DNA of 48,751 nucleotides, counting the filler, from Catajapyx aquilonaris (Eukaryota), in the NCBI GenBank assembly GCA_000934665.2. It is 2 parts of 2 records of this genome, joined end to end, with 100 filler letters (N's around TTAATTAATTAA, not from the genome) between each part and the next. Parts side by side here need not be neighbours in the genome. Positions count along the whole stretch, not along the records: positions 24,442 to 48,751 come from JYFJ02005538.1; 1 more part is not named here. One strand, given 5' to 3'. Made by a program: the position numbers and the translations under genes. Below are positions 1-48,751 of the stretch, piece after piece (the first letter of the stretch is position 1; each line of letters begins with the position of its first letter). The notes below the pieces were generated by a model. It did not search any database. It was not told the DNA's origin and worked only from the letters and a program-made list of their open reading frames with translations.

Positions 1-107
1 GTAGAACAATTTTTATATTAGAAGTCGGTGTCAAATTACGGAACAAAATAGTAGACTACGGAGGTGTGTTTTCCGAGGCGAAACTCGGGGGTAGAAATGA
101 CTCTTAA

Positions 108-354
108 AGCTAAACTGAATTCCACTTCAAAACGCCACAAAAAATTAAAAACCAATAAAAAATACGGTTCTATTTTTTTGCTCAATAACTAATGTACGAA
201 AAACGAGAGAACGATCTGACGTCATCGTTTCTTCCATTGTTGCTTTTTGTTGACACTGTTTACTCATATTGTTCTGTGAGGGTATTTCCATGGAAACCTT
301 GATGACTTCAGAGCGTTCTCATTTTCCATACATTATTCGGAATTCGGTTTCTTC
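108..354. mobile_element. Degenerate palindromic MITE, possibly Kolobok-like
   Basis: TTAA|AGCTAAACTGAATTCC at the left partly matches GGAATTCGGTTT at 339-350; inner inverted repeat GAGAACGATCTGACGTCATC (~206-225) / GATGACTTCAGAGCGTTCTC (301-320). Right end decayed. Confidence 0.4.
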
Positions 355-979
355 ATCATAGTGCCGAATGTACAGTAGTATTGTGCAGATCTATGTTCAA
401 AAGCTCACAGTTCCACCTGCTGCAGGATTGGAGTTATCATTTTTTTCCCCCCAATTTTTTCCGTCATACTTCATTTGTTCATGATGCCATAACCAAGCAA
501 CGTCAATACTTGTTTACCAACTTGCCATATTGTTGTTAGCGAAATGTAACCCTGCTGCTCTGGGGTGAATGCATTGTACTTATTACAGTTGAATCGGGAT
601 ATAACAGCCTCGGCTATAACAGACTTTTCGTTATAAAGGCTGGTCCCGGCATGCTTCTATAAGGCCCGGTGTGGGTATTTCACACACTCCTGATATAACA
701 TATTCATGTTCACCTCACCTCAGGTATAAGACACCATTTCTTGGCCCCTCGTTGGGAAAATATAGTTTTCCAGGTATAAAATTTGCAAAAAGGAGACAGC
801 AGAAGAAAATTTCGGATATTTTGGTCCGGCATAATTTTCTGGTGAGCTAATATTGCATTTTTGGCAGATTTCATTAATCAGTATGTAGTCTCATAGTGCA
901 TATTACAGCCATTTGGAAAGCAGAAATCTGTTTTCATTGCAAAAGTTACGATTTGGCTATAACATACCTCGGTTATAAC

Positions 980-2086
980 CAGGGTTGTGAACCAAACCGA
1001 ACCCTTGCTCCGTGAACCCATATAACAGTGGAGCCACTCCGGAGCAGTAGAGCCGGTCCGGAGCGAGAGTCGAAGCTTGGTCCGGGTTCGAGCCGGTTCA
1101 GGGGGAGAGTGTAGCCAAGGTCGGAGCGGGTCCGGAGTTTGGTTGGGAGCTTGCCAGCTTGCTACAGAGTTTGGTTCGGGCCTACGGCTCCGGAGCTGAA
1201 CCCGGTTACGGAGGGAGGTTCGGAGCGGTTCAGAGCTTGGTTAGGTCCAACATACCAACGCAGGCAGAAAAACCACTGGATTTACTCTAGCGTATGCGTC
1301 ATGTTTTCATGGTGGCAGAATGACATTTCCAAGCACCCGTGATATAGGGTGTACTGCAAATGTCACATTATCATGTCATACGCATTTGTTGTATTTCGCA
1401 ATATGTCATACCCATTTTTTGGATGTCACATTTTCATGTCTTACCAAGAGCTAATGGTCATACGCATTTGTTGTATGGGACATTTTCATGTCATAACCAT
1501 TTTTTGTATGTTACAATATGACATTGTAACATCCAAAAAAAGCGTATGACATGAAAATGTGGCATACAACAAATCATATGACATGAAAATGTGGCATGCA
1601 ACAAATCATATGACATGAAAATGTGGCATACAACAAATGCATATGACATGAAAATGTGGCATACAACAAATGCGTATGACATAAAAATGTGGCATTTGCG
1701 GTACACCCTGTATCGCGGGTGCTTGGAAATGTCATTCTGCCACCATGAAAACATGACGCATACGCTGGAGTAAATCCAGTGGGTTTTCTGCCTCTCCCCT
1801 CCGTTGCGTTGGTATGTTGGACCTAACCAAGCTCTGAACCGCTCCGAACCTCCCTCCGGAACAGGGTTCAGCTCCGGAGCCGTTGGCCGAACCAAACTCC
1901 GTAGCAAGCTGGCAAGCTCCCAACCAAACTCCCGACCCGCTCCGACCTTGGCTACACTCTCCCCCTGAACCGGCTCGAACCCGCACCAAGCTCCGATGCT
2001 CGCTCCGGACCAGGCTCTACTGCTCCGGAGTGACTCCGCTGTTATCGGGTTCATGGAGCAAGGGTTCGGTTTGGTTTACAACCCTG
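980..2086. mobile_element. hAT-superfamily foldback MITE (1107 bp)
   Basis: Termini CAGGGTTG...CAACCCTG; perfect 8-bp TSD GTTATAAC (972-979 and 2087-2094); arms are reverse-complementary over most of the length. Confidence 0.9.
1244..1823. mobile_element. Inner palindromic module with ~31-32-bp tandem repeats, possibly a separate TA-flanked insertion
   Basis: TA|GGTCCAACATACCAACGCA ... TGCGTTGGTATGTTGGACC|TA; core of repeated TATGACATGAAAATGTGGCATACAACAAAT units in inverted orientation on the two arms. Confidence 0.5.
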
Positions 2087-3808
2087 GTTATAACAGACTT
2101 TTTCCGCGGTCTCTTGAAGTTTGTTTTATCGGGATTCAACCACACTATTAACCCCTTCGCTACCTGCTATATCGCCATACCTTGAGAAACATGCCAGACA
2201 AATTTGCTGAAATCGTTGCACTTCATGAAAATTAAATATGTTTGGGAGTTTTCAGAATTGACGGAGGCAAGCCACAGATAAGTATTGATTTAATTCTTGC
2301 AAAGTACCAAGATTTCAGCCAATTCGTCCAGTTCTCAATGTAGATATTCCGTATATTTTAGCGTATAGGCTATTTCATGATTAAATCAGACTAACTGTTG
2401 GCCAGTAGCACTAGAATTTCGTTTTCTTACGACTATCTCTGTGAAAATAATTTTAGGGACTTCTAAGCGACGAAAATCGTTTCCAACACATTCATAGTGC
2501 AGAATGTAGTGTAGAGCATAACGACGCTGTGGAGTCAAAACCATGTAACTTGAATAATACTAATTTTTCAGGAGGGCAAAAAACTGAATAAAAAAATTAC
2601 TCTTGCATTGATTGCGATATGGTGTAAAACTTCTTTGGAGCTGTCAAATAAGGTATACATCATGTTGGGCGGCCAGCTTTAAATTGGTAAAAAGGCCACT
2701 TCTTTTTCACTCGTTGTCTATTTCGGCCAATCAGAGACGAGCTAGATGGATTTCTATCGTAGTGTTAGATAGTACTAGGCTAGATATACCTCCATGCCAA
2801 AAATCATTTCTTAAATCAAAGTCGTTTGGGCGTGGTGATTTTTCAAAGGCTACGTCACGTGACCGGCCTACAAGCCTAACCACCCCCAATCGAGGCCGCT
2901 CCTTTCGCACACGGGGCCTACTCACCATCCCCAACAACATATCCAAAGCCCGAAGAAGTCAATTTTGGGATCCTTTTTAGTATGCTTAATGCATGAGGTC
3001 CTTTGTTTTTTAAAGAAAAAAAAATGACTGGTGCAACCTAACAATTATTGAATTTGATTTACTTCATTTGTTGTATGAATGTCATTATTTCTGCATACCC
3101 CGTGACCAACTCTTGCAAGATTTACCTCATGCACCTCCAGATAAACTAGCTTGAGCTTTTCTTAACCCAGATATGCCGAGTGTGCCCTACAGGGGACACC
3201 TGCACAGTTATTACATTTCAATTTTTTGCACAGGTTCTTCTGCTGCTAAAGAGCTGGCGGTAGTGATGGGGGCTTCAGTAGAGTCCCAGCTAACTATACA
3301 AGTTCAAACCTGCTCAATATTGCTTCAGATTTTTAAGATACAGGTGTTTGAATTTTAACGCAGGAAATAATGGCTGCACCTCCACGTTCCGAAGACGATT
3401 AGCAATTAATTCTCGAATGTTGATTAGCATTATGAGTTATTTTTTGTTTGTAATACTTAGAAAACTTATGAATGATAATGTCCATGTGGAAATATAGGCA
3501 TATTTTTTTACTTTCCTTGTCTGAGGGTGGCGTTGAAATCGGGTGTCCCCTATGAGGGACACTCGGCAAATGCACCACAAATGGATCGGCAAGTCAAGCA
3601 CTGGTACTCTAGGGCCTAGGCTACTGTATGCGTCCGGATTTTGTGCGTTTTGTCGAACTGAATTTTTATGAATCCCTATTTTTAAAACGAGGGTTACCCG
3701 GCAACACGGTTACCATGGCAACCATCGTAGCTATGCTGGTAACCCATTGCCATGTACAATCAAACATTATCATGCATACAAACTTTCTCTTTTGGGTACA
3801 GTGAAGCC

Positions 3809-3868
3809 CAGTGGCGGATCTAAAGGGGGGGTGATCGGGGTGATCACCCCGATCACCCCCCCCCCCCC
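3809..3868. mobile_element. Left end of a CAGTGGCGGATC-type (hAT-like) MITE running into the N gap
   Basis: CAGTGGCGGATCTAAAGGGGGGGTGATCGGGGTGATCACCCCGATCACCCCCCC, a GC-rich terminal hairpin; other end not visible. Confidence 0.5.
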
Positions 3869-4049
3869 NNNNNNNNNNNNNNNNNNNNNNNNNNNNNNNN
3901 NNNNNNNNNNNNNNNNNNNNNNNNNNNNNNNNNGCAACGGCGCAAAGCATTGTGGGCAGAGAGTGGGGGAGGAAAAAAAGTGGCGCTGTTGTTGCGGATC
4001 GCGCGCGAACCATTCGATGTCGGATATACATAGTACGGTATATCAGCCG

Positions 4050-4760
4050 TTTCCGCTATATTCGACACGGTATTTATGTCCTATACATACGCCCGTTCCC
4101 GGAAAAATTTCGCAATGGCAAGTTTTTGTAACACTCAGGGTACGTTATGGACAGGTTTCACTACATATTTATCTAGAGCAGCGGTTCTCAAACTGTGTTC
4201 CGCGGAACCCTAGGGTTCCGTGACACCAGCATAGGGGTTCCGCAAAAGATTTGGAAAATATAAAAAATAACATGTTGTGCCTAAAATACAATTGCATCAT
4301 TTCCTTGAAAATTTTTTTTTTTAAACATAACCTTGCCCTACCATTTAACAACAAAAAAACTTATAGGTATTCCTAGTGTAAATTATGAGTAAGATTAGGG
4401 TTCAGTGTTCCGCAAAAGAATTATGAGGTAAATAGTGTTCCGCGGCCCAAAAAGTTTGAGAACCGCTGATCTAGAGTGAATCCTGTCCATAACGGACCCC
4501 GAACGTAACCGAAACTTGCCTATTGCGGAATTTTTCTGGTAACGGGCGTATGGAAAGTACACGATTTCCGCGTCGAATATAGCGGAAATTGTGTAATTTT
4601 CATACGCCAGTTACCAGAAAAATTCCGCAATAGGCAAGTTTCCATTATACACAGGGTCCATTGTGGACAGGGTTCACTGTATATTTATATACAGCGAAAC
4701 CTGTACATATCTGACTAGCAAGTGACTCTAAAATTCCGCAATGAGCAAGTTTCCGCTATA
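4050..4760. repeat. Foldback repeat with a further partial copy
   Basis: Arm 4050-4170 is reverse-complementary to 4477-4588; a related copy with an uninterrupted loop lies at ~4600-4760. Confidence 0.7.
4179..4468. mobile_element. hAT/Charlie-type MITE (290 bp)
   Basis: TIR CAGCGGTTCTCAAACT / AGTTTGAGAACCGCTG; perfect 8-bp TSD ATCTAGAG (4171-4178, 4469-4476) fits the NTCTAGAN Charlie target. Confidence 0.95.
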
Positions 4761-5400
4761 CCCTCCTGAGACCCGAGAAGCCATTTGTGCAATTATTTAG
4801 TAATACTTTGAAAGAACCTTCTGTAGTGGAGGTGTACAAGCCATTATTCAGATTTTCATATTTTTGTTGCAATCACATATTGCAAATTTAGATGTCCTAT
4901 ATATAGGACACTTAACTGGGTCTTAGCTATAACATTCCTTCTCTATATTTTTCAATGAATTAAAAAAACACTTTCATCTTTATTTCAATACAGCAGCCTA
5001 TATCTTACGTTTTCCTTGTATATACAGTATAGCCATACTAGATGTTACATTTGCCGAGTGTCCCCTATAGGGGACGGCACTTTTCTTACAATCTAGCATT
5101 CCATAAATTTTTTAATCATTTTTGTTGTGTTTTGGGGACTATCATGAACTAATAAAATCAAACAAAAACCAAAATTTAAACAAAAAATCTTTCAGCCATA
5201 TCTGGGTTAACCCACCAAAAAAAAACCCCTATTGTCGACATGCATAACTTTTTTGTGAATGTGACAAAAAGAATGGGGTTGATAAACATGTAAACAGGTG
5301 GTTGTGTCCCCCTAAGAGGGTTATTACCCTAAAATCTGGATAAAGAAAAAATAATAAATAAAGGAAAATAAACGTAATCATAAAATATCCAGTCAATAAC

Positions 5401-5485
5401 AATTGGAGGCCTTTATGCACAAAGGAACCAGGTGTCATGTGAGTCACATGACACCTGGTTCCTTTGTGCATAAAGGCCTCCAATT
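5401..5485. repeat. Perfect 85-bp palindrome (42-bp arms, 1-nt loop), probable mini-MITE
   Basis: AATT-GGAGGCCTTTATGCACAAAGGAACCAGGTGTCATGTGA-G-TCACATGACACCTGGTTCCTTTGTGCATAAAGGCCTCC-AATT. Confidence 0.9.
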
Positions 5486-5657
5486 TTTCAGCCATGAGAG
5501 CCACCAAGCATTTAGTTATACTGTACACATATCACACAGAATAAGGTTAGACAGGCCACAGAAAGCGCAGCACCAGAAGTTCAACATGTAGTGAAACACA
5601 TTTGCCTCTCACAACATTGTAGGTAGTAATGGCTGTAGGTAGTAATGTGACATAATA

Positions 5658-6015
5658 CAGGGTGTTTCTTACTAGTATGGCCAACAGCAGTCAGCATATT
5701 CCTTGGGCCAAAACAAGTCAAAAATGTAGGGGGGGGANGTCGAGGGATCAACCATTAACGAGGTAGATGACCAGAAACATTGGCCAGTGGTTGCGTAAGG
5801 AGCAGGATAATCACTTCTGTAAAAAAAGGTGACCTCACAAATCCCAACAGTCATGATTATCATGCTCATATCCTGCTCCCTACGCAACCAATGTTTCTGG
5901 TCATCTACCTTGTTAATGGTTGATCCCTAGACATTTCTCTCCCCTACATTTTCGACTTGTTTTGACCATAGGAATACGCTGACAGCCATTGGTCATACCA
6001 GTAAGAAACACCCTG
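5658..6015. mobile_element. Tc1/mariner-type palindromic MITE; truncated relative follows at 6025-~6140
   Basis: TA|CAGGGTGTTTCTTACT ... AGTAAGAAACACCCTG|TA with long internal inverted arms. Confidence 0.9.
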
Positions 6016-6529
6016 TATGATATACAGGGTGTTTCACTAGTAGGTCAATCAGAAATTAGACTATTCCTTGGCCCAAACCAAGTCTAAAATGTAAGGGGGA
6101 GAAATGTCGAGAGACCAACTGGTAACATGGTAGATAACCCAAGGGCCTACCCCTAGACACAAGCGACAACACACATGACGCTTATATTGCTTATATTTCG
6201 CTCCTTGCAGCCTCCAAGAAATCATCCTAGGAAGAAAATTTTTCACGTGAACACCTCATTTCTGTAACTTGTAGCACAAAATTATTTAATTGTGCAACAA
6301 ATAATTAGCGTCATGTGATAATATATATCACACGAAACAGTAATATAATTATTACACTTTCAAGCAAATTTGGCTTAGCTTTAACTGCATTGCTTGCTCA
6401 CAATATAATCGTCTGGAGAACTACATGATCAAAAATAAAGCACGTGTACAGTCATGTTGTCAGATTTTAATACATATACACAATTTGGTAAATTGTTTGC
6501 ATTATCAAAATAACTTGATAACTACCGTC

Positions 6530-7028
6530 CTTGCCCTAACCCAGAATAATTCAACCACCTTGAAATCGTGGCTGCTCGATTTGCGGAGGCATCACACACT
6601 CATAAACCAACATCCAGGGTGCCGGAAAGGTGCCCACCAAAAAGGGTGAGTCTTGGCCCACGATTACACTAAATATGGAACCTCTAGGATAATTGCCATA
6701 TTTAATTCAAGGTATTTAAAGTGCGTCACACGGTGCAGAACAATTTTCCCTACTAGAGTGGAGTCACATCACCTGACTGATTTATTTTGGCACAGCCAAC
6801 GCTATGGCTGAATTGTTCTGCACCTTGCGACGCACTTTAAATACCTTGTATTAAATTCGGCAATTATCCTTGAGGTTCCATAGCTAGTGTCATTGTGGGT
6901 CAAGGCCCACCCTTTTCGGTGGGCACCTTTCCGGTACCCTGGATGTTGTTTTATGAGAGTGTGACACCTCTCCGCAAATCGAGCAGCCACGATTTCACGG
7001 TGGCTGAATTATTCTGGGTTAGGGCAAG
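6530..7028. mobile_element. Foldback MITE with CTTGCCC termini
   Basis: CTTGCCCTAACCCAGAATAATTCA ... TGAATTATTCTGGGTTAGGGCAAG; imperfect arms of ~215 bp. Confidence 0.8.
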
Positions 7029-7423
7029 TATATTCATGTACAAAATTATTGTGAAGTTTTAAAGAAATGTATTGAATGTATGGAACACCAGGCCTTTTTG
7101 TTAGCATTATTTAAAGAATAATATTATAAAGGAGGGTTGGATGTTAAATAGTGGCAACACTGCGATAGTTTCAAAAGAACGCTTTAATTAACAAATTTGT
7201 TATATACATTCCTTCAATGTAGTCGTCCCCTCACTCCATCCTTTTCTGGACATGTGGGAGGCATTGGATGCCATCAGCAGAGTAATGCTTGTTGATATCT
7301 GCAATCACCCGCCCTAAATAGTGTACTATCGCTTGACTTCTCTGGATAAGTTTCCTCGCACAGCTTCCTTAATTTTTGTGAATAAAATAATCAATATCAC
7401 AAGGGTCATGTCTGTAGAGTAGG

Positions 7424-7502
7424 GAATTATTGCTCCGTTGGCAATGGGGAACACTGCAGCAGGGTGCTGCAGTGTTCCCCATTGCCAACGGAGCAATAAT
7501 TC
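7424..7502. repeat. Perfect 79-bp hairpin (38-bp arms, GGG loop)
   Basis: GAATTATTGCTCCGTTGGCAATGGGGAACACTGCAGCA-GGG-TGCTGCAGTGTTCCCCATTGCCAACGGAGCAATAATTC. Confidence 0.9.
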
Positions 7503-7897
7503 TGTCACTGCAGCTGCGACATGGCACCGAGATAGGGAAGATGGTGTTCCAAGTCGCGGTAGTACTGACAGTGAGCATTGTCATGGACTTCCCGCCACCT
7601 CGATCTTCCACTAAGAACGCTGTTCTAACTTTGATGCCAAGCAAGGCTTAGGGCAGTGGACGAGGATGAGGCCCCTTTGAACTACCCTGTCACCATCACC
7701 AGTAGCACAATCAGGTCTAAACTTGAAATGAACAAGCCCCACGTCTGTGTGGATCTCCCTTCTTGCACTTCTACAACCCCATTTCCGTGCGCAAGGGGAA
7801 CAGGGTTGCCACTATTTAAAATGCATCCCTCGTACACTAATAATCTAAATAATTATCATATTAATATATTATATAACACACACACAACCTTATTATA

Positions 7898-7995
7898 CAG
7901 GGTGTTCCAGATTCATGGATCACTTTTTGATAACTGATATCGCCCGATAGCAGTTATTTTTTTGTAGCTTGTTTTGCCGCCAACCATGTGCCAAT
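7898..7995 (+). mobile_element. Left end of a Tc1/mariner MITE, same family as 14743-14946
   Basis: TA|CAGGGTGTTCCAG...GATAGCAGTTATTTTTTTGTAGCTTGTT is the reverse complement of ~14870-14946. Confidence 0.7.
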
Positions 7996-8176
7996 GCCGT
8001 ATTACCGAATGGGCCCCCGAAGTTTAGGGGCCCCACGGGGGCCCTATTTTTAACTGTCTCTACCGATACACAGCGCCGGCTCGGCGTGTACAGGTCACAG
8101 GGCCCAAAGCTGCTCCTTTGACAATAATACTGAACTTAGAGGGCTAATATTTTCAATAAATGTCAAAAAACATTAA

Positions 8177-8433
8177 CCCTGGAACTGCGACTTGCTTGAA
8201 AGTTACGCTAACCGTGCTGTTTTCATTTTTATTAATTTTTATATAATACTTTCAATGTATTGACTATATCCAATTATTCTTTGAACAGTGCCTAAAATGA
8301 TCGCTAATTCAAAATAAACATGCACTTCCTGTCATATACTTTATTTAAATGGCAAACAGTTCATTGTAATTGTAATTTTAATGCATTTTAATTCCTTTGG
8401 GATCCTAAAAGACCCCACGTCACGGTTCCAGGG
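8177..8433. mobile_element. piggyBac-like MITE
   Basis: TTAA|CCCTGGAACTGCGAC ... GTCACGGTTCCAGGG|TCAA (right TSD has one change). Confidence 0.7.
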
Positions 8434-8662
8434 TCAATTTTGTAACAATTGTCCATACCTCTAATTTTTTTTGTCACAAACCCAAGGGTGCCCCACCGTC
8501 CCCACGCAAGCAGTAGTGACAGTGACATCCAGAATCGCTGATTAGTTTTCCATTTTGTGAACATGCTATTATTAGAGCATAGTCTACATTGCAGAAAATG
8601 AAATGTTATGTGACAGATTTCATCACATTATTTACTCTGTATATATTTGGAAAATACATGTT

Positions 8663-8775
8663 ATACTTGCCCAACCTCAGTGTAGTTCGCCCACCCCCAA
8701 AAAGTGGAGTGGTGGGGGTAATAAACAAAATGTGATACAAAATCTCCATTATGATAATCTGGACTCTAGAATGGA
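8663..8775 (+). repeat. Dispersed repeat end (second copy at ~23587-23700)
   Basis: TATACTTGCCCAACCTCAGTGTAGTTCGCCCACCCC... recurs at ~23587 with clear identity over ~110 bp. Confidence 0.7.
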
Positions 8776-8838
8776 TAATTATGAATTGTAACATTGGAGT
8801 TAGGAGGACACGAAAGTTTAAGTTGATTTGACAGTTAA

Positions 8839-9437
8839 AGGGACACTCCACTCAAAATACAAGTTGGCCCCTAAAAATCGGGGAAAAAATCCTGATTCCG
8901 AATGTGCAATCGGTTTTTTTCTACGCCCAACGGTAACACGGAAAATCATATATCTACACACGTCGTCTGCTAAGAAGGGCGATACAACAGCATCCCGCGG
9001 CAAACCGGAGAAGTATAGAGTGCTCAAGAAACAACTGCCGCGCCAGGCAACACTAGCGCGCCAGCTTTGCAAGTGTGTCATGGGCGGTCATGGGACTGTC
9101 AGGAAGGGTAGAAAAATGGTCAATTGTATGGTAAATAAACATTTTAAAGTCCAGGATGGATTTCACTGTTCAAATTACCACTGCATACGGTTCGAATACG
9201 TTCAGGTTTGAATTTGCGGGCAGAGCTGAGCATACGCCATTTCCCATTCCTGCCGCCACGCGGCGAGGGTGTCGTGAACAGTAGCATACGGTTACAACCG
9301 TATCGCCAAAATACGCGTAACGAGCCGGTTCCCCTGGAGTCATCGTTCATCGGAAAATTTCATTATTGGTGTCGTTGGAATCGTATTTTTTTGCCCGATT
9401 TTTGGGGGCCAACTTGTATTTTGAGTGGAGTGTCCCT
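8839..9437. mobile_element. Kolobok-like MITE (599 bp)
   Basis: TTAA TSD (8835-8838, 9438-9441) with AG...CT termini; perfect TIR AGGGACACTCCACTCAAAATACAAGTTGGCCCC. Confidence 0.8.
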
Positions 9438-9790
9438 TTAACAACTGAAATAAGTATGATTACACCTTGGACAGAGAATTTCCGTGGGGTCTGGTAGATA
9501 TTGATGCCACTACGTTTGTGTGTTACTTAGCAGGACATTAATTTTAAAAATGAACCTGAGGGGCCACACAAATCCTCAGACAGCATTAAAATTAATTACA
9601 AATAATCTACCACGGAATTTTAAAATGTTTATCGCGGCTTGCAGATGTCGAATTTTCTGTGCATTTTTAATGCAAGGATTTTAAAAACCATTTCATGTTA
9701 ATTGAATTGGATTTTTTATCGTAGCACATTGGACTGAGTTCTAAATAGACAATGTTGTCACATTTTCATTTATTTATAAATAACACCGTT

Positions 9791-9797
9791 AGAGAGA

Positions 9798-9856
<59 letters not shown>
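9791..9856 (+). repeat. (GA)n microsatellite
   Basis: Direct inspection. Confidence 0.95.
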
Positions 9857-9859
<3 letters not shown>

Positions 9860-10565
9860 GGGCGTGCTAAGAGGGTTCTGTTGGCCGGTATTTCTCATTC
9901 CCAGTGCACTTGTGACATGGCTTATTAGAATAATTCTCCGCAATAATTACACACTTATACCAAAGCGTATGTCCAACACGAAATAATGTACCCTGTAGTA
10001 TTTGTTCCCGGCTATTTGCGTTATTTTTGCTGCATTTGCAACTGAGATAAATTGAAAGACAGCTTTTACATTAGAGAAGAGGCAAACAGTAACACCATCT
10101 CTGGGCCAAGACGCAGCGCTCCCAAGGGGTCAGAATTCCCGTTAAGGAATGCAAACAGAAATTTTATTTACTATTTTTGACAATGGCCTAAATACTCAGA
10201 AAATCCATCGAAATGGGGGCAAGCGAGAGTAACCCCAATATACAAAAGCGGTGATAGAGTGCTTCCTGAAAATCATCATCCAATCACAATTTTTAATAAT
10301 ACTTTTAAGTTATTCCCATCAATTTTGACAATCAAATTACAAAGTTGGGCAGAAGAACATAAGATTCTCCCAGATTGGCAGGCTGCCTTCCGCTAATCAC
10401 GTGGATGCATGGATCATTTGTTTACTTTTCATATATTAATACAAAAATACCTGGCCAGACCTAAGGGAAAACTTTTTGTGCTCGTTATTGATCTCACTAA
10501 GGCTTTCGACTCACAGTCAGTGAAACATGATAGACTCTTTACAAAACTTGAACAGTTGGGACTGA

Positions 10566-11157
10566 CAAGGGAAGTGTAAGTGTTGTCCATGGAGTTGCTG
10601 AATGAAACTTGGCACAATAATATAGGCAGGTAAGTTATTAAAGAAAATGCAAACAATTTAGGCGAATGCCCACAAGGTCAAAAGTTATGACATCTCGAAC
10701 TCACAAGGGACACTTTCCAAGGTCTCGCCGATTTTCTTGAAATTCGGTACATTGGTAGGCCACCCCAAGGGATGAAAAACGCACCTAAAGTGACCTGCTC
10801 AAAATGACCTGGCGACCCCTTTTTGGGGGGCTACCAATGCACCGAAGTTCAAGAAAATGGGTGAGTTTTCAGCATTTAAAAGTTGACCTCTGCCCCCCAA
10901 AAGGGGGTCACCAGGTCATTTTGAGCAGGTCACTTTAGGTGCATTTTTCATCCCTTGGGGTGGCCTACCAATGTACCGAATTTCAAGAAAATCGGTGAGA
11001 CCTTGGAAAGTGTCCCTTGTGAGTTGGAGAGGTCATAACTTTTGACCTTGTGGGCATTCGCCTAAATTGTTTGCATTTTCTTTAATAACTTACCTGCCTA
11101 TATTATTGTGCCAGGTTTCATTCAGAAACTCCATGGACAACACTTACACTTCCCTTG
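10566..11157. mobile_element. Unclassified near-perfect foldback MITE (592 bp) with 3-bp TSD
   Basis: TGA|CAAGGGAAGTGTAAGTG ... CACTTACACTTCCCTTG|TGA; removing it and one TGA restores the LINE frame KLEQLGLSCRIIMLLKDIY. Confidence 0.9.
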
Positions 11158-11603
11158 TGAGTTGTAGAATAATTATGCTCCTTAAAGATATTTACACCAA
11201 ACTAGAAATAGTGTCAGCACAAAAATAAGACCTCATCAGCATAACTACAGGATTACCACAGGGAGAACCGTTAAGTCCTTTTCTTTTTAACTTATATATA
11301 GTTGATATGTATAATTACATGTTCCGGAGGTGCTAATGGGGTAAACTTTGGGCCTGGCCCGGATGAATAATACTATTGGCTTACACTGATGACAATCCTT
11401 GTTATATGCAGAAAAATATGAATATGTTGGCCAAGTACTTTGACGAAAATGATCTGAAAATTAATTTGGGCAAGACTAAACTTGTCTGTTATCACAAAGG
11501 GGGGAGACAGCCTAACAAAAAACTCTTCTGGAATTCAGAGCTGTTAACACCGGCATCAACTTACACCTATCTAGGGGTTCCAGTCAAATGCTCCGGTAAA
11601 CTA

Positions 11604-11886
11604 CTGTGGGCAACACGGTGGCGGAGTGGTTAGCACCGCAGCCTTCCACCTCCTGAGATCCAAGTTCAATCCCCGGGTCGGACAGAGGATACTTATGTGG
11701 ATAGAGTTTCGATGGGTTCTCTCTCCTTGTTCGCGTGGGTTTTCTCGGGGTTCTCCCATTTCCTCCAGCAATCAAAATCCATCACAGCGCAGGCAATTAT
11801 TTTAAAGTCGGATATTTAAAAGATGACCCCTAAGAGGCCCAAGGAGGCCCATCACAGGGTATCCATTATCATCATCATCATCATCA

Positions 11887-11941
<55 letters not shown>
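11604..11941 (+). mobile_element. tRNA-derived SINE, family 1, with (ATC)n(ATT)n tail
   Basis: A box TGGCGGAGTGG, B box GTTCAATCC; 16-bp TSD ATGCTC(C/T)GGTAAACTA at 11588-11603 and 11942-11957. Confidence 0.92.
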
Positions 11942-11943
<2 letters not shown>

Positions 11944-13211
11944 GCTCTGGTAAACTAAATGAAGCGGCTGCATTTTTTAAGAGGAAGGCCATAGCAGCCA
12001 AAACAGTTTTTGGACGGTTTTTCTCAAGTTGAAATTAAGAGATATATCTGTTGCATTAAAATTATTCAATGCCTACATCGTACCAGTGCTACTTTACGCA
12101 TGCCCCATCTGGGGACCTAGGCACCTATCTGAAATTTCGCAGGTTCAAACCTATTTCCTGAAGAAATTCCTTACGCTTCCTAGATCAACAGCAGCGTATT
12201 TTGTATATCTGGAAACAGATGTGATTCCCTTGACCTTGAATGTGCTTAGGGCAATTGCCAAATTCACTCTTAAAATAAGAAGACATTCTAGTAATGAACT
12301 GTTGAAATTAGCATTCGAGTATACTTGCCAGAATGGTATGACACTGAATAAATCATTGAATTGGACATCTAACTGTAGTAGAATTTTCCAACCTTATGCG
12401 ACTAAATTGAAGATCTACCAACAGTTCCAGCAACAGTGGAATGCGGCTTAAAGGAAGAGATACTTAGGCGGCTCCAGGCGACCAAACAGTATCTGCTTTA
12501 TAAAGAAGCCAAAGACACATTTCAGATAGAAAGTTACTTCAATATGGATTTACTACTATCCCACATTAGGATTTTTATTTATTTATTTATTTATTCGTTT
12601 ATTTCTTTATTTCTTTATTTTACCCCGTGCTGGGCCGTCAAGGCCCTTTAGGGGGACCTCCTCCCCATACAAGAATGTTCCCAAAGTGCAGCAATCCAGT
12701 CCATTACATAACATTAAGACCAAAAAATAATAATAAATTAATTAATTTAAAAATTTAAAAACAAAAAAATAAAATTTTAATTATTAGTCAGGTGACAGGC
12801 AAAACAGAGAAAAAGGAGCGCCCATATAACAGCAAAAACAGAGAAACGAAAATGAAGCACAAAAACCAGCACAAACCATTTACATATACTCTGCTTATTT
12901 CATTTCACGAAGGTCTATGATGACTGAGAGTTCCGACAAAGAATCAATAAAGCAGGAGGGCTGACTCTTTCGTTAAAGCTGAAAAGAGCTCGGTAGACAC
13001 CCAGCCAGAAATTTGCTTCTGAGGCCACGGGTCTGGGTACACTCCTTTAGCAGATGATGGATTGTGAAAGGTTCTCCCCAAATTGCACAGAAAGCATGGT
13101 TCTGTCTGTGATTACTGTATAATCGTGCCTTTGACCCAGAGTGAAGGTGAATTGTTTCTTAAATGACAGGATTATTCTTGAGACTGCTAATGGTAACTTC
13201 CATTCCAAATA

Positions 13212-13777
13212 CCGTATTACCTCTCATATTGCGGCATGCCGGTGTAGGTGAGGTCGACCAGTTTTTAGAAATGCACGATCTGGTGGCTATGGCGAGGTAT
13301 GCCGGTATAAGGTGAGGGTTTCACATAAGTTACATTATCCTTTCTGAACTTGACATTTGTCTGAAAATCGAAATTCACGTAAAGGACATCGAAAAGGCCC
13401 ATTTTCCAAATAGGGTACCGTACCATATATTGTTTTCAATTGCAGTGTTTGACAATAATCTCTATTTAAACAGTATGTTAGAGCAGGGGGTTCCCATGTC
13501 AAAGCAGGCTGATGATGGGATTGGTCACACACACTATATTTTTTTAAATGGACTGTGCAACAGAACTGACATATTCTCACAGCCTGTACACTCGCCCATT
13601 TTCATATTGTAACATTATTTTAGTATGGTACCAGAAGCATTCAAAGAAATTTGGCAAGGATCAAAATTACAGAAATCTCCCTCGGTTATTGCGGCATGCC
13701 GGCCACCCCCGGGTTATACCGGCATGCTGGTCGACCTCGTTTTATACCGGCGTGCCGCAATATGAGAGGTAATACGG
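13212..13777. mobile_element. Tc1/mariner (pogo/Tigger-like) MITE
   Basis: TA|CCGTATTACCTCTCATATTGCGGCA ... TGCCGCAATATGAGAGGTAATACGG|TA. Confidence 0.9.
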
Positions 13778-13838
13778 TAGTTATCTGACTCCTCATTATA
13801 GTTAATTTCGTCGTAAAATTTGTATGCCTCCGAATTCA

Positions 13839-14077
13839 GGGCGACACGGTGGCGGAGTGGTTAGCGCCACAGCCTTCCACCTCTAAGGTCCCTAGTTCGA
13901 TCCCCAGGTAGAACGGAGGATACTTATGTGGATAGAGTTTCGATGGGTTCTCTCCGTGTTCGCGTGGATTTTCTCTGGGTTCTCCCGTTTCCTCACACAA
14001 TCAAAATCTAATGATTAAAGACGGTTGATTAAAATATGATCCCCTAAAAAGCCCAAGGAGGCCTATCACAGGGTATC

Positions 14078-14125
<48 letters not shown>
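13839..14125 (+). mobile_element. tRNA-derived SINE, family 1, second copy
   Basis: Collinear with 11604-11941; A/B boxes; (ATT)n tail; only a short TATGCC flanking match. Confidence 0.9.
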
Positions 14126-14129
<4 letters not shown>

Positions 14130-14609
14130 GCCGCATTTGCTTGAAGTTTGACTATGTCAATTTTGAAACACTAGTTCAGTTGTTGATTGCGCTGGCGTAT
14201 GCTTTATGACATTAGGTTAATAATAAATTTAAGAAACAATTCATTGACTTTAAAACTTAATAATCAATTATTGATCAAGCCTAACCCAGACGATAATTGC
14301 GATTGGTGCAATGGGAGAACGAGCCGATCAATCTTCCACATAATTTATGAATGCCACCTTTTTACGACACCCAGGCTGAAATTTCTTTACAGTATATCAC
14401 AGCTTCCTCCAGACCAAATTCTGAAATTGTTTGTAATCATTCAGAAAGTGGACTAGCTTTACCCTTTTTTTTTTAGTGTTGCAAAAATACTGCAGTTTTG
14501 TGAATATTAGGATAATGCAATTCAATATGCAGAGACAAGGGTCACTTGAGTCACGTTATTATTCCTGTTTTCCTCTCTTTTTTCCCCTCTGAAATGTGAC
14601 GTGATACTT

Positions 14610-14700
14610 CATCATCATCATCTTCACGGCGTTTCCCAAACAGATATGGGGTTGCCAGCGGATATTGAGGATGAGGTCCTTAATATCCTCGTATGACCAC
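14610..14700 (-). repeat. 3' end of a retroposon with (GAT)n tail; relative at 39663-39760
   Basis: (CAT)n followed by TTCACGGCGTTTCCCAAA...GGGGTTGCCAGCGGATATTGAGGA, shared with the integrin intron copy. Confidence 0.55.
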
Positions 14701-14742
14701 ATACATATACAAAAAAAAAAAAAAAACTGAAGCCTCGCAGAC

Positions 14743-14946
14743 AGCAGTAATTTTTTTGTAGCTTGTTGTGCCCCTAACCATGTGCTCCATTCTATAGCAC
14801 CTGCTATATTCGACCCCCAGTGGGTCGAATGTAGCAGTAGTTCTAGAATGGGGCACATGGTTAGCGGCCCAACAAGCTACAAAAAAATTACTGCTATCGG
14901 ACGATATGAGTTATCAAAAAGTGACCTACGAACCTGGAACACCCTG
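14743..14946. mobile_element. Tc1/mariner palindromic MITE, left end missing
   Basis: Internal palindrome AGCAGTAATTTTTTTGTAGCTTGTTG ... CAACAAGCTACAAAAAAATTACTGCT; right end GGAACACCCTG|TA. Confidence 0.75.
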
Positions 14947-16345
14947 TATAAGTCAGTTTCAGTTTCTGTTGTGAAGCTTCAGAATTAACAAAGACTTTGA
15001 GAATTACTTTTTAATTCACCCTCGTACATTCATTACTGTTCCTTCCTGTCTGTGACAAGGGAATATGCAGAGTGTCAATGATTCGCATAAATAATTTATA
15101 TCACATATTTATGCAGTACGATTTAATTACAGCATCGTTTGTGATACCCGCATGATGCGAGAACCTACAGGGTGTGTCATAAGATTTGGTGAAAGTCTGA
15201 AATTACGACTCTTTCGAGGGGTAAATCACTCAGTAGTTGAGTGTACAACAGCCTAGTAAAGAGCCGGACTTAGGCGGACTTTGTCGTATTTGGTGCCTTA
15301 CCATACTCCAAACTTGGGGATTTACCCCTCTGACTCTTTACCCGTTAAAAGTCAAAGATAAAAAGTGATATTTTATCGAATAGCCTAAAGTCAGATTTTA
15401 GTCGTGTTTAAAGCCAATTTGCAGACTTTCATGGTACTTTTTATGGTGAAACGTACTGCGTAATTTTAAGCCGCCCTGTCGTGACGTCTAGGCTGGAACT
15501 GCGATGCATGTTGCAAGTGAAATGAATCGGATACTACACATGTGCCATCCAGATCACACCCTAGGATTCCATGCAGTTGGCCTCACCTCATTGCCACCCT
15601 GGGCCTGCTCCATGACTCGCCTCCTCTTCATGCTTCTCGTCTCCATATCCCACACTCTAGTGCTGCTCAGGCTCAACACGCTAAAGCCTCAACACCACTC
15701 TCCGTGCACTGAGAATCAGTCCGTTATTAGAACATATCAGTTCAGTCTGCGGCGGTCTGCGGTGCCGTGCTCAGATGAGTGATGCGTGTGAGGGTAGAGG
15801 CGACACCAGACGGACCGACAATCGACTACCCAGTTTCAGAGGGTGTGTCCGAATGCGCCTCTCCTCTTACGAAATGACGTCACTGGTGGATGTTGTGCAT
15901 ACAGGTCATGATCCAGCATGTGATCCAGGTATCCCGCGCTACGTAAAAAATTTGTATTTTATACAGTGTAAAATATGGGGAAGAGGGAGTTAGGCTGCTC
16001 TAGAAATACACATCATCAGACCATGTATCAGACCGCGTCAGACTGACATAATTTATAGCTGATATCTGAGAGGCAACCGGACCTTGTGAGTTTGGCAACG
16101 GCGCGGCGGGGGAAGGGGAGGGGGAGGGAGGGAGAGAGAGAGAGAGAGAGTAGAGTTCACATATTGACAAAAATAAGTATAATGTCCATCACTGGGTATA
16201 GCTCAGTGTGCGACGCATCCACTGTCCGGTTGAAGAATGGTAAAATTTTGACCAAAATCGGCGACGTAGTCTAGTGTTAAAATTTCGATCAATTGTGTTG
16301 TGATAGCTTTTACGGCATTTACTGTACAAAATGTGATCTTTTGGC

Positions 16346-16794
16346 CAGTGTTGCCAACCTGCACGATAATTTTGGGGGCATACGGTAATTTACTCATTTG
16401 TACGGTGTACGGTAATGACATGTAGGTTGTACGGTAAAATCGCTTTTATGTGCTGAAAATAAAATAAAAATAAAATAATTAAATCATATCTGACGTGCTT
16501 TACAGTATAGGAGGATTCCACTGCACTCTGTCAGTTACATTCACCTAAGCTTGTGCGACCTTGAACCCAAAAACTTTCCCTTTGCTCATTTTACCTTTTG
16601 CAGCGGGTTGCACTTGCATTTTGTGCGGTTCTGAAAATTCCTTATACATATTCACGTGTATCTAATATTTTCCCCTAATATGTTCCATTCACAAAATGCC
16701 ATGTTTTAAAATGCACGGTAATTTTATGTGAAATATGGTAATTTTGACTTTAGCGGTACGGGAGTAGTTGCTAAGGGTCAGGTTGGCAATGCTG
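16346..16794. mobile_element. hAT MITE (449 bp)
   Basis: TIR CAGTGTTGCCAACCTG / CAGGTTGGCAATGCTG; perfect 8-bp TSD CTTTTGGC (16338-16345, 16795-16802). Confidence 0.9.
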
Positions 16795-16911
16795 CTTTTG
16801 GCTCTCCTGTAAAATTAACCTTTTGTAACATACAATACTTCTACTGGTGGAGTGCGATTAGCTCGCTGGGCTCGCTGAATCCTGTGTAAGAGGGTAGTCA
16901 GCCACAAAGGT

Positions 16912-16949
<38 letters not shown>
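16912..16949 (+). repeat. (GGCT)n microsatellite
   Basis: Direct inspection. Confidence 0.9.
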
Positions 16950-19011
16950 TGTGCACAGTACTGTACAGTACTGTACCGGCCCTTACAAATCCTAATTTTC
17001 CAGTCGCATCATGATTGATGCAAAACTAGGCAAAACCAATTTGATTGGGTGGTATGGGAGTGAAAAAAAAAGAGGAAATCAGCAGCAGCAACGACATAAT
17101 TATGCACATAGAACATGCAAGTAAAATACGCCTGCTAGGATTGAGTAACTGTGTAATGATAAGAGTTGTTGGAGTTGATGCAAAGGTGGGCAAGTTTTGT
17201 TCTGCCTGTTCCATGAGTTGTGAAATCCAGGCTTGCAAGTTATGAATTTGCAAATTCACAACTCATAGCAAAATGGTCAAGTTGCCCACAGCCATAAAAC
17301 AGACCCAAAATTATTTATTTCGCATAAGCAAATCCAAAAAACACTTGTCATTATTATTTTGTACACTCAGATTATTATTAGCTCTGGTTCTGTCTCATAC
17401 TGGGCATGTCTGAGACGTCTTCATGTCTGCGTGGGCTGCTTGGCCGGAATCAACCCAATGAAATAAAAGCCTCAATATTTTTTTCAGAGGAAGTGCAGAT
17501 TTATTATCATTCATATGTGGCTGACAGACGTGAACATAACTTTGTATTGGCAGTGATAACACAACTACACTCTGCATGTATAGAAAAATATTTATCACTC
17601 ATGGCTGTAGTGTATAAATCTTATGGCACACATTGGAAAACACAAAATTCACATAAAACCAGCATAAAACACCACTTTGATTTCTTTCATTTGATTTTTT
17701 TTTTTTTTTTGCATAGGGAGAATAAATGTAATGGGTCATTTTCAACAAGAATGGAGTAGGCCTACTAGGGCAGCAGTCTTCAACCAGTGTTCCAAGAACC
17801 CCATGGTTCTACAGGTGGGTCCGAAGGGTTCTCTGCACTTATCTGCAGCAGTGTCTGATTTATTATTCTGGAAAATATTCCAACATGCATAAGGCCAGAT
17901 TCCTTTCCATATATAAAACCAGGTTTAATGATACACCTGAACCTGTCAAAAATTGTGCCAGATGTCAAATCACATGCTAGCAAACTTCAAATTCAAGCAT
18001 TGCATTGCATCCACTTTAAGGAATCAAGTTACATAGGGTGTGCCCCAATTGAAATAACTGCAGTGGTTAGTGATTTTTTTGGCAGAAGGGTGGTTCCATT
18101 TCAGATAAACCAGTGAGTGTCAAAAGTTGTCAAGTCATAGTCATCGATTTTTGTGGAAAAAATATATGTGAAACCCACATCCAATTTAACTTTTATGGAG
18201 CAATCAGTTTTACGAGATTAAATTTAGTTATCGAGATATTAATATTTCTTTTAAGGGGTACCAATATCACAATCACGGAAGATGCACTTTTTCCATTCCT
18301 TTCAATGAGTATATTTCCGGAACCGTTCCGAAAACCGATATGGAATTTTAAATTGATGGTTTTGGAATAATGCACTGTTATGTAATGCGTACATTTATCT
18401 TATATTTTGGTCAAAATTCGCATATTTCACAATATAATACACCGTTATGGTAAACGTGACGATTGTGCTGATTATATTTTTTTGTGATATACTTGGTGTT
18501 CCCCTAAAGGTTATTAAATAAAACCTTCATTAGCTCTGTGTGTAGTTGAGATATGCAATATGAAAATATGGCAATAAGCGAAAACATGAATATTTCAAAA
18601 ATTATTCTCTCAAAAAGGCCATTTTTAATTTTTAATTTTACACGGACAGACATGTTATAAAATTAAGTAGTGTCAAAACCCGGGCTAAATTTTTTATAAG
18701 TGAGATACGAATTGTTGTATGGTGACAACTTTCATCATTGTCCTACAATATGCACACTTCAAATAAATATTTACTGGAAGAAGCAATTTAAAATATTTAT
18801 TCATTATTTTTTGTATAAGAAAGTAGCATGAGCTATAATATAAAATTATATCAAAATTCGGTATATATTTGTATTCAGTGAGATACGAATTGATTTCATA
18901 GCGGTGAGTTTTGTTTCTATGCAACAACATGCACATTTCACAAATTAATATATTGAAAACATCATTTTTAATTAGCAATATTTTCTATATTTCATAAATA
19001 AAGGACCAGTA

Positions 19012-19423
19012 CTGTGATAGAATAATATGAAAACTGGCTCTAGATTCTTGATAAATGAGATACAAATTTACGAAAAGTGGTATATTTTGCTTTCATTTAA
19101 TATAATTTCCTGCATTCCATAGCTTTTGGGCTGTAGGGCCATCCCTGGCCGGGTCAGCCCTGAAAGTTCTTGAAAGCATTCCATGGCTCATGAAGACGGT
19201 TATGAAAGTGGGTCCATTTTACATATAATTCCCCAGAGCCCTCTGTTGACCATTATGGAAGGTTTCCACATTACTCGTTGACATTTATTTTATGTCGGTT
19301 ATGACTTTAGAAGTAACTGCAAGGATGTTGAAAGACACTCAATGGAAGCGAAAAATACCACTTTTCATTTGGTATCTCATTTATCAAGAATCTAGACCAG
19401 GTCTTCATATTATTTTATCACAG
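19012..19423. repeat. Imperfect inverted repeat (~85-bp arms), probable DNA-transposon relic
   Basis: CTGTGATAGAATAATATGAA...TCTAGATTCTTGATAAATGAGATAC versus GTATCTCATTTATCAAGAATCTAGA...TTCATATTATTTTATCACAG. Confidence 0.7.
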
Positions 19424-19553
19424 AACAGCTCGTGTGTGTATCAGCTGAAATATATCAGATTCTCCTTTTGTCATGTTGGTATTCTTGAGTCACTCTTTTA
19501 GACAGTCCCAACAACCAAATGAACACTCCTTCTGCACACACTACCACCCAGCC

Positions 19554-20321
19554 AAACTGAGGCGAAGTGGCACTGCGGTAACGCACGTGCCCACGGATGT
19601 TAAGGTCCCGTGTTCGATCCCAGCCCGGGGACACCCCCTTCATCTCGTGCAGAGTTTGGGCAATCTCTGGCTTCATCTCAGGTGGGACTCCTTAGACTAA
19701 CCACCTGGGTGAGTTCACAAAATGACCTCACTCACAACCAGGGATGGAAAAAGAACTGCGACCTTCCCATCAGAACCGCTTCTTCTGGCTTCCGCCACCT
19801 ACAACCGCTTCGCAAATGTGGAAGCGCTTAAATACCACTACCGTTTTCAGAACCTATTCGACAATATTCTGTTGCAACCTGTTCTCACTCAGTTGCAAAT
19901 CCAGGAACTTCTGCGAGAAGCGCTTCTGGGGTTCCCAAGAACATATACCAATTTCATGCTAAGAGTGTTGCATTTTCTGGGTTCTCGGCGTTGCAGGCAA
20001 AATCGACTGTTGTTTGTTAGAATTGCATTGTATGTAATGCTCCCGTCAGGAATGAGCCACAAATCCGAGCACCCCCAACTGAACTCATTTCGACCGATCT
20101 CGTGACTACGCTCCCTGCGATCGGTTAGTGTCATCGTTTGGCGGGCCAGCCCGTTAGGCACGACCAGTATACGGGTCCTGGCAGCTCCTGTCATCCAGCC
20201 CATGAGCCCAGGCGCTTCGTCAAAGGTTCCAGTTGTGTACAAGACTACAAGTTGTACAAGTTAATAAATAAAGGTCTGTGCAATACCCCAAGAGGGGTCC
20301 AAGCACTACCCAGATTATTAC

Positions 20322-20408
<87 letters not shown>
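19554..20408 (+). mobile_element. Long tRNA-headed SINE-like retroposon (~855 bp), family 2
   Basis: A box TGGCACTGCGG, B box GTTCGATCC at 19568-19620; (ATT)n tail at ~20314-20408; TSD ACT(A/C)CCACCCAGCC at 19540-19553 and 20409-20422 (13/14). Confidence 0.7.
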
Positions 20409-20409
<1 letters not shown>

Positions 20410-20449
20410 CTCCCACCCAGCCCCCAGTCACTCTCCCTCTATTCACGTG

Positions 20450-20551
20450 AGCTTAGCTGATCTCCCCCACTGAGGGGGTTTGCTACGGTCGACGCTAGAG
20501 TCAAGTGCCAACCATGGCAAACCCCCCTCGGTGGGGAAGATCAGCTATGCT
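20450..20551. repeat. Imperfect ~100-bp hairpin
   Basis: AGCTTAGCTGATCTCCCCCACTGAGGGGGTTTGC ... GCAAACCCCCCTCGGTGGGGAAGATCAGCTATGCT. Confidence 0.75.
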
Positions 20552-22303
20552 ATACCTGGCAAAGCCACCTAAAACGTGATGGCTGCACATTGGTCAATTT
20601 TGCACTAACTCTCAGCATAATTCACAATTTTCAGGCTACAGGAACACATATGCTCTTCTCCTGTGCTCTGAGCAGAGAAGCAGTGACACTCAGCTTTTAA
20701 ACCACCTTTAACCTTTTCATTCTGACATGCACAGTATACATGTGGCTCCTATGGTTGTTGATGTTCATATGCAAACGTACATAACCTCTCATTCTACCTT
20801 GCAATTGATCCTTTGTGATATTTGTTGTGACACTTGCCACTTTTTACAAATCCAGGCACGTGTCTGAGAGATTTCCTGCTCCTCTCAGACTGGCGAATGA
20901 ACCATTCAATACAATGATAGTAGCTAATTAATTTTGACAAATCCTAAAAATAACCATTTGAAAGTAACTGCTTAAAAGTAGCCAATTGCCAAAAATTGCT
21001 AACCACTGTGGACATTTTAACTTGAGAATACAGCATATATGACGATTCATTTTTTGTTTGCTTACTTTTAGGCCAATGTGTGTGAATGTAGAATGTAGAA
21101 TGTAGAAAAGAGCATACCAAATCCACAAATTTCTGCAGTTGTGATCCCACCCTCTTCATCCCACCAACCACTCTTCTATCAAAATCATGCTTATCTGCAT
21201 GCATGATTGGATAGTGGGATGGAGGGAGCTGGGCTGCCACTGCAATCTGGGAACAGATTCCCTACACACCCCATGCTACAATGTCATGGTTTTAAAACCT
21301 GGCACACAAATTTTTTTGAAGGAGTTCCAGAAAAGTGCTGTGAAGAAAAAATAGGGTTCCACAACAACAACATAGTTGAAGACTGCTGCACTAAGGCATT
21401 TTCATCAAGGGTGCCAAACATTTTGGAACGAAGTATTGCGTACCACGACCATCACCCACCCACTCCATTATCCACATAACCTTTTCCTCATCTTCTCTCT
21501 TTTTGCCTGCATTTCTTCCCCTTTTCTGTCTCGTTTGAACGACACACTCACATAGCCACCCATCTGTACACACCCACCCCCTTCAGAGGTATTTCAGACA
21601 CAACAAAAAAGGGATAGCATTGGCACCCTTGATTGTCACCTTGACAAGAGGAAGTCTGAATACCCATGAAACTGATCTGTATATTTTTGCAAAATTAATC
21701 TTGGTAGATAAAAATGGTGTCCTCATCTGTTCCATATGATTGCCTGGCATCATCTAAAGTTGCAAAGGACATTGTGCAGACTCCTGTAAAATGATGTCTA
21801 AATTACCATGTGGGTGTTGAATTAAAGAATGTCAGATACATACTGTTTCGAAAAGCTGGGTTCCTGTACAAGATGCGTTTACGACGAAGGTCGTATCCAC
21901 ACAGCAGTATGTAATGACCTGCAAAACATATACAAAGTTAAATTATTCCAAGGTAAAACTTAATGAACATGTATGAAAACTTCTTTGGTCCCAATCTGAT
22001 CACTTGGTTCTTAAAAGTAGTCAACTTTCAAATTCACTAATATGCCTACAAGACTTGGTAAAGTTGCAAAGTCCGAGCAAAGTCAGTTTCTTTCAAGTTG
22101 TGTGCTTAAAAGGATGTAGGCCTAGTTCATCTAGCAAGCCTTTATCAACATTGGTGCTAACTGGAATTTGTATGCTACTGTGTGTCAGTGTCGGGGGCCT
22201 GTTCCAGGAATGCTGCAATGTCAATGAGGGTCAATTTGAGCACCTACGAAGCTAAACATGTTCCAATCAGTACTGTATCCCTATTTTCGGTTCACCCCAT
22301 ATA

Positions 22304-22903
22304 CAGGGTGTTTCAGAGTCACGGGTCAAGCGCGCGCGAGGGGGTGGGGAAAAATTGTAGGTGGCGAAAACCCTGGTCGGTTTTAAAAAACAATTAGAAA
22401 TACGGCAGTAATCAATTTATTTATTACGGCCATACGGCGTGACGTTACATCCTACTTTCTGTTCGAATTGAGTGGCGCGGACTGACAGGTGCGCTTGCTT
22501 GAAGTCTTCGAACCTGCTTGAGCAGCTTTTTAGCCTTGCGAGTTGCACTGAAAAAGGCGCTCTCATGTTATACCGGTAGGGTACTGTACAAAGTAGTGTA
22601 CTACTGTACAGTGGTGTGTTCAGTACCCTGCCGGTGTAGCAGGAGAGCGCCTTTTTCAGTGAAACCCGCAAGGCTAAAAACCTGCTCAAGCAGGTTCAAG
22701 GACTTCAAGCAAGCGCACCTGTCAGCCCGCGCCACTCGATTCGAACAGAAAGTAGGATGTGACATCACGCCGTACGGCCGTAATAAATAAATTGATTACT
22801 GCCGTATTTCTAATTGTTTTATAAAACCGACCAGGGTTGTCGCCACCTACGATTTTTCCCCAGCCCCCCACGCGCGCTTGACCTGTGACTCTTAAACACC
22901 CTG
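22304..22903. mobile_element. Tc1/mariner-type full-length palindromic MITE (600 bp)
   Basis: TA|CAGGGTGTTT ... AAACACCCTG|TA; ~290-bp arms with few mismatches, explaining mirror ORFs 22417-22689(-) and 22518-22790(+). Confidence 0.92.
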
Positions 22904-23991
22904 TATTATGACCAGATCTTTCTCACAGCTGAGGGAAGGTTCCCCCTACATTATTAAAGTTTCATACTTTGCTTCTGCTAATTAATGCATAAAAAAGGTA
23001 AGCACTTTCAGTCAAAATTAATCAGCAGGAAAATAATTCATTCAGAGAATTAACCTTCATTCAGTGGGATACCTATCTTCTTAACCACCACACAGCAAAA
23101 CAATGGTTTGTTGCTTTAATCATCCAGTGCAAAAACTCAAGAGATTTCATGTGAGACATACAGTAAAATTGCTGACTCTTCAGATGAGCAGCAACATTTA
23201 AGACTGTATATCACCCCTAGGAGAAAGTCACTCGTTGACTCACTAGTGCTTAGCATGGGAAGGTCGGGAACTATTTGAAACCCTTCGAAAAGGGGATTGG
23301 TAATAGCCCGTGTTTAACATTGGCAATGCCACATATTGTTATCAGCTATAATCTGTTGGGATGGAAGGAACAATGAGTGACCCTCCCCTCCTCTCCCCAG
23401 TACATTTCACACCTGTCATGCTGTCAATACTAGTTTTAAAATCTTGTGACTCATAATAGCCTACAGGGCTGGATTTTCCACGATTGGTCCGGGTTACTTT
23501 TCATTATTATTGGTACAATTTCCCATGTTTTTTTTTTCAGAAGTCATTATAAAATAAAACGTCAGGTGGATAGATTCAATATAGCCTATACTTGCCCAAC
23601 ATCAGTGTAGTTCGTCCACCCCACAAAAAATGGAGCGGCTGTGTGTTAAACAAAATGCGATAAAAAAACTCCATTAGATTATCCGGAATTTAGAATGCCT
23701 ATTTGAGGCGCCTTCTTCCAAAACCCGATAAATCCAAGATAAATGGTTCCGAGATAATTGAGAAAAAGCTGTGGTGCCGAAGCTAATTAATATTACTAGA
23801 CCGGCCCAAGTCCATCTGCTACATATGTGGATGCTGCATATGATGAGCTTTTACAAGAAAATGATCAACATCGTCAAGTCGTAGTTTCAGGAATAGTCGT
23901 TGTGGATATATCGATTTTTGCTGCAAAGAGAGTGGATTTGGCGGTTTTTGCAACATTGAGGATGAGGCACAAAATATATGGGCGAGTGGCC

Positions 23992-24341
23992 TTCCGTTCG
24001 ATTTGCCTGAAAATCGGATATGTTGTAGCCCAGACCATCCTGATCAATGTTAGATAGGGACATTTCGAGGTAGGCCCTACAGGGAGCGTGCTATTGACCT
24101 CCAAAGGTCATATGGGATATGATCAAGTTTTCCGTTCGATTTGGCTGAAAATGGGATATGTTGCAGCCCAGACCATCCTGATCAATGTTGGATAGGGACA
24201 TTTCGAGGTAGGCCCTACAGGGAGCGTGCTATTGACCTCCAAAGGTCATATGGGATATGATCAAGTTTTCCGTTCGATTTGGCTGAAAATGGGATATGTT
24301 GCAGCCCAGACCATCCTGATCAATGTTGGATAGGGACATTT
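23992..24341 (+). repeat. 138-bp tandem repeat (about 2.5 units) running into the gap
   Basis: Unit starts TTCCGTTCGATTTG at 23992, 24130 and 24268; units almost identical. Confidence 0.92.
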
Positions 24342-24441
24342 NNNNNNNNNNNNNNNNNNNNNNNNNNNNNNNNNNNNNNNNNNNNTTAATTAATTAANNN
24401 NNNNNNNNNNNNNNNNNNNNNNNNNNNNNNNNNNNNNNNNN
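24342..24441. other. Assembly gap with artificial TTAATTAATTAA linker
   Basis: 44 N + TTAATTAATTAA (24386-24397, stop in all six frames) + 44 N = exactly 100 bp. Confidence 0.9.
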
Positions 24442-24535
24442 GCGTTTCCGGACACGGGTTCCTATGTCAAAAATACTTGTATTGGTCCCCTCTATTACCC
24501 CTGAAAATCTTTGCAGAGTTACAATAAACACCCTG
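24442..24535. mobile_element. Right end of a Tc1/mariner element
   Basis: Ends ...ACAATAAACACCCTG|TA, the same CAGGGTG terminus as other MITEs in the window. Confidence 0.6.
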
Positions 24536-24691
24536 TATACTGATGAGCTTGGTGAAACCAGCCCTAAAGCAGCAACCCAGAGTACTCTTTTTTAAAACTA
24601 ATTTTTGCAAAGTGAAGAAGTTTAATATGCTATTGTTTTCGATCGGTTTTTAAAATAGATTCTGGACCACTGTGTGCCAGCCCTGTTTTAA

Positions 24692-25161
24692 CCCTTAACT
24701 ACGTAGGTGGGTGAAACACCTTTAACTACGTAGGTGGAGCCTGAGAGGCTCCAACGGTATATTTAAATTTCTGCTTATCAACTAAATTGTTATATTGGAC
24801 TTTTCACATACAGAAAGGGCAGTTCAGATCATTAGGCTTCCGATAACGTAAAAATCACACGCTGAGTCTGCATATTCCGACAGGGAAAAATTCTTAATTA
24901 AAAGGTTACATCATGCTTGAGCCGCTCAGTCTTCACCTGCATAGGTAGAGCCAGTATAGAGTCCAGGAGGGACCTGTTCCTCGTTACGAATTTTTTTATA
25001 CCAAACAATAGGGACTAAAAATGTTTTCTTTCCTTTTCATGCTTAGGAAGGTTTGTCTGACAAAGTCACGGAAGGACAGGGGAAAATAAAATTCGATGAA
25101 AAAGTTACATGCGTTTAAATAGTGCTTGGAGCCTCTCAGGCTCCACCTACGTAGTTAAGGG
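24692..25161. mobile_element. piggyBac-like MITE (470 bp)
   Basis: TTAA|CCCTTAACTACGTAGGTGG ... CCACCTACGTAGTTAAGGG|TTAA with duplicated subterminal TTAACTACGTAGGTGGAGCCTGAGAGGCTCC. Confidence 0.92.
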
Positions 25162-25281
25162 TTAACACTGTTTTATACCAACATTCCACGGTATACACAT
25201 GTCATTATATGGAATTTACTTGATGAGGGGCATCTGAATATGTTGATTGATCAAGATACATAAAACATAATCACAAAATGA

Positions 25282-27928
25282 GGCTGAAGTCGGGTTTACA
25301 GCCCAGACGCCGAATCAATTAGGACACAGTACCAGCGGATTACTGACCTTTTGCATAGTGGGTTTGAGTGGGTTTTAAGTGGGGGAAGTGTCGAGGGGCC
25401 CTGGAATTAATTCCAGAAGCTCAACCAGACTGAAGGTGGGGTCGTTGTCATCACTCAGGCCGAAGCATACGTTGCCTTGGTTACGAACAAACTCGGAACG
25501 AACACTCCAACGATGCCAACTTAATGACATTGAAAATTCTGGAGGTTGGCAACAAAATAAACAAACCCTTTCGAACGTTTAATTCGGAATAGGAGAATTG
25601 AAGGGGATTGCTCACTAGATATAACCGATATTGCACTCACCTCCTCACCAGGTATGTTCCCTTTCCTTTCTTTTTATGCCCACAGAAACATAAATCCAAT
25701 TTCTACACAGAATGGCATCTGACACGCCCCTTGTCCACGCTCCCCAGAATCAATTTGAAGTTATTTGTTAAATTGTCTATGGAAAATGATGGTCTCACCC
25801 TTGTCAAGGCAGTAATGGATTGCAGGCTGATAGCAAAGGAGGGGGAGAAGAAGTGTCCTTGCGGTCACTCAATGACCCTGCACTTAGATGTCAACCACAT
25901 TGACCGGTACAAATGGCGGTGCCTGGCAAAAGTTTCAAAAGGGCACAGAAAGCCAACACTTTGCAATTATGGGTAAATATTTCCATACAGACACCATACC
26001 CTATTATTCTGATTTCTTTTACTAAAAATTATAATCATTACCTCCCACAGATACTCGATCATGCAAAATACATTTGCTTACAAGTCTCATCTGAGCTTGT
26101 TTCAGATCATTGGGTTTGCACACATATGAGTTAACAACAACACCTTGCGCGACATTTCGAATGAGCTCGAGATGAACAGTTCACCTGCATAGATTGGGCA
26201 AATTTTTGCCAGGAGGTGGTTTTCAATGATTTCGTCAACCACTCCTGCAAACTTGATGGACCAGGCATGACCGTCGCAATTGACGAATCCAAGTTCGCAA
26301 AAAGAAAATACCACCAGGGGCATTTATAGTGAAGGGGCAATGGGTATTTGGTCGCATACAGCAAGAGACAGGCCAATGTTTTCCTATAGCAGTCGACAAG
26401 AGAGATGCTGCAACTTTGGTCAGCGTAATTTAAAAATGGATACTCTCTGGAACAACCATAATCAGCGACTGTTGTGACCTGTAAGTATAGGTAGCACGTT
26501 CTGAAATAAATTACATTGAACAAAACAAAATATACTGTATATATTTGGAGGCATATTCTCAACTAGAAAGAGAGTGATTCGATCATTTAACATACTGTTA
26601 ATCACAATATCAACGTTGTCGATCCGGATACTCAAGGCACATACCAACAAAATAGGGGCCACCTGGAGGGCAGCAAAGGTCGCATTTCCGCAAAGGAGAA
26701 AAATACTGACTTTTTTGCTGTATACCTAGCAATATACTTATTCTTAAAAAGTGCCGGATCCAGTCCCTCAACCCTCACTTCTGCACAGCAGCCTCCAGGC
26801 TATACTGTAAAATCCCCTGGCCCCTCCCAACAATACCGAATCTCTGGTTTTGCCTACCACCAGCCCTCAGCAGACCGGTGATGAAGATAGAGATGACACA
26901 GACTTCCTATAAATCTTTAGATGGAGTTCGATGCATCGGTGCATCCTATTATGATAATTATGTTCCACACCTCCTCACCAGGTGTCCCCTTTCCTTCCCT
27001 TTTATACCTACAAAACCCAAAACCATATATCAGTTAGGAAATAGTACCAGCTGTTTATTGACCCTTTGTATCGTGGGTTATCTGTGGGTTTTAAATTTCG
27101 ATAGCAGGAAGTGACGCCACAGAAAGGTGAGTGACAGGACCCTGGACGGACCTCTCCTTTGTGTTGGACGTTGGTGTTAGTATGGCTTTTGGGTGACTGC
27201 ATTCGTACCTGGAGACTCCGTACTTTGACCTACTCTCCTAGGCATGTATCCACTGAAGATGGGGCTGTATCCACAAGGAAGGAAGGTTGGGTTGGGTTGG
27301 TACAGCATACTCCTTAGGATAGGGGTTGCAGCTGCTGAAGATAGGGCTGTATCCGCAGGGAAGGCATGAAGGTTAGGTTAGGTCAGGTTGGTACAGCATA
27401 CCCCTTCCCCTGCCACATGAAGCACTGAAAATATAAACACTCTTGCCCCTCCCCTGTGGGCTTCCGTACACTAACAAGGGAACTCTGTGATTGCATGGCA
27501 CCGATTGGGCCAAAAATGACGTGACTGGTCAATTGTAGGCCAGGTAAAAATCATGAGCATCACCTCTCAAGAATTTTTGAGTAATTAGCAATTTAAATTG
27601 GTGCATGATCCCTGTTCTGGATATAGGGCCCAAGCAGTAGCTACTGTACCCTACAGTATTGTATGACCCTTACAATTAAAAAAAATCCTTGTTGGCATGT
27701 GCGTTCTTGAGCTGGAGTGTTTGTTCGTAACCAAGGCAATGTACACTTCGGCCGGAGAGATGACAATGGCCCGCCTTCGGTCTGGTTCAGCTTCTGGAAT
27801 TAATTTCGGGGTCCCTAATCACTTCCCCCACTTAAAACCCACTCAAAACCACAATGCAAAATGTCAGTAATCCGTTGGTACTGTTTCCTGATTGATTTGG
27901 CGTCTGGGCTGTAAACCTGACATAAGCC
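25282..27928 (+). mobile_element. Merlin (IS1016/IS1595-like) DNA transposon, ~2.65 kb, with ~210-bp TIRs
   Basis: 25282-25494 is reverse-complementary to ~27716-27928, GGC termini; internal transposase relic. No TSD recognisable. Confidence 0.82.
25712..26800 (+). pseudogene. Merlin/ISXO2-like DDE transposase pseudogene with spliceosomal introns
   Basis: CPCGHSM..DRYKWRC; IDWANFCQEV; VAIDESKFAKRKYHQG; QWVFG; VDKRDAATL; GTTIISDC; VNH..VDPDT; HTNKIGATW. Introns 25973-26050 and ~26481-26550; stops and frameshifts. Confidence 0.85.
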
Positions 27929-28019
27929 ATGTATTGGTCTCTTTGAATTGTTTCAATTGCATGAATGTTGGTCTAAGACCTATCATTGATAGCTGCAATA
28001 TATGCAACTCTTCTTGGCC

Positions 28020-28321
28020 TACCGAAGCAGTAGTGGTGTAGTGGTATGGTGGCCGACTGCTAATCGGGAGGTCCTGGGTTCGAATCCCGGAGGCCGGCGA
28101 CCCTGACCATGGTTTTCTGTGGTTTCCCATGGTCCTTGCAGGATAATTCCGGGGTCGTTACCGTAATATAGGCCACAGCCGCCTCCTTCCTACCCTTTCC
28201 CTGCTTCATTCCGATGATGAGAAAAATAGTAAAAATGGAAGAGTTCCAGACAAAAAATTGGGAGAAATCCCCCCCTAGGAAAGCCCGTAGGCTGATAATG
28301 GGGTATCAAATTATAATTATT
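28020..28321 (+). mobile_element. tRNA-derived SINE, family 3 (302 bp)
   Basis: A box TGGTGTAGTGG, B box GGTTCGAATCC, short ATT tail; perfect 14-bp TSD AACTCTTCTTGGCC at 28006-28019 and 28322-28335. Confidence 0.93.
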
Positions 28322-28335
28322 AACTCTTCTTGGCC

Positions 28336-29821
28336 AGTGATGGAGGTATGAAACGACTGCGAAGTTGATTGTACTCTACAACTGCATTACTTTGTGCCGT
28401 GATGGACCTAAGTGTGAAGTTTGTCAAGTGCGGACTATTTAAAGTTGTAGATATTGAGAATGCATGCAACATACCTTGACCATATATGAATACAAGTATA
28501 TGACAGTACAGGCCCCAAAAGTTATAAATGCAGTTTTAAAACTCAACCAATGGCTCTTGTGAATAGTGACAGCATAGGATAGAATAATGGTAGATTGTTT
28601 TCTGAATCCAAGGACTTTCTCCACTACTTCAAATTTGGTTTTTGATGCAAGTGAGAGAGTGCGCTCATTTAGAGAAAAACTGCAGCTATGGACTGAATTC
28701 ATGAGGGTGGCAGCCTGAGTGTTTTGCACTTATGAAAGAGCTACAAGAACATCAATCTGAGCCACAAGAAGTCATGTTGCGTGATATTCGCTAGCACCTA
28801 CGATGTCTGAGCGATTCCTTCGAGAAATCTTTTCCAACACCCTGGGAGGTGACACTGAAGTAGTATGATTGGGTTTCTGAGTGGTCAATCTATTTGCGGT
28901 TGCTTCAAAATCAACCTGCCTGACATCAGCTGAATATGAAAGCATAATAGGCATTAGTCAGTCACCACTTTGAAACTAATTATATTCCCTCGCAAAATAA
29001 GACTTGTTCAAAATTTTGGTTAAGTTTAAAATACGAATTTCAACAACTGGCCGATTTTATTTTATTTTTCTTTTGCCACCACTTGTTTGTGTGAATTGGC
29101 ATTTTCTGCCCATGCAGCAAATAAAACCAAGTTTAGAAGCCCTTTCACACTGAACATGGCATTTTTTTCTGCAGCTATCCATCAAATCGGGCATCGTCAA
29201 ACTGTGCAAACCTAAATAATCTAATTCATCTAAGTTGGTGCTTTAGGCTACAGGTAATCCCTAGTCTATGAACGAGGTTACGTTCCTGAAAATGTCCATA
29301 AGTCGGATTTGTACTTAACTGAGATCTTTGAGAAACACAGCATATATACTTACAATGTAAAGATTCTGCTCCAACGAACTGGTAACATCATGTGTGTCTG
29401 TATACATGTGTGAAGAATATGGTTTCCCATTTATTTATTTATTATACAGTATTTATGTTGAACCTGGTGTCGGTCAAAGTATGCAGAAAGTGAGTAAAAG
29501 TGGAGGAATAATATTATAAATTTTGGCATTAAAATAATATGCTTTTTGTTCTGCATCTGCTGATTATGGCTAAAATTGTACAACATTGCTCAAAAAGATG
29601 GAGACGATTCTTCATTTAAACTACGTGCAAAAATCGTATCCATATTTTTGAGCAAAGTAAAAGTTACACAATACAGTAGGCCCTACATGTACATAGGCCC
29701 TACCTAAACGTACGTGGCCCTACCTAAAGCACACATTGAAAGTAAAAAATTGTCAGGGGCTCCACAGTCAAATTATTTCTAAAGAGGGGGCTTCATGTGT
29801 GAAAAAGTTTGGGAACCACTG
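28336..29821 (+). pseudogene. Decayed hAT (Charlie/SPIN-like) transposase and right TIR, with a Tigger-like insertion from ~29250
   Basis: Relics FDASERVRSFREKLQLW and FATTCLCELAFS...KTKFRS (hAT dimerisation region); terminus AAAGTTTGGGAACCACTG at ~29804-29821. Confidence 0.7.
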
Positions 29822-30347
29822 ATCTAAGTAGTTTGGTCTGGGCTTATCATATTTTACACCCATTTCATACCCATTGTTATGGAACTTGCTTCATTATCCA
29901 GGAACAGTAATTTGTTTTAACTTTAATTATTATTTTATCTAGAAACTGCAGCATACAGATTACATAACATTACAGACATCATATGTCCTATTGCATGCTA
30001 GACAAATGCAGAGTAGTTGATTATGGGAAGCAGGTTTATACCCTCCAGGTAGGACTATTGCAGGTGCACTTGGATTGTCTGATAATAATGTCAGACCACA
30101 CCTGAATGTCCTATGTTGTGCTACATATATAATCTAGTATGGAAATTAAAGGAGATTATGATAAAAGGTGGGGCCCAGAGTAGGCAACCCTCATTATAAC
30201 CGGCTAAAAGTGTGCCTGCAGGAAGATTCTCATGCAGCATGTAAAATAATACAATATGGCATTAACATATGAAACCCTGGAAAATTTGTGTTCTGTTTCT
30301 TCATCACTTATTGGGTTGTTCAACCCCAATGGCAGTTAGAGTGTGCC

Positions 30348-30398
30348 ATGAAGTTATTAAGTAATGATGTTTATGACATCATTACTTAATAACTTCAT
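30348..30398. repeat. 51-bp AT-rich hairpin
   Basis: ATGAAGTTATTAAGTAATGATGT-TTATG-ACATCATTACTTAATAACTTCAT. Confidence 0.85.
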
Positions 30399-33259
30399 TA
30401 TCTCTTATTGAGGTCATTCTAAAAAGTTGGAGAAATCAGGGAAAAGAGAGAACGATTTGATCGGCCAGAGAAGTGAGTATTGCGTAGCAAAGGCTGAGTG
30501 GCCCGTGGCATGATTAATAATAGTGAGCCAATTTCAAGGTTACACACTGGATGGAAATAGCATAATAATTAAAGACTGACCTGCATTACTAATAGTGTAT
30601 CATTTGCATCATCAAAAATAACAGCGCAATAAGCGGTGACTAAGATATCTTCTTCATTACAGGGGTGTGAGATTTCCTGTTTCCTTTTTTTTCTCGATGC
30701 CAAACTTACAGCCCTTAGAGAATTTATGAAAATTGGTTACCTTTATGGCAAGAAATGTATTTGATGCTTGTAACAGATGGTAATAGTTGAAATTGAATAC
30801 TTCATTGTGATGGTCTAGCTGTTCGCCTGTTACCAAACTGGCCATGCAATAGTGAAATTACCTTCACTGCCCAATGCAACAGAAAGTGAAGGTAAGTACA
30901 CTCAAGTATAATCACAACTTCATGGAAAAGGTGAACCTCTGGTTAAGAGCAAGCTCATGAGATCTTACAGTCAGCAAGTAGGCCTACTTCTATGAAGCTG
31001 CAATAAAGTCTGCAGAGTATAATATTTTTTCCTCTCACGAGTCAGTGAAACGTCATCGCACACAGTCTACTGTGAACTGAACCACTGACAGACGTAGAAG
31101 ATTCTCATCCCTGTAAGTGTTTCTTGGTATGCGATTGTCTGGTCCATCATCACTACCTGGTCACTCGATTTCGCATATAGCCACAAACCCATTTGTTACA
31201 CAAATGCATTATCAGTGGATAGTACTTCCATTTTTATTATCCAAATCTGTACTTGCATCAAGAGTCTACCTATTGGTCGAAACAATAAAATAAGAAAACA
31301 GTGGCATTTTTCAGTCTTATGGCCCTTGGGAACGTCCATTAAGAACGTCACGCTGGTATGGGGAGGGAACGTGTGACGGACCGTGACGTGGGGCAGGGAG
31401 AGGAGTTCCGCCTAGCCTGACTCCGCACTAAAATGTCATAATTGTGTCATAAATTATTTATGGATTACTTCATTGAATATGTTGATGTCTCATATACCAC
31501 CAAAGCTGGTAATGTCGGTAAGTCATATTCACTAACAGGTAGTTACTCCATTTTCTAAAGGAAACTAGAGCAGCGCTTCATTCCGAGGGCTTTGCTTCTT
31601 CTTCGCAAGGTTGACATTCATGAAGAATATAGACGTGAATATATAAAAACGAGTAATTTTAGAAACATGACCTTGGAAAGAGAATGTGACTCTGGGTCCT
31701 TCCAATCTAGAGTGCCTCCCAAATTAGTAGGCTATTAATTTTGACATTAACAAAGTGGGTTTGTGTGCTTATTGACCTAGTTTACAAATTGCTTATCTCA
31801 TCAATACTCGCATAGAGATCATTCATACAATCGTGAAAGGCATTCGGTCCTGGAGTTCAATTTAAATATGTTCAGGGGTTTTTTCCCATGTTTTAAAAAT
31901 CTGCAACTGCAGATTAGTTGGACAATACGAAATACGCGCTCCAGATTGGCTTACAGCATCATTGTGTATCACTGTATATTTGTAATGCGACGGATGTTAT
32001 AGTTTGTGTTCAAAGTGTAAGGCTGCTATCACTTATCAACTAACCACTATCAGCAAAGCAAAGTGTAGTCGTAGTAAAGGAAGGCTATCAACATTTCGGG
32101 GACAAACTCCGTCAATGAAATATCCGACATAACCATGGTTCAATGCGCGAAATAAACGCGCCCTTTATTTTTTTATGCAATATTGTTATTAGAGCAGACG
32201 TAGTTTACTCGTGGTTATGAATCATCCACGATGATTGATTACATAAATGAAGTGTTGTGGATTCAGAACAGGGAAATAGGAAGGGAGAGTATTGTGACGA
32301 GACGTGATAAATGCACTGTACTTTGCGTGCGTAATGCATTTATGGTGCACTGTACCATTATACTTGTTTCTGGGAAGCTGCAGATTTCCGCATAGTAACA
32401 TGTTACAAGTGAATGAAGACGGGGTAAAAATGAAAGGGCGTCATATCAGGTCATATGACGTCAAATTTTTTTATCTGGGATTCTCAGACTAATAGGCCGA
32501 CTGTACAGTAAAACACACACGTAATTGTTATACCACGTTCCACTCACACAGCCCGTAAGGAGCAATTGGACGTAGGATTTGCGTGCACACCACCTACAAG
32601 TAGTTCATTATATTTCGCAAACTCTTGGCAAACTCTGATTCCAGGAGGGTGCGATTAAGACCTTGGCCTTGCACTTTACGAAAGTCTTCGGAATAAGTGG
32701 AGATAAATGTGACAGCCTGTCAAGATACTTCTTAAATTAACACTTGATTAACCACCACTATAATAGGCAACTCTAAAAATGACAATCACATGAGCCTGAT
32801 AAGAAAAAAAAAGTGCAATTCCGCATATAAACCTCACTATACGCCAAACTGAAGCTTCTGCGCAAATATCCGCATTTGGCATAAATGTAAAAAACGGACA
32901 ATATTTTACAGCATCGATTTTAATTATTTTATTCCACATCCCCCCTACCTGCAAATGAAAACCTGAAGTGCAGAACGGTCAATGTCGCTGTGTAAAATAG
33001 TCGTCGACGATATATCAATGACGGTTTCCTAGAAAAATATTTGAAGCCCCTAAGACACAATGCAATTTTGAAATCACCATACAAAAATGCTCATAAAGGT
33101 TAAAGGTTGGATGGGTGGAGGTGTCGAACAAGTGAAGAAAAGCAGGCTAGCTGGCGAGAGAGCTAGGATTTCAGAAGAATGAAAGCAGCAAGGTCATGAT
33201 CCCAGCAGTTCGATGACAAAGAAGATGATGATGACAGCTGTGTATACGCAGCAGTGGGC

Positions 33260-33501
33260 ATCCAGTGTGAGTGAGGTTGTGGGGGGGTGGCAGCAGCATT
33301 GTGGGAGCTAGCTAGACCTTTCTTTCCCGAGGCGTATAAAGATGAGGGCCAGCACAAGAAAGGCTTCAGTGCCTCTTCCGCCTCCAGCAAGCTCAGAAGC
33401 AAGCCATGCGGTTCCTTCTTGCGGCCATTATTACCACCACCAGTCTTCTTGTGGTGTGTGTTCATTCCAATCCCATCTACAACACGATTTTGGATCCACC
33501 G
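33260..33501 (+). promoter_or_regulatory. Candidate non-coding first exon of the integrin gene
   Basis: Repeat-free, GC-richer island ending in a strong donor CCG|GTAAGT at 33501/33502; the ATG exon has an acceptor only 10 nt before the ATG, so an upstream exon is expected. Start uncertain. Confidence 0.35.
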
Positions 33502-36500
33502 GTAAGTTCTTCTCCTTTTTTAAAAAGAAAAAAAAACTGGAATTTTTGTGGCTTGACTTGCTCGTTTTGTGGGGATGGATCCAGCAAATGAGGCAGAAAT
33601 TGCTAGATTGGCCTTCAGAAGGGGAGAAAACCCGAGCAATGACGTCTTCACGACTTGTCAGATTCGGAAGAAGAATTGTCTGTTGTTTTTTTTAAGTACC
33701 CACATAAACTGACCTAAGTTGTGTTTTAGAAAGTGGGATGTGGTACAGTGAAAATTATCTGCTGTTTTCGCGCTGGACTTGTGCCTAAGTTTCGATATGG
33801 CAATAAGTGTGACCCCCCTTGGCCGTGACCTCAAACCAGAAGATAAGATTTGTACGAATTTGGCAATGGGATCCTTGACCCCACTAAATTATGAAAACAT
33901 TGGTTTCGATATCTTTATTGCTATTGGACATTATTTTGTCCCTGGATATGACTTACATATAGTTGTGACTAGAAGAAACAGAGCGTATCAAGCCAATGGA
34001 AAGGGTGGTGGAAGATGAGGGTGGAAAATCATCAGAGCGTGAATCGAACTCAATTAACTAATGCTAATAATAACCATTTTTAGTTACCGTACATAAAAAA
34101 ATACATTCCCTCAATCCACGTGGAACATGCAATGGATCACGTATCTGACGTCATCCCGTCCTCATTCTTTATTGTGTAGCTACTGCACCACCGCCTTTCC
34201 TTCACCTGTTCATGAGGACCTGTATGTAGTAGGCAGGTGGTATGCCATACACATGTGATGAGAAGTGGCATTCAATTTGAAAGTTCTGTCAGTATGTAAC
34301 GAGGATGTTTATGTCAAGGAGGATTGTTTCAAAGTCTTTAGAACACTATTTTTAGATCCGCAATTGTGTACCGCTCGTTACTTGTAATATGTGGTCGGAA
34401 TTATTGCACTGATGATAATTTCACACACAAAAAAACTGAAATGAAAATTTACCATCAATATCGAGCATATTGGTTGAAAATTGCTGAAAAATGCGAGACT
34501 CAATTTCCAGAAGGTTGAGTGAAAAGTAGCGTAATAATTAATAATAACAATTTGAGTAGGCTGGTTTGATCAAGATTAGGTGCCAGATTCAAGGGGCTTG
34601 TTCATGTGAGTCAAGAAGTGTGAGAGAGCACAAAAACGTTAATTGGTGCTCGTTTTTCACGGAGGAACCGACCCATGCCAGATTGATTCTGAGAGGAAAA
34701 AACCGCGATAAAGTCAAACCCACTCGGGGAACAAATTATACGTATTTTCAGTCCAATTTAATAGTGGAGTTGAGCAGTGACTATCGGGCTAATTGCATAT
34801 TTTATCATGTTTGCATGACCCATTTAAATGTGTTGGAGAGGCTGTATATCTAAGTTTTTTTTCTCCGCATAAGCGTGCTCTTTTTTTTTGCAAAGTACCG
34901 CTGTAGGTTGCTGACTCATCGTATAAAATTTGCTTAAAGGAATTGCAAAAAACTGGTAGAAAATTGTGCAGGTGACTTTCCGAGAAATGAGGGATGTGGA
35001 CCATAATGGCGGTTATAATTAGTCTTCATGTCAGTGTCATTAACTAATGACCATTTTTGCTAATTTCTCAGAGACCAATGAGGCGATCCCTGGATGATAA
35101 CACGGTTGAAAACGGATCTCCCAAAAAGATATGTGTGAATAACACACCCTGTGGATGGGAAGTGTACATCCCTTTCACGCGCCAGTTCGACTTCTTCATG
35201 GACAACACGTGAGTTTCTCACCGGTTGTACACCCGTGTAATGGGTCTAATTACCTATGTTTTTTTTTTCTAGATGTTCATGTGCGAAGGGTACGGAGTGT
35301 GTGTCAACTACTGACAACTTGTCCGTGAATGCGTACGTGTATCGTTGCCGCCCGGTTTCACCTTCCTCAAAGACAGGCAAAGGTGACTAACGTGTGGTGA
35401 AATGGCAAACTTGCACGTGTTACTTCACAGATAATTTATTACCTCACATTATATTACATAAATGTATTACGTATTGGTGGATCCAGTTGCTTGACAGCTT
35501 GTCAAGTTCTCCTTTGCAGTTTATAGTCTTAGGAAGTAGGAAGAAGTCACCTGTACACACATGTTTTAGCTTTGATACTGTTTTTAGTGATTTATGTTCG
35601 AACTCAGGTACTAATATTGTCATTGTAATACTATAGTCACGTAATGACAGCAGGGAAATGTGTAATACGAATTGTCCAGTGTTGTAAATATACTTTTGTT
35701 GTTGTTACTGTCATATTTCTACGTGTATCCGATTGATACTATAAGATTATAACTATATGAACATATTGGACATGTTTCTTTTGATCTTTTCTGTCATTTA
35801 ACACCCTGAACTGAACGTGGCCGAAGCTTTTTTTCAGACTCCTTTGGATGCAAGGTATTCATTTATATTTCTCTTTCAGGCCAACCTTTTACATCCTATA
35901 TTTAGCATAGGCGTACAACATAACAAGGCATACATAGTGGACGCACGTAAAACCATTCTACGTCGAATATTTTTCCATCTGATGGCAGTATTGCATTCAT
36001 TAAGTTGTTTAATTGGTTGCAATTAGAGTAGCATTTCAACACTTCACTTCATGATTTGGACGTGAGAACCTTTCTGGCAATTATAAATACCTATGATTTA
36101 GATACACTCCGGGGGCAAACAGGCGGCCTTCTGGGCATTCAGTTGAAACTATTTTGAGTGGCAGAACCTGCATGTGGGATGGGAAGACTTCTGTCAGCGA
36201 TCCTCAAGGGTACATATCAACCTTTGCCGTGTAATAAGTGTCTGTTTCCGGCCTGACTACAAGGAGGAGGTCAGTTTCGGAAGCATTACACGATCTCCTT
36301 AAGTTTGTGCTGCTGATTACCTAAACCGTACTCGTACACTACATTTGCTTGTTACATTTCGACTTCACGATTTTGGTTTGGGTGGTTGATTGGGAGAGCC
36401 AAAGCAGCTAAGGCTATCTGGCATAGCTTTTGGGAGGATGGCAATGTTTCTGTAAGTAACATTTTGCATCTTACCTCCTTGCAAGAAATGCAGGTAAGTG

Positions 36501-37009
36501 GAAACGTGGGCTGGTCTTTGAATTTTGAAAACCTAAACCTATACCATCACGCCACTGTCTCAGGAGATGATATTTACTCTTAATAAGGTTCTTCCTTTTA
36601 GTCCAGGCTTGTGTACAACTCTCTCCACGGTGCTGACCACACGGGAAAGGCGAATTTCACATAAAGGGTGACAGTGGACCCTCCTTTGATATGTAGAACC
36701 GGGTGCTCATGGTCCAGTTATTGCAGCAACGGTCATTCTGCAGGAACAACAGATAATGAACGTTTAGAAAATCAGGTCCCAATTATAAAAGAGCGCCCGA
36801 CTACTTCGCGCAATAAATAATCGCTGCATGACAGCACCATTAAAAACGCCTCCTCTCCAAGAAATATGCTGTTTGCCCAAGTCTCCCGCCTCTATAAATC
36901 CAGTTATTATTATGAGCCGCATTTGCTGGTCCTCCAATCACATGATACTCTATACACCTATGACCGCCTATGACTATCCTGCGATGGGTTAGTCACATAT
37001 GACTACACC

Positions 37010-37245
37010 GAAACTGAAATCCGGTCGAAGTCAGACTGAAGTCCAGGTGAAGTCCGGAAAAAGTTTATGATATCCGACTGAAGTCCTTGAAGTCCAGTAG
37101 TTGCCATGATAACCCGTTGCCATGGCGACCGTTGCCCTTAGCAACGGGATTACCATAGCAACGCGGGTCCATTCTTCAATTCCCGTGCGACGAACGGTAG
37201 CTTTTGGGGGTAGCCTTCTAGTAAATTTTTATGTATGGGATTCCC
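37010..37245. repeat. Dispersed repeat with tandem GTTGCCATGGCAAC-like palindromes; relative at ~3670-3755
   Basis: Four motifs at 37100-37162 preceded by GAAGTCC repeats; similar cluster at 3693-3755. Confidence 0.55.
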
Positions 37246-38235
37246 TGAGACATGAATATAATTTCAAGGGTTCCCCCAGAGTAAAAAGGTTGCATGATTG
37301 TGATTAAAATAAGTACAGTACGGTACAGTATATCAGATGCATGGTGAGTACACCTTCGCGCCATCTCTCGCTCGAATAATGCACCATGTTGCTGTGATGG
37401 TCTAGTACACTAGTTCGTCCGTCCGTCCGCCCACACCGGAGAGGCGCTGCCTGCCAGGTCTCCCACACGAGTGACGTCACATTCCAAATTTGGGCACGAA
37501 AAAGAGATCGAGAGTAGGGCAGGCTCTGTTCGGTTGCTTCTGAAGGGTGCGGGTTGCCAGGGGAGGGAAGGAAAAAGAAGAAGCACAAGGAGAAGGTGTG
37601 CTCCTGGCTGGCTGGTGGAAGACAGATGCAGCGACACTCGTAATCGAAAAAAAAGGTTTGTTTGCTTTGAAGGGAGGGGGACCAAGCCCACCCACCCTGC
37701 TTCTGCCCACCCTCCAGAGTGAGCTAAGACAGGAAGGCGGGGGTGGCTTACTAGGAATAAAGCCAGACTTCAGACTTGGAAGGGGGGGAAAAAAGGAGGA
37801 GGAGGGTGGCAGCCCCGCCCTTGCTGGGCTGTTCGATCTGCACCATTTTGTGAGAGAGTGTGTGTGAGGACATGTGCAGGAATTTCCGATGAAGCTGACG
37901 TGAGTCAGGTTTAAATTTGGGGAGGAGTTGATAAGGGGGGGGATAATCGGAGGAGGATGTGGGGTGGCAGGATGATAAGGTGCATGGTGGGGCTGGTTGG
38001 TGCAGGTCGCTCTTGGTCAGGTGCTGTCTGAATTCATAGAGTGGATGATTGCCGATACATTGTGAGACAGGTATCACTGTACGTGTGTGAGTATGGATGT
38101 GCACTTATAGATGTACCGCAATGAGTGCTGGATGACTCAGTGTCAGTTTCGATCCCAGCAAATAGAAGTTTCCTGGCAACATGTCAGTGCTATAGAAAGA
38201 CTGTTGGTTTGGGAGCCTCAGCCCTTGCCTAATTA

Positions 38236-38396
38236 CTGTACTTGACAGCATATAAGACGCAAGGGCATATAAGACTCACCCCCATTTCAGCAGATCGTAT
38301 TCAGGGAAAATATGGTAGGCCTCACCTTCGCATATAAGATGCAGGCTGATTTTTTAAGCCATTTTTTTTGTAGAAACCGGTGTGTCTCAAACACAG
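38236..38396. mobile_element. Old pogo/Tigger-like MITE
   Basis: TA|CTGTACTTGACAGCATATAAGACGCA ... CAAACACAG|TA with repeated ATATAAGAC motifs. Confidence 0.55.
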
Positions 38397-39053
38397 TAAG
38401 TGTTAAAGAACTGCATGAATTACCATGTGCAGCAACTCGGTTGTTTCAAAATGATTTTTTTTTAAGTACCAGGTTTTGTTGACATGTCAGAAGCTACTCG
38501 TCAAATTTCCCTGGGGTTATGAGAGAGTAAATGTAATTGAGTGAGTAAGTGGAAGAAGGGCGTATCCCAATCCAACCTAACTCTTAAGCAAACCCAAGTT
38601 TTACACCGACCAATTCTTGGTAGCTTCAATTCTCATAGTTTCCAACAGCTTGTGCCAAATGGTAACTGCATTTGTATCATTGTAATATGAAAGTCTTGCA
38701 CCACAGTACGGAAAACACAAAATTACTTTTTAAAAATTTTGAACCAAAAAGAATCGCCCAATCTACCTTAATTTTCATATAATATTATTGCCATTGTGTT
38801 TTAATTTCAATATATCACACTTGCCGTTCACCAACTCACTGAATTGTTTTCAATTATTACTGACCAAAGACCATGTAAAATTGAAAAAATTTCCTAGTAG
38901 CCACCTGCACCTGTTAGTAGACTTTTTATCTGTAGGAAGTTCATTTTCTGAGTAACTTGTTTCTCAGAAGCAGGGCATTGACTCACCGAGTAATGCTGAT
39001 TTTAATAGTGGTTTGTAAAGGAAATGACCTTTCCATTCTGCAGAGAGGCAACA

Positions 39054-39444
39054 ATGCGGCAAGTATCCCTTGCACTCCTTCTGGGCCTGGCAACCCTCAC
39101 GTCCTGTCAGGTTCAGACAACACCTCAGCCCATATCGGAGCAGGTTAGCACACAGAACCCATGTTCAGCCCACCAGGTGTGCCATGAGTGTCTCCGAACC
39201 CCCACCTGCGCATGGTGCTCCCAGCCATTGTTCAACACCTCGGATGGAACCTCACTGCCAAGGTGTTACCAGCCAAACAGGCATGCACGAGACAGCTTCC
39301 CAGGCCTGCAGTGCCAAGCTGAATATGTTGTGAATGATGAGAACTTCAGAAGAACACTGAAAAATGAGGAGTTCCGGCGTGCCAGCTCTTACCAAGAGGC
39401 AGTGCAAATCAAGCCACAGCATGTCAGGTTGCGACTGCGTGTCA
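39054..39444 (+). CDS. mys: Integrin beta coding exon 1 (signal peptide, PSI)
   Basis: Acceptor TTCTGCAG|39044, ATG 39054, [19 protein letters not shown]...CAWC; donor A|GTAAGT. Confidence 0.92.
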
Positions 39445-42400
39445 GTAAGTGGTGTAATTCATTTGTAGCAAGAGCCAAGTACGCATTAAGGTGTGTTTAC
39501 ATGTGAGAGATTTGACAAGCTGAGCAAAATCTTCGCCAAGGCTGAAATAACAATTGATTTTCGCCTCAAACAATATTGGTTACTTGGGATACTCACCCTC
39601 GGCGCACCTTTAGTTCTGCAAAATTTGTGACATTAAAAAGAAGGTCAAGCGTGAATATTAATTCATCTTCATCATCTTACATGATTCACGACTTTTCCCA
39701 AAATATTGGGGTGCCAGCGGATAATGAGGAGGTCCTCGCTACCCTCACCTCACATGACCAATTTTTTAAAAAATTCTGGAGACTGGTCAGGTACTCGCAG
39801 AAATGGGGAGGATACAAAAGAGTGCAGACTGTTCGGGCTAGGCTGAATATTAATTAAGTGTTGTTAATGGTGTTTCAGTGTCTAAAGGGCATATCTTTTG
39901 CAGATGAGGCGTACAATCTGCATTTAGAGTATTCTCAGGCTCAGAATTATCCTGTGGATCTCTACTATTTGATGGACCTGTCCAAATCCATGGAAGATGA
40001 CAAGGAGAAGCTCTCGTCTCTTGGAGACCTGCTAGCACAGACTATGCAGAACATTACTTCAGACTTCAGACTGGGATTCGGAAGCTTTGTGGACAAGGTT
40101 GTCATGCCTTATGTTAGCACTGTCCCTAAAAAGTGAGTAATTTCTTATGTTATACTACCCTGAAGAGTTGATACACATATTCATATATGAATGTAACTTG
40201 TTTCACGTTATGAATCAGTGCTCGGATTGATGAACAGTTGGCAGTGCTGTTGCGCCATTAAAAGCCCAATCTGACCTGGTGGGGGAGTGGCCGCATTTTT
40301 AAAAATTTCAGCATTACATTGTGATAGGCTTGTGGACTTTGAGGGGGTCTACTTTTAAATGTTCTGACTTTATTTAACTACCGCTTCTGATTAATTGTGG
40401 GAGGAAACAGGAGAACCAATTGAAACTATTTTCCCATGAAAAAGTCCAGCTCAAAATCAAATTCAGGACCTCATGCAGAGGACTAAACCACTACACCATG
40501 GTGCCTACCTGTGGAAGGTCACTACTTGCTCACTGGCATAATTTTTAGCAAACAGAGAGTATCACCCCTATGCAGAGCTGGTGTGAGTACCACCACTGCA
40601 TTTAGGAATTGGCCAACTGGACCACTGCCCCCAAGGTCAAAAATGACTTTTCGAGCACTGATATGTATGTATGAGTACAGCAGTTATGGCAGAGGCGAAT
40701 TGAATTACTACTGAATATTGGCTTGGAAATATTCAAGAGCAATGAGTCAAATTGACAATCCCTAATGCATGACATTGAGGAGTTGACATTTCCTATGAAG
40801 TGTACATTTGCCTTCTCCCTGTAATAATTACAAAGCCTTGCACTATAGTGAAAAAAAGGTGGCATAATGCCAACGGTAACTTCCTAAAAGCCCATGATAA
40901 CAAGCCAGGGGAAGAAGTAATGTGCAATTACAGTTTGGGAAATTTTAGATTGAACCGTAAGAAATGGTTAGTGCATTGTATTAGTCAGTAAAAAGCTTCT
41001 TAACTTCATTAATGGAAGTACATAACAGGTACACCCACATCCACCCACTCACCTTCCTTGCCCTGACATACTTTGCAGGGGATGTGGTCATTGCAATTTT
41101 ATCCTTACGTCTTAATTGATAGGGAGAAGGGAAGTGCCACTGACTGCTCCTTGCCATAACTGCATGTCGAAGGCACTTGATAGAAGTAAGAGGTTTTACT
41201 TGCATTGTGAAAGAGTGCTACCATTTACATTTTGACAAGAAGAAAGCCGAGTTCAAAAAATAAGCAAGTCAATTTTCCATTGTGAAGTGATTATTACAAA
41301 TTAAATTTTTATTAACAAACGCTAATTGAAAGCTCTTTCTCCTTCTGAATTATAATAACAATAATGATAATGTAGGATTTGCAACATGTTGAATCACTGC
41401 TTGCATTTTTATGGCAATACTTCCAGTTAATTTTCATGAAGCAATCACTGTTGACCCAAACATAATGGTCTTCTGTAATTGTATATTTTTGTTTTTTTAA
41501 AAAAAGGAAAAGGGCAATGATTATGCCTAATAGTGGCTCTGATGTAATATGAGCTTGCTCTTTAATTTCCTATCCAAGGCTGAAGGAACCCTGCGATGGC
41601 TGCAAGGCACCCTACGGCTATCGTAATCACATGTCACTCAGTGTCAATACATCCCGATTTGCAGTAAGTGACAGGTTCACACCTTCACCTAATCAACTGT
41701 TTTTCACTTTTCAGCCGAACTTGGGGAAATCTTAACCTGTACCCATAACCTTCTGACCCTGATCAAACCCAAGCTTCCCAACTTGAAAACAAAAAATTGT
41801 GAAAGGAAAATCTTCAAATCAAATCTTCAATTTCTTTTTAGTCTGGAGCATCCCTGCCTGGGATGCGCTGCTCCCTACGGCTATCGTAATATTATGTCCC
41901 TAAGTCAAGATACGCATAGATTCGCTGTAAGTCAACCGAAACGTACAAACCCGCCTGTTTTTTTATTATTATTATTATTATCGTATTTTATCTCATTCCA
42001 TCTCTCGCATTGCCTGCGCCGCAAGTCCAGCCCAGCATGAAATTTTTTGGATGGACACGGAACAAAAGCCTTGTGTGTGCTCAATTGGACCTGCCCAACA
42101 GTCAGTCCTCCTCTGCACCCATCTCCCATATTGTTGCCTCCTACTCCTTGACCCACAACGGTGGTTTACATTTAAGTGCAGGTATGTCAATTGACATGAC
42201 ACCTCATGCTGCAGTGATATCTGCATTAAATTGCCTTGTTCAGGCTGGCACGCAATCATGTCACCACTCGGACACTTGAAGAGAGCAACCCAAATTTCTA
42301 GTCATGTCAGACTAATAGATATCACTGCATCAGCTGTTGGAAATCAGTTGGCATTCCTCTAATTAAAGGGATCACTAACAAATCAAGGGAAACTTAATGC

Positions 42401-45400
42401 ATCAAGTACATTTAAGTTCAATAGCTGAAACATGATATCAAAAATGTTTCGTACAGTATGGAATGCAGAACACAAAGTTTAATACTGTTATGACAGCCTC
42501 GAAATTCAGGGAGGAAAGGCGAGCGCTTGAGGACGGAGACTTTGCCCTCCCCCTCTCCACATTCCCACCAAACGTAGCATCTACTTGTGCGCCAACACCA
42601 CATGTTTTTTAAGGCTCTAACATAAGAAGCCACTTGTGCTGTGTAAACGCTGCCTGAAGCTAACCCTCCATGTTTATTTGAGTTGAGAGGGGCTCAAAGT
42701 TAAAGTTCTGTTATTTTTTATTAGTTTCATTACCAGTTCCTTGCTAGTGCTGTTTTTTGCTATTAGCAGGAAAGAATCGATTCTAACTGATGACTCGATT
42801 CTGCCTTTTGTTTAAACAAAAAATGGGGAAAAATACATTCCTCAAAAAACACTGACCAAGACCAGTGATTTTGTTGTCCTTTGTGTACGTTTGTGTTTTG
42901 TGTACTTTTGTGTCTGCATCCTGTTTTGCATGATTTATTATTATTATTTCAAGGTTATATTATGGATAATTATTATTATATTATGATTTGTTCAATGTTT
43001 CATTTGTTGAGAAACCAGGACAGGGCTACACATGCTCTTTTTTTGGCACATGAAGGGGACACAAATATAGTTTGCATTTCATTTGTGAATCTAACGGTCA
43101 ACCTCTGTGCAATTTTGTCAATCCTGTCTTGTACTTTTGCCCAATTCTAACTGGATAGGGTTATGACTGCTCAAAGTCATTAATTGCAATAATGCTCTGA
43201 AGCAAAAGAAGTGAGAGGCTCTCCGAGTCCACAAGCGAAGCTGTTGCTGCCACCTAATATTTATACATGTTTTTATCTCCCTCCCCTTGCCTTGCTGCAA
43301 CCCAAAATAGGGTGAAGTCCACAGTGCAGCTGTGTCTGGAAATTTGGATGCTCCCGAAGGTGGCTTTGATGCCATCATGCAAGCCATTGTGTGCAGGAAG
43401 GAGATTGGATGGCGGGAAAAAGCAAGGCGGCTTCTGGTGTTCTCCACTGATGCCAGCTTCCATTATGCTGGGGACGGGAAGGTGAAAGATTTAACATTTT
43501 ACCATTTTAGTACTATCCCCACCTTCCCCACCTGTTAGTGAGGGTCATATCACATTGTAATTTGCTTACAGTTGGGCGGAATAATCAAACCAAACGATGG
43601 GATATGTCACATGGCCAACCGAATGTACACACATTCAACAGAACAGGATTACCCATCTGTAGCTCAGGTATGATAACATTTTTTTTGTTTCTGTGGTGAT
43701 TCTATTTGGTACAAACACCAACTGCACTCTGTTAAGTGCACATTTGTGTCGGTATAAGTGTGGTATGTGTATTGTAAATCTAAAAGGCCACAGACCTATG
43801 TGAAGTACCCTAACCGTTATTATTTAATAGTGAAAGTAATATATGGCATTAAGGTGAATATTCATAGGAATGGTTGTTACTTTCAGGTGAACCAGAAAGT
43901 GAAGGAGAATGGGATCAACTTGATTTTTGCAGTGACAGAGGAACAGATCAACATCTACAATTATCTGAAGGAGAGCGTTGAAGGAGCATCAGCTGGACAG
44001 CTGTCTGCAGACTCCTCCAATGTCGTAGAGCTTGTCCTGGATCAGTACAATGTTAGTTGAAGCAGTAGCTGTTTTTCAGGATCTTTCCTTTAGTTTTGTG
44101 GCAGGGGAGGTCATGGCCAGAGCAAAGGGTTGTTCTTCGATTACATTGAGGCGAACTTCAATCTTATGGTGAAGTTCGGCTGAAGTTGTGATAGACGGTG
44201 CAATGAAATGTTATAATTAAATTAACCTTCTGGAACACTGTGCATTATAATTTTTGATATTCTTTTATCAAAATGGTGTATTGCTCAAACCTGACACTAA
44301 ATGTTTTTTTGCAGAAAATCACGTCAACAGTGGAGATGAAGGACACTGCATCAAGTGCAGTGAAGGTGTCGTACTTCTCTAGCTGCTTTGGTGGAGGTCC
44401 ACAGAAGCAGACCAGCAAGTGTGATGGTTTCAAGGTGGGAGATGTGATCAAATTCACCGCCAAGATTGAGGTCACAAAATGCCCTGAGAACCCTAACGAG
44501 TGGAATCAAAGATTTGAAATCTTCCCTATTGCTATCAATGAATCCCTGGTGGTCGACCTGGAGATGATCTGTGACTGTCCTTGCGAGAAGCCAAACTATC
44601 CTGTGAGTCTCATCCCAAGTTGTGAAAATTTTATTGGAATTACTTTCAGTTGCACAAAGACATGTGAGGATGCATGAAACAGTTTCAAATTATTCCTGAG
44701 CCATGTATTTCACAAGAAGAGTCCTCTGTTATGAATTGAAGCCTTTATAAGTGGATCAATTCAATGTTTCACTTGCATTAGCACATAGCATGTTATGAAA
44801 ATAACATTGATTCATATTATTTCTTGCAGGGATATGAAGCACATTCTCCAGCATGTAACTTTTATGGGTCTCTCCAATGTGGTGTGTGTGCATGTGATGC
44901 GGTGCACTTTGGCCGCCATTGTGAGTGCAACACAACTCATCCAGGTGGCGAGCAGAGCTTGGTCGAAGGTTGCCGTCCAGACAACACCAGTGAAGCAATC
45001 TGCTCAAACCGGGGCATATGTGAATGTGGGCAGTGCAAGTGCTACCCTCGCAAGCAACCATCTGAAACCGTGGATGGGCCTTTCTGTGAATGCGACAACT
45101 TCAGCTGCAACCGCAACAGGGGTCTGCTGTGTGGAGGGCGTGGCAAGTGCATCTGTGGGAAGTGCAAGTGTGACGACAGCTGGATTGGTGACGCTTGTGA
45201 GTGTTTGAACTCGACAGCTACCTGCATTGCACCAGAGACAAATCTGGAGTGTTCTGGAAAAGGGAAATGTGTTTGTGGAGCTTGTGAGTGCTTCGAAACT
45301 GATGAGGGGAGATACTCTGGAGCCTACTGTCATCTTTGCCCAGTAAGTATTTGCTGAAACACACACATGTAATGCACATCATTTGAATTAATTTAATAGT

Positions 45401-46339
45401 AAGAGAGTGTTTTTTTTAAATTAGCAATTTCTAACATTCTGCAGTTGAATATATCTGCATGTTATTGTTTTTTTTGTACATAACTACTGTGATATCTGAA
45501 AAGTTCCATGAGTGGTCAAACACTAAAGCAAAACTTACGTTTGTCATTTTAATTTTAGACATGCAAGGAGCAGTGTGACCAGCTACGTTACTGCGTACAT
45601 TGCCAACAGTTTGAGGAAAACCCTGAGAAGAACTGCAGCTTGTGCCCATTTGTACCAATCGAAGTTGATGTAATCAAAGGTAATGTTAATACTGTATCTG
45701 TTTACCTGCAGAATATTTAAGGAAATTATTGCCATTATGTTACACTATTGTACTGTTAGGGCAGTCCTCACGTGACCAGGTTGCATACCAAAAAATGTGG
45801 TTTGCAATAAATAAACACTATTTTGTGTCATATTTAACTTGCCATTATACATTCTAGTGTATAACATAGGTTACACATACTTCGCAGCTTTTGTGTAAAA
45901 ATCGAACTCATTTTACACATTACTTTGCAGAGGATGAAGGGAACAAGCAAGTGTGTTCATACATCGATGATGACAATTGCCGATACACCTTTGCCTATGC
46001 GGAAGTCCCTGGTGAGAAGATTTATGTGGAAGTGCAGAAGACAAAGGAGTGCCCTCCAGAGATCAACATTCTTGGGATTGTCCTGGGAGTGATTGCAGCC
46101 ATCGTATTGGTTGGTCTTGCCTTCCTATTACTTTGGAAGGTCCTCACCACCATACATGACCGTCGGGAATTTGCCAAGTTCGAGAAGGAGAGAATGAATG
46201 CCAAATGGGATACGGTAGGCAACAATTAATTTATATGAAACCAGATGAAACTTACGCAATTATTCTCTTCCAGGGTGAAAATCCAATCTACAAACAAGCT
46301 ACTTCTACGTTCAAGAATCCAACTTATGGTGGAAAATGA
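39054..46339 (+). CDS. mys: Integrin beta subunit, betaPS/myospheroid-like; 802 aa per isoform; join(39054..39444,39904..40132,[41579..41663 or 41842..41926],43311..43481,43572..43667,43887..44051,44315..44602,44830..45342,45559..45679,45931..46214,46274..46339)
   Basis: All introns GT-AG and phase-consistent (2409 nt). Signal peptide, PSI domain, [30 protein letters not shown], cysteine-rich I-EGF repeats, TM helix, HDRREF, NPIY and NPTY motifs. Confidence 0.95.
39663..39760 (-). repeat. Intronic retroposon 3' fragment related to 14610-14700
   Basis: Shared TTTCCCAAA...GGGGTGCCAGCGGATAATGAGGAGGTCCT next to a CAT-rich run. Confidence 0.55.
39904..40132 (+). CDS. mys: Integrin beta coding exon 2 (beta-I domain, MIDAS)
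   Basis: [20 protein letters not shown]...[19 protein letters not shown]; donor AA|GTGAGT (phase 2). Confidence 0.96.
41579..41663 (+). CDS. mys: Integrin beta alternative exon A (85 nt): (K)[28 protein letters not shown]
   Basis: TTTCCTATCCAAG| acceptor, GCA|GTAAGT donor; phase 2 to phase 0; not in the ORF track. Confidence 0.92.
41842..41926 (+). CDS. mys: Integrin beta alternative exon B (85 nt): (N)[28 protein letters not shown]
   Basis: TTTCTTTTTAG| acceptor, GCT|GTAAGT donor; same length and phases as exon A. Confidence 0.92.
43311..43481 (+). CDS. mys: Integrin beta exon (beta-I domain)
   Basis: [24 protein letters not shown]...FHYAGDGK. Confidence 0.95.
43572..43667 (+). CDS. mys: Integrin beta exon (beta-I domain)
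   Basis: [32 protein letters not shown]; not in the ORF track. Confidence 0.94.
43887..44051 (+). CDS. mys: Integrin beta exon (end of beta-I domain)
   Basis: [17 protein letters not shown]...[17 protein letters not shown]. Confidence 0.95.
44315..44602 (+). CDS. mys: Integrin beta exon (hybrid domain)
   Basis: [10 protein letters not shown]...[15 protein letters not shown]. Confidence 0.95.
44830..45342 (+). CDS. mys: Integrin beta exon (I-EGF repeats)
   Basis: [45 protein letters not shown]. Confidence 0.96.
45559..45679 (+). CDS. mys: Integrin beta exon (beta-tail domain)
   Basis: [40 protein letters not shown]; phase 0 to phase 1; not in the ORF track. Confidence 0.9.
45931..46214 (+). 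CDS. mys: Integrin beta exon (beta-tail, TM, proximal cytoplasmic tail)
   Basis: [49 protein letters not shown]. Confidence 0.96.
46274..46339 (+). CDS. mys: Integrin beta last coding exon
   Basis: [21 protein letters not shown] after a 59-nt intron. Confidence 0.95.
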   Translation, partial: GENPIYKQATSTFKNPTYGGK

Positions 46340-46737
46340 GAACTTTAATTAATCAAGTGTGGAAGTGAAATAGTCGGCAGAATATATTAATTAATATATG
46401 TGATGAATGTACTGCCAGAGAGATTGAGTCGCCCCGAGTGTGCCTTTTTAGCAACAAGGAATGACTGTAATTTTTATAACACACGAGGCTGTTAACTGCC
46501 ATGTGTACAGTGTAGTATGTGTGAGTCAAGTTCAAAGAGAACGTGTGTAGTGCACATGTTACTTACTAATCCTGTTTTACGGGACAGTTCTGCCTTACAG
46601 TGCCATTCTAAGACTTCCTCGTAACTCTTCCGTTTTTTGGAATGTAAATAATGCTAGTATTAATTTTATTAATGGTTTACATTTGCTCTGCTCTGACAAA
46701 TAGCTTTATACATTATAGTTACCTTAATGTTATTTTC

Positions 46738-47181
46738 AATAAATGAAGTGACTGTCTAGAAAATGGGGGCGTTTCATCTCTACGTAACCTTTTTCTAATC
46801 TTTTTACTCTTTATGTACTGGTACTCACTGCCTTCTGGGTCTCAACCATACCCATCTGAGGACCTGCATGATATCTTATGTAACCTTATGATTTTTATGA
46901 CTCATGATGCACATTCTTAACGTATTATTTATGTCACTGAATACTAGATGCATGATGACTTATGAAGAACATTTTGTAATCAAAGGCTGTTGGAAAACTA
47001 GCTTAGGAGGCTGTGACACTCAACCCCTTGCACATACCCAGTTATTTGTAATAAGTTTCATAGTACAGACTCACATTTTCATATGTCTAGTAGCTTGTAA
47101 TATAATAATGTAACGTTTTAGTGTTTAAAATGTGTGGCCAGTTAATTTTTGTAAGGGCTTTCCAAATAAATGATCAATAAA
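46738..47181 (+). terminator. Candidate polyadenylation signals
   Basis: AATAAA at 46738-46743, 47165-47170 and 47176-47181 in an AU-rich 3' UTR. Confidence 0.5.
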
Positions 47182-47979
47182 TGAGGTATGTACACAGTAC
47201 AGTACACTTTCCCTTCACTTGGAAGAGTCTCTTTACATAAGAATGCCTACCATGTGAAGACAATGCATATCATATTATCTGGAGACAACTTTCTAGATAT
47301 TTTTTGTGCATTTCTTTTGAATGAAATCAAAAAGCCTCGAATGTGAAATGCTAAAGTTACGCAGAGTGGACTACCTGAGAATTTTCTTCGCTTGACCATA
47401 TGAAACCACTTTTTTCTGCAGTCTGACAATAACTGCAGTAAGAGTTTGTGTACTTGGATGCATCTTGAGAGGGCAAAAACAAAGAATAAAAGGCTAGGTC
47501 TAGAAGAGCATCGATTAGTTTCTCATGAAGTTTGTGACTGAGTTTGCTGATATTGTGTGTCACCAGCATAGTAATTAGGATGTTCATTCTAAGAACACAC
47601 AGTTATGCTGTGAGGCTGACAGATCCAGGACAATCAACATTTCCAAAAAATTCACTTTAAATGCACCCAAAATAAGTTTCTTGATCATGTCGATTTCACA
47701 TCTGGTGTAGGTTCAGACGATACACAATTAAAACGTGATGTTCAACTGGGCATTTAGTATGACTGAATGTGTACTGGTTACTGCATGCTGTACAGTCAGT
47801 GTTTGGAGTGCCTGCCTTGCTAGTAGTAGTGAACATAGTGAAGGGCAGATGGCATGACTAGAGGGTGTGGGCGTGGATAGTGAAGAAGGAAGTTATCAGC
47901 TGAGTGACAGAGGCTGGTGTGTAGTTGTGCCAGACTCGAACCTAACCATCTGTTTGCCACCAACCCATATAGTCCAGGT

Positions 47980-48751
47980 GCTAAGGGACAAATTTGACCC
48001 AAACTTTGCATTTTGTGACAAAAGTATGAAACTCGGTACACTTGTCCTTTGGACACTTCTGATCATATCTGGACGTGGAGCCACGATGACCCACCCCGGT
48101 GGTGGTCCATTTCGCAGGGTTTCCATAATTACCAGATGCAGCATCCTTTTAGGACCTTGTATTGGGTGACAAAAACATTAAACTCGCCACAATTGGTCTT
48201 TGGACACTTCTGAACATGTCTGGATGTGGGGCCATGATGACTGACCCCGCTGTGGGTCACTTGCAGGGTTGCCAGATCTAACGGACCAAACATACATCTC
48301 TGCGAGGATCATGTGAATTGGGAGCTTGCATTCGGTGATAAAAACGTGAAACGCGGTACGGTAGTTCTTCGAACACATCTCAACATATCTGGACGTGGGG
48401 TCACGGTGGGTGACCCCTGGTGGCCTCGCCAGGGGTCACTATCGTGGAGTTGCCAAATCGAACATGTGTTGCACACCTTTACATGAATAAGGGCCTTGCA
48501 TTCGGTGATAAAACACTGATAAAACATGAAACTCGCCCCAATTGGTCTTCGGACTCTACTGAACATGTCTGTAAGTGAGGCCACTATGGATGACCCCGCT
48601 GGGGGTCACTCGCAGGGTTGCCAGATCTAATGGGCTCTCTAAGTAAACTATGTGAATAGGGAGCCTGCATTCGGTGACAAAGACGTGAAACTCGGTACAA
48701 TATAGTTCTTTGCACACTTCCGAACATATCTGGACGTGGGGACACGATGAC
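47980..48751 (+). repeat. Diverged 150-180-bp tandem array continuing past the window edge
   Basis: Anchor AAACTCG...GGACACTTCTGAACATATCTGGACGTGGGG at 48029, 48180, 48349, 48529 and 48688. Confidence 0.85.

Follow-up and report, generated by a model that had tools for sequence, protein, structure and literature searches.

The window, by which we mean the whole 48,751-nucleotide stretch of Catajapyx aquilonaris DNA that was analysed (filler included), carries an integrin beta-PS gene of the myospheroid type. A gene model of 11 coding exons, assembled from the splice joints that contigs of a single public run (X1) display, gives an open frame of 802 codons with either of two alternative exons and ends at a normal stop codon at 46337-46339. 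Individual exons match the Pfam profiles PSI_integrin (1.8e-10), Integrin_beta (1.7e-29 and 6.2e-26), EGF_integrin (2.9e-28) and Integrin_b_cyt (3.8e-11), while Integrin_B_tail scores 31.6 bits, which is below its curated cutoff of 33.6 bits. The order of the domains fits that of an integrin beta subunit, with a PSI domain followed by a beta-I (VWA) domain with a DxSxS metal site, EGF repeats, a beta-tail domain, a transmembrane helix and a cytoplasmic NPxY tail.

When exon 2 was used as a query, approximately 1,227 integrin beta relatives were recovered. The searched collections do not contain the window protein itself; the best identity to it is 87% on exon 2 and 54% on the EGF exon, and the best relatives of its closest homologue (P0040) with solved structures are integrin beta-1 and beta-3. 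A whole-protein tree of 23 rows, constructed with the beta-nu paralogue left out, groups the window protein with insects, Daphnia and copepods (87% SH-aLRT), without placing its branch within the arthropod group. Judged by domain content and tree, the gene is a member of the arthropod beta-PS/myospheroid orthology group.

Features of the integrin beta-PS locus, in positions of the window
Feature	Position	Strand	Basis
Integrin beta-PS (myospheroid-type) gene, coding span	39054..46339	+	Spliced-contig joints, open frame, Pfam domains
Constitutive exon 2	39904..40132	+	Joints 39444>39904 and 40132>41579; Pfam Integrin_beta profile positions 1-64
Alternative exon A, Lys-junction type (K-type)	41579..41663	+	AG/GTAAGT borders; acceptor in joint 40132>41579; K-type residues
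18-nt core in exon A	41610..41627	+	Identical to exon B copy
Intron separating the alternative exons, 178 nt	41664..41841	+	Borders; contig spanning it without a joint
Alternative exon B, Asn-junction type (N-type)	41842..41926	+	AG/GTAAGT borders; N-type clade; low pN versus pS
18-nt core in exon B	41873..41890	+	Holds TAA 41887-41889
Constitutive exon 4	43311..43479	+	Joint 43479>43570; AG at 43309-43310; Pfam Integrin_beta positions 99-153

Both alternative exons, A and B, are 85 nt long and lie in the same single intron of the gene, with AG acceptors and GTAAGT donors. Upstream, exon 2 encodes the beginning of the beta-I domain with its metal site, and its 3′ end supplies the first two bases of a split codon. 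The first base of A or B completes this codon, and each exon ends in phase 0. The junction codon is thus AAG (Lys) with exon A or AAT (Asn) with exon B, the third base coming from the alternative exon. Reading from the second base of each exon gives two 28-residue peptides, P0001 (A) and P0002 (B). Downstream, exon 4 continues the beta-I domain; its donor is observed in a joint, and its acceptor is placed by an AG and the reading frame. The preliminary description of this DNA had reported two intact exons of this length, 178 nt apart and with equal phases and donors, and all of these borders agreed when they were re-read. The two peptides it gave were likewise recovered by translation.

Exons A and B are identical at 57 of 85 nucleotides and 20 of 28 residues. 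Similarity between their flanking introns is at chance level, with 19 of 60 and 20 of 61 nucleotides identical in ungapped comparisons. Exactly two copies are present, as a tblastn search of the whole window matched A and B to each other at an E value of 7.5e-11 and the next best match had an E value of at least 0.12. The two exons share equal length, compatible splice sites, the same frame and sequence similarity, which are among the features used to recognize tandem-duplication mutually exclusive exons in the relevant part of Pillmann et al. 2011 (PMC3228551).

The reading frame is predicted to permit the use of exactly one exon per transcript, as had been proposed from the exon lengths. Either A or B yields the full open frame, whereas inclusion of both leads to a first stop, TAA, at 41887-41889 inside the core of exon B, and omission of both leads to a first stop at 43582-43584. 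On these predicted frames mutual exclusivity is confirmed. The premature stops fall well upstream of the last junction, and transcripts with two or no alternative exons would presumably be removed by nonsense-mediated decay. Because 85 nt is not a multiple of three, the frame-incompatibility/decay class of mutually exclusive exons suits the pair. A role for the TAA as a dedicated safety stop was considered and rejected, since the second exon carries a shifted-frame stop in 8 of 11 genomic pairs, which is about the number expected by chance.

Transcript evidence for the pair comes from one contig of run X1, which joins 39444>39904 and 40132>41579 and thereby connects exon 2 to the exon A acceptor. 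The latter junction was one of those listed in the preliminary description, and its presence in a spliced contig means that the exon A acceptor is in use. The same contig then continues unspliced from 41579 to 42152, across the A donor, the 178-nt intron and exon B. The joints listed for X1 contigs include none at the A donor, the B acceptor or the B donor (41663>43311, 40132>41842 and 41926>43311). However, these contigs drop rare forms and the joint list covers part of the aligned pieces, so that this says nothing on exon B use. Exon B is probably also spliced into transcripts here.

The position of the alternative segment within the beta-I domain was established by comparison with vertebrate integrins. 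Mapped through the homologue P0040, it aligns to A172-N204 of human beta-3, and positions 65-98 of the Pfam Integrin_beta profile correspond precisely to the stretch missing between exons 2 and 4; a phmmer search with the 28-residue peptide gave no match among solved chains. Loop-swap work on the specificity loop of vertebrate beta subunits was reportedly carried out by Takagi et al. in 1997 and 2002. Part of the literature implicates this loop in ligand specificity, alpha-beta pairing and signalling (PMC2397394). In a structural account of beta-3, passages define the specificity-determining loop as residues 158-190, closed by a C177-C184 disulfide, and include Cys177, Met180 and Thr182 among the ligand contacts (PMC11463590). 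The exon therefore spans the C-terminal 19 residues of the loop and 14 residues past it, comprising the loop end with a two-residue disulfide loop and then the following strand and turn. The earlier assignment of this segment to the disulfide-closed specificity-determining loop is borne out by the beta-3 alignment and the published loop definition together. The arthropod and vertebrate segments are the same structural element, although two residues separate the loop cysteines in arthropods versus six in beta-3. Furthermore, the loop varies between paralogous genes in vertebrates but by alternative exons in arthropods.

Comparison of 14 exons of each type reveals two sequence classes that track the junction residue. 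K-type exons combine an acidic loop residue with an NHM motif and a charged residue that follows the second Cys; Asp lies inside the loop in 11 of 14, and Glu follows the second Cys in 10 of 14. N-type exons have an uncharged loop, Ala after the Cys (8 of 14), N-[VI]-M and D-T-x-R-F, and their loop residue is Pro, Thr or Ser in 12 of 14 cases; exon B differs from this majority in having Leu. Exon A has the residues typical of the K-type at positions 6 (Asp), 17 (His) and 23 (Asn), while exon B has the N-type marks at positions 9 (Ala), 17 (Ile), 23 (Asp) and 26 (Arg). A contrast between a charged loop in A and an uncharged loop in B, noted at the outset, thus matches a conserved difference between the types.

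An exon tree of 36 rows and 28 residue columns, from which the junction residue was excluded, places exon B inside a clade of seven N-type exons that includes insects and holds the Drosophila N-type exon (support 97/92). Four of the 29 inner branches of this tree are starred, and the placement of exon A is loose. Used as a label on the tree, the junction residue requires 5 changes versus approximately 12 after shuffling, and none of 500 shuffles gave a number as low. At 10 of 80 metagenome loci the exon occurs as a tandem pair bordered by AG and by GT or GC, and six of these loci have the K-type exon followed by the N-type exon, the same order as in the window. Among RefSeq proteins, X1/X2 isoform pairs differing solely in this segment exist for 15 arthropod species, Daphnia included, and the isoforms have a Lys or Arg junction versus an Asn or Ser junction in 14 of these; these pairs are automatic annotations. 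The N-type clade of exon B, together with the recurrent order of the two types, suggests that the duplication is old rather than recent. The phylogeny proposed in the preliminary description thus gives clustering of B by exon type, and on this evidence the A/B duplication is ancient. The Lys-junction type represented by exon A is the older-looking of the two.

Both copies are also maintained by selection. Values of pN are 0.17-0.28 for exon A against its orthologues and 0.11-0.28 for exon B against N-type orthologues, while pS to orthologous exons is saturated (0.54-1.26 overall and 0.54-1.17 for exon B). At the level of predicted codons, these values demonstrate purifying selection on each exon.

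The nearest known counterpart is Drosophila melanogaster myospheroid (mys), whose exons 4A and 4B are credited to Zusman et al. 1993 and to Graner et al. 1998 in later papers (PMC9218073 and PMC2148222). Like the window gene, mys has two tandem exons of which one is used, and the two systems involve the same family member, the same place in the beta-I domain and 29 variable residues, including the junction codon. Sections of a review describe the alternative fourth exons as encoding 29 residues in a region of ligand preference, and report regions homologous to 4A/4B in medfly and other insects (PMC9218073). Part of another paper states, with reference to Graner et al. 1998, that alphaPS2m8/betaPS4A binds the laminin chain Wb as a ligand (PMC2148222). 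In D. busckii, these 29 residues likewise distinguish isoform P0092 from isoform P0204, and the junctions are Lys versus Asn as in the window. The window protein as a whole is at best 64% identical to those of the sampled insects. RefSeq pairs from Daphnia (three species), mayflies, termites, damselflies, locusts, an adelgid, a caddisfly and Hermetia have the same type-specific residues as the window. The parallel with mys, drawn earlier as one of position, therefore extends beyond analogy to homology, on the basis of shared types, isoform pairs and an exon clade, and by these characters the window pair is orthologous to 4A/4B.

Copepods present a different case. The copepod pair, known from Tigriopus californicus isoforms and the loci L001, L005, L006 and L007, consists of two 85-nt exons in tandem, with the position and borders seen in the window. 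Unlike the window pair, both copies have a Lys junction, and those of Tigriopus cluster together in the tree (84/79). This arrangement may have arisen by a separate duplication or may be a diverged version of the pair.

We consider it probable, at roughly 85%, that A and B form a mutually exclusive pair that is conserved in the integrin beta-PS gene of arthropods and is orthologous to mys 4A/4B. Each mRNA would take A or B and encode an 802-residue beta subunit, and the two isoforms would differ solely in 29 residues equivalent to beta-3 172-204. By analogy with the Drosophila reports, the isoforms may prefer different ligands or alpha subunits, or may be activated differently.

One alternative accepts that most of the pair is ancient, but holds that the 18-nt core alone was homogenised by short gene conversion or kept by an RNA element such as an exonic splicing enhancer. 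As first described, the core is identical in A and B even at wobble positions. A search of both strands of the window, allowing up to three mismatches, gave no further copy. Under the gene's own codon usage, six consecutive identical codons have a probability of 0.017. Partner exons within a lineage also match at 217 positions versus 207 after shuffling (P 0.026, 13 lineages), an excess that comes mostly from position 14 (10 of 13 versus 6.3 expected). However, the core test was chosen after the data were seen, and eight other genomic pairs have same-codon shares ranging from 3/15 to 10/16, with no general excess. In a termite-like pair (L009), the core residues are the same but three of the six codons differ, pointing to co-evolution at the protein level. 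No complementary partner of the core is present in the window, and 18 nt is very short for a gene-conversion tract. We regard the identical core as a weak signal and its homogenisation or retention as RNA as unlikely. Within lineages, the residues that follow the disulfide loop (positions 14, 15 and 28) tend to agree between K-type and N-type partners. It is similarly doubtful that the partners have evolved in concert for hundreds of millions of years through recurrent short-tract gene conversion, or through an exonic RNA element that both contain and that the splice choice requires. Of the three origins suggested for the core, conversion and a splicing element thus stay weakly possible (P ~0.02-0.03), while an independent or recent duplication is disfavored by the tree, although the AU test falls short of formal rejection.

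It is less probable still that exon B is a conserved-looking relic, now disused or rarely used, in a gene that effectively employs exon A only. The sole spliced contig reaching the region joins exon 2 to exon A, and apparent single-copy lineages exist, including the related loci L039-L042 with one Asn-junction exon and several loci with a single exon fused to the next. However, the frame, AG acceptor and GTAAGT donor of exon B are intact, and its pyrimidine tract is better than that of exon A. In addition, its low pN in the face of saturated synonymous sites is incompatible with long disuse, and exon B shares 82% identity with an N-type exon of a mayfly and retains all four of the N-type marks given above. 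Finally, the likeness of A and B is very improbably due to recent lineage-specific duplication or whole-exon gene conversion: their residue identity is at the high end of 13 lineages (range 13-21 of 28), they use the same codon at 11 of 19 shared degenerate residues versus 6.5 expected (P 0.026) and forcing them to be sisters lowers the log-likelihood by 13.4 with no rejection at 5% (AU p 0.093), but B groups apart from A with N-type exons of other orders, the junction base tracks type as an independent character, the K-then-N order is common to six other genomic loci, and synonymous sites are far from identical (pS 0.60) between copies whose flanking introns are no more alike than chance.

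How the splicing machinery might choose between A and B was also considered for the favored reading of a conserved mutually exclusive pair. In alpha-tropomyosin, a distant branch point prevents joint inclusion by steric hindrance. Part of a further study describes this mechanism for OGDH (PMC7969005), and competing RNA pairings act in Dscam and srp (PMC4691838). Steric hindrance is not supported for the present pair: the intron is 178 nt long, and three AGs lie between a branch-like CTAAT, 26 nt from the donor, and the B acceptor. This CTAAT lies with a donor-proximal pyrimidine tract at 41689-41714. A search of 40133-43310 for docking/selector pairing gave 27 inverted pairs of 11-23 nt, none of which convincingly ties one site to both exons. 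The predicted fold of 41560-41945 has a z score of -1.5, and 7 of 100 shuffles are equally stable. Thus, searches of the window for inverted pairs, folds and complements of the core found no cis element forcing the choice.

The pair is real but already known from Drosophila myospheroid, and the finding opens no new question. It does illustrate that a functional alternative-splicing device can be recovered from raw sequence alone. Our literature search did not find an open paper describing the pair outside insects. Our findings indicate that the myospheroid 4A/4B pair, with both exon types and their genomic order, is not confined to insects but is also present in Daphnia-like crustaceans and in this pancrustacean. 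For integrin biology, the type-defining residues at positions 6, 9, 17, 23 and 26 are now tabled, and these positions, the first of which aligns in the loop to the beta-3 ligand contact Thr182, may serve as a guide for mutagenesis.

On the + strand, the open frames from 39.0 to 46.4 kb translate into an integrin beta subunit, with single exons matching the Pfam families PSI_integrin, Integrin_beta, EGF_integrin and Integrin_b_cyt, and Integrin_B_tail falling just under its cutoff. The Integrin_beta profile is covered by exon 2 at positions 1-64 and by exon 4 at positions 99-153, and the gap between them is exactly what the alternative exon contributes. Spliced contigs from one public sequencing run (X1, kind not on record) supply ten GT..AG joints across the gene. 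When combined with either exon A or exon B, these joints give 802 open codons. With both exons, a TAA inside exon B closes the frame at codon 251, and with neither the frame closes at codon 268. Because stops appear in both cases, the argument of the preliminary description that including both exons or neither shifts the frame, leaving only one exon usable, is correct.

Coordinates of the integrin exons and associated features in the window
Feature	Position	Strand	Description
Tandem repeat	23992-24341		138 nt unit, 2.5 copies, 98% match; abuts N runs 24342-24385 and 24398-24441
Exon 2	39904-40132	+	
Exon A	41579-41663	+	85 nt; AG before, GTAAGT after
Identical core in exon A	41610-41627	+	18 nt
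Decoy-like 3′ splice site (candidate)	41689-41714	+	CTAAT, pyrimidine tract, AG
Exon B	41842-41926	+	85 nt; AG before, GTAAGT after
Identical core in exon B	41873-41890	+	18 nt
Stop if both exons are included	41887-41889	+	
Exon 4	43311-43479	+	
Stop if neither exon is included	43582-43584	+	
Stop with exon A or exon B	46337-46339	+	

Over its full length the protein shares about 60% identity with beta-PS of insects, Daphnia and copepods in equal measure, and a whole-protein tree groups it with these (87% SH-aLRT), a pancrustacean position with no finer placement within the group. Among 11 long open frames upstream of the gene (window 1-39000), a search for a second gene gave no Pfam match above cutoff and two weak ones at chance level. 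One contig carries 79 letters before 39042 that have no match on the aligned stretch and probably represent a non-coding exon further upstream in the integrin gene. Another donor appears in two contig forms, 44051>44315 (GT..AG) and 44050>44315 with one other letter between, near three single-base differences (44350, 44371 and 44476), which resemble differences between alleles or strains within the run.

The two exons, 178 nt apart, were recovered intact, and translating each from its second base reproduced the two 28-residue peptides reported previously. The upstream exon ends in AA, and the first base of the chosen exon completes the split codon, yielding Lys with exon A (AA|G) and Asn with exon B (AA|T). 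The exons share 57 of 85 nucleotides, against 19/60 and 20/61 in ungapped flanks, and match one another by tblastn (E 7.5e-11, 20/28 residues identical). Any other match in the 48.7-kb window is at E 0.12 or weaker, which leaves exactly two copies.

The place of this segment in the protein was established through P0040, the closest full-length homologue among the matches listed (64% identity over the whole protein, with a K-type, or Lys-junction, exon of the same length), which aligns full-length with human integrin beta-1 and beta-3 chains (E 1e-193 to 1e-200). In mature beta-3 (numbered as in chain 8t2u_B), the counterparts of the junction residue and the exon's 28 residues are A172-N204, and those of the two exon cysteines are C177 and C184, the arthropod loop being four residues shorter. 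Passages of an alphaVbeta3 preprint (PMC11463590) define the specificity-determining loop as residues 158-190, place the C177-C184 disulfide at the ligand-binding face and include Cys177, Met180 and Thr182 among ligand-contacting residues. By this definition the exon comprises the last 19 residues of the loop, including the disulfide loop, and 14 beyond it, which bears out its earlier assignment to the disulfide-closed specificity loop of the beta-I domain. The C8-C9 loop is implicated in ligand specificity, alpha-beta pairing and signalling, as summarized in a coral integrin paper (PMC2397394).

According to a review, Drosophila myospheroid transcripts carry one of two fourth exons, 4A or 4B, whose 29 residues fall where ligand preference is set in human integrins, and homologous regions are on report from medfly and other insects (PMC9218073). 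An exon 2 search found 1,227 relatives among 1,261 candidates, and many of the best 120 of the 1,227, which were examined, are RefSeq 'isoform X1/X2' entries. Isoform pairs whose sole difference is this segment occur in at least 15 species (ten clusters among the matches listed, with the segment extracted): two mayflies, two termites, three Daphnia, Tigriopus, two damselflies, Schistocerca, an adelgid, a caddisfly, Hermetia and Drosophila busckii. One isoform has a Lys/Arg junction and its partner Asn/Ser (N-type) in 14 of these species; Tigriopus has Lys in both. Tallied position by position over 14 exons apiece, the two types differ at five positions, and by the residues there exon A is K-type and exon B is N-type. 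The contrast between a charged and an uncharged loop, first noted for this pair, proves to be a conserved feature of the two types. The Drosophila exons 4A/4B, which the preliminary description cited at this position, are the orthologues of the pair; their description dates from the 1990s, and many arthropods have the pair annotated.

Type-distinguishing residues along the exon peptide
Position	K-type	N-type	Exon A	Exon B
6 (inside loop)	Asp 11/14	Pro/Thr/Ser 12/14	Asp	Leu
9	Glu 10/14	Ala 8/14	Lys	Ala
17	His 12/14	Val/Ile 12/14	His	Ile
23	Asn 9/14	Asp 10/14	Asn	Asp
26	Arg 3/14	Arg 11/14	Arg	Arg

Most likely, the exon pair is older than the branchiopod-hexapod split. Clustering by exon type rather than by species, the proposed sign of an ancient pair, was assessed with a maximum-likelihood tree of the 28 residues, junction residue excluded (36 rows: 15 species pairs, the window pair and 4 single outgroup exons). 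Exon B falls inside a clade of seven N-type exons (support 97/92) with those of an adelgid, a caddisfly, Hermetia, Drosophila and two mayflies. Elsewhere support is poor, just 4 of 29 inner branches being starred, and exon A is unplaced among the K-type and outgroup exons; those of sea spider, mite, isopod and sea urchin all look K-type. The junction label requires 5 changes on this tree, whereas shuffled labels need about 12 and none of 500 shuffles reached so low a number. In AU tests, grouping all 15 N-type rows, with Daphnia among them, in one clade is not rejected (p 0.31), and exons A and B as sisters, as a separate duplication would have it, are not quite rejected (log-likelihood 13.4 lower, p 0.093).

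Genomic DNA from metagenome contigs gives independent support for the age of the duplication. Of 216 confirmed relatives, 80 loci were retained; in ten of the 80 the exon is present twice in tandem, bordered by AG acceptors and by GT or GC donors, and six of these (L009, L011, L016, L028, L030 and L051) show the window's order, K-type then N-type. The peptides of L016 are those of Daphnia, and those of L009 and L011 match termites and mayflies. Both copies have Lys junctions in the remaining four, copepod-like loci (L001, L005, L006 and L007). In these pairs and the Tigriopus isoforms (P0160/P0024), an x-H/N-I-M motif in the second copy recalls N-type exons, and the Tigriopus copies group together in the tree (84/79). 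The copepod pair may have arisen by a duplication of its own or may have diverged from the common form. Four related loci, L039 (exon at 5797), L040 (5746), L041 (629) and L042 (5758), have one Asn-junction exon, about 85 nt after exon 2; no K-type copy was found in the contig DNA of these four, which may represent a lineage keeping one exon only.

Both copies are under purifying selection, the loss of which had been named as evidence against two working exons, since non-synonymous differences to orthologous exons are low (0.17-0.28 for exon A, 0.11-0.28 for exon B) and synonymous differences are saturated (0.54-1.26). For exon B, the non-synonymous values are 0.11-0.28 to N-type exons versus 0.27-0.39 to K-type exons.

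The identical core had been taken as a hint of gene conversion, independent duplication or a splicing element. Under the gene's own codon usage, 11 of 19 degenerate residues common to both exons use the same codon (6.5 expected, P 0.026) and six identical codons occur in a run (P 0.017, 200,000 simulations), both tests having been picked after the pattern was seen. The corresponding shares in eight other genomic pairs are 10/16, 6/19, 8/17, 8/20, 5/16, 7/17, 3/12 and 3/15. A termite-like pair has the same core residues with codons that differ at 3 of 6 positions, and partner exons of the same lineage match at 217 positions versus 207 when shuffled (13 lineages, P 0.026), mainly through position 14 (Phe/Tyr; 10/13 matches versus 6.3 expected). 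Together these favour protein-level co-evolution, leaving short-tract conversion or a shared RNA element as a minority possibility; the window holds no complementary partner of the core. Positions 14, 15 and 28 are those concerned in the same-lineage match excess.

The junction 40132>41579, one of four that the preliminary description named for RNA data, is present in one contig of the run together with 39444>39904, showing that the exon A acceptor is used. The same contig is then colinear with the genome over 41579-42152, through the exon A donor, the short intron and exon B, and two more low-depth contigs span 42124-43034. With the upstream intron bridged and 41579-43034 unspliced, these contigs suggest molecules in which the upstream intron is removed first.

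Both introns are ordinary GT-AG introns. Steric hindrance is unsupported, since 178 nt is long enough for splicing and three AGs lie between a branch-like CTAAT, 26 nt from the exon A donor, and the exon B acceptor. Nothing stands out among 27 inverted pairs as docking/selector pairing, and the local fold shows no exceptional stability (z -1.5). Exclusivity would instead arise from the frame rule, decay of wrong forms and regulated competition between acceptors. The consensus-like CTAAT, pyrimidine tract and AG just 26-50 nt past the exon A donor look like a decoy 3′ splice site. Splicing to it would break the frame, and none of the joints listed for the run leads there.

Being orthologous to the Drosophila pair and annotated across many arthropods, the exon pair is already known. 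The additions are modest: the residues that define the two types, the conservation of their order in the genome, the extension of the pair to Daphnia-like crustaceans and a weak indication of co-evolution between partner exons.
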